Assembly (NCBI GenBank): GCA_965661455.1 | Contig: CBFIDV010000013.1 | Coordinates: 2,413 to 66,412, forward strand | DNA from: Roseivirga sp. | GTDB lineage: Bacteria; Bacteroidota; Bacteroidia; Cytophagales; Cyclobacteriaceae | Reading direction: 5' to 3' | Length of the DNA: 64,000 bases | Part shown: in pieces, positions 1 through 64,000 of the stretch | Position numbering within the stretch: position 1 is the first letter of the stretch | Layout: every line of letters starts with the position of its first letter | Made by a program: the position numbers and the translations under genes | The notes under the pieces: generated by a model | Seen by the model: the letters and a program-made list of their open reading frames with translations, nothing else | Databases searched by the model: none | Told to the model about the DNA's origin: nothing

Positions 1-370
1 GACTGCTATTTCTATTCCAATCCCAGGAGCAGTTCAATGGATCGTCTTTTTCCTTAATAATCTGATTGGGCGATGTCATGATGACTTTGGCATAATCGTC
101 ACCTTCCTCCACAAGTACTTGAATATCTTCCATGCCTTGCCTTACATCGGCTGCACCTCTTGCCCTTATCTCTTTTCTAACTTCTAGCTCTACCCTATTT
201 CCAGGGTAAGCTTCAACCTCAATATCACCTTCAATATTGCAGACGCAAAACCAGTAAGCCTTACTATTATCTTTCACCTGAATGCTCTTTTTAATGATCT
301 CAGAATCCCCTTGAGCAAAAGCAAATAGTGGCACTAGCAGCAGTAATAAGACAGTATATAAGTGTTTCAT
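1..370 (-). CDS. secreted DUF4097-like beta-strand repeat protein, 5' part only (gene runs off the window start)
   Basis: Hand translation of the minus strand from ATG 370-368 gives MKHLYTVLLLLLVPLFAFAQGDSEIIKKSIQVKDNSKAYWFCVCNIEGDIEVEAYPGNRVELEV..., open to position 1. It has a signal peptide and the same style as the DUF4097-like protein at 38806..39687. It is absent from the ORF track because it is unterminated. Confidence 0.55.
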   Translation of the reverse strand, partial: MKHLYTVLLLLLVPLFAFAQGDSEIIKKSIQVKDNSKAYWFCVCNIEGDIEVEAYPGNRVELEVRKEIRARGAADVRQGMEDIQVLVEEGDDYAKVIMTSPNQIIKEKDDPLNCSWDWNRNSS

Positions 371-373
371 CAT

Positions 374-952
374 TCAGATATTTTGAGTCATTGATTTAGG
401 CTGAAGCTCCAAAGCCTCATATGCCTTTTTTAAATCTTTAAGCGCCCTAAAAATTCTCACCTTCACAGCACTTTCGGTTATCTCCAGAACTTCTGCAATA
501 TCTTGGTATCGCATACCTTGATATTTGCTTAAGACTAGGACTTCCCTTTTCTCAGGAGTGAGTTTGTTCATTGCCAACTGTAAAAGATCAAGTTGCTCCT
601 GCTGAATTCTTGTCTGCTCTGCATTCACCTCGTTAACCAAATACTTATCTGTAACTTCCGGGTCTTCCTTGTAGCCCATCCTTTTTTGCTTCTTATAATG
701 GTCCGCAAAAAGATTTCTAGCCATGTGGTACATCCAGGTTGTAAACTTACCATCCCCCTTATAGGTATGGCGATACTTGATAATTCTGATAAACACATTC
801 TGCACAAGATCTTCGCTAATGGGCCCATCAGCCGTCAAGCGATAAAAGAACCCATAAAGGGGCCTGTTGTGTCGCTCAAAGAGAAGACCCAGTTGATCAA
901 GTTGGCCATCTTTGACCTTGAGCATTAATGTGTTATCAGAGAGTGAATCCAA
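374..952 (-). CDS. RNA polymerase sigma-70 factor, ECF subfamily
   Basis: 192 aa with a region-2-like segment (FIRIIKYRHTYKGDGKFTTWMYHMARNLF) and a region-4 HTH (LSKYQGMRYQDIAEVLEITESAVKVRIFRALKDL). The track start is TTG; ATG at 925 is an alternative start. Confidence 0.9.
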   Translation of the reverse strand: MDSLSDNTLMLKVKDGQLDQLGLLFERHNRPLYGFFYRLTADGPISEDLVQNVFIRIIKYRHTYKGDGKFTTWMYHMARNLFADHYKKQKRMGYKEDPEVTDKYLVNEVNAEQTRIQQEQLDLLQLAMNKLTPEKREVLVLSKYQGMRYQDIAEVLEITESAVKVRIFRALKDLKKAYEALELQPKSMTQNI

Positions 953-1243
953 TACTTCGTTTTAAGAATTCAGTGGGTGAAACCCCACTTTTTCCGAATG
1001 GTTACACACAATTTACTCTTTTTTTGAAGCCTCGTAGCAATTCGCAAAAACCGACATGCTGATTTTATTTCAACATCTCTTTTTATTTATCAGGATGAGA
1101 TAGATACTGGAACCAGTTCAGTATGACGTAGTCGAAGGGAATCAAAAGGAATCCCATTGTGTCATGGACATTTTAAAGCAATAGCCACTTTCCTTTCTAT
1201 CCGGAGCTTGCCGAAGGAACTTGGTTGGTGTTTCGTAACTCAA

Positions 1244-1326
1244 ATTCTACCCCAACCCTAAAGGGTGAGACGATAAACTTTGAACTATTCTACCTCAACC
1301 CTAAAGCCTGCCTGTCGGCAGGCAGG
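1244..1326. repeat. REP-like fragment cluster: 20-nt direct repeat followed by a perfect 8-bp palindrome
   Basis: ATTCTACCCCAACCCTAAAG (1244-1263) recurs as ATTCTACCTCAACCCTAAAG (1287-1306). It is followed by CCTGCCTG-tcgg-CAGGCAGG (1307-1326). The surrounding 1080-1400 contains further GC-richer snippets (gtcgaagggaatc, ccgaaggaac, cttaggggattcagggtt). Confidence 0.5.
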
Positions 1327-1501
1327 TGTTAAGGAATTCAACAAGTCCTCCTTAGGGGATTCAGGGTTAAATGATAGCAGAATTAAGAAGATTCTTCGCT
1401 TCGCACTGATTGACCTTTTGTTTGAAGACTCTTGAAATCAAATTTGTTTTTTAATCTATATACCTTAAATTCATTTACCTGAAACCCAAATAACAGCCCA
1501 A

Positions 1502-1675
1502 ATGGAATTAACTAAAGAACAACTCGAGTCCCAAATTGCAGAATTAAACGGCAAACTAACTGGTGACATGTTTGCAGACATGGACATTAAAGATGAAATC
1601 CACAATCTTACAATGAAACTGAATGGTGTAAAACCAATGGATTCAATTTTCGAGTGTGTAGGTTGCGGAAGCTAA
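1502..1675 (+). CDS. small hypothetical protein (57 aa) with C-terminal CxxC
   Basis: ATG 1502 to TAA 1673-1675, read by hand: MELTKEQLESQIAELNGKLTGDMFADMDIKDEIHNLTMKLNGVKPMDSIFECVGCGS. It is below the 60-aa cut-off of the track. A strong terminator follows 40 nt downstream. Confidence 0.45.
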   Translation: MELTKEQLESQIAELNGKLTGDMFADMDIKDEIHNLTMKLNGVKPMDSIFECVGCGS

Positions 1676-1714
1676 GATAATAATGCAGATAGCATCATTT
1701 TCAACCTCAAACCA

Positions 1715-1738
1715 AGAGCCATTCGTGGCTCTTTTTTT
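1715..1738 (+). terminator. rho-independent terminator after the 57-codon ORF
   Basis: AGAGCCA-ttcg-TGGCTCT stem followed by a run of six T. Confidence 0.7.
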
Positions 1739-1749
1739 ATTGCTTCATA

Positions 1750-2238
1750 GTCGACACCTTTTTAAAAAAAGAAATGAGATAATGCAGAGAAATATTAACA
1801 CAACCAACCATTCAATTCTATTACAAAGTTGTCGACTATCAATCTTAACAGACTTCGCCCTAAGGCTTTGTTACCCATAAATAGAGTCGACAACTTTCTA
1901 AGAAATAACGATTGTGACAGAAAACTAATAACACAAGAGTCCTTGATGGCTTGAGTAAAAGTTGTCGACAATCGATCATAATAGTATAGGTTTGAAGGCC
2001 TTGTTAACAATGCATAGAGTCGACAACTTTCTAAGAAATAATGATTGTAACAGAAAACTTATAACACAAGAGTCCTTGATGACTTAATTAAAAGTTGTCG
2101 ACAATCGATCATAACAGTATAAGTGTTTAGACTTTGTGATCCACAAATTAAAGTGTCGACAACTTTTATTAAAAAATGTAATCATGCGTGAAAGAAACAA
2201 CTCCACCAACCACCGAAACCTAATACAAAGTTGTCGAC
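1750..2238. repeat. four tandem ~132-137 bp units, each bounded by the inverted 12-mer GTCGACAACTTT / AAAGTTGTCGAC
   Basis: The motif occurs at 1750-1761 (variant gtcgacaccttt), 1825-1836, 1886-1897, 1958-1969, 2018-2029, 2091-2102, 2155-2166 and 2227-2238, in alternating orientation. The arms of each unit are 60-63 nt apart. The units starting at 1886 and 2018 are roughly 90 percent identical by eye. Confidence 0.9.
1962..1993 (+). promoter_or_regulatory. Bacteroidota-type promoter-like element inside repeat unit 2
   Basis: TTG (1962-1964, inside the AAAGTTGTCGAC arm), then 21 nt, then TAGGTTTG (1986-1993), which matches the TTG / TAnnTTTG consensus. The equivalent position in unit 3 is degenerate (taagtgtttag). 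Confidence 0.3.
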
Positions 2239-3164
2239 TATTGGTACTTATACTAGTATTAAACGGATGTAACAATCAAACTAGTCAAACTAAAAACCTA
2301 CCATCCGAACCCTATATCTATGTTTTAGGTATTGCCCAAGATGCTGGCTATCCACAGGCAGGTGTTCGCTCTGAATTTAAATTAGTAGAAGAAGGAGAAC
2401 GTCAAAAACAACACACCGTCTCGTTACTTTTAGTAGATCCAAATAATGAAAAACGCTATCTTTTTGAAGCGACACCAGACTTTAGAGAACAGCTGGAAAT
2501 GGCCGATAAAGTGTCCGAAGCATCAAACTATCCTTATGATGGCATCTTTTTAACTCATGCACATATTGGTCACTATATTGGACTCATGCATATGGGATTT
2601 GAGGCCATGGGGACCAACAAGGTAGTAGTTCATGCAATGCCTAGAATGAGAGGGTACTTAGCAACCAATGGCCCTTGGAGCCAATTGGTAAATTTTGAAA
2701 ACATTCAACTAGCATCACTTTTTGATTCAGCAACTGTTTCTCTCAACGATGGGATTCAGGTTATGCCATTCACCGTACCTCACAGAGATGAATACAGCGA
2801 GACTGTTGGTTTTAAAATCTCTGTAAACCAAAAGAGTTTGGTATTCATTCCAGACATTGACAAATGGGAGAAGTGGGATGTAGACATAAGAGAAGTTGTC
2901 AAAGCCAATGATTACATCTTAATAGACGCTAGTTTCTATGCCGATGGTGAACTTCCAGGAAGAGACATGAGTAAAATCCCCCATCCGTTTACCTCAGAAA
3001 GCATGGAGCTTTTCAAGGACCTTAGCGCCAGAGACAAATCCAAAGTCATTTTTATTCATGCTAACCATTCTAATCCAATTCTTGATCCCAATAGCAAAGA
3101 ATATAAAGAAGTCTTTAATCAGGGATTCAGTGTCGCAAAGGAAGGACAAATCATTAAATTTTAA
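2184..3164 (+). CDS. PqqB-like MBL-fold metallo-hydrolase, lipoprotein
   Basis: Start moved to ATG 2184 (MRERNNSTNHRNLIQSCRLLVLILVLNGC, with a lipobox LNGC). It has the MBL motif LTHAHIGHY. The C-terminal GRDMSKIPHP ... IFIHANHSNPIL resembles PqqB (GRDMGH ... ILIHINNTNPIL). Confidence 0.8.
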   Translation: MRERNNSTNHRNLIQSCRLLVLILVLNGCNNQTSQTKNLPSEPYIYVLGIAQDAGYPQAGVRSEFKLVEEGERQKQHTVSLLLVDPNNEKRYLFEATPDFREQLEMADKVSEASNYPYDGIFLTHAHIGHYIGLMHMGFEAMGTNKVVVHAMPRMRGYLATNGPWSQLVNFENIQLASLFDSATVSLNDGIQVMPFTVPHRDEYSETVGFKISVNQKSLVFIPDIDKWEKWDVDIREVVKANDYILIDASFYADGELPGRDMSKIPHPFTSESMELFKDLSARDKSKVIFIHANHSNPILDPNSKEYKEVFNQGFSVAKEGQIIKF

Positions 3165-3353
3165 TCAAGTTTAGACCCACGTTGAAATGATATTAAGACC
3201 TACACATTATGACCACATCTAACTCTTGGTCTCTTTCCCAATTTTGGAATTCATTTCTATCCTGAGACTTAAATCTTAGCCAATAGGCGTTTAAAGGTCC
3301 TTATCGCAGTCGGCATCCATTTGGTATAGAATCAATAAACCAACCTTTTACTA

Positions 3354-4187
3354 ATGGAAATCGAAAATTTAGAAACGTATCTCGATAAAGGTATTGAGAT
3401 ATTAATTGAAAGAGGGCCTAAAATACTTTTGGCCATCGTAGTCCTTATCATTGGATTACGCCTAATCAAATTTGCAGTTAAGCTCTTAAATAAAGGATTT
3501 GAGTCACGTAATTTAGATGCGACCTTAAGGCCTTTTCTCTCAAACCTAATTAACTGGACACTGAAAGTATTACTTTTTGTAAGTGTAGCAGGAATGGTCG
3601 GTATTCAAAATACCTCCTTCGTTGCAATTATCGGGGCGGTAGGTTTGGCTATTGGCTTCGCCTTACAAGGTACACTCGCCAATTTTGCCGGAGGCTTCTT
3701 AATCCTAGTATTTAAACCTTTTAAAGTAGGCGACCTTGTTGAAGCACAAGGCTATTTAGGTGTAGTGGAAGAAATAGAAATCTTTGTCACCAAAATATTA
3801 ACGCCTGATAATAGGCTTGTTATTCCTCCAAATAGCGCTCTTTCTAACGGCAGCATGAAAAATCTCACTGCCAAAGAACAGGTCAGAGTTGACCTCACCA
3901 TAGGTATTGCCTATGATGAAGACATCAAACAGGCTAGAAAGTTATTATTAGAAGTAATGTCTAACCACAAACTCGTCCTAGACGATCCAGCACCTTTTGT
4001 TGGTGTAAGCGAGTTGGCAGATAGTGCAATCAACCTAGCGGTGAGACCTTGGTGTCACCCAGATCATTATTGGGATGTCTATTTCGAAGTATTAGAAGGC
4101 AGCAAAGAGGCCCTTGATAAAGCAGGAATCACTATTCCATTCCCACAAAGAGATGTTCACCTATTCCAGCATAACGCTACAAGCTAA
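3354..4187 (+). CDS. mechanosensitive ion channel family protein (MscS-like)
   Basis: 277 aa with three N-terminal TM helices, followed by FKPFKVGDLVEAQGYLGVVEEIEIFVTKILTPDNRLVIPPNS, the MscS beta-domain signature. Confidence 0.9.
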   Translation: MEIENLETYLDKGIEILIERGPKILLAIVVLIIGLRLIKFAVKLLNKGFESRNLDATLRPFLSNLINWTLKVLLFVSVAGMVGIQNTSFVAIIGAVGLAIGFALQGTLANFAGGFLILVFKPFKVGDLVEAQGYLGVVEEIEIFVTKILTPDNRLVIPPNSALSNGSMKNLTAKEQVRVDLTIGIAYDEDIKQARKLLLEVMSNHKLVLDDPAPFVGVSELADSAINLAVRPWCHPDHYWDVYFEVLEGSKEALDKAGITIPFPQRDVHLFQHNATS

Positions 4188-4221
4188 ACACTTGATTATA
4201 GTGTGTGTGTTGTTTTTAAAG

Positions 4222-4246
4222 GCCACTTCATATGGAGTGGCTTTTT
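4222..4246 (+). terminator. rho-independent terminator (mscS-like gene)
   Basis: GCCACTTC-atat-GGAGTGGC stem followed by TTTTT. Confidence 0.65.
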
Positions 4247-4253
4247 CATTGTA

Positions 4254-4287
4254 TAAAAAAAGCATCTCCTGAGATTTCAGGAGACGC
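4254..4287 (-). terminator. rho-independent terminator (tsf)
   Basis: Minus strand: GCGTCTCCTGA-aatc-TCAGGAGATGC followed by TTTTTTT. Confidence 0.7.
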
Positions 4288-4315
4288 TTTGTAAAAATTA
4301 TTCTCAATAGGAAGA

Positions 4316-5149
4316 TTAACCTCCAATAGATACTCTTTTGAATGCAGATACAGTTAAACCTTTTTCAACTGAATCTAAGTACTGAGCAACAGACTGCTTA
4401 GGCTCTTTTACAAAAGCTTGACTCAACAAAGTATTTTCTTTGAAGAACTTCTGCAATTTACCTTGTGCGATTTTGTCTAAGATAGCCTCAGGCTTACCTT
4501 CTTGTCTTGCTTGGTCTTTTCCGATTTCAATTTCTTTAGCAACTACTGTAGCATCAACACCATCTTTGTCAAGTGCAACAGGGTTCATAGCAGCAATTTG
4601 CATTCCTACGTCCTTACCAGCATCAGCAACATCAGCACCATTAACACCAGCCAATGCTACCAATACACCTAATTTACCATTTGAGTGAATATAAGAAGCC
4701 ACCTGATCTCCAGAAAGAGATTCAAATGCAGTTACCTCTAATTTTTCACCAATCTTACCAAGAAGCTCAGTTACTTTTTCTTGAACAGTTTGCTCACCAA
4801 GACTTAAAGCTTTCAATGCTTCAAGGTCAGCAGGAGTGTTAGCCATTGCAGCATCCGCAATCTCACCACCTAGGGCCTGGAAATCATCGTTTTTAGCAAC
4901 AAAGTCAGTTTCGCAAGTAAACGCTACCAATACTGCAGAAGCACCATCTTCACTTGTTCTTACAAATATGCCACCTTCTTTAGTTTCTCTGTCAGCTCTT
5001 TTCTCAGAAAGCTTTTGTCCTTTTTTTCTAAGGATCTCAATTGCTTTGTCAAAATCACCTTCAGCTTCTACCAACGCCTTTTTGCAGTCCATCATGCCGG
5101 CACCGGTCATTTGTCTTAGTTTGTTAACTTCTTGTGCTGTAATAGCCAT
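4316..5149 (-). CDS. tsf: translation elongation factor Ts
   Basis: 277 aa. The N-terminus MAITAQEVNKLRQMTGAGMMDCKKALVEAEGDFDKAIEILRKKG is the EF-Ts UBA-like signature. Confidence 0.97.
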   Translation of the reverse strand: MAITAQEVNKLRQMTGAGMMDCKKALVEAEGDFDKAIEILRKKGQKLSEKRADRETKEGGIFVRTSEDGASAVLVAFTCETDFVAKNDDFQALGGEIADAAMANTPADLEALKALSLGEQTVQEKVTELLGKIGEKLEVTAFESLSGDQVASYIHSNGKLGVLVALAGVNGADVADAGKDVGMQIAAMNPVALDKDGVDATVVAKEIEIGKDQARQEGKPEAILDKIAQGKLQKFFKENTLLSQAFVKEPKQSVAQYLDSVEKGLTVSAFKRVSIGG

Positions 5150-5184
5150 TTTATTAATATTTATTAATTACTGATTTGAGTAAA

Positions 5185-5220
5185 CAAAAATTGAACACCG
5201 AAGCGAATTCAATGTTCAAT
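5185..5220 (-). terminator. intercistronic hairpin plus T-run between rpsB and tsf (possible attenuator)
   Basis: Minus strand: ATTGAACA ... TGTTCAAT arms (plus-strand 5190-5197 and 5213-5220) followed by TTTTTG. Confidence 0.4.
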
Positions 5221-5252
5221 TTGATTATATCTTAATGAATTTTAAGCTTTAA

Positions 5253-6032
5253 TTATTCTGCAGCAGGTTTTTCAGCAACCTCTTTCTTATCTGCAGCTAT
5301 CTTTTCTTGCTCAGCCTTCTCTCTTTCTCTCTGCTCTTTATCTTGCTTTCTAGAGGCTAATCCTTCTTCAATAGCTTTGCCGAATGCATGCGTAATAATC
5401 TCAATAGATTTGAATGCATCGTCATTACCTGGAATTGGGAAGTCTACTTCTGTAGGATCTGAGTTTGTATCACAAAGTGCATATACAGGGATACCTAATT
5501 TCTTAGCTTCTGCAACAGCAATGTGCTCTCTCTTTACATCTACTACAAAAAGTGCCGCTGGCAATCTTGTTAGGTCTTGAATACCACCTAGCAATTTCTC
5601 CAACTTAGCTTTTTCACGAGTTTTCATTAAGCGCTCTCTTTTTGCTAGCACTTTGAAACTTTCGTCTTTCATTAACTTATCAATACCAGAAAGTTTCTTT
5701 AAAGATTTTCTGATAGTGGCGAAGTTAGTTAGCATTCCTCCTAACCATCTTTCAGTAACGAAAGGCATATTTAATCTTGCTGCTTCTTCAGAAACGATAG
5801 CTCTCGCCTGTTTCTTTGTGGCAACAAACATTACCTTTCTACCTGAACGAACGATTCCTTTAACAGCATTTGACGCTTCTTCGAGGCTGTTAACCGTTTT
5901 ATTAAGATCGATAATATGGATACCATTCTTCTCCATGAAGATATATGGCGCCATACGTGGATCCCACTTTCTCTTTAAGTGTCCAAAGTGAACACCAGCA
6001 TCAAGTAAGTCTTTGTTTGTAATTTTAGACAT
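5253..6032 (-). CDS. rpsB: 30S ribosomal protein S2
   Basis: 259 aa with [24 protein letters not shown] and a Lys/Glu-rich C-terminal tail. Confidence 0.97.
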
Positions 6033-6056
6033 ATATGATTTTGAAATAAATTCCGA

Positions 6057-6443
6057 TTAACGTTTCGAGAACTGGAAAGATCTTCTCGCTTTTCTTCTAC
6101 CTGGCTTCTTACGTTCCACCATTCTAGGGTCACGAGTCATGAAACCTTCTTTCTTTAATGGAGGTCTGTTCTCAGCATCTACTTCGCAAAGTGCTCTAGA
6201 GATAGCCAACCTAATCGCTTCAGCTTGTCCTTTTGGTCCACCACCATCAACATTAACTTTAATGTCGAATGATTCAACCTGATCAACAATGCTCAAAGGT
6301 TGCTTAACGATGATTTCCAAAACATCAGAGCTGAAGTAATCGCGAACGCCTTTACCATTTACAGTAATCTCACCTTTACCTGGCTCCATGTAGAGTCTAG
6401 CAACTGATGTCTTTCTTCTTCCTATTGTATTAATTGTCTCCAT
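6057..6443 (-). CDS. rpsI: 30S ribosomal protein S9
   Basis: 128 aa with GRRKTSVARL near the N-terminus; it ends in PGRRKARRSFQFSKR. Confidence 0.97.
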   Translation of the reverse strand: METINTIGRRKTSVARLYMEPGKGEITVNGKGVRDYFSSDVLEIIVKQPLSIVDQVESFDIKVNVDGGGPKGQAEAIRLAISRALCEVDAENRPPLKKEGFMTRDPRMVERKKPGRRKARRSFQFSKR

Positions 6444-6452
6444 TGAAACGGC

Positions 6453-6896
6453 TTATAATTCTACAGTTTTTGGTTGCTGAGCCTCATGTGGATGCTCTGT
6501 TCCTTCATAAACATAAAGGTTGTTGAAAAGAGATCTTCCCAATCTAGTCTTAGGAAGCATGCCTCTTACAGCTCTCTCTACCAATAGTGTTGAAGACTTC
6601 TCTTTCAACTCTCTTGGTGTTGTAGCTTTTTGCCCACCCGGATAGCCAGTATATCTTAAGTAAACTCTATCAGTCCACTTCTTACCAGTCATCCTGATTT
6701 TGTCAGCATTCAAAACAATCACGTTATCACCGCAATCAACATGTGGTGTGTAACTAGGCTTGTTTTTACCTCTGATGATTTTAGCTACTTCACTAGCTAA
6801 TCTTCCTAATACTTTTGAATCTGCATCAACAACAATCCACTGCTTATCTACAGTAGCTTTATTTGCTGATTTTGTCTTATAACTTAATGTATCCAC
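6453..6896 (-). CDS. rplM: 50S ribosomal protein L13
   Basis: 147 aa with KQWIVVDADSKVLGRLASEVAKIIRGKNKPSYTPHVDCGD. Confidence 0.97.
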   Translation of the reverse strand: MDTLSYKTKSANKATVDKQWIVVDADSKVLGRLASEVAKIIRGKNKPSYTPHVDCGDNVIVLNADKIRMTGKKWTDRVYLRYTGYPGGQKATTPRELKEKSSTLLVERAVRGMLPKTRLGRSLFNNLYVYEGTEHPHEAQQPKTVEL

Positions 6897-6953
6897 TTTG
6901 GTATACTTTTTTGTATTTCAATACGCTTTACGAGCCTCCCCGTAAAAAGGGAC

Positions 6954-6985
6954 ACAAAGATAGAAGTTTGGATTTTCAAATCCAA
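6954..6985 (-). promoter_or_regulatory. putative promoter of the rplM-rpsI-rpsB-tsf cluster
   Basis: Minus strand: TTG (plus-strand CAA 6983-6985), then 21 nt, then TATCTTTG (6961-6954). It lies about 58 nt upstream of the rplM ATG. Confidence 0.4.
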
Positions 6986-7122
6986 CACGGAAAATAAAAT
7001 ATTGATAATGATTTAGAATAACCTAAAGCCCTACCTCTCAAAACCTTGTTTTAGCCCTTAAAGCCATCTTTTAACCTCAAAGGCATCACAAAGTTTCAAG
7101 AATTCTGAGGTTTTAATAGCTA

Positions 7123-7833
7123 CTAATTCTTATTCAACCGCAACTGTTTCACCAATACCCTAAAGTCCTTAGGGTAATCAGCCTCCAGTTTTACCCGTTC
7201 TTTAAAAGAATCGAAAGAAAAACTGAAAGCGTGAAGTGCAAATCGCTTAATCAAAGGCTGTTCAACATTGTCTTCTTTTAAATTGTATTTACGCTTGATA
7301 TGTGAGAGGTAAAGAGAATCTCCTTTATACAATTCATCGTGAACCAATGGGGCACCAAGCTTTGCTAAATGGATTCTGATTTGGTGCATTCGCCCAGTTT
7401 CTAAATCACATTCTATAAGCGAGTGCTTTTTGTACAGCTCTTTTGTTGTAAAGGTGGTTTTAGCCTGCTTACCATCTTTAATGTCTATTACCACTTTACC
7501 ATTCTTCAAAGCCAGAATGGGTAATTCCATAACTTTTCTATCAAACTCGTGCAGTCCATTAGCTACGGCATGGTAAACCTTCTTTACACTTCTTTTTTCG
7601 AATTGAATGGAGGCATGACGATAAGCCTCATCAGATTTGGCAAGCAGGAGACAGCCTGAAGTTTCTTTATCTAAGCGATGACAAACCGATAATCGGTCAT
7701 CATAGCCTTTTGCCATCTGCTGCACATTCCTAGGATCGTTCCTATCGTCTAATGAAGCCATAAATGGAGGCTTATTGATAACGAGGAAGTCATCATCCTC
7801 AAAAATGATTAAGTCTTTAAATGAAATTTTCAC
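7123..7833 (-). CDS. RluA-family pseudouridine synthase
   Basis: 236 aa with the catalytic motif HRLDKETSGCLLLAK and later GRMHQIRIHLA. Confidence 0.85.
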   Translation of the reverse strand: MKISFKDLIIFEDDDFLVINKPPFMASLDDRNDPRNVQQMAKGYDDRLSVCHRLDKETSGCLLLAKSDEAYRHASIQFEKRSVKKVYHAVANGLHEFDRKVMELPILALKNGKVVIDIKDGKQAKTTFTTKELYKKHSLIECDLETGRMHQIRIHLAKLGAPLVHDELYKGDSLYLSHIKRKYNLKEDNVEQPLIKRFALHAFSFSFDSFKERVKLEADYPKDFRVLVKQLRLNKN

Positions 7834-7835
7834 TC

Positions 7836-8924
7836 TTAAATCTCTTCTTCCAATACTTCGATTTCTTCCTCTTCTATGTTTTGATTACTAATAGGAAGTT
7901 TAAAACTGAATATGGAGCCCTTCTTAACTGAGCTAGTTACTGAGATATTAGTGTTGTGAGCCTCGAGTATGTGTTTTACAATGGCCAGCCCGAGTCCAGT
8001 TCCGCCCTTTTCTTTAGATCTTGACTTCTCCACACGGAAGAAACGCTCGAAAATTCTGTTTAGTTGATCTGGAGGTATTCCAACCCCTGTATCTTTCACA
8101 TGTACCTTCACATTCTGACCAGATAGATTAAAACCCATGTCTATCTGTCCTTCATCGGTGTACTTAATAGAGTTAGACACTAAATTGGTCAACACCCTGT
8201 AAATCCTATCGGCATCAGCGTAGACAAAAATAGGGTCTTCGTAGGCTTCATCGATTTTCAGAACCAAGTCCTTCTTCTCGGCTTTGTTCTCCATCTGATC
8301 TATTACCTCCTTCGCTAAAGCCACCAAATCAAAATGCTCAAGATGCATTTTGGACTCCCCGGTTTCTATTTGTGAAAGCGTAAGTAAATCCTGAATCAAG
8401 AAATCGAGCTTATCTAAACTTTTTGCTGCCCGTTTTAAGAACTTACCTCTAACCTTTTTATCGTCCACCGCACCATCTAGTAGCGTGTGCACAAAACCCT
8501 GAGCAGCAAAAACGGGTGTTTTTAGCTCGTGACTTATATCTGCAAGAAATTCACGTCTAAAGGCCTCGAGCTTCTTTAGGTCTTCAATCTCTCTATTTCG
8601 TGTAACAGCAAAATTGTAAATTTCTCTATTTATTTTCTTTAATGGATTTGAGACTAGACTCTTATCTTCTTCTACCTCACCCTCAACAAATGAGAAATCC
8701 TTCTTCCTCATTTTATTCAGGAGCTTATAAATCTCACCTATCTCTTTAATTACGAGAAATTCGAATACTACATAAACTAAAAGATATGTAGCCGCAAAAG
8801 ACAAGAGCCCGGCAACTAGTAAAGCTTGATTAGGCACGTCAGGAACAAGCGTTAAAAAAGCTGTTGTCACAATGGCCACAACAGCTGCTAATATTAATGC
8901 TACACCCCTAGAATTAAAAAACAT
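7836..8924 (-). CDS. sensor histidine kinase
   Basis: Two N-terminal TM helices, H-box FLADISHELKTP, N-box LVSNSIKYT, and G-boxes DTGVGI and GGTGLGLAI. Confidence 0.9.
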   Translation of the reverse strand: MFFNSRGVALILAAVVAIVTTAFLTLVPDVPNQALLVAGLLSFAATYLLVYVVFEFLVIKEIGEIYKLLNKMRKKDFSFVEGEVEEDKSLVSNPLKKINREIYNFAVTRNREIEDLKKLEAFRREFLADISHELKTPVFAAQGFVHTLLDGAVDDKKVRGKFLKRAAKSLDKLDFLIQDLLTLSQIETGESKMHLEHFDLVALAKEVIDQMENKAEKKDLVLKIDEAYEDPIFVYADADRIYRVLTNLVSNSIKYTDEGQIDMGFNLSGQNVKVHVKDTGVGIPPDQLNRIFERFFRVEKSRSKEKGGTGLGLAIVKHILEAHNTNISVTSSVKKGSIFSFKLPISNQNIEEEEIEVLEEEI

Positions 8925-8927
8925 GTA

Positions 8928-9614
8928 TTATCCGTTTTCGAACTTATAGCCTACGCCTTTAACTGTAGAAATATAACCATCACCAATCTTCTCTCTTACC
9001 TTTCTAATATGCACATCTACCGTTCTTGCCAGAACATACACATCTGTCCCCCAAATATTCTGCAAGAGCTCATCTCTGCTGAATACTTTGTTAGAATTTT
9101 GAGCTAAGAAATAGAGAAGTTCGAACTCCTTTTTAGGTAGATTAAATTGTTCTCCTTTAGAAGAAACTGTGTAGCTAGATCGATCAATTGTTAAATCCCC
9201 AGCTACAATCTGTGGCTTTTTGGCATTCTTCTTTTCTTTTCTGAATAATGCACTAATTCTACTCATTAAAGCTCTTGGCTTAATGGGCTTGGTAATGTAA
9301 TCATCGGCACCAGCATCGAATGCTGCTACTTCTGAATACTCTTCTGCTCTAGCAGTCAAGAACGTAATATGGGCATCGGCCATCTCAGGGATCTCTCTGA
9401 TCTGACGACAAGTTTCAACCCCATCTTGTTGGGGCATCATAATATCGAGAAGAATTAAATCAGGATTGAATTTCTTTGCCAACTCAACGCCTTTAATACC
9501 GTCTTCAGCTGTTTCTACATCGTAGCCTTCTTTTTTCAGATTGTACTTGAGTAGCTCAAGAATATCTGGATCATCATCTACTACTAAAACTTTGTTGGTT
9601 TGCTTACTAGCCAT
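8928..9614 (-). CDS. response regulator transcription factor (OmpR/PhoB type)
   Basis: Receiver domain (VLVVDDDPD, LILLDIMMP, ITKP) plus a winged-helix C-terminus (LARTVDVHIRKVREKI, GVGYKF). Confidence 0.92.
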   Translation of the reverse strand: MASKQTNKVLVVDDDPDILELLKYNLKKEGYDVETAEDGIKGVELAKKFNPDLILLDIMMPQQDGVETCRQIREIPEMADAHITFLTARAEEYSEVAAFDAGADDYITKPIKPRALMSRISALFRKEKKNAKKPQIVAGDLTIDRSSYTVSSKGEQFNLPKKEFELLYFLAQNSNKVFSRDELLQNIWGTDVYVLARTVDVHIRKVREKIGDGYISTVKGVGYKFENG

Positions 9615-9667
9615 GTTATTTCATTAGGTAAACAAATATATGCTATTTCCTTTGATGCCCAACTGAT

Positions 9668-10495
9668 TTAATTCTCTACAATGGCCATAGGATGCAATAG
9701 GTTTTCGGCCTTCTTTAATTCAACGCTCAAATAACCCACATAGATCTTCGCTTGAAATTTTAAGGGTAGCTTATTCAGATCATCAGATATCCAAACTTTG
9801 AGTGTATTGTCCTCATCGAAGAGACTATCCTTCTTAATTATGGGCACCAAGACAATAGCCTTGACTTTACCGAATTTGGTTCGAAGAACTTCTCGCCCCG
9901 CAATCTTAATGTTAAAGGGTCTATACTCGTTGTCGTACCAAGCCGGCACACTTACAATATCTCCTATCTTGAGCTTAGAGAAATCTATGGAGCGCATATA
10001 ATAGTAGCCAGACACCATATCTTGGGCATTATCTGGGGTAGAATAATAATCAGTCTTTTCTAAAGAGCGTGTTTCTTTGTGTAGACGGTTGACCTGAACA
10101 GAATCCTTCTCTTGATCAAAATATAGGATCTCATTTTTTCTAAATCTTCCCTCTTTCAAATACCTGTAGAATTGATGAGGAGCTAAACGAGAGGTATCAT
10201 AATAAGAACCCCAATTATCTCTTACCGATGAAATCAGATCAAAGATTCCCGAAGTTCTAGCGAATACATCCATCTTATAGTTGGGTCTATTATTCACCGA
10301 ATAAATAACCTCACTCACCTCCATTTCAACTTCTGCTGCTTTTATAAAACCAATGCTCGCTTTCATCTCAAGCTTCTCTCCTGGCTTAAATGGCTTAGCG
10401 GTGGTTAACACGTGTGGTGTTATAATAAGGCTATCGGTTTGGGAATAAACCGTAGCACAAACGAAACTTAGAATACATGCGAAAATTAACTTCAT
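9668..10495 (-). CDS. DUF3108-like secreted protein
   Basis: Signal peptide. GEKLEMKASIGFIKAAEVEMEV and the overall layout resemble DUF3108; this is recognised from memory only. Confidence 0.6.
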   Translation of the reverse strand: MKLIFACILSFVCATVYSQTDSLIITPHVLTTAKPFKPGEKLEMKASIGFIKAAEVEMEVSEVIYSVNNRPNYKMDVFARTSGIFDLISSVRDNWGSYYDTSRLAPHQFYRYLKEGRFRKNEILYFDQEKDSVQVNRLHKETRSLEKTDYYSTPDNAQDMVSGYYYMRSIDFSKLKIGDIVSVPAWYDNEYRPFNIKIAGREVLRTKFGKVKAIVLVPIIKKDSLFDEDNTLKVWISDDLNKLPLKFQAKIYVGYLSVELKKAENLLHPMAIVEN

Positions 10496-10533
10496 GTTCT
10501 TATTTCTGATGGTATGGACAAAGGTCGTACCAA

Positions 10534-11571
10534 TTAAAATGAAGGGTATTTATTCTTAAGATAAGCCATGTAGGCCATAAGGTCTCCATTGAATTTTTTA
10601 GTAAGCTCCTCTTTCAAGAGTTCCTGCTGAGAATTATATCTCAAAAACGACATAAAGTACGTATTGTTGGGCCTATTTGTAGCGAATACCTCTTTATATC
10701 TATCCGACTGAAAATTCACCGTATCATAATTGATGATTATAGAATCTATAAAGGCAGTCTTTCCCTTTTTCTTTTCATAATAGGATTCACCCTCAAGTTC
10801 TTCATATAATTCTTCCAAACCTTTAGCGGCATTCAAGACATAGAACTTAAATTTCTCTTCATCTGCTATTTGAGCTTTGTAGGTAAGTACCTCTTCAGAA
10901 TCTTTCCCATACTTGTTTTCTAAGAACAGAACAGCTCCGGTATCCCCTATGAACGTAGCTAGATTCTCATTAAAAGTAACCGAGTCTTTTACGAATAAAG
11001 TACCGTGTGTAAGCTCGTGAATTATTAAGCTAGCCAAATCACCTTCCGAACGATTGAGCATATTCGAAAGTACTGGATCTTGAAACCAACCGAGCGTAGA
11101 CCAGCCACCAGCAGTTCTGAGTCCAACGTCTAGGCTATCTGGTAAGGCTCGCATTCTTTGCGCCTCTTCTATCGCCTTTTCTCTTACAAAGAACCCTTTG
11201 TAGGGAAAAGCACCAACTACAGGGAATTTCCAAGTTATGGGTGTAAATGAAAAGGGTTGACAGGCCGTTATTACATACATTGAAGGCTTACCCTCCTGAT
11301 CGAAAATCTTAGAGTAATTCTCTGAATAATTAATTCCCAACTCGTCAAAAGCAAATGCTTTTACCTCTTGAATAATGCGGACTTTAGATTTTTGCTCTTC
11401 TGTAGTTTCTTCCAACTCCAAAAATTCTTCCAGTGGCATGGCATTGTTTACCACCTTCAGCTGGCCCTTCAATTGCATCCATCCATAGGCAACGAGTTCT
11501 CGTTGCCAAATGGCCCCTACGACTAAAACAATTAGCAGGCCTAAGCCGATATATTTAAGTATTCTTTTCAA
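10534..11571 (-). CDS. predicted zinc aminopeptidase (PF10023-like)
   Basis: N-terminal TM anchor and zinc motif LIIHELTHGT. Confidence 0.7.
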   Translation of the reverse strand: MKRILKYIGLGLLIVLVVGAIWQRELVAYGWMQLKGQLKVVNNAMPLEEFLELEETTEEQKSKVRIIQEVKAFAFDELGINYSENYSKIFDQEGKPSMYVITACQPFSFTPITWKFPVVGAFPYKGFFVREKAIEEAQRMRALPDSLDVGLRTAGGWSTLGWFQDPVLSNMLNRSEGDLASLIIHELTHGTLFVKDSVTFNENLATFIGDTGAVLFLENKYGKDSEEVLTYKAQIADEEKFKFYVLNAAKGLEELYEELEGESYYEKKKGKTAFIDSIIINYDTVNFQSDRYKEVFATNRPNNTYFMSFLRYNSQQELLKEELTKKFNGDLMAYMAYLKNKYPSF

Positions 11572-11668
11572 ACTATTATCTTAAGAATTAGCTTTCAACT
11601 CTGGTTGTGAATTGCTGGATTTCGCCCTATCTTCACAAACTATTCAAAATCCAATTACCCCCATAAAT

Positions 11669-12685
11669 ATGAGCGAGAATACTGAAAAATTAAAAGCCCT
11701 TCAACTTACAATAGATAAACTTGAGAAAACATACGGCAAAGGTGCTGTAATGAAGTTGAGTGATGACAAGGTTGTGGATTTACCTTCTATCCCTACTGGA
11801 TCACTCGGACTAGATATTGCCTTAGGCATTGGTGGAATTCCTCGCGGTAGAGTAATTGAGATCTATGGACCTGAATCTTCAGGTAAAACAACATTAACCA
11901 TGCATTGTATTGCTGAGGCTCAGAAAAAAGGTGGATTAGCTGCTTTTATTGATGCAGAGCATGCATTTGACAAGGGCTACGCTGAAAAACTCGGTATTGA
12001 TACTGAAAACCTATTGATCTCTCAGCCTGATAACGGTGAACAAGCGCTTGAAATCGCTGAGCATCTAATTCGTTCAGGAGCTCTTGATATTATCGTAATT
12101 GACTCAGTTGCTGCGCTAGTACCTAAAGGAGAATTAGAAGGCGAAATGGGTGATAGCAAAATGGGACTTCAAGCAAGATTGATGTCTCAGGCACTTAGAA
12201 AACTAACAGGTACAATTAATAAAACTGGTTGCTCATGCATTTTCATTAACCAATTGAGAGAAAAGATTGGGGTGATGTTCGGGAATCCTGAAACTACTAC
12301 AGGTGGTAACGCACTTAAATTCTACTCTTCTGTAAGATTAGACATTAGAAGAATTGGCCAGATCAAAGAGAGTGCGGACAATGTTTTAGGTAACCGAACG
12401 AGAGTGAAAGTGGTAAAGAATAAAGTAGCGCCTCCATTCAAGGTAGTTGAATTCGACATTATGTATGGAAAAGGTATTTCTAAATCCGGTGAGATTTTGG
12501 ATTTGGGTGTTGAATTTGGTGTCGTTAAAAAGGCGGGCTCTTGGTTCTCTTACAATAATGAGAAACTTGGACAGGGAAGAGACTCAGTCAAGAATTTGAT
12601 TGAAGACAATCCTGAACTAGCTGAAGAGCTTGAGAATCAAATTAAGGCCATAATAAATGGAGATGTAAAAGAGGCTGCTCAGTAA
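11669..12685 (+). CDS. recA: recombinase RecA
   Basis: Start moved to ATG 11669 ([30 protein letters not shown]). It has Walker [10 protein letters not shown], then IDAEHA and VIDSVAAL. Confidence 0.97.
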
Positions 12686-12708
12686 ACTACGTCTTGCTAA
12701 AGAAAATA

Positions 12709-12739
12709 AAGTCCTTGTTTCGAAACAGGGACTTATTTT
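12709..12739 (+). terminator. rho-independent terminator (recA)
   Basis: AAGTCCTTGTT-tcga-AACAGGGACTT followed by ATTTTG. Confidence 0.7.
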
Positions 12740-12759
12740 GTGCCTTAGTTTTCAAAATG

Positions 12760-12784
12760 CAAAAAAGCCCGAATCAATCGGGCT
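12760..12784 (-). terminator. rho-independent terminator (FtsX permease gene); T/A runs on both sides
   Basis: AGCCCGA-atcaa-TCGGGCT, flanked by AAAAAA upstream and CTTTTATTT downstream on the plus strand. Confidence 0.6.
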
Positions 12785-12826
12785 CTTTTATTTCTCGACC
12801 CCCATTCCAAAGGGAGAATAATTCTT

Positions 12827-14089
12827 TTATCCTGCTCTCATAGCATCTACAGGATCTAACCTTGCAGCCTTAGCTGAAGGAATAATTCCAGATGCTACAC
12901 CAATTACACTTGAGACGACTACTCCGAGTAAGACGTTCTTTAAGGACATGCTCACCTCTAAGGCACCAAAAGGTATAAAGGTACCCAAGTAAACCACCAG
13001 AATTCCGGCCCCTCCTCCTAGTAAACAGAGGAAAATGGATTCGAACAAGAATTGGAATAGAATAAAGTAATTCTTCGCTCCCAGAGACTTCTGTATACCA
13101 ATGAGTTTGGTACGCTCTTGTACCGAAACGAACATAATATTCATAATACCGAACCCGCCTACAAGAATAGCAAAACCACCGATTACCCAGCCAGCAATAC
13201 CTAGAACATCAAAAATACCTCCAAGGGCATCTACTAGTGCCTCTGGTCTATTCAATGCAAAATCAGACTCCTCTTTAGGTCTTAAACCACGGACTTTTCT
13301 GAGCATACCCTCCATTTCGTTCTGGAGCTCTACAAGCCCTATATCTTCTTCATAGCCTTTTACTGCTAAAGAAGGACTTATCCCAAATCTTCTACCGACA
13401 TAGTACATCTTAGTAAACATCTTGTAGGGTAGAAAAATCCGGTCATCAGTACTTGGAGTACCGATAAAACTCTCTCCCTCTTTAGACATTACGCCAATTA
13501 TCCTAAGCTTAAATCCACGGACTTTCAGGTCTTTACCAACCGCATCTTCATTAGGAAACAAAGAGGATGCTACTTCTGAACCTATAATGGCAACGGTTCT
13601 TCCTCCCTCTATTTCTTGTTGAGTGAAATATCTTCCTCGCTCAATATCTATTTCGTAAACGTCTTTGTAGTCATAGGTTACTCCCCAAACATCTGTACCA
13701 TTGAAGCTACTGCTACCTCTTTTAACCGTGGTATTTGCTCTTCCAACAATGGTTACGGCAGCTGCATTTTTTAAATTCGATTGAAAGTATTCAAACTCAG
13801 AATATCTATTATTCGGTCTTCGGAAGTATTTCCACCAAGGATAATCTGGATTTGGTCCGTCTCCGAATGGAAATTTATCGACCGTGACCACATCACTCCC
13901 CAAGAAGTTTAGCCCTTCCTTAATGTTACGTTCCAAGGAATCCACAAAAGTAAACACTGTGATAATCAGGAAGATACCGATAGTCACACCCAGTAAAGAC
14001 AGTGTAGTCCTGAGTAAATTTGAAGTCAATACTTGTACGGCAAAGCGAACGCTTTCTGCTACAAGTTTTAAGAAAATACCAAATTTCAT
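12827..14089 (-). CDS. ABC transporter permease (FtsX/MacB-type)
   Basis: 420 aa with an N-terminal TM, a large periplasmic domain, and a C-terminal FtsX-type TM bundle (IGIQKSLGAKNYFILFQFLFESIFLCLLGG). Confidence 0.85.
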   Translation of the reverse strand: MKFGIFLKLVAESVRFAVQVLTSNLLRTTLSLLGVTIGIFLIITVFTFVDSLERNIKEGLNFLGSDVVTVDKFPFGDGPNPDYPWWKYFRRPNNRYSEFEYFQSNLKNAAAVTIVGRANTTVKRGSSSFNGTDVWGVTYDYKDVYEIDIERGRYFTQQEIEGGRTVAIIGSEVASSLFPNEDAVGKDLKVRGFKLRIIGVMSKEGESFIGTPSTDDRIFLPYKMFTKMYYVGRRFGISPSLAVKGYEEDIGLVELQNEMEGMLRKVRGLRPKEESDFALNRPEALVDALGGIFDVLGIAGWVIGGFAILVGGFGIMNIMFVSVQERTKLIGIQKSLGAKNYFILFQFLFESIFLCLLGGGAGILVVYLGTFIPFGALEVSMSLKNVLLGVVVSSVIGVASGIIPSAKAARLDPVDAMRAG

Positions 14090-14283
14090 AAGTGGAAGAG
14101 CTTAAGCTATGTTATTTACGAACGTAAAGAATTCAAAAAAGTAAACAGGAGACAAAGCTATTTGGTTGAAAAAATGATTGCCCGCGTTAAAAGGAATGTG
14201 AATGGGTTGAACGGGGGAGCAAAAAATGATTCATCCAATTCTAATATGCAGACCTATACCTATGACACTCAAGCTTTTCTTCC

Positions 14284-14291
14284 TATCTTTG
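14284..14291 (+). promoter_or_regulatory. -7 box TATCTTTG upstream of queA
   Basis: Exact TAnnTTTG match 41 nt upstream of the queA ATG. No clean TTG at the expected -33 position. Confidence 0.3.
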
Positions 14292-14331
14292 CAAGCTATT
14301 TCTAAAACAGAACAAAAAAGCGCTTTCATAT

Positions 14332-15378
14332 ATGAAGTTATCAGCTTTCAAATTCGAGCTTCCCGAAGACAGAATTGCCAAATACCCAACTGAAAACAGA
14401 GATGAGTCTAGATTAATGGTTTTGCACCGCGAAACTGGAAAAATCGAGCACAAAGTTTTCAAAGACATTGTAGACTACTTTGACGAGGGTGATGTATTGG
14501 TAAACAACAATACCAAGGTATTTCCTGCACGACTTTACGGTCAGAAAGAAAAAACTGGAGCTCAAATTGAAGTTTTTCTTTTAAGAGAGCTTAACCCAGA
14601 AATGCACCTTTGGGACGTATTGGTTGACCCAGCTAGAAAAATTAGAGTGGGCAACAAGCTTTACTTTGGTGAAGGAGAATTAGTTGCTGAAGTAATAGAC
14701 AATACAACTTCTAGAGGTAGAACAATAAGGTTCTTGTTTGATGGAACTGATGAAGAATTTTACAAAACAGTGGATACGTTAGGTGAAACTCCATTACCGA
14801 GAACCATCCCTAGAGAAACTGAGCCAGAAGATAGAGAGCGTTTCCAAACTATATATGCCCAGCATGTAGGTGCCGTTGCTGCCCCAGTAGCAGGACTTCA
14901 CTTCACCATGCAGGTATTGAAGAGACTTGAAATCAAAGGCATAGATGTAACACCAATTACTTTACATATAGGATTAGGTACTTTCAGAAATGTTGAGGTT
15001 GAAGATTTAACTAAGCACAAAACAGATTCTGAGAATTACATGATTAATCAGGCAACTGCCGATATCGTAAACAAAGCATTGGATAGTAAGAAGAGGGTAT
15101 GCTCTGTTGGAACAACCTCCATGAGAGCCTTAGAGTCTTCTGTATCTGCTGGCGGTAGATTGAAAGCAAACGAAGCTTGGACAGACAAATTCATCTTCCC
15201 AGAATATGAATTCAAGATCTGTAACGCCATGGTTACTAACTTCCACTTACCAGGATCTACATTGCTTATGCAAGCAGCTGCTTTTGGTGGATATGACCTA
15301 GTTATGGAAGCCTACCAAACAGCTATCAAAGAGAAATATAGATTCTTCAGTTATGGTGATGCCATGCTGATTGTCTAA
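14332..15378 (+). CDS. queA: S-adenosylmethionine:tRNA ribosyltransferase-isomerase
   Basis: 348 aa with [31 protein letters not shown] and [10 protein letters not shown]. Confidence 0.95.
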
Positions 15379-15396
15379 GACGATAAAAACAATGAG

Positions 15397-15428
15397 AAAA
15401 GCCTCTTGAGAAATCTTGAGGCTTTTTT
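15397..15428 (+). terminator. rho-independent terminator (queA)
   Basis: AAAAGCCTC ... GAGGCTTTT stem running into TTTTTT. Confidence 0.65.
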
Positions 15429-15650
15429 ATTGGTATAAAATGAAGGCAAGACTTGCCAAATTCGCAATAAACAAACCACTTCTGAAAGTGCGTCTTTTTA
15501 GTATCCTCCACAAAAGACATTAATCCACTCACTCAAACCTCTACTAAATTCTTAATTACACGCCAACGCAATCGTTTGTTCTGAAAATATTAAAATCTGT
15601 AATACATCTCTTAAGTATTCACGGTATTTGAAAAAACAAATACTAAACGA

Positions 15651-16622
15651 ATGATCAACGCTTACATAAAAGGAACAGGCTCCTATGCGCCCAGCAATGT
15701 GGTCAAAAACGATTTCTTCCAGAAAGTAGGATCTAATGATGAATGGATCTTCAAAAACTTAGGAATAAGAGAAAGAAGAATTTCCGAAGGAGAGACTACA
15801 AGTGACTTAGCTTTTGAGGCTGGAAAAAGAGCCATAAAAGCCGCTGGTTTATCAGTGGAAAATATTCAGTTAATCATTCTCGCAACCGCTACAGCCGATA
15901 GGCAGGCCCCTTCTTGTGCCTGCTTTGTTCAGGAAAGACTAGAAGCTTTTAATGCGGTGGCATTCGACATATCGGCCGTATGCTCGGGAGCTTTGTTTGC
16001 AACGAGCACTGCTGTTCAATATGTACAGTCAGGTATGTATCAAAACGTACTGGTTATTGGTGCTGATACATTCTCTACCATTACCGATTGGTCAAGAAGA
16101 GACTCTGTCTTCTTTGGCGATGGTGCTGGTGCCTTGGTTATTAGTGCAACTACGGAAGACAAAGGATTCGTTGATTTTTCGCTTCATACCGATGGTAGAG
16201 GAAAAGAGCACTTTACTATATTTGCTGGCGGATCTGAAAAACCTGCCTCAAAAGAAACTGTAGACCAAGGACAACACTATTTTCAAATGAATGGACCCGA
16301 GGTCTTTAATACTGCAATTGACGTTGTACCCAAATCGATAGAAACCATACTCAGTAAAAATAAAATCTCAATTGATAAGATTAAATGGATGCTTCCACAT
16401 CAGCCGAGTGTTAGAATTTTAAAGGAGATCGCACAACGTGTCGGCTTACCTTTTGAGAAGGTGAAAACCAACATGGACCGCTTTGCAAATACATCAGGAG
16501 GAACCATCCCGATTGTTTTAGATGAAACGGTAAATGCAGGTGAAATTGAAGATGGTGACTTACTACTCTTCGCAGCTGTTGGTGCAGGCTGGACATGGGG
16601 AACCGCAATATATAAATGGTAA
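15651..16622 (+). CDS. 3-oxoacyl-ACP synthase III family (FabH-like)
   Basis: 323 aa. The catalytic triad contexts are present: AFDISAVCSG (Cys), MLPHQPSVRIL (His) and DRFANTSGGTIP (Asn). Confidence 0.85.
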   Translation: MINAYIKGTGSYAPSNVVKNDFFQKVGSNDEWIFKNLGIRERRISEGETTSDLAFEAGKRAIKAAGLSVENIQLIILATATADRQAPSCACFVQERLEAFNAVAFDISAVCSGALFATSTAVQYVQSGMYQNVLVIGADTFSTITDWSRRDSVFFGDGAGALVISATTEDKGFVDFSLHTDGRGKEHFTIFAGGSEKPASKETVDQGQHYFQMNGPEVFNTAIDVVPKSIETILSKNKISIDKIKWMLPHQPSVRILKEIAQRVGLPFEKVKTNMDRFANTSGGTIPIVLDETVNAGEIEDGDLLLFAAVGAGWTWGTAIYKW

Positions 16623-16623
16623 A

Positions 16624-17445
16624 ATGCTAGAAGGAAACTGCTTTTTAATAACAGGAATAGCCGATGAACACTCTTTGGCTATGTATACTGCCAAAGAAAT
16701 AATCGCTCAAAACGGTACTGTAATTTGTACTGGACTTGGTGCTACACCATATCACAATAACCTATCAGAAAAGGCTAAATCATTTCTTAACAATACATTC
16801 AATCAATTTGAAGATGCGGTTAAAAAGGAGCTACCTAATAGCTCCTATTTTGCAGTTGATGTCACATTAGATGAAAGCTTGGAAGACTTCGCCAAATCTT
16901 TAAAAGACCAAGGCATTAAAATCAATGGTTTTTTACACGCTATTGCCATGGATAAAACCATTAGACAAAAACAAGTGAAACCATTAATTGATGTGACTAG
17001 AGATGAATTTTGCGATACGATGGACGTATCTGCTTATTCTCTCATAAGGCTCACACATTTTTTAGTAAAGTATGATGTTCTTACCCCTGGATCATCAATT
17101 TGTTCGCTCAGCTACATAGCAGCTGAAAAAGTAACCTTTCACCCTTACAGGAATATTAGCATTGCTAAAGCAGCCTTAGAGCGTATCACCATAGAACTAG
17201 CTGACGAATTAGGCAAAAGGAACGGCACGAGGGTTAATGCTATTAGATTCTCTCCCTTTATGGGAAGTAAAGCAGGAAATGCCACGCTAACGGACAAAGA
17301 CATTGAAATCTCCAACAAAGTTAGTCCACTAGGCAATGCCCGGCCAGAAGACTTGGCCTATGAGATCGTCCATCTATTTAGACCCAAGAGCAGAATCACT
17401 GGAGAAATCCGTCATGTAGATGGTGGCTATCATATTATGGGTTAA
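16624..17445 (+). CDS. enoyl-ACP reductase-like SDR (FabI-like)
   Basis: Start moved to ATG 16624, one nt after the FabH-like stop (taaAATG). The N-terminus FLITGIADEHSLAMYTA is FabI-like, and SYIAAEKVTFHPYRNISIAKAALE carries the Y-x6-K motif. Confidence 0.75.
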   Translation: MLEGNCFLITGIADEHSLAMYTAKEIIAQNGTVICTGLGATPYHNNLSEKAKSFLNNTFNQFEDAVKKELPNSSYFAVDVTLDESLEDFAKSLKDQGIKINGFLHAIAMDKTIRQKQVKPLIDVTRDEFCDTMDVSAYSLIRLTHFLVKYDVLTPGSSICSLSYIAAEKVTFHPYRNISIAKAALERITIELADELGKRNGTRVNAIRFSPFMGSKAGNATLTDKDIEISNKVSPLGNARPEDLAYEIVHLFRPKSRITGEIRHVDGGYHIMG

Positions 17446-17485
17446 TTCATAATGCTGGGTAATTCACTTTCTTTAATTTTAAGTC

Positions 17486-18145
17486 ATGCAAAAGTATGCC
17501 GTTGTAGTAGCTGGAGGTTCTGGTACCCGAATGCAATCCTCTCTTCCAAAGCAGTTCATTGAGGTTCTCGGCCAGCCCATACTCATGCATACCTTGAAAG
17601 CATATGCCTTCGATGACATTGAAATTATCATTGTACTACCCGATTCCCAAATTGAATTTTGGAAAGAACTCTGCTCTAAATACAAATTCGAAGTACCACA
17701 TAAAGTAGTGAAAGGTGGTGAGACACGTTTTCATTCAGTAAGCAATGGATTGAATGCAATACCAGAAAATGGATTAGTAGCTATTCATGATGGCGTCCGT
17801 CCTCTCATCTCACGAAACATTATTAAAAAATCGTATTTAGTAGCGAAAGAGACTGGCAATGCGATAGTTTCGGTCGCCTTGAAAGATTCGATTCGAGAAT
17901 GTACCACTGCCCAAAACAAAATGGTGGACAGAAACAACTACAGATTGATTCAAACTCCACAAACCTTTCAGGTGAAACTTATCAAAGAAGCATTTAATAC
18001 AGAATACAAGAGTGGCTTTACAGATGATGCTTCCGTACTCGAAGCAATGGGAAAAACCATCAATCTGATAGATGGTGATTACAGAAATATCAAAATCACT
18101 ACCCCTGAAGATTTAAAAGTGGCAGAAGCATTCCTTCAAGACTAA
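17486..18145 (+). CDS. ispD: 2-C-methyl-D-erythritol 4-phosphate cytidylyltransferase
   Basis: 219 aa with VVVAGGSGTRM, HDGVRP and QTPQTF. Confidence 0.9.
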   Translation: MQKYAVVVAGGSGTRMQSSLPKQFIEVLGQPILMHTLKAYAFDDIEIIIVLPDSQIEFWKELCSKYKFEVPHKVVKGGETRFHSVSNGLNAIPENGLVAIHDGVRPLISRNIIKKSYLVAKETGNAIVSVALKDSIRECTTAQNKMVDRNNYRLIQTPQTFQVKLIKEAFNTEYKSGFTDDASVLEAMGKTINLIDGDYRNIKITTPEDLKVAEAFLQD

Positions 18146-18199
18146 TTCCATCTTGAATTAAATGAGATTTTACCTATCTTATTGATCCAACTTTTTGGA

Positions 18200-18985
18200 A
18201 TGAAACGTATACTTTTCCTCCCAACCTTAACCCTCTTGTGCTTAACCCTTCTTGGTGCTTGCACAAGCAATGAGAAAGCGACCGATGAATGGGTCGACCT
18301 GTTTAATGGCCAAAACCTAGAGGGGTGGGTGCCTAAAATAACGGGATACCCCACTGGCGAAAATTATGGTAATACATTTCGTGTGGAAGACGGTTTATTA
18401 ACAGTCTCTTACGACCAATACTACCGATTCGACAACAGATTTGGCCATTTGTTTTATGAGAAGCCTTTCAAGAATTATCATCTCAAAATTGAGTACAGGT
18501 TTATTGGCGAGCAAGTAGAGGGTGGTGCGCTTTGGGCACTCAAGAACAGCGGGGTAATGCTTCACTCACAAGACCCGTATACCATGCTAGAACAGCAGGA
18601 TTTCCCTATTTCCCTGGAAGCACAATTTCTAGGCGGTACAGGAGATGGCCCTAGACCTACAGGCAATCTTTGCACACCCGGAACACACGTGAACATAAAT
18701 GGAGAATTGGTTGTAACGCATTGTATTAATGCAGCAGCTAAAACTTACGAGGGAGAGCAGTGGGTAACAATTGAAATCATTTCAAAAGAAGGGGTTATCT
18801 CACACATTCTAGAAGACGAAACCGTGATTCAATATTACGACCCGGTAATTGGCGGTGGAATAGTTCAGAATTTTGACCCTGCAGTAAAACTAGATGGCCA
18901 AGAGCTCAACAGTGGTTTTATTGCCTTACAAAGTGAAAGCCATCCGATTCAATTCAGAAAGGTTCAGATCAAAGAATTAGATTAA
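18200..18985 (+). CDS. DUF1080 (3-keto-disaccharide hydrolase, PF06439-like) lipoprotein
   Basis: Start moved to ATG 18200 (MKRILFLPTLTLLCLTLLGAC lipobox). It has WVDLFNGQNLEGW, FRVEDGLL and a terminal IQFRKVQIKEL. Confidence 0.8.
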   Translation: MKRILFLPTLTLLCLTLLGACTSNEKATDEWVDLFNGQNLEGWVPKITGYPTGENYGNTFRVEDGLLTVSYDQYYRFDNRFGHLFYEKPFKNYHLKIEYRFIGEQVEGGALWALKNSGVMLHSQDPYTMLEQQDFPISLEAQFLGGTGDGPRPTGNLCTPGTHVNINGELVVTHCINAAAKTYEGEQWVTIEIISKEGVISHILEDETVIQYYDPVIGGGIVQNFDPAVKLDGQELNSGFIALQSESHPIQFRKVQIKELD

Positions 18986-19011
18986 TTTTTAAACGAATAA
19001 CTATCAATTAG

Positions 19012-20271
19012 ATGAATTCAAATTCAGGAATAACCGCACGACTAAGTGTTATGATGTTCCTCCAATTTTTTATTTGGGGAGGATGGTTTGTTACGCTAGG
19101 GACCTACTTGGACAAAACACTCAATGCCTCTGGAGGCCAAATCGCTCAAGCTTTTTCAACACAGTCATGGGGAGCGATTATTGCACCTTTCATTATTGGT
19201 CTAATTGCCGACCGTTATTTCAATGCTGAACGTATACTTGGAGTACTACACTTGCTAGGTGCTGTATTAATGTATCTCATGGCCAATGCAGAAGACTTCT
19301 CTGCCTTTTACCTGTATGTTCTCGGTTATATGATTTTATATATGCCAACCTTAGCGCTAGTAAACTCTGTTGCTTTTAGAACCATGAAAGACCCTTCAAA
19401 AGACTTTCCAAAAATTCGAGTATGGGGAACCGTTGGCTGGATTATAGCGGGTATTACAATTGGCTCAATTTTTAAATGGGATTTACCAACGTCTATTTCC
19501 GAGGGCATGTTGAGAAACACTTTTATTATGACTTCAATAGCTTCTGTTCTTTTAGGAGTTTTTAGTTTCACGCTTCCCAAAACACCACCAGTGGTAAGTA
19601 GCGGAGAAAAAACAAATATTAGTGACATTCTAGGACTAGATGCCTTAAAGCTTTTGACAGATAAAAACTTTGCAGTCTTCTTTTTCTCTTCTGTTTTAAT
19701 CTGTATCCCACTGGCTTTTTACTATCAAAATGCCAATCCATTTTTAACCGAAATTGAATTCTCTCTAAATATATTTCAACAGAAAATTGGTGCCACTGCC
19801 ATCATGACGTTAGGTCAGATTTCAGAGGCTCTCTTCATCTTATTATTACCAATATTCTTAACAAGATATGGTATTAAGAAAACACTTTTATTTGGCATGC
19901 TGGCTTGGGCATTAAGGTACTTGCTATTTGCATATGGCAACCCTGATCAAGGTGTTTGGATGTTAATACTTGGTATTGCCTTACATGGAATCTGCTACGA
20001 TTTCTTCTTTGTATCTGGCCAGATTTATACCGATTCAAAAGCTGGTGACAAGTATAAGAGTTCAGCCCAAGGCTTAATTACCCTAGCCACTTACGGTGTT
20101 GGAATGTTAATTGGTTTCTGGGCAGCAGGGCAAATTTACGACTTCTATGAAGCTGCTGGTAAACATGATTGGCAAAACATTTGGATTCTACCTGCCGCGT
20201 TCTCTGCAGTAGTATTCATCTTATTCGCCCTAACATTTAAGAACGAAAAAGTAGAATATAAGAACGACTAA
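19012..20271 (+). CDS. MFS transporter of the nucleoside:H+ symporter (NupG/XapB, PF03825-like) family
   Basis: 419 aa, about 12 TM. The N-terminus RLSVMMFLQFFIWGGWFVTLGTYL is like NupG (LSFLQFCLWGSWLTTLGSY). Confidence 0.75.
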   Translation: MNSNSGITARLSVMMFLQFFIWGGWFVTLGTYLDKTLNASGGQIAQAFSTQSWGAIIAPFIIGLIADRYFNAERILGVLHLLGAVLMYLMANAEDFSAFYLYVLGYMILYMPTLALVNSVAFRTMKDPSKDFPKIRVWGTVGWIIAGITIGSIFKWDLPTSISEGMLRNTFIMTSIASVLLGVFSFTLPKTPPVVSSGEKTNISDILGLDALKLLTDKNFAVFFFSSVLICIPLAFYYQNANPFLTEIEFSLNIFQQKIGATAIMTLGQISEALFILLLPIFLTRYGIKKTLLFGMLAWALRYLLFAYGNPDQGVWMLILGIALHGICYDFFFVSGQIYTDSKAGDKYKSSAQGLITLATYGVGMLIGFWAAGQIYDFYEAAGKHDWQNIWILPAAFSAVVFILFALTFKNEKVEYKND

Positions 20272-20276
20272 AACCT

Positions 20277-21419
20277 ATGTTACAGAGAAAGATAAGAATG
20301 GGAATGATTGGTGGAGGACTGAGTTCTTTCATCGGTATTGTACATAGAATCGCCTCCTACACGGGAGAGCAATACAAATTGGTTGGAGGTGCTTTCGATA
20401 CAGACTACGACCGTGCCTTGGAATTTGCTAATCAGTTAGAATTAGACCCATCAAGAACTTATCCCAATATTGATATCTTCATTGAGAAGGAACTTGCCTT
20501 ACCAGAAGATGAGCGCATTGAGGCTGTAGTTGTGGTTACACCAAACTTCTTGCACTACCCAATGGCCAAGCAGTTAATTCAAGCGGGGTTCAATGTTATT
20601 TGCGAAAAGCCTGTGACGAACACAGCAGCAGAAGCGGTTGAATTAGAGGAATTAGTAAATAAGCACAATGTAGTATTCGCACTGACCCATACCTACACGG
20701 GTTACCCAATGGTTAGGCAAATGAAGTCTATGATTGCCGATGGGGTAATTGGGAAAGTACATAAAGTAGATGCTCAGTATTATCAAGGTTGGATCAACCC
20801 AGTAATTCATGACCCTGAAAAGCGAAAAGGAGTTTGGCGTTTAGACCCTGCTAAAGCAGGCCAAAGCTGCTGTATGGGTGATATTGGCGTACATGCTTTC
20901 AATATGGTGGAATACACCACAGGTTTAAAAACCGAAAAAGTATTAGCCGACATCAATACATTATATGAAGACAATCCTCTGGATATTGACGGCACAGCAT
21001 TACTCAGGCTAGATAATGACATCCGAGGAATTGTAAGAGCTAGCCAAATTGCTACAGCCGAAGAGAATAGCCTGGCTATTGCCGTTTATGGCGATAAAGG
21101 TGGCTTACGTTGGGAACAAGAAAACCCTAACTATCTCTATTATCTTCCAGAAGGAGGTGTAGCGCAAACGCTGAAACCTGGCCATGAATACAATAGTGAA
21201 TTTGCTAAGATCAGTACCAAGATGGCTCCTGGTCACCCAGAAGGTATATTCGACTCAATGGCCAACTTATACTTAGGTGCAGCTAAAGCCATCCGTGGAG
21301 AAGAGTATATGGATGGCGCGTTCCCAGACATTAGAGATGGTGTGAGAGGAATGAAATTTATTGAAGCCGTATTAGCTTCTGCTAAAGACGGTAATGTTTG
21401 GACAGAAATAGTAGACTAA
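20277..21419 (+). CDS. Gfo/Idh/MocA family oxidoreductase
   Basis: 380 aa with a Rossmann N-terminus IRMGMIGGG and the EKP motif (VICEKPV). Confidence 0.9.
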   Translation: MLQRKIRMGMIGGGLSSFIGIVHRIASYTGEQYKLVGGAFDTDYDRALEFANQLELDPSRTYPNIDIFIEKELALPEDERIEAVVVVTPNFLHYPMAKQLIQAGFNVICEKPVTNTAAEAVELEELVNKHNVVFALTHTYTGYPMVRQMKSMIADGVIGKVHKVDAQYYQGWINPVIHDPEKRKGVWRLDPAKAGQSCCMGDIGVHAFNMVEYTTGLKTEKVLADINTLYEDNPLDIDGTALLRLDNDIRGIVRASQIATAEENSLAIAVYGDKGGLRWEQENPNYLYYLPEGGVAQTLKPGHEYNSEFAKISTKMAPGHPEGIFDSMANLYLGAAKAIRGEEYMDGAFPDIRDGVRGMKFIEAVLASAKDGNVWTEIVD

Positions 21420-21420
21420 G

Positions 21421-22470
21421 ATGAATACAATTAAAGGACCAGCCATCTTCTTGGCCCAATTTGCAGACGATGAGGCTCCATTCAACTCCTTAGATAATAT
21501 CGCCAAATGGGCGGCCGACTTAGGTTATAAGGCTGTGCAGATCCCCACTTGGGATGCAAGATTATTCGACCTTGAAAAAGCTGCAGAAAGCAAGACTTAC
21601 TGTGATGAAATAAAAGGAACATTAGCTGATCACGGATTAGAGGTGAGCGAACTATCAACGCATTTACAAGGTCAATTAGTAGCGGTACACCCTGCCTATG
21701 AAGAGCTCTTTAAAGGCTTTGCACCAAAAGGCATGAATGCCAAGCAAAGAAATGTATGGGCCATAGATCAAGTGAAAAAAGCGGCTGTTGCGTCCAGAAA
21801 CCTAGGAATAGATGTACACGCCACTTTCTCTGGCGCCTTGGTTTGGCCATATTTTTACAATTGGCCTCAAAGACCTGCTGGACTAATCGAAAAAGGCTTC
21901 AAAGAATTAGCGGACCGCTGGACTCCCCTCTTGAATCATTTTGATGAACAAGGGGTAGATGTTTGTTATGAGGTACATGCTGGCGAGGATCTTCACGATG
22001 GCACTACCTTCGAAATGTTCTATGAGGCTACTGGTAAGCACAACAGAGTCAAATTACTATATGATCCATCTCACTTTGTTTTACAGCAGTTGGACTACTT
22101 GGCCTATATTGATCACTACCACGAGTTCTTTGGGATGTTCCATGTTAAAGATGCTGAATACAACCCGAATGGGAAATCTGGTGTTTATGGCGGTTACCAA
22201 GATTGGATTGACAGACCTGGACGTTTCCGTTCCATTGGAGACGGCCAAGTAGATTTTCAAGGGATCTTTTCCAAAATGACTCAATATGGTTATGATGGAT
22301 GGGCCGTTTTAGAATGGGAATGCTGCATTAAATCACCAGAACAAGGTGCCATTGAAGGGGCCCAGTATATCGATCAGTTTATCATTGAGGCTACTAAAAA
22401 GAACTTCGATGATTTTGCAGACGCTGGTATAAGCGATGATGAATTCAAAAAACTTTTAGGAATAGATTAG
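21421..22470 (+). CDS. sugar phosphate isomerase/epimerase (xylose isomerase-like TIM barrel)
   Basis: 349 aa. The start is 1 nt after the upstream stop. CYEVHAGEDL, LLYDPSHF, HVKDA and LEWE are typical of the AP_endonuc_2/xylose-isomerase-like fold. Confidence 0.85.
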   Translation: MNTIKGPAIFLAQFADDEAPFNSLDNIAKWAADLGYKAVQIPTWDARLFDLEKAAESKTYCDEIKGTLADHGLEVSELSTHLQGQLVAVHPAYEELFKGFAPKGMNAKQRNVWAIDQVKKAAVASRNLGIDVHATFSGALVWPYFYNWPQRPAGLIEKGFKELADRWTPLLNHFDEQGVDVCYEVHAGEDLHDGTTFEMFYEATGKHNRVKLLYDPSHFVLQQLDYLAYIDHYHEFFGMFHVKDAEYNPNGKSGVYGGYQDWIDRPGRFRSIGDGQVDFQGIFSKMTQYGYDGWAVLEWECCIKSPEQGAIEGAQYIDQFIIEATKKNFDDFADAGISDDEFKKLLGID

Positions 22471-22471
22471 C

Positions 22472-23203
22472 ATGAAGAAACTTATTTTAAGCGTGACGCT
22501 CCTTTTTTTAGGAGCCTCACTATTTGCTCAAATAAAAGATCCTAAAGCCACGGAAGTTTGGGATCCGGTACCTAGAAAGGTAACCCCAGGTAAAAACGGA
22601 GGTGCCCCCTCCGATGCCATTGTACTCTTTGATGGAACAGATCTGAATGAATGGAAATCGAGAAAAGACGGTTCCGCTGCTAAATGGAAAATCGAGAATG
22701 ATTATTTGGAAGTGGTGCGAGGAACCGGAGACATAATGACTAACCGGAAATTCGGAGATGTACAGCTACACATCGAGTGGAGCTCCCCTACCGAAATTGT
22801 AGGTGAGGGCCAAGGCCGAGGTAATTCTGGTGTTTTTCTTCAAGAAAAATATGAAGTGCAAGTACTAGATAGTTACGTTTCTAGAACGTATTCCAATGGA
22901 CAAGCCGCTTCGCTTTACAAGCAATCTATTCCATTGGCAAATGCCACGGTTGCACCCGGTGAATGGAATGTTTATGACATTATCTTTCATGCGCCAGAAT
23001 TTAACGAAGACGGCATAAAAGTGACAGATGGCTATGTAACGGTGATCCATAACGGCATTGTAGTTCAAAACCATCAAAGATTATTAGGAACAACAGAGAA
23101 TATCGGTTTCCCTAAAAACCCAGCCCATGGTGACGGAAGCATCATTCTTCAAGACCATGGAAATCCCGTGAGATTCAGAAATATTTGGATAAGAGAACTT
23201 TAA
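22472..23203 (+). CDS. DUF1080 (3-keto-disaccharide hydrolase, PF06439-like) secreted protein
   Basis: 243 aa with a signal peptide, LFDGTDLNEWK, NSGVFLQEKYEVQVLDS and VRFRNIWIREL. Confidence 0.85.
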   Translation: MKKLILSVTLLFLGASLFAQIKDPKATEVWDPVPRKVTPGKNGGAPSDAIVLFDGTDLNEWKSRKDGSAAKWKIENDYLEVVRGTGDIMTNRKFGDVQLHIEWSSPTEIVGEGQGRGNSGVFLQEKYEVQVLDSYVSRTYSNGQAASLYKQSIPLANATVAPGEWNVYDIIFHAPEFNEDGIKVTDGYVTVIHNGIVVQNHQRLLGTTENIGFPKNPAHGDGSIILQDHGNPVRFRNIWIREL

Positions 23204-24272
23204 ATAAGAAAGTTAAATGGAGCTCCATTCGAAAGATTGGAGCTAATTCTATGTAAGTATTTGGAATAATAATCCATACAATCGTACCAACGATAAAGAA
23301 GACCAGCACACCATTCATTACCGCATTGAACTTAGGAAGGAGTCTTTTCGTCTCGAAAAAGCTTTGCATAAATGCGAGCAATGAAAGCACTGCTATCTGA
23401 GAACAGAAAGGCAGGAAGTGCCTGTTTAACTCAGGGTTGTTTGGAATAAGATACTTATATGAGAACCCCTGCCAAGTAAATAACTATAATCCATAACAAG
23501 CAACGCTGAGCGCAAACCATAGAAATACTGGCTGTCTTAGACCCAAGCCAATTACTATAGCTGCTAGTACTATCAGAATTATGAAAACATAGTATACGCT
23601 CAAGTAGGTCCGTTCCTTCTCGCTCTGATCGTTGAATGATTCAATCGTCATTAAAGTCAGAGGAAAGCGAATAGCCGATTTGCGTTTGTCTGCATTCAAC
23701 AAGAATGTCTTTACCTCTCCCTTCTCTAATGAAATGGGAAAATCAAAATTTCTATTTGAAATGGGCCTTTTCTCAAAAACGTATTGATCTCATGTTTCAA
23801 AGAGAAGTGAGGCTTCCATTTAATCAACTAAGGCTAATTGTAAATAATCAAGCTGAGGGTAAGCCAAGTCGAGCATAAACTCTGTTTCGCTCGAATTATT
23901 CTTGAAAGTGAAAGCTAACCAGTAGGCTACATCTGAATTAGTCATTCCTGGATTGCCTTCATAGGGCACACTCTTCATCTTACCAGACCTAATTCTATCT
24001 AACGCTAATTGAGGAGATATTGTATCAAGTTCACTATAGACTTGAACATATTCATTCACATTATAACTAGAGGCGTAATTTGTTAATTCTTGAACGTTTT
24101 GGGAGCTTACAATAGACTGTTGTCCTATCAAAGAGCTTTGACAGGCGATAAGGGTGAAACAAAGAAGGAGTAGCGCCTTCAACGTGTAGTAGCAGTTTGG
24201 TGGAGAACTACAAAGATGTAAAAACTCCCTATAACCTAAAAGTATGTTTCTACATATATAGTTGCCAGGCAA
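23175..24272 (-). pseudogene. truncated, nonsense-interrupted 7TMR-DISM-type receptor remnant
   Basis: One reading frame (probable TTG start at 24182, (M)KALLLLCFTLIACQ) is interrupted by TAA (23820-23822), TGA (23790-23792) and TAG (23484-23486). It has a DISMED2-like extracellular part (VAYWLAFTFKNNS..., RPISNRNFDFPISLEKGEVKTFLL), then only about 4 TM helices and no output domain. The tail overlaps the end of the DUF1080 gene. Confidence 0.6.
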
Positions 24273-24297
24273 ATAAAAAGCCCCTTTCGGGGCTTTT
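24271..24297 (-). terminator. rho-independent terminator (GMC oxidoreductase operon)
   Basis: AAAGCCCC-tttc-GGGGCTTT with A/T runs on both sides. Confidence 0.7.
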
Positions 24298-24314
24298 CGT
24301 TCGATTTATAATGA

Positions 24315-24938
24315 TCACACACTCGACCAGGCCATTTGACCTTTCTCGTATGGTATACATCCTTCGTATTTGACAGGAATAGGATCGTATCTCATTACTG
24401 TCTCTCCTACCAACTCTGAAGTATAGTAACTCCTTTTGGTAGCATCTGTGATATTATTGATAAAGAACACCTCCAATACAGCATCTGGTTTCTCTCCATC
24501 AGCTTGCATCGTTTTCCACATTTCACCCATCTTATCAGGATTCTTATCCAATTCCTTAAACATGGCGTTGATGTAATCCGTCAACTGCTCTGTAATAGCT
24601 TTGTCAAAAGATACGTCTTGGGTGTTATTGAAGTTCTTTACAAATGCAGCCATGCCCTTTCTGATATGACCAGATTCTTCCGCTTCTGTCAAGACTTTTA
24701 GCGTCTCATCAATATGAGATGGCACCCCTGCATCAATTGCACCGGGCATATCATCTTTTGGGATAATTGCCTCACATACTTTCTCTAATTGAGCAGCTTC
24801 TTCTGGAGTTAAGAAAACAGGAATCCAATTCACAGTTGGAGCAGAAGAACAGCTTTGAAGTGTTCCTAAAAACAAGCTCGATGTAAATAAAGCGGCAGAA
24901 CCTAGTCCAATACTTTTAACAGCGTCTCTTCTTTCCAT
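24315..24938 (-). CDS. gluconate 2-dehydrogenase subunit 3-like protein (Tat signal)
   Basis: 207 aa with a twin-arginine leader MERRDAVKSIGLGSAALF. The start is 1 nt after the GMC gene stop. Confidence 0.75.
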   Translation of the reverse strand: MERRDAVKSIGLGSAALFTSSLFLGTLQSCSSAPTVNWIPVFLTPEEAAQLEKVCEAIIPKDDMPGAIDAGVPSHIDETLKVLTEAEESGHIRKGMAAFVKNFNNTQDVSFDKAITEQLTDYINAMFKELDKNPDKMGEMWKTMQADGEKPDAVLEVFFINNITDATKRSYYTSELVGETVMRYDPIPVKYEGCIPYEKGQMAWSSV

Positions 24939-24939
24939 C

Positions 24940-26670
24940 TTATAAATTATTGTTTTTTAATTGATTGGCAGCATAATTAGCAGCTCTTGCTGAGAATGCC
25001 ATGTAACCTAATGATGGGTTATGGCAGGCAGCTGAAGTCATAAAAGCTCCATCAGTGACAAAAACGTTTTTACAAGCATGTACTTGGTTCCATTTATTGA
25101 GAACAGACGTTTTTGGATCTCTACCCATTCGAGCCGTACCCATTTCGTGAATTCCTAGCCCCATATGAGGGCCATTGTCATAAGTGCCAACATTTTTGAA
25201 ACCTGCCGCTTCTAACATTTCAGCACCAGCAGAGGCCATGTCTTTACGCATCTCATATTCATTATCATGGAAATTACCAGCATCAAATCTAATTTGAGGT
25301 AATCCCCACTTGTCTAGATTCTCATTATCTAAGTACATGTAGTTTTTGTGTTGAGGCAGTACCTCTCCAAATCCTCCAATACTCATAGACCAAGATCCTG
25401 GTTCCATTGCTTCTTTCTTAGCTTTTAGACCTACTCTATCTTCTAAGGCAAGGTTTCTTCCCCAGCCTTGTCTGCTGGCACCACCTTGGTATCCATAACC
25501 TCTAATGAAGTTGTCCATGTTAGAGCTACCGCCTAGGTTTCTGAATCTTGGAACATAAACGCCATTCGCTCTTCGGCCCTTATAATATTTATCTTCATAT
25601 CCGTCAACCTGAGCATATGCACCTACTCCTAAATGATGGTCCATAATATTATGTCCTAGCTCTCCTGAGTCATTACCCAAACCATTAGGGAATCTGGCAG
25701 ATTTAGACTGCATTAAGATTCCTGCAGAAGCAATAGCAGATGCACATAAGAATACTACTTTGGCGTAATACTCTTTGGTTTCAAACGTATTCTGATCAAT
25801 AGCACGTACTCCAGTAGCCTTACCTGTGCTGTCGTCATACATAATTTCATGAACAACAGCATCTGTTTGTATGGTTAGGTTTCCAGTGGCTATACCTGCT
25901 GGTAGCGTTGAAGACAGACTTGAGAAATAACCGCCATAAGGACAGCCTCTCATACATCTGTTTCTCATCAAACATTGATTTCTGGCTCCAGGATTCTCGT
26001 GAGAAAGTGGTGCCGTGAGGTGAGCTGTTCTACCAATAGTAACCCATCGGTTATCCCATTTACTCTCTACCTTTTTTCTAAAGTCCTGCTCAACGCAGTT
26101 CATATCCATTGGAGGCAAAAACTGACCATCAGGTAGTTGCTTAAAGCCTCTATTCTCTCCGCTTACTCCAATGTACTTTTCAACTTTGTCGTACCACGGT
26201 TTAATGTCTTTATATCTGACTGGCCAGTCTACTGCAATACCATCTTTCAGGTTAGCTTCAAAATCAATATCACTTAAACGATAAGACTGTCGACCCCAAG
26301 TAATTGATCTCCCTCCCAAGTGATAGCCTCTCATCCAATCGAAGCGTGTATCTTCTTGATAAGGGTGCTCACTGTCTTTTACGAAGAAGTGTCTGTGGGC
26401 TTCGGCTGTTGTGTAACCGGTTCTATTTTGTTTTGGGTAGTCTTTGTCAATTATTTCCTTAGGCGTTCGGCCTCTATTAGGAAGGTCCCAAGTATCCATG
26501 GTAGCAGTAGAGTAATCTTTGATATGCTCTACTTTTCGGCCACGCTCTAAAACAAGCGTTTTCATGCCGTTCTCACTGAGCTCTTTTGCAGCCCAGCCTC
26601 CACTAATACCCGAACCAACAACAATAGCATCATAGGTCTGCTCTTGCTTTGCTCGTAGGTTTAAGTTCAT
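24940..26670 (-). CDS. GMC family FAD-dependent oxidoreductase
   Basis: 576 aa with the FAD fingerprint YDAIVVGSGISGGWAAKEL and a C-terminal GTARMG...VTDGA. Confidence 0.9.
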   Translation of the reverse strand: MNLNLRAKQEQTYDAIVVGSGISGGWAAKELSENGMKTLVLERGRKVEHIKDYSTATMDTWDLPNRGRTPKEIIDKDYPKQNRTGYTTAEAHRHFFVKDSEHPYQEDTRFDWMRGYHLGGRSITWGRQSYRLSDIDFEANLKDGIAVDWPVRYKDIKPWYDKVEKYIGVSGENRGFKQLPDGQFLPPMDMNCVEQDFRKKVESKWDNRWVTIGRTAHLTAPLSHENPGARNQCLMRNRCMRGCPYGGYFSSLSSTLPAGIATGNLTIQTDAVVHEIMYDDSTGKATGVRAIDQNTFETKEYYAKVVFLCASAIASAGILMQSKSARFPNGLGNDSGELGHNIMDHHLGVGAYAQVDGYEDKYYKGRRANGVYVPRFRNLGGSSNMDNFIRGYGYQGGASRQGWGRNLALEDRVGLKAKKEAMEPGSWSMSIGGFGEVLPQHKNYMYLDNENLDKWGLPQIRFDAGNFHDNEYEMRKDMASAGAEMLEAAGFKNVGTYDNGPHMGLGIHEMGTARMGRDPKTSVLNKWNQVHACKNVFVTDGAFMTSAACHNPSLGYMAFSARAANYAANQLKNNNL

Positions 26671-26798
26671 TGAGATTTATTTTTTTGATTCTGTTAATCT
26701 TCCCAGCGCGTATTCTGGCTTAGAGGAGTAATATAAAGAGAATGAATCAAAAAAATAGGTCGGTTTTATGAGGATGTTAGAACCTTAAGGGGAAGGCA

Positions 26799-26826
26799 AC
26801 AAAAAACCCTGACGTGAGCCAGGGTT
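26799..26826 (-). terminator. rho-independent terminator (DUF2795 gene)
   Basis: Minus strand: AACCCTG-gctcacgt-CAGGGTT followed by TTTTTTG. Confidence 0.65.
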
Positions 26827-26832
26827 TAGTTC

Positions 26833-27054
26833 TTAATATTCATCTTCGTTGAAGAAGAAATCTTCTTTGGTCGGATAATCCGGCCAAATCTCTTCAATGT
26901 TTTCATACGGCTGACCGTCATCTTCTAGCTCTTGCAAGTTTTCTACTACTTCTAACGGAGCTCCTGATCTAATTGAGAAGTCAATAAGCTCATCCTTTGT
27001 TGCAGGCCAAGGTGCGTCTTCCAAATAAGATGCTAATTCTAAAGTCCAATACAT
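26833..27054 (-). CDS. DUF2795-like small protein
   Basis: 73 aa. YLEDAPWPATKDELIDFSIRSGAPLEVVENLQEL matches my memory of DUF2795. Confidence 0.7.
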   Translation of the reverse strand: MYWTLELASYLEDAPWPATKDELIDFSIRSGAPLEVVENLQELEDDGQPYENIEEIWPDYPTKEDFFFNEDEY

Positions 27055-27165
27055 CTCTCTTCTTATTTATTGCCGCAAAAGAATGTAATAAATTCTTAAA
27101 ATTCAAATGCTTACATCCATTTTATTGCGCTACTTTTTATGTTCTAAAATAATAGGCGTTGTGGT

Positions 27166-28404
27166 TCAATAGAGGCCCTTTAACTCATTAATTATTTCTT
27201 TTTTCACCTCAACTTTTCGTTTCTGGTGCTCCAACTTGGCCATTAACACTTCGTTTAAGCCACTAGCTGTATTGAATTTACCAAGGTTTTCTTCAAAGTT
27301 GTGCAATTCTGTCTGGTCTCTCTTCAAGAGATCATACATAAGCCTAACCCTAAGCTTATTCTTTTCAGCATCAGTGTGGGTGCTTTTAGCTTTCTTAACC
27401 AACAATTGATTCAAAAAGAGTTTCTCAGAAATAGTATCTAAAAAGAACCTGTACTTCTGAGTGAATTCGTGATCTAATTTCTTGCCTAATCGTCCAGATC
27501 TTTTCCACCTCTCCTTTATCGCTTTAAGGTCTACATCAGGAACAATGGCCTTAGAGGCTTTCTCTAATTCGTCTAGAATATCTTGTTTCTGATTTTCGAT
27601 CTCAGCTGAAGACTTCTTTTTGATTTTTGATTCTGCCTTCTTAGCACGCTGGGTATTCGTCTTAAAAATTGACTGAAGCTCTTCCCAATACTCGTTATGT
27701 TTGGTTCTTTCCAGCTTCCCTAACGCTTTCCATCGCTCTACTGTATTCTTTATCTCGGTAAGTAAAAGCTTATGTGAATCAATATTCTGAAGTTTCAAAT
27801 CAACCTCTTTCAAGAATAGCTTAAAGTCCTCCTCCTTTTCAGCCATCATCTTATTTAGATCCTCATAAAACGAATTTCTTCGCTCGTAAAATGAATCTAC
27901 CAATGAAGTAAACTGACCTTCGATTTCCTCTTTTTTATCCTCTGCTACTGCACCAGTCTTTATCCATTTACTCTTTAGCTCTTTAATTGCTAAGCTAGAG
28001 GCTTTCCAATCACTACTCTTTGCAATAGGTGCTAACTGCTCAAGTAAAGCTGTTTTAATTTCTAGGTTCTTTTTCCTGTTTGCATCAATAATGGCTTGTA
28101 ACTGGTCGTGAAGTTCATTCAGAATCTTGTATAGGCTCTCAAAATCACCTATTGCATCGAAATCGCTAAGCGTTTCTTTAAGGTGTAATACCTTCATGAG
28201 GTAACTTCCCTTATTCTCTGTTCCATTAATCTTGGCTTTTACCTTCTCAACCTCCGCAGATGCTTGCTCAAACCTATCTTCAAAGTATTTCATGGCTTGC
28301 TCCTCAGATTCCTTTACCTCACCAATCTCGCGATCAGGGAAATGTAAAAATGCCTTTCTGAATACTTTACCTTCCTTTATATAGCCGTAATTATTATCTA
28401 TCAA
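27166..28404 (-). CDS. DUF349-like repeat protein
   Basis: 412 aa, highly charged and helical, with recurring W-K-x-x-G blocks (SKWIKTGAV, ERWKALGKL, ERWKRSGRL). Confidence 0.7.
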   Translation of the reverse strand: MIDNNYGYIKEGKVFRKAFLHFPDREIGEVKESEEQAMKYFEDRFEQASAEVEKVKAKINGTENKGSYLMKVLHLKETLSDFDAIGDFESLYKILNELHDQLQAIIDANRKKNLEIKTALLEQLAPIAKSSDWKASSLAIKELKSKWIKTGAVAEDKKEEIEGQFTSLVDSFYERRNSFYEDLNKMMAEKEEDFKLFLKEVDLKLQNIDSHKLLLTEIKNTVERWKALGKLERTKHNEYWEELQSIFKTNTQRAKKAESKIKKKSSAEIENQKQDILDELEKASKAIVPDVDLKAIKERWKRSGRLGKKLDHEFTQKYRFFLDTISEKLFLNQLLVKKAKSTHTDAEKNKLRVRLMYDLLKRDQTELHNFEENLGKFNTASGLNEVLMAKLEHQKRKVEVKKEIINELKGLY

Positions 28405-28500
28405 AACTGGATTTTCTTTCTGCGCTCGAAATTAGCTATTTAGAGTTATTACACTAAATACAAGCATATTTTTTAGCATATTTGCCTCAAATTCTAATGC

Positions 28501-30180
28501 ATGAGCGACAACAAAATTATCTTTTCTATGGCTGGGGTAAACAAGATTTACCCGCCTCAAAAACAAGTCCTTAAGAATATCTACCTGTCGTTTTTCTATG
28601 GGGCCAAAATTGGCGTCTTGGGTTTAAACGGTTCTGGTAAGTCTTCTCTTTTAAGAATCATAGCAGGTATCGACAAAGAATATCAGGGTGAGGTAGTCTT
28701 TTCACCAGGATTTAGTGTGGGAATGCTAGAACAAGAACCTCAATTTGATCCTGAGAAGACGGTAAAGGAAGTAGTTGAAGAGGGAGCCAAAGAAACGGTT
28801 GATTTGTTGAAGGAATTTGAAGACATCAACTTGAAATTTGCAGATCCTGCTGTTTTGGCTGATGCCGATGCCATGAACGACCTTATAGAGCAGCAAGGTA
28901 AGGTGCAAGAAAAGTTAGACCAAGTAAGTGCTTGGGACCTTGATTCTCGCTTAGAAAGAGCAATGGATGCCCTAAGAACTCCTCCTGCTGATGCTATTGT
29001 AAAAAACCTGTCGGGTGGAGAAAAAAGAAGAGTCGCTCTTTGCCGCCTACTTATTCAGGAACCAGATGTACTTTTACTAGATGAGCCTACTAACCACTTA
29101 GATGCTGAATCGGTACATTGGTTAGAGCAACACCTCAAACAATATAAGGGAACCGTTATTGCCGTAACTCACGATAGGTATTTCTTAGATAACGTTGCTG
29201 GTTGGATCCTAGAACTTGACAGAGGAGAAGGAATTCCATGGGAAGGCAATTATTCATCCTGGTTAGATCAAAAACAAAAGAGATTAGCTGACGAAGAGAA
29301 AACAGAGTCTAAACGTCAGAAAACCTTACAGCGCGAGCTAGAGTGGGTACGCATGTCACCTAAAGGACGTCAGGCAAAATCTAAAGCTAGAATTAGCGCT
29401 TACGATAAACTTGTTGGGCAAGAAGCTAGGGAGAAAGAGCAGAAGCTAGAACTCTATATTCCTGCAGGCGAAAGACTGGGTAATAAGGTGATTGAAGCCA
29501 GTGGTGTTTCAAAAGCCTTTGGTGATAAACTTCTTTATGAAAACTTAGAATTCAATTTACCTCAAGGCGGAATAGTTGGAGTAATTGGGCCGAATGGTGC
29601 AGGTAAAACCACATTATTCAATTTGATTACGGGTAGGGAAACGCCTGATGCTGGTACTTTCGAAGTAGGGTCCACTGTAGATATTGCCTATGTTGATCAA
29701 GAACATACAAGACTAGATCCTGACAAGACCGTTTGGGAAGTAATTTCAGAAGGCAATGAGCTTATCATGCTTGGAGGAAAAGAGATTAACTCTCGAGCCT
29801 ATGTGAGTCGCTTTAATTTTGCCGGTAGCGACCAAAACAAAAAAGTGAGTGAGCTATCGGGAGGAATGAGAAATCGTGTTCACTTGGCACTAACGCTTAA
29901 GCAAGGCGCCAATCTACTTTTATTAGATGAACCTACTAATGACTTAGACGTTAACACCTTAAGAGCTCTTGAAGAAGGTCTAGATAACTTTGGTGGTTGT
30001 GCTGTTATTATTTCTCACGACAGATGGTTCTTAGATAGAGTTTGTACGCACATTCTAGCTTTTGAAGGTGATTCTCAAGTATACTGGTTTGAAGGAACTT
30101 ACTCAGACTACGAAGAGAATAGAAAATCGAGACTGGGAGATGTTGATCCTACTCGAATTCGATATAAAAAACTAGGATAG
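28501..30180 (+). CDS. ettA: energy-dependent translational throttle protein EttA (ABC-F)
   Basis: 559 aa with two ABC cassettes (GLNGSGKSS / LSGGEKRR and GPNGAGKTT / LSGGMRNR), no TM, and a C-terminal RIRYKKL. Confidence 0.92.
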   Translation: MSDNKIIFSMAGVNKIYPPQKQVLKNIYLSFFYGAKIGVLGLNGSGKSSLLRIIAGIDKEYQGEVVFSPGFSVGMLEQEPQFDPEKTVKEVVEEGAKETVDLLKEFEDINLKFADPAVLADADAMNDLIEQQGKVQEKLDQVSAWDLDSRLERAMDALRTPPADAIVKNLSGGEKRRVALCRLLIQEPDVLLLDEPTNHLDAESVHWLEQHLKQYKGTVIAVTHDRYFLDNVAGWILELDRGEGIPWEGNYSSWLDQKQKRLADEEKTESKRQKTLQRELEWVRMSPKGRQAKSKARISAYDKLVGQEAREKEQKLELYIPAGERLGNKVIEASGVSKAFGDKLLYENLEFNLPQGGIVGVIGPNGAGKTTLFNLITGRETPDAGTFEVGSTVDIAYVDQEHTRLDPDKTVWEVISEGNELIMLGGKEINSRAYVSRFNFAGSDQNKKVSELSGGMRNRVHLALTLKQGANLLLLDEPTNDLDVNTLRALEEGLDNFGGCAVIISHDRWFLDRVCTHILAFEGDSQVYWFEGTYSDYEENRKSRLGDVDPTRIRYKKLG

Positions 30181-30325
30181 AAATGATTAAACGGATGAGA
30201 ACAGTTCCGTTAGTCATTTTCTTTCGTTAATAATCACAAAGCCATTTAGCAGTAATTGGCATAATGCTTGATCAAAAAATTGATGTCGCTCAAATTGAAG
30301 CGACTCACACGATAAATAAGAAGTT

Positions 30326-31018
30326 ATGTTAAAAAAAACACTCTCACTCGGGTTCGTAATAGTCATTTGTCTGTGCGCTACTTTAGACACATTCGCTCAA
30401 ATTACCCCAATTGAAACTATTGGTGGTGGCATGAATATGCGGATCAGAGATAGGACTACAGCAATCTCTATTCCTTATGAGCCATACTTTAATATAGAGG
30501 CCAGTATGATGAATATTGAGCTCTTTAATGGAGAAAGACCAGAAGGATTCTATCGATACAATTTGGAACAAGAAGTACTTGAAAAGTCTAATTCTGATGA
30601 GACCATCGAAGCTGGACAGATCAAGAGCTTTAGAATATTAAATGGAGATGGTACTGTAGCTCAGACCTTTGTAAATATTAAGACCCTCTGGCCAAAAAGC
30701 GAATACCTTGGCTTTTTCGAACAAGTGGACGAAAACTTTACGGTGGTAGTTAAGCATTACCTGGAGCAAAAAGCGGCAGATTATGACCCTACGCTAAACA
30801 TGGGCAACCCTTATGATAGGGTTGAGAAAGAGATAGAGGTCTACTACCGCGTGATTGACAAATGGTTTTTAGCTCCTGACTCTAAGAAGAAATTCATAGC
30901 TGCTTTAAGCGACTTTCAATCGACAAGTGACTTAAAGAAGTTTATGAAAAAGAATAAACTCAAAGTTGCAAACCCAAAGGACATTGCCCAAGTAATTGAT
31001 TTCGTGACCAACAATTAA
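30326..31018 (+). CDS. hypothetical secreted protein
   Basis: 230 aa with a signal peptide ending in TFAQ. No recognisable family. Confidence 0.5.
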   Translation: MLKKTLSLGFVIVICLCATLDTFAQITPIETIGGGMNMRIRDRTTAISIPYEPYFNIEASMMNIELFNGERPEGFYRYNLEQEVLEKSNSDETIEAGQIKSFRILNGDGTVAQTFVNIKTLWPKSEYLGFFEQVDENFTVVVKHYLEQKAADYDPTLNMGNPYDRVEKEIEVYYRVIDKWFLAPDSKKKFIAALSDFQSTSDLKKFMKKNKLKVANPKDIAQVIDFVTNN

Positions 31019-31419
31019 AAGTGGAACGTAATCTCCTGCTTTAATTCAGGATGAAGGCTCAAGGCTACCGGACAGTTTCTGCCGAGATCTTTGAGCCATT
31101 CTTTTTCTTGATCAGATACCGGGCAGTCATCCCAAAAGAAGTCAACTTTCAATCGACTGATTCTTCTAGGCTCGGCTGACATGATCTTTGTTGTTTCTAA
31201 CCTCATCCCATCCATATTTAAGCCTTTTTTCTCACCAGCTATAGCCATAACGGTCATCATGCAGCTACCTAATGCAGCGGCCACTGTGTCCGTAGGAGAA
31301 AAGATTTCTCCTTTACCGTTATTATCAACAGGAGCATCTGTTTGAAAGTGATTTCCAGACTTAACATGTTCCGCTTGGGTTCTTAATTCTCCTAAGTATT
31401 CAGATTTAACTGTGATCAT
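31015..31419 (-). CDS. OsmC family protein
   Basis: 134 aa with FSPTDTVAAALGSCMMTVM and GRNCPVALSL (the two conserved Cys contexts). Confidence 0.85.
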   Translation of the reverse strand: MITVKSEYLGELRTQAEHVKSGNHFQTDAPVDNNGKGEIFSPTDTVAAALGSCMMTVMAIAGEKKGLNMDGMRLETTKIMSAEPRRISRLKVDFFWDDCPVSDQEKEWLKDLGRNCPVALSLHPELKQEITFHF

Positions 31420-31478
31420 AAACTATGGCCTTATATTTTGCGTTAAGTTAGAGAGCATTTAATTACCTGCAAAGCTTA

Positions 31479-32201
31479 ATGCGTATACAGAGAATTTCCT
31501 TCCTAGTAATAGCCATTTGCCTTTCGTTTCAAGGCATGAGCCAAGAAATACAGCAGTACATAGACGATGAATATGTAAGTGAATATGTTTTTGGAATAAG
31601 TAAAGGAACCAATGGTGGAATCATAAGTGGGTTCTACTACCGCCATTCGCAAGTTCAAGCAAATGGCTCTTTGATAAATTATGGCGTTGAACTCGTAAAC
31701 ATTAAGCACCCAAGGGAAGCACGAAGAACCACTTTTACTGGAAGCACATTTGTCTTCGGTAAGTCGAATTATTTGATATCCGTGAGACCAACCTACGGGA
31801 GAGAAAAAATTCTCTTTAAAAAAGCCCCTCAGCAAGGGGCACGAATTACAGCCATGGCAGCAGCTGGCCCAGCCTTCGGACTTGAAGTGCCATACTTTGT
31901 AGATCTAAGCAATGGAAGGAGCGAACAATATGACCCAAATGAGCCTACACATGCTGTGGCATCTATTCAAGGAGCTAGAAGTATATTAAGAGGCGTAACG
32001 CAAGGATCTATCGTGTTAGGTGCTCACGCCAAGACCTCCCTTACCTTTGAGACCAATTCTACAAAAAAACGTGTTTTTGGTATTGAAGTAGGCTTTACGA
32101 TTGATGCTTACACGAGAGAAATTGAAATTTTGCCAGAGGCAAATAATAGAAGTGTTTATACAGCAGGCTTCTTTGCTATTTACTTCGGTAGAAGAAGATA
32201 A
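31479..32201 (+). CDS. hypothetical secreted protein (possibly beta-barrel)
   Basis: 240 aa with a signal peptide and a composition of alternating beta-strand-like segments. No recognisable family. Confidence 0.45.
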   Translation: MRIQRISFLVIAICLSFQGMSQEIQQYIDDEYVSEYVFGISKGTNGGIISGFYYRHSQVQANGSLINYGVELVNIKHPREARRTTFTGSTFVFGKSNYLISVRPTYGREKILFKKAPQQGARITAMAAAGPAFGLEVPYFVDLSNGRSEQYDPNEPTHAVASIQGARSILRGVTQGSIVLGAHAKTSLTFETNSTKKRVFGIEVGFTIDAYTREIEILPEANNRSVYTAGFFAIYFGRRR

Positions 32202-32230
32202 CCCCCCATTATTTATTGGAACCTTTGCCT

Positions 32231-32238
32231 TACCTTTG
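32231..32238 (+). promoter_or_regulatory. -7 box TACCTTTG upstream of lipA
   Basis: Exact TAnnTTTG match 27 nt upstream of the lipA ATG. No correctly spaced -33 TTG. Confidence 0.3.
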
Positions 32239-32264
32239 TGTTGTTCTAGACAGAGGAGAAAGAT

Positions 32265-33149
32265 ATGATTGAACTACCTGTCGTTTCGAAAGAAACAGAA
32301 GAGAGAAAGAGAAGAAAACCAGACTGGCTGAGAGTGAAACTCCCAATAGGACCTGAGTATGCAAAGGTTCGTAAGCTGGTTGACGAAAATAAGCTTCATA
32401 CGATTTGTGAAAGCGGCAACTGCCCAAATATGGGTGAGTGCTGGGGTGCAGGTACTGCAACCTTCATGATCTTAGGTAATGTTTGCACTCGTTCTTGTTC
32501 TTTCTGTGCAGTGGCAACTGGTAGACCACCAGAATACGATACAGATGAACCAAGAAGAGTTGCTGAGTCTATAAAAACAATGGGCGTTAAGCATGCGGTA
32601 CTTACTTCCGTTAATCGTGATGAATTAAAAGATCGTGGTGCTGAAATTTGGTATCAGACTGTAATTCAAATTAAAAAACTTTGCCCTTCTACAACCATTG
32701 AAACGCTTATTCCTGATGTAAAAGGGAACTGGGCTGCTCTGGAAAGAATGATTGAAGGTGGTCAAGAAGTGGTTTCCCATAATATGGAAACTGTTAGAGA
32801 GCTTTATCGCCCAGTAAGACCACAGGCTAAATACGATCGATCTTTAGAGGAGCTAGATCGCATTAAGAAATTCGGTAAAAGATCTAAATCTGGCGCTATG
32901 CTAGGATTAGGCGAAACGGATGATCAGGTTTTCCAATTAATGGATGACTTAGCTGCAGTAAAACTCGATATTTTGACCCTAGGTCAATACCTGCAGCCTA
33001 CTAAGAGACACCATGAAGTCATTGACTTTATTCACCCAGATAAATTCGAATTCTTTAAAGAAGAAGGGTTGAAAAGAGGTATTAAATATGTAGAGTCTGG
33101 TCCATTGGTAAGATCATCTTACCATGCAGAAAGACATGTGCATGTGTAG
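32265..33149 (+). CDS. lipA: lipoyl synthase
   Basis: 294 aa with [12 protein letters not shown] and radical-SAM CTRSCSFC clusters. Confidence 0.96.
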
Positions 33150-33188
33150 GTAAGAAGGTTAAGTATTAAGACCTTTTATCACTGATAT

Positions 33189-33229
33189 AAAAAAAGCTAG
33201 CTCCATAAAGGAACTAGCTTTTCTTTTTC
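33189..33229. terminator. bidirectional terminator between lipA and gcvP
   Basis: AAGCTAGCTCC-ataaa-GGAACTAGCTT, flanked by AAAAA and TTCTTTTTC. Confidence 0.65.
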
Positions 33230-33242
33230 TGTTAGATCTGTA

Positions 33243-36149
33243 TTAAGCTACCGCTTCATCTTCCTGATATTCAGAAACAGGAATACAGCTACACATTAAG
33301 TTTCTATCACCATAAGCAGAATCGATTCTACCTACTGTTGGCCAAAACTTGGCTTCTTTTACATAGTCTGCAGGGTAAACAGCCTTCTCTCTTGAGTATG
33401 GTCTATCCCACTGACCTTCAAGAACCATAGATGCTGTATGTGGCGCTCTTCTTACCACATTGTTCTCTTGATCAACTATCCCGTCTTCAATCTCTTTGAT
33501 CTCATGACGAATACTCAAGAATGCATCGCAGAACCTATCTAACTCAACCTTAGACTCAGATTCAGTCGGCTCAATCATCATAGTGCCACCTACTGGGAAT
33601 GATACTGTTGGCGCATGATAACCGTAGTCCATCAAACGTTTCGCAATATCTTCTACCTCAATGCCCACTGCTTTGAACTCTCTCAAATCAATGATCATTT
33701 CGTGCGCTGCTCTACCTTGTTTACCTGTGTACAATACCTTGATATCTTTCTCTAATCGAGCTTTGATATAATTAGCATTTAGGATTGCAATTTTGGTAGC
33801 ATTTATTAATCCTTCAGAGCCCATCATAGCGATATAAGCATAAGAAATCGTTAGGATACTCGCGCTACCCCAAGGAGCAGAAGATATAGAACTAATTGGC
33901 TGATCGCCTCCAGTTGTATCCATAACGGCACTATTTGGTAGGAAAGGAGCTAAATGCTCAGCCACACCAATTGGTCCCATACCAGGTCCTCCTCCACCAT
34001 GTGGAATACAGAATGTCTTATGTAAGTTCAGGTGACAAACATCAGCACCAATTAATCCAGGGCTAGTTAAGCCTACTTGCGCATTCATATTGGCACCGTC
34101 CATGTAGACTTGTCCTCCATGATCGTGCACCATCTGACATATCTCTTTAATGTCTTCTTCGAATACACCGTGAGTAGATGGATAGGTAACCATTAAAGAT
34201 GCTAGGTTTTCGCTGTGAGCCTCTACCTTACTCTTAAGATCTTCTAGATCAATATTTCCGTGATCATCACAACCTACTAGTACCACCTTCATACCTGCCA
34301 TAACAGCAGAAGCCGGGTTCGTTCCATGTGCTGAAGTAGGAATGATCGCGATATTTCTATGATGATCTCCTCTACTTTGATGATACGCTCTAATCACCAT
34401 TAGCCCTGTGTACTCACCTTGTGCGCCAGAGTTTGGCTGAAGCGACACATCGTGGAATCCAGTAATCTCAGAAAGCCAGTCTACCAAATCATTGAACATC
34501 ATGTGGTATCCTCTTGTCTGGTATTTTGGGGCGAATGGGTGGATATCGCCAAACTCAGGCCAAGTTACAGCAAGCATTTCTGTAGTGGCATTAAGCTTCA
34601 TCGTACATGAACCCAAAGAAATCATGGAGTGAACTAAAGAAAGATCCTTATTCTCCAGTTTCTTGATATAACGTAGCATTTCATGCTCAGAATGGTATTG
34701 GTTGAATACCGGGTGAGTCATGTAATCTGAAGTTCTTCTTAAATCTTCTGGTAATTCAACTGATAGATTTGATGCTTCTTCATCTAAATCAAAAGTCATC
34801 TTATCACCTACTGCTTCCGCGAATACGTCTAAAATAACTTCAATGTCTTCTACTCTAGTTGTCTCATCTACTGAGATTCCGATATCACCACTTTCGAAGT
34901 ATCTAAAGTTGCATTCGTTTACCTCAGCTATGGTTCTAATTTTATCAGATAGAGAGAAGTCACACTCAATTCTTAACGTATCAAAGAACTGCTTATTCAC
35001 TTGCTCAAAACCAAGATGTCTCAAACCTCTGTTAAGAAGTTTAGCAAAACCGTGAATTTTATAAGCAATGTGCTTAATACCTTTTGAACCATGGTACACA
35101 CCGTACATACCAGCCATTACTGCCAGAAGCACCTGTGCTGTACAAATATTCGATGTTGCTTTTTCTCTTCTAATGTGCTGCTCTCTAGTTTGCAGCGCCA
35201 TTCTGTATGCCTCGTTGCCATCTACATCTTGAGACACACCAATGATTCTTCCCGGTATTTGTCTTTTAAATTGATCCTTAGTGGCAAAGTAAGCAGCGTG
35301 AGGACCACCATAACCCATTGGCACACCAAATCTTTGAGTAGTACCAACCACTGCATCAGCTTCCATCTCACCCGGAGGTGTAATTAAAGCAAGTGCCATT
35401 AGATCTGCAGCAAACGTTACAAATACATTTTGCTCATGAGCACTTTCAGTGAATGATTTATAATCAAGAATTTTACCATCACCCGCTGGATACTGAACTA
35501 AGACACCGTAAAGATCTTGTCTCGTTAAATCTAGCGTTTTGAAATCTCCAATCTCTAACTCAATACCTACGGGTACCGATCTAGTTTTTAGAATATCAAT
35601 GGTTTGTGGGAAGGTGTTTTCGTCAACAAAGAAAACATTCGCCTTCTTTTTGTCTTTCTTTCTCTGCCCAGCAAACATGGTCATAGCTTCTGCTGCTGCT
35701 GTTCCTTCATCTAATAATGAAGCGTTAGCAATCTCCATTCCGGTGAGATCCATAACCATCGTCTGGAAATTGATCAATGCTTCAAGTCGTCCCTGAGCAA
35801 TCTCTGCTTGGTAAGGCGTGTAGGCCGTATACCATCCTGGATTTTCAAGAATGTTTCTCTGAATAACACTTGGAACAATGGTATTATAATAACCCATTCC
35901 TATATAAGACTTGAACAACTTGTTGGCAGCTGCTACTTGTCTTAAATCTTTTGTGAATTGGAATTCAGATTTAGGAGCAGGTAGATTCAAAGGTTCCTTC
36001 ATTCGAATACCAGCAGGAACAGTCTCCTCAATTAATGTATCTAAGCTAGACACACCAATTACCTTTAGCATCTCGTTTATTTCATGCTGATCGGGTCCAT
36101 TATGACGGTCCTCAAATCTCTGCGTTTTTCTTAAATCGATCTTTGTCAT
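33243..36149 (-). CDS. gcvP: glycine dehydrogenase (aminomethyl-transferring), single-chain P-protein
   Basis: 968 aa with [21 protein letters not shown](A)QGRLE and the PLP site [16 protein letters not shown]. Confidence 0.97.
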
Positions 36150-36194
36150 TCTCTATTTCCAAACGGTGATAAATCCTCTTTTTAAAAAGATGCA

Positions 36195-36202
36195 CAAATG
36201 TA
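36195..36202 (-). promoter_or_regulatory. -7 box TACATTTG upstream of gcvP
   Basis: Minus-strand exact TAnnTTTG match 46 nt upstream of the gcvP ATG. No correctly spaced -33. Confidence 0.3.
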
Positions 36203-36289
36203 AAGCACAAGGCACTGAATTCCATGTACATCCATGATAAAAAACTCGCCAATTACAGAAGATTTAGTCTTCAGTTTTGAATAATTGGT

Positions 36290-36297
36290 TAGCTTTG
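36290..36297 (+). promoter_or_regulatory. -7 box TAGCTTTG upstream of the M28 peptidase gene
   Basis: Exact TAnnTTTG match 38 nt upstream of ATG 36335. Confidence 0.3.
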
Positions 36298-36334
36298 GCT
36301 CGCTAAAAAATTGTTACAACAAATTGTTTCTAAA

Positions 36335-37804
36335 ATGAGGAAATTAAAAGCTTCAATTCTCGGATTGGCTATCGCTTCTGTAGGCTTAATGGCACAGGAC
36401 AAAGCAGCCGTGAAATATGCCAACACAATTACTCCTGAAGACATGAGAGCCAAATTAACTGTATTGGCATCTGATGAATTTGAGGGTAGAGAAACTGGTA
36501 CTGAAGGCCAGAAAAAAGCTTCAAGATTTCTAGAAGACTTCTATGCTAAAATTGGATTAGAAGCCCCTGTAGAAGGAACATACCGTCAAAAATTCAGCAT
36601 GTATCAGTCTGATTGGTCTGACGTTTACATTAAAGCCAAAAGCGGCAAAAAAATGAATGGTAAGGATTTCATCTTCCTAGGCAGTGCCAATATGGACAAG
36701 GAAATGAAATTAGAAACTGTCTACGTTGGTGATATTGCTAACCTAGAAGGAATGGATGTTACTGGAAAGGGTATCATGATGACTTCTCGCTCGAGAGATG
36801 CTTTTACCAAAGCTAACGAAGCTGGTGCAAAAGCAATCTTTGTGGTAGCCGGCAACGATGAGCAGTTCATGCAAACTTTGCCTCGCCAAGCACGTGGTAG
36901 ACTTAAAAGTAGATTGAGATTCAACAAAGAGCTTTCTGGAAATCAGAGTATGATCTTTAACATCACGCAAGCAATGGCTGCTGAGTTAATGAATACTTCA
37001 GTTGAAAACTTAAGTTCCGACACTAAAGCGAGAAATATCAGATTCATGGTATCAGAGAAACTTGCAGAAGTTGAAACTGAGAACATGATGGCTTACCTAG
37101 AAGGCACTGACCTTAAAGACGAGTTACTTGTGATTTCTTCTCACTACGACCATATTGGTAAAAACGAAGATGGTTCTGTTATTAACAACGGTGCTGATGA
37201 TGATGGTTCTGGAACTACTGGTGTTATGGAAATTGCCGAGGCGTTCGCACAAGCAGCTGCAGAAGGCAATAGACCAAGAAGAAGCGTTCTTTTCTTAAAT
37301 GTTACTGGTGAAGAAAAAGGCCTTTTAGGTTCTGCTTATTACGCTGATAATCCAATCTTCCCGATTGAGAACACAGTGAACAACCTGAACATTGACATGA
37401 TTGGAAGAATTGATCCAGAGCATGAAGAGTCGGGCAATAGAGATTATGTATATGTAATTGGTTCTGAGAAGCTTTCAAGTCACTTGAAAATCATTTCTGA
37501 GTACGCAAACATAACTTACACAGGAATTGACATGGATTACCGATATGATGATCCAAATGATAGAAACAGATTCTACTACAGATCTGACCACTACAACTTT
37601 GCGAAAAGTGGTATCCCAATTATCTTCTACTTCAACGGAACGCACGCGGATTATCACAGATCTACTGATACTGTTGATAAAATCGCATTTGACGTTATGG
37701 CAAAAAGAGCTCAGCTTGTTTTTCATACTGCTTGGATTCTCGTGAACAGAGATGAAAGAACTCCAGTGGACATGGAAGATGATATGGATTACGGTTCTAG
37801 ATAA
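36335..37804 (+). CDS. M28 family metallopeptidase (aminopeptidase) with PA-like insert
   Basis: Start moved to ATG 36335 (MRKLKASILGLAIASVGLMAQ). It has SSHYDHIG, GADDDGSGT and TGEEKGLLGS metal-ligand motifs. Confidence 0.85.
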   Translation: MRKLKASILGLAIASVGLMAQDKAAVKYANTITPEDMRAKLTVLASDEFEGRETGTEGQKKASRFLEDFYAKIGLEAPVEGTYRQKFSMYQSDWSDVYIKAKSGKKMNGKDFIFLGSANMDKEMKLETVYVGDIANLEGMDVTGKGIMMTSRSRDAFTKANEAGAKAIFVVAGNDEQFMQTLPRQARGRLKSRLRFNKELSGNQSMIFNITQAMAAELMNTSVENLSSDTKARNIRFMVSEKLAEVETENMMAYLEGTDLKDELLVISSHYDHIGKNEDGSVINNGADDDGSGTTGVMEIAEAFAQAAAEGNRPRRSVLFLNVTGEEKGLLGSAYYADNPIFPIENTVNNLNIDMIGRIDPEHEESGNRDYVYVIGSEKLSSHLKIISEYANITYTGIDMDYRYDDPNDRNRFYYRSDHYNFAKSGIPIIFYFNGTHADYHRSTDTVDKIAFDVMAKRAQLVFHTAWILVNRDERTPVDMEDDMDYGSR

Positions 37805-37833
37805 GGAATCCCAAAAAATCAGATAAATTAAGG

Positions 37834-37868
37834 CTGTCATCCGTAACATCGGGTGACAGTCTTTTTTT
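37834..37868 (+). terminator. rho-independent terminator (M28 peptidase gene)
   Basis: CTGTCATCCG-taacat-CGGGTGACAG followed by TCTTTTTTT. The T-run ends 1 nt before the next ATG. Confidence 0.75.
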
Positions 37869-38786
37869 ATGGCGAATATTCTACACATCCTTAATGGCGA
37901 TAGTACCCTCGCAATTTTCAACCGATCGGGAATTGAAGGAGACACGCTTGTCTGGCACGAAGTACTCTGCGAAGGTCCAGTTCAATTTGACATCACAACT
38001 GATTCTTTCTGGGAAGTAAGAAGTGAATTTATGTGCAACTATTTCGAGACGACCCAACAGGGCTTTGACGAAAAAGTTATTCAGCCATTCAGGAAGCTGG
38101 AGTCCTTGATCGATAACTATGAAGAGATTATACTATGGTTTGAGTACGACTTATTCTGTCAGGTGAATATGATTGCCTTGATCTCTTGGCTCAATCAAAT
38201 AGAATATGGACAAGTTTCATTGATATGTGTAGGTCGATTTGAAGGGCAGAAAAAGCTATTGGGACTAGGAGAAATCCAAGCCTCTGAATATCCTAAATTA
38301 CTTCAGAAACGAGTGAAACTAAATACGCGGGAGTTTACCCACGCCCAAGATGCCTGGGAAAGCTATTGCTCCACCTATGCAGATGACATCTACAATTTTA
38401 TTCTATTGAAGATGGAGGAGTTTCAATACCTACCAGATGCATTTGACACCCATCTTAAACGATTCCCTTCTAGCGCCACAGGTTTGAATGAAATAGAACA
38501 AAAGATATTGGATCTATATCTCGGAGGATTTAAAGAAGATCATAAAATCGTGGGTGAAATGCTCAGGTGGCAGCAGTTCCTTGGTTTTGGAGACCTTCAG
38601 TATTTCAATGTTGTTAGCTATCTCAGGCCTTTACTTAAACTAGTAGATCAAAGCGCTGAAATTCCTGGAAAAGAAGATGTGGAGTTGCTATTAGATAGAG
38701 ACTATGCTTTAGGGGGAGCGAGTGCAAGTAATTGGGTGTGGGATGAAAATGAAAAGGCATTGATCCCAATTGAATCAATGCCCTAA
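37869..38786 (+). CDS. DUF1835-like protein
   Basis: 305 aa. The N-terminus ILHILNGDSTLAIFNRSGIEGDTLVWHEVLCEGP matches my memory of DUF1835; this is unverified. Confidence 0.55.
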   Translation: MANILHILNGDSTLAIFNRSGIEGDTLVWHEVLCEGPVQFDITTDSFWEVRSEFMCNYFETTQQGFDEKVIQPFRKLESLIDNYEEIILWFEYDLFCQVNMIALISWLNQIEYGQVSLICVGRFEGQKKLLGLGEIQASEYPKLLQKRVKLNTREFTHAQDAWESYCSTYADDIYNFILLKMEEFQYLPDAFDTHLKRFPSSATGLNEIEQKILDLYLGGFKEDHKIVGEMLRWQQFLGFGDLQYFNVVSYLRPLLKLVDQSAEIPGKEDVELLLDRDYALGGASASNWVWDENEKALIPIESMP

Positions 38787-38805
38787 TCACTAATTTTTAT
38801 TCTAG

Positions 38806-39687
38806 TTATTTCTCTGAGCTGAGTCTCACTCTGCCATCATTCATTCTAATATCTACTTCGGCTTTACCTCCCGTTAATTCGAATTGAGCTCTTGAATCTG
38901 TTTCTCTAATTGTGCTGAATGCTGTACCTGCTGAGACGCGGCCGTCATCTTTTAATACATTGAACATTCCTCCACCCGCAAGTACCACCAAATCAATTCC
39001 ACCATCATCTGAAGCAAACTCATAAAGACCCGTGTCGGAAAGCGTAGTTTCAATAGACACGTCACCATCTTCCACATCAATATCTACACTGCTGAATGAA
39101 CCGTTCCTAATATCAATGTTGCCATCATCTAAATTGGCATAAAGGGTGCCTTTGCCCCCATCCATCATCAGGTCTCCATCTTCTAATTCAAGATCGAAGT
39201 CTTCACGGTTGCATTCAATCAATTCAACATCTCCATCATCAACAGAAACTGATATTGCCCCATCTATACTTCGGATAACATAATCATCATCATCTCCTTT
39301 TATTCTCAAAGAGCCATTGGTTGGCATCTCTATTTCAATACTATAATCAACAGAGTACGAGCCCATCATAACCCTTACGCCTCTACCTTCTCTTTCAGTG
39401 ATATAAAGATCGCCACTTCGCTCTTCCACGTTCATGTCGAACCTTCTTCTATTTGTGCTGAAACCTCGCACATCTTCTACCCTATCAATTTTAACATGTA
39501 CATCCGTACGATTCGTACCCTTAATTGATACTTCAGCGTCTGATGAATTCAGGTGAACTGTACCTTCAGCAGAAAGATTATAAACTTCGTCTAAATGAAA
39601 ATCCGAACTAGATTCTCGTTGTGCGTTTGAGTTAAAGGCTAGCAATAGCAGACCAGCTATGCCGAGCAAAAGTTGTTTAGTTTTCAT
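38806..39687 (-). CDS. DUF4097-like beta-strand repeat protein (putative adhesin), secreted
   Basis: 293 aa with a signal peptide and repeated D-G-D/N-[IV] strands (DDGDVELIE, EDGDLMMDG, DDGNIDIRN, EDGDVSIET, DDGGIDLVV, DDGRVSAG, NDGRVRLSS). Confidence 0.7.
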   Translation of the reverse strand: MKTKQLLLGIAGLLLLAFNSNAQRESSSDFHLDEVYNLSAEGTVHLNSSDAEVSIKGTNRTDVHVKIDRVEDVRGFSTNRRRFDMNVEERSGDLYITEREGRGVRVMMGSYSVDYSIEIEMPTNGSLRIKGDDDDYVIRSIDGAISVSVDDGDVELIECNREDFDLELEDGDLMMDGGKGTLYANLDDGNIDIRNGSFSSVDIDVEDGDVSIETTLSDTGLYEFASDDGGIDLVVLAGGGMFNVLKDDGRVSAGTAFSTIRETDSRAQFELTGGKAEVDIRMNDGRVRLSSEK

Positions 39688-39733
39688 GATTTGGAGTTTG
39701 GTTTGAGTAATCGTTACGAATAATTAGCCGAGG

Positions 39734-41041
39734 CTATCTTCGCTTTCTTCCTTTACTATGACGCGATTTAGATCGCTGAGGATGCGTGAACTTTTTCTTT
39801 TTTTCATGAAAGGCTCCTTTGAAGGTTGGATCGGCATTCTTTTTCATCTGATCTAGCGCTTTATTAATATCTTGCTGCTCTTCAAAAGGTGTTTTTTCAA
39901 CAGTGACATTACTAGGGATATTAGCCAACGGAATTTCCTGATCAATTATTTTTTCTATTCCTGGCACATGTTGCATTTCTAATTCATTCGCAAATGATAT
40001 AGCAACTCCTTCATTCTCTGCCCTTCCCGTTCTCCCAATTCTGTGCACATAATCTTCGTAAATCAGAGGTAAATCAAAATTGATCACATGAGAAACCATG
40101 GATATATCCATACCACGAGCAGTTACATCCGTAGTGACCAGAACTCGAATCTCACCCGACTTAAATTCCGTCATGGCATTCATTCTAGAATTCTGTCCTT
40201 TATTGGCATGAATAACACGAACCGAACCAAGACCTTTTCTAGCTATATATTTAGCCACATTATCTGCACTAGCTTTCTTCTTCACAAAAACAATCACACG
40301 TGCAAAAGCATCGTCAGCTAAAAAGTATTCTAGTAGGTTCAGCTTTGTCCTGAAATTTGGAACCTGATATAAACACTGATCAATAGTCTCAGCTACTGTG
40401 GCTTGTGGTGCAACCTCCACCCGCTCAGGAAATTCCAAAAACTCCTCAGTGAGCTTTATTACATTATTTGGCATGGTAGCTGAAAAAAGAAGATTCTGAC
40501 GTTTTCGAGGCACCAATTCAAGGATATTCCGAATCTGAGGCATAAAACCCATATCCATCATCTTATCAGCCTCATCTAGAATAAGTGTCTTTATATTTCG
40601 GGGAAATACCCCCCCTTTCTTGTACAGATCTAAAAATCTACCAGGAGTACTGATAACGATGTCAACACCCTCTTCTAAGATAGCTAGTTGTTCTTTTGGA
40701 CCAATACCTCCATACAGTGCGGCAGATCTTAAATCTGTGTAGGTAGCCAAAGCCAAGAAATGTTTGTGAATTTGAGTAACCAACTCCCTTGTGGGAGCCA
40801 ATATCAATGCCCGAGGATGTTCTCCTTGAGCATATTTTATTTTCATAATGAGTGGTGCAAGAAACGCTAGCGTCTTTCCAGTACCCGTTTGGGCGATACC
40901 CAAAACATCGTGACCAGCCATTGTAATGGGAATTGACTTCTGTTGAATCTCGGTTGGTTTAGTAAAACCCTGCTCTTCTATCGCGTTGAGAACTTGCTTG
41001 TTGAGTTTTAAGTCGTCAAAATTCTTGTTAATATCTCCCAT
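39734..41041 (-). CDS. DEAD-box ATP-dependent RNA helicase
   Basis: 435 aa with a Q-motif, AQTGTGKT, DEAD (LDEADKM), SAT, HRIGRTGR and a basic C-terminal tail. Confidence 0.92.
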   Translation of the reverse strand: MGDINKNFDDLKLNKQVLNAIEEQGFTKPTEIQQKSIPITMAGHDVLGIAQTGTGKTLAFLAPLIMKIKYAQGEHPRALILAPTRELVTQIHKHFLALATYTDLRSAALYGGIGPKEQLAILEEGVDIVISTPGRFLDLYKKGGVFPRNIKTLILDEADKMMDMGFMPQIRNILELVPRKRQNLLFSATMPNNVIKLTEEFLEFPERVEVAPQATVAETIDQCLYQVPNFRTKLNLLEYFLADDAFARVIVFVKKKASADNVAKYIARKGLGSVRVIHANKGQNSRMNAMTEFKSGEIRVLVTTDVTARGMDISMVSHVINFDLPLIYEDYVHRIGRTGRAENEGVAISFANELEMQHVPGIEKIIDQEIPLANIPSNVTVEKTPFEEQQDINKALDQMKKNADPTFKGAFHEKKKKFTHPQRSKSRHSKGRKRR

Positions 41042-41104
41042 TTAGGCAGTTCTCTCTTAGTTTTACAGTGCAATTACGTTAAACCATATACAAAATAAAA
41101 TCCT

Positions 41105-42442
41105 GTGTCGTCAATCCTTATAACAAACGGAACTGTAGTAAATGAGCATAAAATAGAAGAGCTAGACATTCTTATTAAAAATGGTCGCATTGCTAAAATT
41201 GGAAAAGACTTACAGCACCATACGGCAGACAGGATTGTTGATGCTTCTGGTAAGCACGTCTTCCCCGGACTGATTGACGACCAAGTACATTTTAGAGAGC
41301 CCGGACTCACTCACAAAGCTGAAATTTACACAGAGTCGCGCGCTGCGGTTGCTGGTGGTATTACCTCTTTCATGGAGATGCCAAATACAGTTCCTAATGC
41401 CTTAACTCAGGATCTGCTGCAAGACAAGTTTGACATAGCAGGCCAGAATAGTTTGGCTAACTACAGCTTCTTTATGGGCGCTTCAAACGACAACCTAGAA
41501 GAGGTATTAAAAACTGATCCAGGAAACGTGTGTGGTGTAAAGGTTTTTATGGGATCATCTACAGGCAACATGCTGGTAGACAATCAGAAAACGCTGGAGG
41601 GTATATTCGCTAACTCACCAACCTTAATTGCAACTCATTGCGAATCAGAAGAAGTAATTAGAAGGAATACTGCACTGGCTAAAGAGAAATACGGTGAGAA
41701 CGTTCCTATAGACCAACACCCCATCATTAGAAACGAGGAAGCTTGTTACGCATCTTCTTCTTTCGCTGTCGACCTTGCTAGAAAAAATGATGCAAGACTT
41801 CATATACTTCATATTTCTACTGCAAAAGAAACGCATCTATTTGATAATCACATTCCGCTTAAAGACAAGAAGATTACTGCAGAAGCGTGTATCCATCATA
41901 TGTGGTTCTCAGATGAAGATTATGCCGAAAAAGGCACCTTTATTAAATGGAACCCCGCGGTAAAAAAAGCGACAGATAGGGCTGAAATCATAGCTGCAGT
42001 AAATGACAACCGCATTGATGTTATTGCTACAGATCATGCGCCTCACACCATAGAAGAAAAACAGAATAGTTATTTCTCTGCTCCTTCAGGTGGTCCATTG
42101 GTTCAGCATTCATTACTTGCGCTGTTAGACCTTTATCATAATGACTCATTTACCCTTGAGAAAATAGTTGAAAAAACTTCTCACGCAGTGGCCGACATGT
42201 TTGATATTGAAGAAAGAGGTTATATCAAGGAGGGCTTTTATGCAGACCTTGTAATTGCCGATTTGAATGATGAGCATGAAGTATCAAGATCTAATCTCCA
42301 CTACAAATGTGGCTGGTCTCCGTTCGAAGGACATACCTTTAAATCGCATATCAATATGACGCTGGTTAACGGAAGAGTTGTTTACGAAAACGGTATGATT
42401 ATAGAACAAGATCCAGGAATGAGAATGACATTTGATCGTTGA
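41105..42442 (+). CDS. pyrC: dihydroorotase (long, amidohydrolase type)
   Basis: 445 aa with a GTG start, DDQVHFREPG, VIATDHAPH and ADLVI. An allantoinase or dihydropyrimidinase-type enzyme cannot be excluded by eye. Confidence 0.8.
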   Translation: MSSILITNGTVVNEHKIEELDILIKNGRIAKIGKDLQHHTADRIVDASGKHVFPGLIDDQVHFREPGLTHKAEIYTESRAAVAGGITSFMEMPNTVPNALTQDLLQDKFDIAGQNSLANYSFFMGASNDNLEEVLKTDPGNVCGVKVFMGSSTGNMLVDNQKTLEGIFANSPTLIATHCESEEVIRRNTALAKEKYGENVPIDQHPIIRNEEACYASSSFAVDLARKNDARLHILHISTAKETHLFDNHIPLKDKKITAEACIHHMWFSDEDYAEKGTFIKWNPAVKKATDRAEIIAAVNDNRIDVIATDHAPHTIEEKQNSYFSAPSGGPLVQHSLLALLDLYHNDSFTLEKIVEKTSHAVADMFDIEERGYIKEGFYADLVIADLNDEHEVSRSNLHYKCGWSPFEGHTFKSHINMTLVNGRVVYENGMIIEQDPGMRMTFDR

Positions 42443-42462
42443 TAAATCTCAATGTTTAGTTA

Positions 42463-42492
42463 TTGATTTTAAATAATTATCAATTAGATTTG
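42463..42492 (+). promoter_or_regulatory. Bacteroidota-type promoter of tRNA-His
   Basis: TTG (42463-42465), then 19 nt, then TAGATTTG (42485-42492). This is the canonical -33/-7 spacing and lies 26 nt upstream of the tRNA. Confidence 0.55.
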
Positions 42493-42517
42493 CATCCCGT
42501 TCAAAAAACGGAAATCT

Positions 42518-42594
42518 GGTGGTTGTAGCTCAGTTGGTTAGAGCATCGGTTTGTGGTACCGAGGGTCGTGGGTTCGAGTCCCATCTTCCACCCA
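42518..42594 (+). tRNA. tRNA-His (anticodon GTG) with encoded G-1; acceptor stem carries two U-U mismatches
   Basis: Hand fold: G-1, acceptor gtggttg, D arm gctc-agttggtta-gagc, anticodon arm tcggt-ttGTGgt-accga, variable gggtc, T arm gtggg-ttcgagt-cccat, 3' acceptor cttccac, discriminator C. CCA is not fully encoded. Confidence 0.85.
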
Positions 42595-42597
42595 AAA

Positions 42598-42628
42598 AGA
42601 TAGTTACTATAAGTAGCTGTCTTTTTTT
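42598..42628 (+). terminator. rho-independent terminator after tRNA-His
   Basis: AGATAGTTAC ... GTAGCTGTCT stem (with G-U pairs) followed by TTTTTT. Confidence 0.6.
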
Positions 42629-42649
42629 ATTTATCAGACATTTAACTGA

Positions 42650-43432
42650 CTAGCTCACTAATTCCTTGATATCTACAGTATTGTGATGAATTCGTGTTTC
42701 GAAATGAGGCTTAATTTCGTTCATCTTAAACACGTCTGAATCAAATGTTGTGTTCACAAAGTGAATTTGTCCCTGATCTGCCTTTCTGCTTTTGAGGTCT
42801 ATTATTTCAATTTGAGATGTATCACTTTTACAATTCTCAAAAACAACATAGTCTGCATTAATATTTTCTAAGCACATTCTCGCATAGTTGCCAAAAGTAC
42901 CAATATGCAAAATATCAGTTGACACTTCCTTTAACTCAAAGTATTCGAATTGCTCAGGACACAAGTAGACATTCGCTTGAAATGCATTCGTTTTTTCTCC
43001 TCCCTAATTGCTAATCTTGCAATTTCGAATCTTGTTCTTACACCCTAAGGAGACCTCTTGAAATATTGGATTATTTGAAATTTCTACTTGATTCAATTCA
43101 CAATTATAAACTTCCAATTCTCTTACTTAACTTGAATTACTCAGTATTAGCGTTTCTATTGTAGAATCCTTCAATACAACATTCTGAAGTTGACAGTTCT
43201 TGAAAGCCAAGTGCTTACAAGAAGAATTATCTAAAGTAATATTTCCAGAAAAACGGCAGTTCTCAAATTCAACATGATCAAATTGGCACTGAAAAAAATC
43301 CACATTATAAGGTATGTGAAGACCTGAATATTTAACTCATCTACTCACAGCTATGGAATAACTTGTGATACGATACTCCAAATCTATACCTTGAAGTATC
43401 CGTTTAAACTGAGTAAAATTGAGTGTACGCAT
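42650..43432 (-). pseudogene. LRR/pentapeptide-like repeat protein gene inactivated by three in-frame stops
   Basis: A single 261-codon frame from ATG 43432 is interrupted by TGA (43337-43339), TAA (43127-43129) and TAG (43004-43006), with no frameshift. It has a recurring [FVI]-x-N-C motif (FENCRF, FKNCQL, VYNCEL, IRNCKI, FENCKS). Only the last 104 codons appear in the ORF track. Confidence 0.55.
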
Positions 43433-43690
43433 TACTAATTGGTTGTAATTTATTGTACATGCATATTAAGTCTTAACCTTATAGCTAACAATACCCGATT
43501 ACAGGTATAAACCCTAAATATTAATGTGTGCCGAATTATTTAAAGCTAAAAGCCAAAAACCCTTTACTGCATTGGGGAATCAAACACCTATATACTTGAT
43601 ATTCTGATATTTAAGAGCCACTTTTGTAATCTGAAGAGCAAAAGCTCTATCTCAATTTTCTCTGAAACCATTCAAGGCCCAAAAACTTAT

Positions 43691-44074
43691 ATGAAGACAA
43701 TCGTCTTTAATTCTGATAGCATAGATATAACTGACCAAGACATCTCTAATGTTGATGAAATCACTTCGTGGATTGAAAGCAACACAATTTTACAGGGACA
43801 AAAGTTTATCTGGAGGATTGGAATAGGCCATAGCAGTGACATGAATCGCATTGCGACTGACGTGAGGAGAAATCACAATCTAAAGCACTACAAGCAGTGG
43901 AGGCTCAGTTCATTTGAAGAAGCTTTCAGTGCATTGAAGATTCTCAATAAGCACTCGTTTGTGTTCAAAAGCCACCACAATAATTACCTAACTAAAGGAG
44001 ACTTTATCTTCGTTTATAAAGCCCCTTGTGAGAGTCTGACTAAACAGCTTTTCCATAAAACACTGAACTACTAG
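43691..44074 (+). CDS. hypothetical protein (orphan, AT-rich islet)
   Basis: 127-aa ORF with no family recognised. It lies in a low-GC stretch next to tRNA-His. Confidence 0.4.
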   Translation: MKTIVFNSDSIDITDQDISNVDEITSWIESNTILQGQKFIWRIGIGHSSDMNRIATDVRRNHNLKHYKQWRLSSFEEAFSALKILNKHSFVFKSHHNNYLTKGDFIFVYKAPCESLTKQLFHKTLNY

Positions 44075-44097
44075 CGGAAGATTGTTATATTCATATA

Positions 44098-44355
44098 ATG
44101 ACAGATTCCAGTTCTAGCTTTTTTAAACTTCCTATTGAAGAGCAAACCAAGGTGCTATACCTTACTGGTACGTTTATTCTATCCATTCGATATTATGGAT
44201 ACAAGGTTAACTTATACCTGCTTGAAGGGGAATACATAGAAGTTTTCTACAATCACAAACTTGATATTATTGAGAAGGTACAACCTCTGGACTACACACA
44301 TACGAGAATGAAGTTCTATGAAGATCAGATTAGTCTCGGCTCAATTGCCTGCTGA
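44098..44355 (+). CDS. hypothetical protein (orphan, AT-rich islet)
   Basis: 85-aa ORF starting 23 nt after the previous one. Its 3' end overlaps the convergent coaE by 15 nt. Confidence 0.4.
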   Translation: MTDSSSSFFKLPIEEQTKVLYLTGTFILSIRYYGYKVNLYLLEGEYIEVFYNHKLDIIEKVQPLDYTHTRMKFYEDQISLGSIAC

Positions 44356-44946
44356 TAACAGTGCTTTGTGTAAAGAAATCACTTGATCAATAATAGATTC
44401 TTTACCACTGTTCGCCACAAGAAAATAAGAAAGCTTTTTACGCTTGCCATCTGAGACTTGCTTATCTATTATTTGATGAACTTGCTCTTCTGGCCTTTTT
44501 AAATCTCTTAATAGCACACGTTGTACGCGAACGGCCTTCGGGGCCATTACACACACAACTTTATCGAGTGACTTGTAAGATTCTGTTTCGAAGATTAATG
44601 CAGCCTCTTTTATGACGTAAGGTGCTTGACTGTTCTTTTCTACCCATGCCGTAAAGTCTTCACCAACTGCAGGATGCACCAATGCATTCAGTACTGATAG
44701 CTTTTTAGGATCTGGAAAGACTTCTTTTGCCAAAAAAACTCTATTGAGAGACTCATCTTCGAGATAACTTTCTTTTCCAAAATGCTGAATCACCTGACGT
44801 TTTAATTCAGGATCATTTGCCAGAAGCCACTTCCCTCTATCATCAGCATAATACACCGGTACCTTCAGTATTTCAAACACCTTAGCAACAGTGCTTTTCC
44901 CAGAACCAATTCCTCCTGTTAAGCCAACAAGTATTGGGTTAGTCAT
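44341..44946 (-). CDS. coaE: dephospho-CoA kinase
   Basis: 201 aa with a P-loop GLTGGIGSGKST at the N-terminus. Confidence 0.9.
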   Translation of the reverse strand: MTNPILVGLTGGIGSGKSTVAKVFEILKVPVYYADDRGKWLLANDPELKRQVIQHFGKESYLEDESLNRVFLAKEVFPDPKKLSVLNALVHPAVGEDFTAWVEKNSQAPYVIKEAALIFETESYKSLDKVVCVMAPKAVRVQRVLLRDLKRPEEQVHQIIDKQVSDGKRKKLSYFLVANSGKESIIDQVISLHKALLSAGN

Positions 44947-45910
44947 TCTTAAAGAGTTTAACGCTATCTATTCTAATGGAATAATTGAGTAGACGATCTG
45001 CTTTTTCAATTACATCAATCGCCACGAGTGAATCTTTAGTTCTTTTATTATAGTCTACCTGCAATTCAAAAAGAAGTGTATCAGTTGCATCAAAAGAGGT
45101 AGACTTCATAGTTACGTTAATAGGCAAATAATTGGGAAGTATCTCCCAAGTGCTGTCTGGGGCGTTTATTAATTGAATAGGATAATCGTAATCTACCGAG
45201 ATGAGATTATCAACGTCAAAAGTCACGTTCACCATTTCTATACTAGACTCTATCAACTCATCCAACAATGGCAATTCTATATTCTGATTGAAATTCTCAT
45301 CTATATTACTCTCGGTTAACGCTACTATTAAAGTGTCTGAAACTGCTGCTACTAATTGCTCTGGGCCTGTTAACGTAACAACAGAAGGCATGAGTGCTAT
45401 CTCCGAATCAATTACATAGTCTGAGGCCAAGTCTATAGATTGAGGATTCAAGTCTAGGTTAACAGTCCTAGAGATTCTCTTCTGAATATTGAATTTGATA
45501 GAATCCTCTAAAATGTAATTAATCGCAACAGGATCTAAATTTGGAGCTAAGCTTCCTCTTATAGAATTGGATAGTAAATATGAAACCTGCGAGGGTCTAT
45601 CAAGACTAATGGCAATGGGTTCCATATTCAAACCAAAAGACCTTGTCATTAAATCCCAACCACCACCAGTTACTTCTATGGGTAGTTTATCTGGTAAATC
45701 ACCAACAGCTATGTAATTCTCATTATCAAACTCTAGCTGAATGGGATAATTTATTTGAGTGATGTAGTTCTCTTTATTCAAGGCACTAAAAAACCAAAAG
45801 GTGGTAGATATGATTACACATATCAATACCACCTTTAATCTTTCGTCCTTTGAACTTGGTGTTTGGAACGAACGTTTTATACGCTCAAAAAATTCCTCAG
45901 GACTTTTCAA
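44939..45910 (-). CDS. YbbR-like domain protein
   Basis: 323 aa with an N-terminal TM anchor. It sits between yajC and coaE, as in other Bacteroidota. The family call rests mainly on context. Confidence 0.55.
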   Translation of the reverse strand: MKSPEEFFERIKRSFQTPSSKDERLKVVLICVIISTTFWFFSALNKENYITQINYPIQLEFDNENYIAVGDLPDKLPIEVTGGGWDLMTRSFGLNMEPIAISLDRPSQVSYLLSNSIRGSLAPNLDPVAINYILEDSIKFNIQKRISRTVNLDLNPQSIDLASDYVIDSEIALMPSVVTLTGPEQLVAAVSDTLIVALTESNIDENFNQNIELPLLDELIESSIEMVNVTFDVDNLISVDYDYPIQLINAPDSTWEILPNYLPINVTMKSTSFDATDTLLFELQVDYNKRTKDSLVAIDVIEKADRLLNYSIRIDSVKLFKND

Positions 45911-45913
45911 CTC

Positions 45914-46225
45914 TTATTTATTGCCGTCTTTCTTTTTACTTGAATCAAGTGAAATAGCCGACTTTTCGATTTTAATTTTTGTGCTTTTATCTACTTCTAG
46001 GATCACCGTTTCTTCTTCGGTTGAAAACACTTTTCCGTGTACTCCACCAATTGTAACAACGGTATCACCCTTCTTGATTTCTTCGATAAACTTCTTTGTA
46101 TCCTTTTGCTTTTTCTGCTGAGGACGAATCATAAAGAAGTAAAACACAATGGCTATACCACCAAATAATATCAGCGATTGTAAACCTGAACCGCTGCCTT
46201 GTGCTTGCAATAAAATTGAATTCAT
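45914..46225 (-). CDS. yajC: preprotein translocase subunit YajC
   Basis: Start moved to ATG 46225 (MNSILLQAQ...). It has FGGIAIVFYFFMIRPQQKKQK and GDTVVTIGGVHGKV. Confidence 0.88.
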   Translation of the reverse strand: MNSILLQAQGSGSGLQSLILFGGIAIVFYFFMIRPQQKKQKDTKKFIEEIKKGDTVVTIGGVHGKVFSTEEETVILEVDKSTKIKIEKSAISLDSSKKKDGNK

Positions 46226-46235
46226 TAATCTCAAA

Positions 46236-46757
46236 TTATGGTCTTGGCTCAGAGTTAATCTGAACAAATCCTCTTAAACTTAATCTTGTTTGCTTAGGAG
46301 CAGTATTCGCCACCACAGTTATTACTGGGCTTTGCTGACCTGATTTTCCTTTGCTATCAAATCTCACAACGATTTCGCCAGTTCCCCCTGGAGGCACAGG
46401 CTCTTTTGTGTGCTGAGGCACTGTACAACCACATGAAGCAGAAGTGCTTTGAATGCTAATTGGCTCAGTTCCAACATTAGTGAATTTGAAAGTGTGATTT
46501 ACAACTTCTCCTTGGTTGATATTACCAAAGTTGTGTACCGTGCTCTCCCACTGAAATTTAGCATTAGAAGTAAGGTTTGTCTCGATAGACTGAGCTGTTT
46601 GAGTTGGAGTTACTTGACTTCTTGCGATGCCACCGTTCTCCATTTGGTTCACCCTTCTTTCAAGGTTTGCCACTCTCTTTTCCATTTCTTCGTTTCCGCA
46701 TGCGCTTAGCATTAATATAGCTGCTAATGCACTAAAAAGACTAATCTTAGTTTTCAT
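46236..46757 (-). CDS. DUF1573-like lipoprotein
   Basis: 173 aa with a lipobox LSAC, then HNFGNINQGEVVNHTFKFTNVGTEPISI..SASCGCT. Confidence 0.75.
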   Translation of the reverse strand: MKTKISLFSALAAILMLSACGNEEMEKRVANLERRVNQMENGGIARSQVTPTQTAQSIETNLTSNAKFQWESTVHNFGNINQGEVVNHTFKFTNVGTEPISIQSTSASCGCTVPQHTKEPVPPGGTGEIVVRFDSKGKSGQQSPVITVVANTAPKQTRLSLRGFVQINSEPRP

Positions 46758-46769
46758 AATAATTTTGGT

Positions 46770-47075
46770 TTAATCTTTCTCTCCTGATTTTATCTGATCT
46801 ATTAGATCATCAACATCTGTAAGGAGTCTTTCTGCTTTTACTCTTGCATCAGAAATTACTTTCTCTCCCTCCTCTTTGGCTTCTGAAGAAATCTCCATTT
46901 TACCATTGATTAGATCTTCTAATAAATCTTCTAATTGCTTTTTGTACTTATCTAACTGATAAGACAACTTATCTCTTGTATTTTGTCCTTTGTCCGGAGC
47001 ATATAGAATACCTAAAATGGCACCAGTTGCTGCTCCTACTACAAATGCTAATAAATTGCTAGACCCTTTACTCAT
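46770..47075 (-). CDS. YtxH-like protein
   Basis: 101 aa with an N-terminal GAATGAILGILYAPDKG motif, then a charged helix. Confidence 0.75.
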   Translation of the reverse strand: MSKGSSNLLAFVVGAATGAILGILYAPDKGQNTRDKLSYQLDKYKKQLEDLLEDLINGKMEISSEAKEEGEKVISDARVKAERLLTDVDDLIDQIKSGEKD

Positions 47076-47079
47076 TCTA

Positions 47080-48258
47080 TTATTTATTATCCATTAATCC
47101 CCTACCCGATTTCTTCAGCTCACCATTTGCCTTTAAATCTTCAGCAATTACATCAAGTATTCCATTAACGAATTGCTTGCTTTTTGGTGTACTGTAATTT
47201 TTTGAGAGCTCAATATACTCATTAATGGTAACCTTTACGGGTATGTTCCTGAAATTCAGCATTTCAGAAATGGCCATTTTTAATATAACCTGATCGGTTA
47301 TGGCCAAACGATCTATTTCCCAGTTCTTGGTTCTTGTAGAAATCATTTCAGTGTAAGACTCATCGTTTTCTACAGTGGTATCCAAGATTTTTTCAAAGAA
47401 TTCTTTATCCTCTTCCCAGTCATTAGAGAAATCAGGTAGGTCGAACGTTTTAGACTCTGAATCTTTCTCAACATCTCTTACCGAACGTGCCACCAAACTT
47501 CTTACAATTGCCTTATTTTCAACCCAGTGAATATCTTTATCCTCGAACCAGGAAAGAAGTACATCTTCTCTAAAAAGTAATTGCTTGATCAAATGATCAA
47601 TTAAGGCTTTGTCTTGATCGAAGGTTGGGTTGGCAACTCTTCGATATTCAGAGAAAGTCTCATCTCTTTTTACAATATCTTTGTACCAGCTTTTAACAGT
47701 ATCCTCATCGCTCTCCCACGAAATATTCTTTTTGAGACTAGCAATTTGAATCTTTGGAGATTGTCTGAAAAAATCAATCACTCTATTATTGGAGAAATTG
47801 AAATCGCCAGTTAAAAGGCGTTCTGGAGATATCTTCTTCTTTTTATCAGCCTCCTTTTTACTCAGATCACTCCATTCAACTAGCAAAGTCATTACCCACA
47901 AAAAGGAATCTACTAGAGACTCCGCATCTAGAATCATCTCCTTCTTAAGTCTCTTGAAGTCTTCAGCTGAGTTATAAAGGGAGTTTTTGTAAGCCTTAGC
48001 CGCAGATTCTTCTGAAGCAACAGACATTTCTACTCCTTCTGGCAATGGATTACCGAGTACCTTATGAGCGAGAATAGACTTGGCCATTTTCTTATTAGAC
48101 TTCAACAAATCATGATCGGGCGCTTCCATAGAGTTAAGGTCGGGTTTGAACTCTTCCTCTATTTCTTCTAGGCCAATGTTAAAATTGGCTTCTTTGCATT
48201 GGCTTAAAGCGAATAGCGTCTGCATTGCTTTAACACGTAAGGATCTCCTGTTGAGCAT
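47080..48258 (-). CDS. nusB: transcription antitermination factor NusB (long form)
   Basis: 392 aa. NusB-like N-terminal RRSLRVKAMQTLFA and C-terminal WEIDRLAITDQVILKMAISEML...INEYIELSK...FVNGILD, separated by a long insert. Confidence 0.8.
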   Translation of the reverse strand: MLNRRSLRVKAMQTLFALSQCKEANFNIGLEEIEEEFKPDLNSMEAPDHDLLKSNKKMAKSILAHKVLGNPLPEGVEMSVASEESAAKAYKNSLYNSAEDFKRLKKEMILDAESLVDSFLWVMTLLVEWSDLSKKEADKKKKISPERLLTGDFNFSNNRVIDFFRQSPKIQIASLKKNISWESDEDTVKSWYKDIVKRDETFSEYRRVANPTFDQDKALIDHLIKQLLFREDVLLSWFEDKDIHWVENKAIVRSLVARSVRDVEKDSESKTFDLPDFSNDWEEDKEFFEKILDTTVENDESYTEMISTRTKNWEIDRLAITDQVILKMAISEMLNFRNIPVKVTINEYIELSKNYSTPKSKQFVNGILDVIAEDLKANGELKKSGRGLMDNK

Positions 48259-48322
48259 CTAGTAAGTATAAGAACGTGAAAATAGAAATAAGCAGGCAGT
48301 TATTGCAACTGCCTGCTTGTAA

Positions 48323-49435
48323 TTATATCGAAATTTTTACCTTTCCTACCTCTTCAATACGCTTTTCAGCCAATTTTACGGCTGCCTCTTGCGTGGTAAT
48401 GTCGTTCGAATCGGCAAATTCAAATATCCTTTGCGTTGTATCATAGATCTTTTCTGTCCATAAATAAGCTAAGTCTTTGTTGTAGCTACCTTTCAATTCA
48501 GAAGAAATATTGATGATTCCACCTGCATTGATCACAAAATCTGGCGCATAAATTATGCCTTCGCTTCGTAGCAAATTGCCATGACGTACTTCATCTGCCA
48601 ATATATTGTTAGCCCCACCAGCAATAACACTTGCTTTGAGTCTTTTAAGCGTTTCGTCATTTACCGTAGCGCCCATTGCACATGGTGCATAGATGTCTAC
48701 TGGTAAGTCGTAAATCTCATCCATGCCTACGACCGTAGCACCTGAGTCAGCCGCAACGTTCTTTAATCTCTCTTGGTTAAGGTCCGTAATGAAAATCTCA
48801 GCACCTTCTTTTGCCAAGTGACCAACCAAGTACTTTCCTACCTGACCAACACCTTGAACAGAAATCTTTTTACCAGAAAGGCTATCAGAACCATAGGCTT
48901 TCTTAGCGGCTGCTTTAATACCCATATAAACTCCATAGGCAGTAACGGGAGAAGGATCTCCAGAGCCCCCCATTTCTACAGGCAAACCAGTAACATGTTT
49001 AGTTTCCATGCCGATATATTCCATATCGCTGGTCTTCATATTCATGTCTTCTGCAGTGATGTATTTACCACCGAGATTGTTGACAAACTTTCCAAATCTT
49101 CTTAAGAAAGGTTCGTTCTTAAGTTTTGCTGGGTCTCCGATAATTACCGCTTTTCCTCCACCTAAATTCAGGCCAGAAACTGCAGCTTTGTAGGTCATGC
49201 CTCTTGAAAGTCTTAGCACATCAATGGCCGCTTCTTCTTCAGTTGCGTAGTTCCACATCCGCGTTCCTCCAAGCGCTGGACCTAAAACTGTATTATGAAT
49301 ACCAATGATTGCTTTGAGACCAGTGGCTTCGTCATGGCAATAAACAATCTGCTCATGACCCATCTTAGCGACCTCTTCGAAGACAGATATGCTGCCGGTT
49401 TTTTCCAGTGCATTAACTTCTTCCATTATATTCAA
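48323..49435 (-). CDS. Leu/Phe/Val dehydrogenase family protein
   Basis: 370 aa with GPALGGTRMW, KAAVSGLNLGGGKAVI and GVGQVG (Rossmann). Confidence 0.88.
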   Translation of the reverse strand: MNIMEEVNALEKTGSISVFEEVAKMGHEQIVYCHDEATGLKAIIGIHNTVLGPALGGTRMWNYATEEEAAIDVLRLSRGMTYKAAVSGLNLGGGKAVIIGDPAKLKNEPFLRRFGKFVNNLGGKYITAEDMNMKTSDMEYIGMETKHVTGLPVEMGGSGDPSPVTAYGVYMGIKAAAKKAYGSDSLSGKKISVQGVGQVGKYLVGHLAKEGAEIFITDLNQERLKNVAADSGATVVGMDEIYDLPVDIYAPCAMGATVNDETLKRLKASVIAGGANNILADEVRHGNLLRSEGIIYAPDFVINAGGIINISSELKGSYNKDLAYLWTEKIYDTTQRIFEFADSNDITTQEAAVKLAEKRIEEVGKVKISI

Positions 49436-49451
49436 TTTTATAGTTTACTTT

Positions 49452-49459
49452 TATCTTTG
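49452..49459 (+). promoter_or_regulatory. -7 box TATCTTTG upstream of the ABC exporter gene
   Basis: Exact TAnnTTTG match 115 nt upstream of GTG 49574. Confidence 0.3.
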
Positions 49460-49489
49460 CCTGAATAGGCAGTACTGTTTGACAGTGCG

Positions 49490-49497
49490 CAAAAGTA
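49490..49497 (-). promoter_or_regulatory. -7 box TACTTTTG upstream of the Leu/Phe/Val dehydrogenase gene
   Basis: Minus-strand exact TAnnTTTG match 55 nt upstream of ATG 49435. Confidence 0.3.
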
Positions 49498-49573
49498 ACC
49501 AATATCTCGACATTTCTAAATAATTAAAACTAGCTACGGCAACCTTTAGGCAGGGGTTACTGTTAACTGTATC

Positions 49574-51361
49574 GTGAAAGAACTAAAGCATCTCAACAAG
49601 TACCTTTACAAGTACAAACACCTTCTTATTCTGGGCTTTATCTTCCTAGTAATCTCAAATTACTTTGCGGTTTGGCCTGCTAAAGTGGTTAGATATGCGA
49701 TAGACTACGTTACAGATAGCTTTGCACTTTATCGCCTATTCGAAGGTGGCGACCTGAGTGACAACATCTTCGATAGCCTGCAAAAAGGAGTGCTTATTTT
49801 GGGTGGGCTCATGATTTTAATGGCCTTAATGAGAGGTTTCTTTCTGTTCCTTGTTAGGCAAACCATTATTGTAATGTCTCGAAGAATAGAATTTGATCTG
49901 AAAAACGAAATATTCGAGCAATACCAAAACCTACCGCTAAGCTTTTATAGAAGGAATAATACTGGTGATTTAATGAACCGTATTTCCGAAGATGTAAATC
50001 GGGTTAGAATGTACCTAGGGCCAGGTATTATGTATGGCATAAACCTACTTGTGCTCTTCCCAATGGTAATCTATGAGATGTTAAGGGTGAATGCGGAGCT
50101 CACATTTTATGCACTGCTGCCTCTACCCATTCTATCTTTGAGTATTTATTTTGTTAATAATATCATCAATAAACGTTCTGAAGAAATTCAGCAAAGCCTT
50201 TCTGATCTTTCCACTCACGTTCAGGAAGCCTTCTCCGGTATTAGAGTGATTAAGGCGTTTGTGAGAGAGATAGATTCTGCCACAAAATTCGAAACTGAAA
50301 GCGAAAAATATAAGTATCGTTCGCTGAGATTAACTTTTGTGAACGCCCTATTCTTTCCGTTGATTATGGCGCTTATTGGTCTAAGTGTTATTCTCACCAT
50401 TTATATAGGAGGAACGAAAGTAATTAACGGTGAAATCACTTATGGCAATATTGCAGAATTCGTGATTTACGTGAATATGCTCACTTGGCCTGTTACTGCT
50501 CTGGGTTGGATTACGAGTATTAACCAAAGGGCAGCAGCATCCCAAAAACGAATTAACCAATTCTTGAAAGAGAAGAATGAGATAATATCCAGTGAAGAAA
50601 TTGACAAGAACCTATCGGGTGACTTGGTATTTGACGATGTAAGTTTTGTTTACCCTGATTCTGGTATTCAGGCACTCAAGAATATCTCATTTGATGTGAA
50701 AGCGGGTGAATCAATTGCCATTATTGGAACTACGGGTAGTGGTAAGAGTACGATTGCCAATCTCATGTTGAGACTCTATGATACATCTTCAGGTAAAATA
50801 AAACTTGACGGTACCTCTATTGAAAAACTGAATATCTCAAGCATGAGAAATCAGATGGGTTATGTGCCACAAGACGTCTTCTTATTCTCCGATACCATTG
50901 CGAACAACATAGCATTTGGCGGTAAGAATATTAGCAAGGAGAAAATTCATAAAGCTGCCAAAGATGCGGACTTGTATGACAACGTAATTGACTTTGCCGA
51001 GGGTTTTGAAACCATGCTTGGTGAAAGAGGAATCACACTTTCTGGTGGGCAAAAGCAAAGAGCATCCATAGCTCGTGCCATCGTACGCGATCCAAAAATT
51101 TTAATCTTAGATGATGCGCTTTCGGCTGTTGATACCAATACTGAGAACACGATCTTAAATAGCCTTGCAGAACTAATGAAAGGCAGAACTACAGTTATAA
51201 TTTCACATCGTGTTTCATCTGCCAAGCTTGCAGATAAAATCATAGTACTAGATGATGGAGAAATAATTGAATCGGGTACAAACGAATCGCTGCTAGCCAA
51301 AAAAGGCGTTTATAGCGACCTCTACGAAAAGCAACTCAAGCAAGAAGAAGATGCTGGATAA
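49574..51361 (+). CDS. ABC transporter ATP-binding/permease protein (exporter half-transporter)
   Basis: 595 aa with a 6-TM domain, then GTTGSGKST, LSGGQKQR and ILILDDALSAVD. Confidence 0.9.
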   Translation: MKELKHLNKYLYKYKHLLILGFIFLVISNYFAVWPAKVVRYAIDYVTDSFALYRLFEGGDLSDNIFDSLQKGVLILGGLMILMALMRGFFLFLVRQTIIVMSRRIEFDLKNEIFEQYQNLPLSFYRRNNTGDLMNRISEDVNRVRMYLGPGIMYGINLLVLFPMVIYEMLRVNAELTFYALLPLPILSLSIYFVNNIINKRSEEIQQSLSDLSTHVQEAFSGIRVIKAFVREIDSATKFETESEKYKYRSLRLTFVNALFFPLIMALIGLSVILTIYIGGTKVINGEITYGNIAEFVIYVNMLTWPVTALGWITSINQRAAASQKRINQFLKEKNEIISSEEIDKNLSGDLVFDDVSFVYPDSGIQALKNISFDVKAGESIAIIGTTGSGKSTIANLMLRLYDTSSGKIKLDGTSIEKLNISSMRNQMGYVPQDVFLFSDTIANNIAFGGKNISKEKIHKAAKDADLYDNVIDFAEGFETMLGERGITLSGGQKQRASIARAIVRDPKILILDDALSAVDTNTENTILNSLAELMKGRTTVIISHRVSSAKLADKIIVLDDGEIIESGTNESLLAKKGVYSDLYEKQLKQEEDAG

Positions 51362-51415
51362 TCAGGTAATAAATTAACGGACCCTCTGGTTTTCTGATGC
51401 TTGTTCTGCTAATAT

Positions 51416-51940
51416 CTACTTAGCAGGCATATCAATCATTAAGAGATTCTCAGAGACGTATTGCTCAATGGTAAAATCTTGAAGCCTCAAATTGGCTTCT
51501 GCAGCTTTCTCCTTCAGACTTTCTTCAATGGTGCCAGGGCTTGGCATTACAGAATTATGAGCCTCTATACTGGCTCTTGCTGAATACTTGGCAGGAATGG
51601 TTAGGCGCTGATAATTCGCAGGAATGTCTGATATTCCCACATTCAATTTTATCCCGATAAAGAACTTTACTTGACCCTCCTCTAGTGTAGTGTCATTATA
51701 ATGAACGAGCGTTAAAACCCCATCATACTGATCGTTTAGAACATATTGTTTAGCCTCTCCGTACGCCTCTTCAATCTTCTTACTATCTCCATCACCAACA
51801 AATGGCACCCCAATGAGATTGTAGTCAGATACACTTTCAACGGTATATTCAACCTTATTTAATCCACCTAAATACATGTAGGTTGCGGTAATTGCTGCGA
51901 TAATAATAAAGCCTACTACGGTTACTAACTTCTTATTCAT
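51416..51940 (-). CDS. membrane-anchored hypothetical protein, possibly GyrI-like effector-binding fold
   Basis: 174 aa with an N-terminal TM. Its ATG shares one nt with the TAA of the upstream exporter gene (TAATG). The fold call rests on weak pattern resemblance only. Confidence 0.45.
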   Translation of the reverse strand: MNKKLVTVVGFIIIAAITATYMYLGGLNKVEYTVESVSDYNLIGVPFVGDGDSKKIEEAYGEAKQYVLNDQYDGVLTLVHYNDTTLEEGQVKFFIGIKLNVGISDIPANYQRLTIPAKYSARASIEAHNSVMPSPGTIEESLKEKAAEANLRLQDFTIEQYVSENLLMIDMPAK

Positions 51941-53718
51941 TATATCTCTAAAACTTCTTTATACTGCATATTGTAAAGGTTGGCATAGAAGCCCTTTTTC
52001 TCAAGCAATTCTGAGTGACTTCCAATCTCTTTAATCTCACCTTTATCTAGAACAATAATCTTATCTGCATTCTGAATGGTAGAAAGCCTGTGAGCAATAA
52101 CCACTGCTGTTCGGCCCTTCATCATCTGACTGATTGCCGTTTGAATTAACTCTTCCGTCTCTGTATCTACAGAAGAAGTAGCCTCGTCTAATACAATAAT
52201 CTTAGGGTTATAGACCATGGCACGAACAAAAGAAATCAACTGCCTTTGCCCAACTGACAAAGTAGATCCTCTTTCCATTACGTCATAATCATAACCTCCG
52301 GGGAGTTTATTGATAAACTTATTCACCCCAACTAATTCTGCGGCTTCTTTGATTTTACTATCCGGAATATCCAGATTACCTAGTGTAATGTTGTAACGAA
52401 TAGTATCTGAAAACAAGAAAACGTCTTGTTGCACTACTCCTATATTCTCTCTGAGTGCGGAAAGCTCAAATTCATCAATGTTTACACCATCCACTGAGAT
52501 ATCGCCCTTGTTAATTTCGTAGAATTTTGAGAGCAAATTAATCACGGAAGACTTTCCTGCACCGGTAGCTCCTACCAAGGCAACGGTTTCTCCCTCCTTT
52601 ACATCAAATGAGATATCTTTTAATACGTAGTCTTCTTCGTTGTAAGCAAACCAAACATTCTTGAAAGAAACGTCTCCTCTTATGATATCAGGTCTGTAAG
52701 ATCCTTCATTAGAGATATGATTTGTATTGTCCAACAAGTCGAAGATTCTATTAGAACTTACAATACCCATTTGCAGCGTATTGAATCGATCGGCAATCAT
52801 TCGTATTGGGCGGAAAAACATCTGAATATACATGATGAATGCAATGATGGTTCCAGGCCCAGCAGCCGTATCAATCAAGATCTCTCTAGCTCCATACCAA
52901 ACGGCCATTCCTATGGCAACGGCTTGAATAATCTCAGCAACAGGAAAATAGATTGAATAATACAGAACCGATTTTACGTGGGCTTTCGTATGATCTGCAT
53001 TAATCTCTTTGAACTTGTCCATCTCTCGCTTTTCAGCATTGAAGATTTGAACAATGCTCATTCCCGTTACATGCTCTTGAACAAAAGAGTTAAGATTTGA
53101 AACCGCATTCCTCACTTGGTTAAAAGTGACTTTAATTTTCTCTTTAAAAACGTAAGTACTGAAAATTAGCAGCGGCAGCGTAGATAAACTGATTAGTGTC
53201 AATCGCCAGTCGGTATAGAGCATTACTGCCAGCAGCACCACTAATTGTAGCAGGTCGCCAATAAGGGCGGCTATTCCTTCGCTAAATACATTACTCAGCG
53301 TTTCAATATCTGAAACATTACGAGTTACCAACCTTCCAATTGGTGTTTTATCGAAGAATTTGAGTCTTAAACGTACTAAATGCTTATAAAGCTTTACCCG
53401 AATGTCTTTGATGATTACCTGGCCGACCCAACCCGATAAATAGGTGTGCGAATACTGCGTAATTGCGTAAATAATGATGTGTGCCACCATGAGGGTAACC
53501 ATTAACACCACTCCATCATAATCTCCAAGAGGAACGTAATTATCAATAGCTCTTCTTACCAACTCTGGGCGAACTGGTGCTAAGAGCGCCATGAATATTG
53601 TTAGGAAGACCAGAAGTCCGAATTGCTTCTTATACGGACGAGCAAACAAGAAAAGCCTCTTCAATACTTTGAAGTCTATGACATTCCCACTCTTTACCTT
53701 CTGCTCTTCCTTCTTCAA
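51940..53718 (-). CDS. ABC transporter ATP-binding/permease protein (exporter half-transporter)
   Basis: 592 aa with a 6-TM domain, then GATGAGKSS, LSVGQRQL and IIVLDEATSSVD. Confidence 0.9.
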   Translation of the reverse strand: MKKEEQKVKSGNVIDFKVLKRLFLFARPYKKQFGLLVFLTIFMALLAPVRPELVRRAIDNYVPLGDYDGVVLMVTLMVAHIIIYAITQYSHTYLSGWVGQVIIKDIRVKLYKHLVRLRLKFFDKTPIGRLVTRNVSDIETLSNVFSEGIAALIGDLLQLVVLLAVMLYTDWRLTLISLSTLPLLIFSTYVFKEKIKVTFNQVRNAVSNLNSFVQEHVTGMSIVQIFNAEKREMDKFKEINADHTKAHVKSVLYYSIYFPVAEIIQAVAIGMAVWYGAREILIDTAAGPGTIIAFIMYIQMFFRPIRMIADRFNTLQMGIVSSNRIFDLLDNTNHISNEGSYRPDIIRGDVSFKNVWFAYNEEDYVLKDISFDVKEGETVALVGATGAGKSSVINLLSKFYEINKGDISVDGVNIDEFELSALRENIGVVQQDVFLFSDTIRYNITLGNLDIPDSKIKEAAELVGVNKFINKLPGGYDYDVMERGSTLSVGQRQLISFVRAMVYNPKIIVLDEATSSVDTETEELIQTAISQMMKGRTAVVIAHRLSTIQNADKIIVLDKGEIKEIGSHSELLEKKGFYANLYNMQYKEVLEI

Positions 53719-53721
53719 CGT

Positions 53722-54468
53722 CTACTTATAAATTTCTTCTGAATAATTTACCTCTGTCAAAAAGAGCCCTTGAGGCGGCAAAGCCCTACCTGCTTTGGTC
53801 CTATCCTTAGACTCGATGATACTAACAAAATCTACGACAGTAAGTTTCCTTCTCCCTACTTCGAGTAATGTTCCAACCAAAGCCCTCACCATTCCGCGCA
53901 AGAATCGATTAGCCCGAACTTCAAATACCAATTGGTCTTCAGTCTGAGTCCACTTGGCTTTAGTAACAGTACAAAGGAAGGTGTTTACTTCGGTTTTGAC
54001 CTTACTAAAACTCTCAAAGTCTTGCTCTCCGAGTAATTTATTTGCCGCTTCATTCATTAAATCCACATCGAGCTCATAAGAGAACTGATAACTCAGATTC
54101 TCTAAAAAAGGTGACTTCCGTTGGTTGATGAAATATTGATAAGCTCTTTCTTGAGCATCGAAGCGCACGTGCGCCTCTTTTTGTACTTCTCTTAGCGTTT
54201 TAGCTGCTATGTCTTTGGGTAACAAACTATTCAGTTTATGTAAAAAGTCCTTAGCCGACATTTTCATTTCAAAGTCGAAATGAACGAGCTGCTGTTTAGC
54301 ATGAACGCCAGTATCTGTACGACCACTCCCCATTACATCTACCCTTTCCTTCAGAATAGTGGAAATAGAATCCTGCAAAACCTCTTGAACTGAAATAGCA
54401 TTAGGTTGTATCTGCCAACCATGATAGTTGGTGCCATTGTAAGAGATATCGAGGAAATAGCGATTCAA
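53722..54468 (-). CDS. truA: tRNA pseudouridine(38-40) synthase
   Basis: 248 aa with a TTG start, YFLDISYNGTNYHGWQIQ, and the catalytic GSGRTDTGVHA. Confidence 0.93.
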   Translation of the reverse strand: MNRYFLDISYNGTNYHGWQIQPNAISVQEVLQDSISTILKERVDVMGSGRTDTGVHAKQQLVHFDFEMKMSAKDFLHKLNSLLPKDIAAKTLREVQKEAHVRFDAQERAYQYFINQRKSPFLENLSYQFSYELDVDLMNEAANKLLGEQDFESFSKVKTEVNTFLCTVTKAKWTQTEDQLVFEVRANRFLRGMVRALVGTLLEVGRRKLTVVDFVSIIESKDRTKAGRALPPQGLFLTEVNYSEEIYK

Positions 54469-54470
54469 GG

Positions 54471-54510
54471 GTTAGGGTTTAGAAGTTAGGAGTTGGAAGT
54501 TAGGAGTTAG
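54471..54510. repeat. GTTAGG-rich flank: tandem 13-mer GAAGTTAGGAGTT x2
   Basis: The copies are at 54482-54494 and 54496-54508. GTTAGG also occurs at 54471. The second copy contains the stop codon of the four-helix-bundle gene. Confidence 0.8.
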
Positions 54511-54856
54511 TTCTAATCTTGGAACTATATGAAGAAAGCATCTTACCCACTTCGTCAATTTTCATTATCAAAGATTCTTTTTCTACGGTATATTCTAAAT
54601 CAGAAGCTAGAATAACAAAATATTTGAGCTCCTGTAAAGAGCCTTCTGAAATATTATAAAATCTCAATTTGTCTTTTGGGCCTCGCTTTGTGTAGCCCTC
54701 CACGATGTTTGAAGGTACACTATAAGCCGCGCTCCGCATTTGAGAAGTTAAAGCATAGACTTCGTCTTTTGGGAAATCCTTTTTTAATCTATAAATCTCT
54801 AAGGTTAACTGATGCGCCTTTTGCCAGACTACTAAATCTTCAAATGTTTGTGCCAT
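54500..54856 (-). CDS. four-helix-bundle protein (23S rRNA intervening-sequence protein family, TIGR02436-like)
   Basis: 118 aa. FEDLVVWQKAHQLTLEIY...FPKDEVYALTSQMRSAAYSVPSNIVEG is the family signature. Confidence 0.85.
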   Translation of the reverse strand: MAQTFEDLVVWQKAHQLTLEIYRLKKDFPKDEVYALTSQMRSAAYSVPSNIVEGYTKRGPKDKLRFYNISEGSLQELKYFVILASDLEYTVEKESLIMKIDEVGKMLSSYSSKIRTNS

Positions 54857-54892
54857 ATTCTAACTTCTATCTACTTGATTCTAGCTTCTCAA
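54857..54892. repeat. opposite flank of the four-helix-bundle cassette, inverted relative to 54481-54490
   Basis: 54859-54868 tctaacttct is the reverse complement of AGAAGTTAGA, against AGAAGTTAGG at 54481-54490 (9 of 10). Further gttag/gaag fragments are present in reverse complement (54881-54897). Confidence 0.6.
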
Positions 54893-56092
54893 CTAACATT
54901 TTTCATAGACTACTGCCGCTCCTTGTCCTACGCCAATACACATAGTCGCCAATCCATATTTAACATTATCTCTCTTCTGCATTTCATGAAGTAAAGTCGC
55001 TGAAATTCGCGTACCGCTTGCACCAAGTGGATGCCCAATCGCAATTGAACCACCGTTGACATTTACTTTCTCTGGATCAAGACCTAATTCTTGCATGCAA
55101 GGAATGGCTTGTGCAGCGAATGCCTCGTTGAGTTCAACGAGATCTAAATCGTTAACTGTAATTCCTGCTCTTTTTAACGCTTTTTGAGATGCAGGAACCG
55201 GACCAATACCCATAATATCTGGAGATACTCCGGCAACAGCCATGGAAACTACTCTTGCCATTGGCGTTAGATTAAATTCTTTCAGAACGGATTCATTCAC
55301 TATTAATGAAACAGCGGCACCATCATTAATTCCCGATGCATTTCCAGCAGTAACTGTACCTCCTTCTTTAAAAGCTGCTTTTAAGGAACCCAGCTTCTCT
55401 AAAGATGAGAGCCTTGGATGTTCATCTTTAACAAAATGGATAGGATCTTTTTTCCGCTGCGGTATATCAATCGCTACAATCTCGTTTTCAAACCTTCCAG
55501 CTTCATGAGCGGCTTGATACCTCACCTGCGTGGCATGTGCAAACTCGTCTTGTGCTTGACGCGAAACATTCCAACGTTCTGCTACATTTTCAGCGGTTTC
55601 GCCCATAGCATATGGGTGATGCAAAGCAGAGAGCTTAGGATTAGCAAACCTCCACCCGATGGTGGTATCATACATATTAGGTACTCTTCCGTAAGCAGTT
55701 TCTGATTTTCCCATCACAAAAGGTGCTCGGGTCATACTTTCTGTACCTCCCGCTAAATAAGCCTGTCCTTCTCCTAGCATGAGTCCACGGCTTGCGTCCA
55801 TAATGGACTGCAATCCAGAGGCACACAGCCTGTTCACGGTCACTCCACCAACCTCTTGAGGAATACCCGCAAGAAGCAATGCCATTCTGGCTACGTTTCT
55901 GTTGTCTTCTCCCGCCTGATTTGCAGCACCAAATACTACGTCTTCTAATAATTCAGGATTGAACGGGGCATTTCTTTTCAAAATTTCTTTGATCACATGC
56001 GCGGCAAGATCATCTGGTCTTATTGATGCTAAAGTTCCACCAAAACGACCAACAGGTGTTCTTACGATATCTACGATATATGCGGTTTCCAT
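54893..56092 (-). CDS. acetyl-CoA C-acyltransferase (thiolase)
   Basis: 399 aa with VNRLCASGLQS (active Cys), NVNGGSIAIGHPLGASG and CIGVGQG. Confidence 0.93.
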   Translation of the reverse strand: METAYIVDIVRTPVGRFGGTLASIRPDDLAAHVIKEILKRNAPFNPELLEDVVFGAANQAGEDNRNVARMALLLAGIPQEVGGVTVNRLCASGLQSIMDASRGLMLGEGQAYLAGGTESMTRAPFVMGKSETAYGRVPNMYDTTIGWRFANPKLSALHHPYAMGETAENVAERWNVSRQAQDEFAHATQVRYQAAHEAGRFENEIVAIDIPQRKKDPIHFVKDEHPRLSSLEKLGSLKAAFKEGGTVTAGNASGINDGAAVSLIVNESVLKEFNLTPMARVVSMAVAGVSPDIMGIGPVPASQKALKRAGITVNDLDLVELNEAFAAQAIPCMQELGLDPEKVNVNGGSIAIGHPLGASGTRISATLLHEMQKRDNVKYGLATMCIGVGQGAAVVYEKC

Positions 56093-56328
56093 AAGTATCT
56101 GAGTTATGAATTAAGAAAGAAGAGATATGAGATCATGATAACTTCCTCTTCAATTCGAATATTACGCGAAATAAGGGAAAATTGATTTAAGATGTCATGG
56201 TTTAGATAACAGACGGTAAAAGTAAAATTACGGAACTATTTGCCTGACCCGTTACAGCAGGTGTATGTGGTTTGAAACTTTCTGAATCGTAAATCAAAAT
56301 TCTTACCTAATACATTGAAAGAGACAAC

Positions 56329-56336
56329 TATATTTG
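56329..56336 (+). promoter_or_regulatory. -7 box TATATTTG upstream of the DUF4293 gene
   Basis: Exact TAnnTTTG match 20 nt upstream of ATG 56356. Confidence 0.3.
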
Positions 56337-56355
56337 CACTCCAGAATTCAAGATT

Positions 56356-56850
56356 ATGATCCAACGTATTCAAACTGTATTCTTATTATTAATTGCTGTC
56401 GCAATGGCAACTATGCCCTTTACGAATATATGGGGAGAGTTAAATGCTGAAAAAGAGCAACTAAGACTCTTATCCGGGTTTAAACTAGAATTAATAGATA
56501 CAAAAGGAACACTCAATGATACTGCAGATGACGAGGTTATTAGCACCGAATCAAATTGGTATCTAGGTTCTTTATCTCTCTTAGCTTCACTAGTAGCGTT
56601 TTATTCTATCTTTTCTTTTAAGAATAGATTAACGCAAATGAAATTAGGTGCACTAAACGCTTTATTAATGGCGGCAACACTAGGACTTAGTTATTTTCTA
56701 ATTTATCAAAACGAACCACTTTTTGAAGGTCAGGGGAATATCACCACCGGCTTTTTTCTACCAGCTGGTGCTATGTTATTGAATATTCTTGCCAATCGTT
56801 TTATCAGAAAAGACGATAAGCTCGTTAAATCTGTTGATCGCATTAGATAG
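56356..56850 (+). CDS. DUF4293-like membrane protein
   Basis: 164 aa with 4 TM. The N-terminus MIQRIQTVFLLLIAV is typical of the family as I remember it. Confidence 0.65.
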   Translation: MIQRIQTVFLLLIAVAMATMPFTNIWGELNAEKEQLRLLSGFKLELIDTKGTLNDTADDEVISTESNWYLGSLSLLASLVAFYSIFSFKNRLTQMKLGALNALLMAATLGLSYFLIYQNEPLFEGQGNITTGFFLPAGAMLLNILANRFIRKDDKLVKSVDRIR

Positions 56851-56867
56851 TCCTAACTAAAAGGCAT

Positions 56868-57392
56868 ATGAAATCTCTAAAATCGCTTTTACTCCTGTCA
56901 TTCTTTTGTCTCTTAGCCCTTAGCTGTGGTGATGACGAAGCAGATTATAATCCAAGCGATCAATTTCAAATTGATTTAGCTCAGATTACCGCTTACTTAG
57001 CAGAAAATGAGATTGAAGCTGAGAGCGACCCAACGGGACTATTTTATACCATCGATACTGAAACTAGTAACGATTATGCGACACAGGGAAATAATGTAAC
57101 CGTTAACTACGAGTTGTATAATTTCGATGGGGAACTGTTGGATACAAATTTGGAAGCAGCAGCAAGAGCAGGAGGTATTTACAATTCTACTCGACAATAC
57201 GCACCATTCCCTGTTTTATTAGGAGCAGGAAGAGTAATCCCTGGGTTTGAAAGAGCCTTATATCTGTTAAGATTGGGTGAAAAAGGGACATTCTACATTC
57301 CATCTGTCTTAGGATATCAAAATCAAAACCTTGGTAATATTGGCCCTAATGAAAATCTCATCTTTGTGATTGAGATGCTAACCATAGAATAG
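56868..57392 (+). CDS. FKBP-type peptidyl-prolyl cis-trans isomerase, lipoprotein
   Basis: 174 aa with a lipobox ALSCG, then VTVNYELYNFDGELLDT and VIPGFERALYLLRLGEKGTFYIPS. Confidence 0.85.
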   Translation: MKSLKSLLLLSFFCLLALSCGDDEADYNPSDQFQIDLAQITAYLAENEIEAESDPTGLFYTIDTETSNDYATQGNNVTVNYELYNFDGELLDTNLEAAARAGGIYNSTRQYAPFPVLLGAGRVIPGFERALYLLRLGEKGTFYIPSVLGYQNQNLGNIGPNENLIFVIEMLTIE

Positions 57393-57489
57393 AGCCCTCA
57401 AATAATCTATTAGCTTACCATTTGTACTAAACTGTTTCTCTGGTGAAAAGCTGTATCTTAATTTGACTTTAAGATTAACCTTTATCACA

Positions 57490-60400
57490 ATGAAACTTCT
57501 ACCTAGAGTTCTCCTCCTTTTACTTCTTATTTCGAGCACTTCCGTTTTCGGACAAAAATTAGACATGTCGCTTTTAGGCGATATGAAACCTAGAAGCATT
57601 GGCCCAGCTGGTGCCAGTGGTAGAGTCACTGCCGTAGACGTGGTTTTGAGTAACCCCGACATTGTTTATCTGGGCTCCGCAGCTGGGGGATTGTGGAAAT
57701 CTATTAATGGAGGGTCTACTTGGGAAGTAATTTTTGATGATGGTAAGTCTGCATCAATTGGGGCCATAGCCATTAACCAAAGTAACCCCAATGTTATTTG
57801 GGTAGGCACCGGTGAAGGCAACCCTAGAAACAGCATGAACAATGGGGCTGGTATGTATAAGACCATCGATGGTGGTCATACCTGGGAGTTTATTGGGCTC
57901 GAAAACACCAATGGCATTCACAGAATCATACTTCATCCAGATAACCCTAAGCTGGCAGTTGTGGCTGCTACGGGAACACCTTGGGGAGAAAACCCAGAAA
58001 GAGGAATTTACAAAACAGAAGATGGCGGCAAATCATGGACAAAGACACTCTACGTTGATGAAAAAACAGGAGCCGCTGATTTAGTGGTTGATCCATCGAA
58101 CCCAAATAAATTAATAGCTGCCATGTGGGAACACAGAAGATGGCCTTGGTTCTTCAATTCTGGAGGACCCGGATCAGGAATTTTTGTGAGCTTCGATGGA
58201 GGAGACACATGGACAAAAAGAACAAGTGAAGATGGCTTACCTAATGGCGAATTAGGCCGTATTGGGTTAACGATAGCCCCTTCCGATCCTGATCGTATAT
58301 ATGCTTATGTTGAGTCTAAGTCGAATGCTATTTACCGTTCCAATGATGGTGGATTCACTTGGTCAAGAGCATCTAAACCTAAGGATTCTGGCATAGGCGG
58401 AAGACCATTCTATTACGCAGACATTTACGCTGATCCTAAAAACGAGAACAGAATCTACAGCATTCATTCTACTGTAACCGTTTCAGAAGATGCGGGCAAA
58501 ACCTGGTCTACCTTTGTGGCAGGCAACAAAGTACACACCGACCATCACGTGTGGTGGATTAATCCGGAAGATCCTGAGTTCATCATGAATGGCCATGATG
58601 GTGGATTAACCATTACCAGAGACAGGGGGAAGAAATGGCAATTTGTAGAGAGCCTTCCTCTAACTCAGTTTTATCATGTAAGAGTAGACAATGATGTGCC
58701 CTACAACGTTTATGGTGGTTCTCAAGACAATGGTTCTTGGAGAGGTCCGAGCCAGACTTGGTTTAAAGGAGGTATTCGCAACTTCTATTGGCAACGACTA
58801 AGTGTTGGCGATGGATTCGATATGGTACCTGACCCAAGAGACAACCGCTATGGCTGGTCTATGGGGCAAGGTGGAAACCTTAATTATTATGACCGAGTAT
58901 CAGGACTTCTCTACAAAGTTCAACCGACTCATCCTGAAGGCATCCCGCTTAGGTTCAATTGGAATGCAGCTGTCGCAATAGATCCAATCAACCAAGATGT
59001 GGCTTACTATGGAAGTCAGTTTTTACATAAAACGAATGATAATGGAAAAAGCTGGGAGTTAATTTCTCCAGACCTCACGACAAACGACCCGGCAAAGCAA
59101 GACACTAAAACAGGTGGTCTCACCTTAGACAATACTCAAGCCGAAAATCATACCACAATCATTACGATTTCTCCTAGTGCGGTTCAGGAAGGCGTGATCT
59201 GGGTTGGCACTGATGATGGCAATGTTCAAGTGACCAGAGATGGTGGCCAAACATGGACGAATACCGTAAACAACTTTAAAGGGCTACCGGCTAATGCTTG
59301 GATTGCTCAAATTCAAGCCTCCACTTACAATGCAGGTGAAGCATTTGCGACCATAGACAATCACAGAATGCATGATTGGACTCCTTACGTTTACCACACT
59401 AAAAATTATGGTAAGAGCTGGACACGATTAGTAGATGACACCGATATGAGAGGTGCCACGCTAAGCTTTTTACAAGATCCAGAAGCACCTAACCTCATGT
59501 TCACAGGCACAGAATTTGGGCTTTGGGTGAGTATTGATGCTGGAGAAAACTGGACACAGTGGACCAACGGATATGGCTCAATACCGACACAAGACATGGT
59601 AATTCAAGAACGTGAAGCCGACTTGGTGATAGGAACCTTTGGTAGATCGTTCTATATCCTAGACGATATTAGACCGCTAAGAGCATTAGCAAGTGGCAAG
59701 AGTTTAGACGAAGAGGTTATTGCTTTTGAAGCTCCAAATGCCGTAGAAGCGAGTATTGGCGAATCTTTTGGTTATCGCTTTGGCAAAGTTGGAGATGCAC
59801 TTTACGAAGGCGAAAACCGACCTTATGGCGCCTTAATGACCTACTACTTAAAAGAGGCAGACGAAGAGGCGAAAGACTTGGATGACCGTGTAAAAGTTGA
59901 AATCAAAGACAAGGCTGGGCAGGTCATCAGAACCTTATATCGCCAGCCAAAAGCAGGGGTTAACCGATTCAATTGGAGGCTAGAAAGAAATGGAGTCAGA
60001 AACCCTGCTCGATCTAAACCGACAAAGACTACTCAGCCTTCAGGCGGTATGCAGGTTCTCCCTGGCGATTACTCCGCAACCGTTACTTACAAGGGCAAGA
60101 GTAGTACCACTTCGTTTGAAGTGCAAAGTGACCCACGCCTGTCTGTTAATCAATCGGAGATGATGGCCAAAGAAGAAATGATTAAATCCTTCATGGCTAC
60201 TCAGCAAGACCTCACCCATATCGCAGATCAGATTAGGGATGCCAAAGCGTCAATAGAGCTGGTGAATATGCGGGCCAAGGAAACTGAGAACGAAGCCTTA
60301 ATGGCAAAGAGTAAGACGATGATGGAAAAGCTGAATGAATACTATTATCAGATCGTGAATAGGTCAGTTCAAGGGATTTACAGAGACCCAGCAGTCATTT

Positions 60401-60597
60401 CTAATCAGATGTCGGGCGTTGGTTCAAAACTTCAATCGCCTCAGGTACCGAAGAGTAAGAATCAAGAAACGGCACTTAAGCAATTTCAAGATTTGGTCAG
60501 CAATTTTAAGGGCAGCTTTGACAATATGATGAACTTGGAATATGGCGCTTACAAAGACTATGTGAAAGGCGTTGACCTAAGTGTTTTTGACAGATAA
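57490..60597 (+). CDS. BNR/Asp-box repeat (sortilin/VPS10-like) secreted protein
   Basis: Start moved to ATG 57490 (MKLLPRVLLLLLLISSTSVFGQ). It has at least 10 Asp-boxes (SINGGSTW, TIDGGHTW, TEDGGKSW, SFDGGDTW, SNDGGFTW, SEDAGKTW, TNDNGKSW, TRDGGQTW, SIDAGENW ...). Confidence 0.85.
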   Translation: MKLLPRVLLLLLLISSTSVFGQKLDMSLLGDMKPRSIGPAGASGRVTAVDVVLSNPDIVYLGSAAGGLWKSINGGSTWEVIFDDGKSASIGAIAINQSNPNVIWVGTGEGNPRNSMNNGAGMYKTIDGGHTWEFIGLENTNGIHRIILHPDNPKLAVVAATGTPWGENPERGIYKTEDGGKSWTKTLYVDEKTGAADLVVDPSNPNKLIAAMWEHRRWPWFFNSGGPGSGIFVSFDGGDTWTKRTSEDGLPNGELGRIGLTIAPSDPDRIYAYVESKSNAIYRSNDGGFTWSRASKPKDSGIGGRPFYYADIYADPKNENRIYSIHSTVTVSEDAGKTWSTFVAGNKVHTDHHVWWINPEDPEFIMNGHDGGLTITRDRGKKWQFVESLPLTQFYHVRVDNDVPYNVYGGSQDNGSWRGPSQTWFKGGIRNFYWQRLSVGDGFDMVPDPRDNRYGWSMGQGGNLNYYDRVSGLLYKVQPTHPEGIPLRFNWNAAVAIDPINQDVAYYGSQFLHKTNDNGKSWELISPDLTTNDPAKQDTKTGGLTLDNTQAENHTTIITISPSAVQEGVIWVGTDDGNVQVTRDGGQTWTNTVNNFKGLPANAWIAQIQASTYNAGEAFATIDNHRMHDWTPYVYHTKNYGKSWTRLVDDTDMRGATLSFLQDPEAPNLMFTGTEFGLWVSIDAGENWTQWTNGYGSIPTQDMVIQEREADLVIGTFGRSFYILDDIRPLRALASGKSLDEEVIAFEAPNAVEASIGESFGYRFGKVGDALYEGENRPYGALMTYYLKEADEEAKDLDDRVKVEIKDKAGQVIRTLYRQPKAGVNRFNWRLERNGVRNPARSKPTKTTQPSGGMQVLPGDYSATVTYKGKSSTTSFEVQSDPRLSVNQSEMMAKEEMIKSFMATQQDLTHIADQIRDAKASIELVNMRAKETENEALMAKSKTMMEKLNEYYYQIVNRSVQGIYRDPAVISNQMSGVGSKLQSPQVPKSKNQETALKQFQDLVSNFKGSFDNMMNLEYGAYKDYVKGVDLSVFDR

Positions 60598-60693
60598 GCA
60601 TAAATGCTGACAGAAAAATGACATGATGTCACTACAGTTGAATTGGTATAGCTTTTGACAATAGCTGCCCGATTAAAAAAATGTAAAAACGTT

Positions 60694-62589
60694 ATGCAAG
60701 AAAAAGGTACCATCTCGATCCACACCGAGAATATCTTTCCAATCATTAAGAAGTTCTTATACTCAGACCATGAGATCTTCTTAAGAGAATTGGTGTCGAA
60801 CTCGGTAGATGCAACTCAAAAGATTAAAAGACTAGCGTCACTTGGTGAATACACTGGAGACTTAGGAGAAACTCGTGTTGAAGTTTCTGTAGACAAAGAC
60901 AAAAAGACCCTCACCATTAGCGATAGCGGTATCGGTATGACTGCTAAGGAGATCAAAAAATACATTAACCAGATTGCCTTCTCTGGAGCTACCGAATTCG
61001 TTGAGAAATTCAAAGATGCTGGAGATGCCAAGGAGATCATTGGTAAGTTCGGTTTAGGTTTCTACTCTGCCTTTATGGTAGCAGGAAACGTTGAAATAGA
61101 TTCGCTTTCGTATCAAGAAGGTTCAGAGCCCGCCAAATGGGTTTGTGACGGTAGCACCGAGTTCGAAATCTCGGCTGGCTCTCGTACTACAAGAGGTACA
61201 ACCATTACACTTCACATCAACGAAGATTCTGAAGAATTCTTAGAAGAAGCAAGAGTACAAGGCATCTTAGATAAGTATGCTAAATTCTTGCCTATTGAAG
61301 TGATGTTCGGCCAAAAAGACGAGTCTGTTCCTGATGGAGAAGATAAAGAAGGCAAGCCGAAATATAAGACAGTTAAGAAGGACAACATCATTAACAACAC
61401 GGCTCCAATCTGGACCAAGTCTCCTTCTGACCTAACAGACGAAGATTACCTTCAATTCTACAAAGAGCTTTATCCATTCTCTGAAGATCCGCTTTTCTGG
61501 ATTCATTTGAATGTTGATTACCCATTTGAGCTAACAGGAATTTTGTACTTCCCGAAATTGAAAAATGATTTCGAAGTACAGAAGAACAAAATTCAGCTTT
61601 ACTCACGCCAGGTATTCATTACTGACGAAGTAAAAGATGTGGTTCCTGAATTCTTAATGCTGCTGCATGGAATTGTTGACTCCCCAGACATTCCGTTGAA
61701 CGTATCAAGAAGTTACCTTCAGTCAGATGGAAACGTGAAGAAGATCAATTCTTACATCACCAAAAAAGTGGCAGACAAGCTGGGTGATCTCTTCAAGAAA
61801 GAAAGAGAATCTTACGAATCTAAATGGGATGACATTGGGTTATTCGTGAAATACGGAATGATCTCAGAAGAGAAATTCTATGAAAAAGCGAAAGACTATG
61901 CATTGGTTAAAAACGTGGACGGTAAGTGCTTTACCCTAGATGAGTATTCGGCACATATTGAAGCGAACCAAACGGATAAAGACAAGAACAAGATCTGGCT
62001 ATATGCAAATGATCCTGCTAGACAGCATACATTTACCGCGGCAGCTCAAGACAAAGGTTACGATGTACTCGTTTTCGATACGCCTATTGATAGCCACTTC
62101 ATTAACCACATGGAGACCAAGTTGGAGAACACACAAATTAAGCGTGTGGATGCCGACAACATTAATAAGCTAATTGATAAGGATGAGAAGCAAGAATTAG
62201 CCATCTCTGATGATGAGAAAGAAAGCCTAAAATCTAGCTTTGAGAAGGCAATTGACAATGGTACTTACAAGGTAGAAGTGCAACCATTGGCTCCATCTGA
62301 CGCACCTGTTACGGTAACCATGCCTGAGTTTATGCGAAGAATGAAGGAGATGCAAGCAACTGGTGGCGGTGGCGGTTTCAATATGTTTGGGAGTATGCCA
62401 GACAGCTGGGATGTAACCGTTAATGGTAACCACCCATTAGCTGATAAAATCTTAAAAGCTAAAACTGATAAGACAAAAGAGAAAGTAGCGAAGCAAGCAT
62501 TTGATTTGGCACTGCTCTCTCAAGGTTTATTGGAAGGTGCTGACCTGACTAACTTTATCAAAAGAAGTACAGATTTGCTGAGTAAGTAA
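60694..62589 (+). CDS. htpG: molecular chaperone HtpG (Hsp90)
   Basis: Start moved to ATG 60694 (MQEKGTISIHTENIFPIIKKFLYSDHEIFLRELVSNSVDA). It has a GHKL ATPase N-domain: DSGIGMT, GKFGLGFYSAFMVA. Confidence 0.96.
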   Translation: MQEKGTISIHTENIFPIIKKFLYSDHEIFLRELVSNSVDATQKIKRLASLGEYTGDLGETRVEVSVDKDKKTLTISDSGIGMTAKEIKKYINQIAFSGATEFVEKFKDAGDAKEIIGKFGLGFYSAFMVAGNVEIDSLSYQEGSEPAKWVCDGSTEFEISAGSRTTRGTTITLHINEDSEEFLEEARVQGILDKYAKFLPIEVMFGQKDESVPDGEDKEGKPKYKTVKKDNIINNTAPIWTKSPSDLTDEDYLQFYKELYPFSEDPLFWIHLNVDYPFELTGILYFPKLKNDFEVQKNKIQLYSRQVFITDEVKDVVPEFLMLLHGIVDSPDIPLNVSRSYLQSDGNVKKINSYITKKVADKLGDLFKKERESYESKWDDIGLFVKYGMISEEKFYEKAKDYALVKNVDGKCFTLDEYSAHIEANQTDKDKNKIWLYANDPARQHTFTAAAQDKGYDVLVFDTPIDSHFINHMETKLENTQIKRVDADNINKLIDKDEKQELAISDDEKESLKSSFEKAIDNGTYKVEVQPLAPSDAPVTVTMPEFMRRMKEMQATGGGGGFNMFGSMPDSWDVTVNGNHPLADKILKAKTDKTKEKVAKQAFDLALLSQGLLEGADLTNFIKRSTDLLSK

Positions 62590-62654
62590 GTACCGTCCGC
62601 AAGCGACCATTACCGTTCTTAATAGGACGTTTTACATAAAACTCTATCCGAATA

Positions 62655-62690
62655 AAGGCTGTTTCTAGTTAAGAAACAGCCTTTTTCTTT
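62655..62690 (+). terminator. rho-independent terminator (htpG)
   Basis: AAGGCTGTTTCT-agtta-AGAAACAGCCTT (12 bp) followed by TTTCTTTT. Confidence 0.8.
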
Positions 62691-62753
62691 TGGCATTCTA
62701 TTTGGCTAAGCACAAACACAAAAGCGCTAAATTTATCTACTATATTTTTCAAC

Positions 62754-64000
62754 ATGCTCAAAATTGCTTGGCGAAATGCTTTAAGACAAAAGCAGTTTAC
62801 CTTCTTAAACATCACAGGGCTTTCGATAGGAATTACCGCCTGCTTACTGGTGGCTCTTTACGTAGCCGATGAGTACAAGTACGATAAGTTTTTTAAGGAG
62901 ACTGATTCAATCTACAGAGTACACATGCCCATGATTTGGGGCGATTGGGCTGAGGAGTTTACATCAACTGGACCTAACGTAGGTATTGCCTTGAGCGAAG
63001 ACATCCCAGAATTTGAGCATGTCACTAGAATTCACGATCCCGTAGCCGATTATCTCTCGGTTGTCGACAAAAATGGTACAAAAACTGAATTTGAAGAATC
63101 TCGCTTTTTTGTAGCAGACACTAATTTTTTCGAAGTCTTTTCTTTCGAGTTTATAGCTGGTAATCGCGAAACAGCCTTTAAATCACCCGGTCAAGTAATT
63201 CTTACTGAAGAAACAGCTAAAAGGTATTTCAAAGACGAAGATCCAATTGGCAAAATCATAAGTATTGATAGAGGTGAATCTAAAGGAAACTTGATCGTCT
63301 CAGTAGTAATAGAAAATATACCCGTCCACTCTCACATTCAATTCGATATGCTGGCGACCATGTACACTGTTCCTTTTATTGAGGCAGGGCAATGGTCATG
63401 GATCTGGATAACTTTTGGCACCTACGGAAAAGTTAAACCTGGGGTAGATATTGAAAAGTTAGAAGCAAAGATTCAAGCTATTCCATCAAAATGGGGAGAA
63501 GTGACAGCCAATAGAGTTTTCGATCAAACTTGGGATGAATACATTGGTGAGAAGAACTGGTTTCTAAAACTCCAACCACTCAACGAGGCCTATATCAATA
63601 CCCCTCCTTCAGGAAATCGGTTTGGCCCATCGGCCAATATGCAATACATCAGAATCTTTATTTCAGTTGGAATACTCATCTTGATCTTGTCATCAGTGAA
63701 TTTCATGAACCTCTCTACCGCTAGGTCAACCAAAAGGGCTAAAGAGGTTGGTATTAGAAAAGTACTTGGTTCTGAAAGAAGACAACTGATCACACAATTC
63801 ATATTTGAGTCAACGCTCTATGTATTGGTCTCTACGCTGTTAGCGATTGTTCTCACCGAGTTCTCACTAAACTCGTTTAATGCCATCACGGGTAAAAACT
63901 TAAGTCTTAATAGCCAGCTGATTCAAATCCCTCAACTCTCTATTTTACTTGGTTTTATCATAACGCTTGGCTTTTTGGCCGGCTCCTATCCTGCATTATA
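62754..64000 (+). CDS. ABC transporter permease (FtsX/MacB-type), 5' part (open at window end)
   Basis: Hand translation from ATG 62754 gives MLKIAWRNALRQKQFTFLNITGLSIGITACLLVALYVADEYKYDKFF..., then ...RAKEVGIRKVLGSERRQLITQFIFES (FtsX signature). It is absent from the ORF track because it is unterminated. Confidence 0.85.
   Translation, partial: MLKIAWRNALRQKQFTFLNITGLSIGITACLLVALYVADEYKYDKFFKETDSIYRVHMPMIWGDWAEEFTSTGPNVGIALSEDIPEFEHVTRIHDPVADYLSVVDKNGTKTEFEESRFFVADTNFFEVFSFEFIAGNRETAFKSPGQVILTEETAKRYFKDEDPIGKIISIDRGESKGNLIVSVVIENIPVHSHIQFDMLATMYTVPFIEAGQWSWIWITFGTYGKVKPGVDIEKLEAKIQAIPSKWGEVTANRVFDQTWDEYIGEKNWFLKLQPLNEAYINTPPSGNRFGPSANMQYIRIFISVGILILILSSVNFMNLSTARSTKRAKEVGIRKVLGSERRQLITQFIFESTLYVLVSTLLAIVLTEFSLNSFNAITGKNLSLNSQLIQIPQLSILLGFIITLGFLAGSYPAL

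Follow-up and report, generated by a model that had tools for sequence, protein, structure and literature searches.

The PqqB-like metallo-beta-lactamase-fold lipoprotein gene of this Roseivirga sp. takes its start codon and the beginning of its export signal from a repeat. The repeat array lies at positions 1750–2238 of the 64,000-nucleotide stretch that we analysed (hereafter the window) and is well supported as a lineage-specific, copy-number-variable minisatellite with units of 133–136 bp. It is likewise well supported that insertion of this array severed the enzyme gene from its original start and signal peptide, and that the last unit of the array was co-opted as the new start and export signal.

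The enzyme gene (2184..3164, + strand) has its signal peptide at 2184–2270 and the Cys codon of the lipobox at 2268–2270. Its product matches PF12706 with 70 bits and scores 113 bits against the PqqB model TIGR02108, which is under the cut-off of 245 bits, and its homologues are proteins of Roseivirga and other Cytophagales. Always directly upstream of it lies a conserved ORF of 57 aa with the C-terminal sequence CVGCGS (1502..1675, + strand), for which no Pfam or NCBIfam family was matched. This small gene possesses a promoter-like site of the Bacteroidota type outside the array (1444..1473, + strand; TTG-N19-TAAATTCA), an arrangement that is also present in locus L002 at 1420 and whose sequence is visibly kept in L004, L006 and L008–L010. 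The gene is followed by an intrinsic terminator (1714..1740, + strand) with an 8-bp stem, a UUCG loop and a T7 run, and the array begins a few bases 3′ of it. Farther upstream of the 57-aa ORF a divergent ECF sigma operon is located. TGTAAC...CGAC is the promoter type of B. subtilis SigX; an ECF-sigma-type promoter of this kind was considered for the array and rejected, since the box spacings of 12–15 nt do not fit and the upstream region of the sigma gene itself contains no CGAC. A second indel-polymorphic element lies 400 nt upstream of the array.

The array consists of eight copies of a 12-mer, GTCGACAACTTT or its complement AAAGTTGTCGAC, each with at most one mismatch and with the strand strictly alternating. 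In terms of GTCGACAACTTT they start at 1750 (+), 1825 (−), 1886 (+), 1958 (−), 2019 (+), 2091 (−), 2155 (+) and 2227 (−), while shuffles of the window gave an expectation of 0.23 copies and none of them reached eight. The original prediction had described these eight copies correctly, except that the fifth starts at 2019 and not at 2018 and that the first, GTCGACACCTTT, carries one mismatch to GTCGACAACTTT. Its four tandem, diverged units also stand: successive units start at intervals of 136, 133 and 136 nt, and the loops between the arms measure 63, 60, 60 and 60 nt. A unit plan of left arm, loop of 60–63 nt, right arm and spacer of ~50 nt is well supported for units 1–3, with unit 4 stopping at its right arm and entering the coding sequence, and the linkers between successive boxes alternate between 60–63 nt (loops) and 49–52 nt (spacers). 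Unit 1 (1750..1885, + strand) comprises the mismatched left arm L1 (1750–1761), a loop (1762–1824) with an ATG at 1782, the right arm R1 (1825–1836) and the spacer S1 (1837–1885). Neither of the two middle units contains an ATG; unit 2 (1886..2018, + strand) is made up of L2 (1886–1897), loop (1898–1957), R2 (1958–1969) and S2 (1970–2018), the latter harboring the only TAnnTTTG of the region (1987–1994), and unit 3 (2019..2154, + strand) of L3 (2019–2030), loop (2031–2090), R3 (2091–2102) and S3 (2103–2154). Unit 4 (2155..2238, + strand) is the live cassette, in which L4 (2155–2166) is followed by a loop (2167–2226) with an A-rich leader and the ATG at 2184, and then by R4 (2227–2238), which encodes (Q)SCRL.

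All units are mutually similar above the level of shuffled sequences, as is characteristic of a tandem repeat or minisatellite. Units 2 and 3 form a 133-nt period with 90% matches (TRF), their loops are related to that of unit 1 (score 30 versus 14.8 ± 2.8 for shuffles), and unit 1 is 72% identical to unit 4 over 71 nt, ATG included. Both the close pair and the homologous start-codon loops of units 1 and 4 had been recognized in the original prediction, and the peptides that it quoted for the latter are correct. Eight of the twelve GTCGAC sites in the window fall within this 0.5 kb. Avoidance of GTCGAC elsewhere, as might be caused by a restriction-modification system, was rejected, as the four sites outside the array compare with ~9 expected and are unremarkable. 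A 71-aa minus-strand ORF spanning units 1 and 2 had no homologue, and the 41-aa ORFs that begin with TTG in R1 and R2 displayed no sign of protein-level constraint and have no counterpart in L002.

The same four-unit structure of 550/551 nt is found in six independent assemblies of one species (the window, L001, L085, L089, L090 and L091), which stem from ENA, JGI and NCBI and were derived from different samples with different assemblers. All six are collinear and differ within the array by three SNPs and one single-base indel. Since independent assemblies share the four-unit structure, the copy number of the array is not an assembly artefact, a possibility that the original prediction had named as one that would undo it.

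The array-free relatives reveal what the locus looked like before. In every orthologue outside the two sister lineages that carry the array (loci L003–L014 and N-termini P0003–P0026), the enzyme gene starts 4–8 nt past the stop codon of the 57-aa gene. The orthologues L003–L011 and P0003–P0026 possess intact signal peptides homologous to the start of a remnant ORF in the window (1683..1880, + strand), which begins at the ancestral start codon of the enzyme (MQIASFSTSNQEPFVALFLLL...), crosses the terminator and arm L1, enters unit 1 and ends in spacer S1. In the array-free orthologues the codons of the signal peptide, MKKAPFSTLNLEPLLALFLFL..C, traverse the terminator hairpin, and GAGCC-N6-GGCTC-T7, encoding E-P-x-x-A-L-F-L, occurs in 11 of the 11 Roseivirgaceae loci L004–L014. 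The window keeps the ancestral start ATG at 1683 and the 21 codons that open this reading frame in the relatives (MQIASFSTSNQEPFVALFLLL); the array comes immediately afterwards, and the old frame ends at 1880. Because the ancestral start and its 21 codons persist directly upstream of the array, the latter represents an insertion between the T-run of the terminator and the lipobox. Four units are present in the window and the five other assemblies of its type, two in L002 and L086–L088, and none in L003, L004 and all other orthologues; such copy-number variation between related genomes is a hallmark of minisatellites (VNTRs). At four-fold degenerate sites the window and L002 are 37% identical, compared with 26% and 24% to the array-free L004, which identifies the window and L002 as sisters. 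From this distribution, the array was gained by the ancestor that the window lineage shares with its sister (L002, L086).

How the insertion supplies what it removed can be read from unit 4, the only unit that runs into the enzyme, as had been predicted. It is well supported that the loop of this unit provides an A-rich leader and the ATG, that its right arm provides the QSCRL codons and that the sequence past R4 forms the hydrophobic core that joins the old lipobox. An ATG is situated 42–45 nt ahead of the right arm in 3 of the 3 gene-proximal units of the array-bearing lineages. The units upstream are, with good support, spare or decayed cassettes. They are not, as originally supposed, copies of the enzyme gene's 5′ end in its original form: the true ancestral start, ATG 1683, lies upstream of the array, and although TAATCATG... 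and CAACC... look alike by eye, none of the units resembles the ancestral 5′ end above shuffles in comparison to seven orthologues. Homology of the sequence past R4 (hydrophobic core and lipobox) to the spacers S1–S3 was also suggested by eye and rejected as not significant.

The interior of the array changes rapidly. Over the sigma gene, the gene for 57 aa and the greater part of the enzyme gene, L002 and L086 share 96–100% of their positions, while their identity across the array amounts to 60–70%, near the value for shuffled sequences. Since sister strains with such flanks share so little within their arrays, the units must turn over by recombination, and their rapid gain, loss and recombination is well supported. 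The loops fall into two families that cross lineages, one made up of units 1, 2 and 3 of the window and the proximal unit of L086, the other of unit 4 of the window and both loops of L002; the loop of unit 1 is related to the gene-proximal loop of L086 with a score of 44 versus 15.6 ± 2.4 for shuffles, and unit 4 is orthologous to unit b of L002 (score 99). The simplest reading is that units were repeatedly lost, duplicated and recombined from a larger ancestral array, or that array alleles were exchanged between strains. Conserved boxes in both orientations, cassettes that differ between strains with near-identical flanks and a proximal cassette in L086 similar to U1, the distal cassette of the window lineage, might also bring to mind a mini-shufflon or cassette exchanger, in which the boxes would be crossover sites for site-specific recombination and leader/start-codon cassettes would be swapped or inverted to switch expression. 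We consider this highly improbable, as no inverted segment was found (10 assemblies, 3 lineages) and none of the loops and spacers matches any other in reverse complement (3 lineages), the similarity breakpoints lie inside loops and not at boxes, segments of 60 nt are too short to form the loop that inversion requires, and no recombinase or integrase is among the genes called up to 10 kb away on both sides (L086) or in flanks of ~4 kb (L001).

Against this turnover, the arms stand out when the eight distinct units are aligned. Among these units the right arm, which reads AAAGTTGTCGAC and is followed by WAT, has a mean pairwise identity of 100%, the left arm one of 82%, the loops one of 51% and the flanks one of 36–44%. 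The identity of the arms holds despite near-saturated four-fold sites between the lineages, and the three lineages share the same base at each of the four synonymous positions within the coding right arm. Four units have a perfect left arm, and in each lineage that of the first unit deviates at one or two positions; in L086 the gene-proximal left arm is down to 7 of 12 matches, with the enzyme gene still intact. None of the 12 arm pairs has changed on both sides, nine being invariant, one showing a G.U wobble and two showing mismatches (three mismatched cells). With no compensatory change, the arms appear to be constrained in their sequence rather than in their pairing, but the pattern by itself is evidence neither for nor against pairing. 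The arms contain three transitions, two of them strain SNPs (C>T; 1891 and 2238) and the third a T in place of C at the sixth position of L_a in L086; all three maintain G.U pairing on the + strand, which would happen by chance in one of eight cases and is not significant. The alignment thus shows a strong sequence constraint on the 12-nt box and a weaker one on its inverted partner.

Two of the four within-species polymorphisms of the array fall in arms, which make up 20% of its length, and at that scale no extra constraint is visible. Together with copy numbers of 0, 2 or 4 and the mosaic units of near-identical strains, this would agree with a neutral minisatellite, in which a chance replacement of the 5′ end was followed by slippage or unequal crossing-over and the functionless arms were kept alike by conversion between units or by quasipalindrome template-switching. 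Conversion, however, should homogenize loops and spacers too, yet these are ~50% identical compared with 100% for the right arm, and template-switching accounts for complementarity within a unit but not for sequence identity between lineages. Neutrality of the array is thus improbable in our view.

If sequence rather than pairing is what is kept, the boxes might be sites on the DNA for a sequence-specific protein that recognizes them in either orientation. Candidate binders would be a regulator, a nucleoid or gyrase-type protein as in the BIMEs of E. coli, or a methylation-sensitive factor at GTCGAC. The BIME-2 architecture is one of alternating orientation with two alternating spacers, which the array mimics, and both the right arm, invariant across eight units and not merely complementary, and the concentration of GTCGAC in the array agree with such binding. 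The box is nevertheless asymmetric, a 6-bp palindrome extended on one side, and becomes a 10-bp palindrome only at R2 and R3, unlike the sites of dimeric regulators. Furthermore, the start-to-start spacings of 72–75 and 61–64 nt do not correspond to whole helical turns, no regulator gene is adjacent according to the gene lists of L086 and L001, and no other site occurs in 189 kb. Protein-binding sites are hence an unlikely explanation; the array of operators for a palindrome-binding regulator that had been proposed would survive in this form, but its sites are not dyad-symmetric.

A mobile origin was weighed by searching for further copies and for known families. Elsewhere in the 64-kb window no further copy exists and the 12-mer, with up to two mismatches allowed, forms no other pair, a covariance model of the unit retrieved only the known units in 189 kb (the window plus 125 kb of related loci), and the exact hairpin pattern had no match in 185,579 GTDB species genomes or in IMG/VR. 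The 12-mer is accordingly not scattered in the sequence searched, which favors the original prediction, and a family of few copies may exist outside that sequence. In the JGI metagenomes the pattern was found only at this locus and as a contig-end palindrome in the unrelated contig L084, which is probably an assembly artefact. Rfam 15 yielded nothing better than E = 0.4 in 1000–2600 (best 22 bits), and only tRNA reached a gathering score in the window. The 30-aa peptide encoded by the hairpin, compared with 1.84 billion representative proteins, returned one spurious repetitive protein and no BLASTP alignment, and a literature search for the 12-mers returned cloning primers only. Among the genes called with Pfam hits around the array (up to 10 kb away in L086, ~4 kb in L001) there was no RAYT or other transposase, though a RAYT gene does not have to lie close to its repeats. 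Target-site duplications are absent from the unit ends, which are flanked by ATA/TAT, AGA/AAT, AGA/AAT and AGT/TAT in the window and by AAA/TAT and ACA/TAT in L002.

A selfish palindromic repeat of the MITE, REPIN or Correia-like kind could have landed by the terminator and been amplified locally, its arms being terminal inverted repeats for a transposase encoded elsewhere and the gene surviving via the internal ATG. The inverted 12-nt termini around a variable interior (perfect in units 2–4), the position immediately after a terminator hairpin, the absence of the element from close relatives, the rapid turnover of its units and the presence of the second indel-polymorphic element 400 nt upstream would all agree with this. 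The lack of further copies, target-site duplications and a transposase or RAYT gene in the sequence covered argues against it, and old resident copies would be expected to decay, but orthologous units have kept an intact right arm in lineages whose silent sites are saturated. We therefore assign a selfish repeat a minor chance only.

The array was also compared with described repeat systems. Like the BIME/REP arrays of enterobacteria and the REPINs of Pseudomonas, the array has a short, strictly alternating motif with two alternating linker types, is placed closely behind a terminator-like hairpin, between genes that belong to one transcription unit, and combines a conserved motif with variable linkers. 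REP, BIME and REPIN elements, however, occur in tens to hundreds of dispersed copies and are accompanied by a RAYT transposase, whereas a single locus was found here with no such gene among its neighbours; moreover, the REP motif measures ~20–40 nt, in contrast to a 12-nt motif with linkers of 50–60 nt and one unit that is part of a coding sequence. The MIRU-VNTRs of mycobacteria are similarly tandem units of ~50–130 bp between two ORFs of an operon, with lineage-variable copy number and small ORFs that enter their neighbours, but they occupy ~40 dispersed loci, are not bracketed by an inverted repeat and supply no start codon or signal peptide downstream. Correia elements of Neisseria and the palindromic elements of Rickettsia resemble the array as small palindromic inserts that join transcripts (Correia) or reading frames (Rickettsia) and alter the expression or N-termini of host genes; they are high-copy families with defined termini, a TA duplication (Correia) and no such tandem arrays, while no dispersed copies of the present array were found. 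The attC arrays of integrons (CALINs) share hairpin sites of ~60–140 nt, conserved outer boxes with AAC...GTT, variable interiors and one-directional, reshuffled units. The attC boxes R″ (RYYYAAC) and R′ (GTTRRRY) are nonetheless not matched by CGACAAC and GTTGTCG of the array, whose stems are perfect and lack extrahelical bases, only 49–52 nt separate its hairpins and no integrase is found among the neighbouring genes. In its architecture, the array is thus closest to BIME/REP arrays and also to intra-operon minisatellites of the MIRU type, and its effect on the gene resembles that of Correia and Rickettsia palindromic insertions. With no dispersed copies in the sequence searched, no target duplication, no attC boxes, no inverted haplotypes and no recombinase or transposase nearby, the array lies outside the known families, and it is classed among local palindromic tandem repeats that remodel the 5′ end of a gene.

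What the boxes do may be sought in the mRNA. Since the array with its conserved box follows a strong terminator and extends from upstream of the coding start into it, we tentatively favor a cis-acting element of the mRNA leader, whose boxes would pair in alternative registers around the start region; we regard this as a real possibility, although short of even odds. Pairing of left and right boxes within a unit would bracket the start codon, pairing between neighbouring units would leave it open, and the pairing would thereby set translation initiation and/or transcript stability of the enzyme gene, which no longer depends on the ancestral start embedded in a terminator. Taken singly, the units fold into a 12-bp stem (z −2.7 to −4.7), and the whole leader of the window folds better than shuffled sequences (z −4.6). 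The minimum-energy structure of this leader is the other register, in which each right arm is paired with the next left arm, and the imperfect first left arm in all three lineages fits this inter-unit register because that arm has no partner in it. The leaders of L002 and L086 fold no better than shuffles (z −1.2 and −0.6), and the start codon is located in the 60-nt loop and not in the stem, so that occlusion would be weak. The 7 of 12 matches in the proximal left arm of L086, which keeps its gene, were counted against the leader model. The hairpin around the start codon that had been envisaged may exist, with a competing register in the window, a lost proximal left arm in L086 and no covariation in its arms. 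Known 5′ stem-loops that bracket translation initiation are comparable in that the 5′ half of the array hairpin lies ~18 nt upstream of the ATG and the 3′ half in codons 15–19; they are, however, single-copy and hold the initiation region within the stem, in contrast to a start codon in a 60-nt loop of a repeated module in which sequence rather than pairing is conserved.

A gene behind a strong terminator would also benefit from a promoter of its own, and each spacer might hold a Bacteroidota −33/−7 promoter that uses the TTG of the right arm, so that stacked promoters transcribe the displaced gene on their own. A TTG ahead of TAGGTTTG is indeed present in unit 2, as predicted, but the distance from the TTG of R2 (1962–1964) to TAGGTTTG at 1987 (1987–1994) is 22 nt instead of 21, just beyond the range of 17–21 nt that was scanned. 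This −7 motif is in use in the organism: of the 49 other genes that were scanned, 11 have a TAnnTTTG no more than 200 nt upstream, with ~5 hits expected from base composition; a twelfth hit, the 1987 site of the array itself, was set apart from these. This is the single exact −7 motif of the array, close to chance for 0.5 kb (0.19 expected); S1 and S3 depart from the consensus at the homologous positions and the arrays of L002 and L086 contain no TAnnTTTG, which renders the reading weak. The promoter idea of the original prediction is thus left with one motif in one spacer that has no counterpart in the sister lineages, and we judge it quite improbable. Both stacked promoters and site-specific cassette exchange are less likely than a cis-acting leader, protein-binding sites, a selfish repeat or a neutral minisatellite.

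The most far-reaching reading would be that a dedicated factor, for which an RNA- or DNA-binding protein or a recombinase might be envisaged, recognizes AAAGTTGTCGAC and its complement. In that case Bacteroidota would possess a new kind of modular 5′ cassette system, in which interchangeable leader/start-codon cassettes bounded by a conserved box are exchanged by recombination and re-set the expression of a gene freed from its terminator-embedded start. This reading is doubtful, and we hold it to be improbable. The invariant box of the right arm, the fast-changing interiors and the turnover between near-identical strains point to a constraint that is explained by no described repeat family.

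Should the array be merely a local minisatellite, it would be a useful strain marker of limited general interest. Translation and leader regulation in Bacteroidota are poorly understood, and if a partner factor exists, the box would represent a new cis-element in this phylum. The ancestral layout is in itself a candidate case of transcription-translation coupling, with an intrinsic terminator that has been kept inside the codons of a signal peptide across a whole family. At the locus studied here, a gene lost its start codon and the N-terminus of its signal peptide to an insertion and was rescued by the insert's own sequence, a clean case from nature in which a repeat was recruited to serve as a new start of translation and a new signal for export.

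The gene for the 57-aa protein that directly precedes the PqqB-like enzyme gene ends in an intrinsic terminator, GAGCC-N6-GGCTC-T7, which in 11 of 11 Roseivirgaceae loci lies within approximately codons 12–20 of the signal peptide of the next gene. The peptide encoded across the terminator in these orthologues is E-P-x-x-A-L-F-L, and the layout is found around 2950–3010 in the array-free loci L004–L014 and at 1683–1740 in the window, where it has been retained at the start of a remnant ORF of 65 aa (1683–1880). Since the terminator is located within the enzyme's own signal-peptide codons, the enzyme can be produced only via read-through, and ribosomes translating over the terminator hairpin possibly aid this read-through into the enzyme gene.

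In the sister-lineage locus L086 (9960–10058), and likewise in L087 and L088, the gene-proximal array unit retains a perfect right arm but no longer has its left arm (GTTACCAACTAG), and the loop of this unit is closer to unit 1 of the window than to unit 4. The hairpin pattern has a single other database match, a perfect palindrome within a coding region at the extreme end of an unrelated metagenome contig (L084, 5543–5633), which is probably an assembly artefact. The minus strand of the window carries TTG-N17-TACATTTT (2173–2200) at a position overlapping the enzyme gene's start codon; it possibly represents an antisense promoter-like site and may be due to chance.

Further upstream, a divergently transcribed ECF sigma factor gene (374–952; also among the upstream genes of the conspecific L001 and of L086) has an upstream region (953–1040) that is strongly conserved among relatives; the genes that come after the sigma gene encode DUF4097 and HEAT-repeat proteins and likely form an anti-sigma module. 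Between this sigma gene and that of the 57-aa protein lies a non-coding segment (~1100–1420; 1020–1269 in sister-lineage locus L002) in which the window and L002 share 87% identity, compared with just 37–44% at four-fold sites. L086, with flanks 96–100% identical to those of L002, does not contain this segment. The window segment, which carries a direct repeat (ATTCTACCNCAACCCTAAAG, at 1244 and 1287) and a GC-rich hairpin (1307–1325) and has no match in Rfam, may represent either a mobile insert or an RNA of unknown kind.

The 57-aa protein itself (MELTKEQLES...ECVGCGS; 1502–1675) has no family assignment in Pfam or NCBIfam, and its gene precedes the PqqB-like gene in all relatives examined. 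As a small Cys-containing peptide adjoining the PqqB-like enzyme, it might serve as a substrate or partner.
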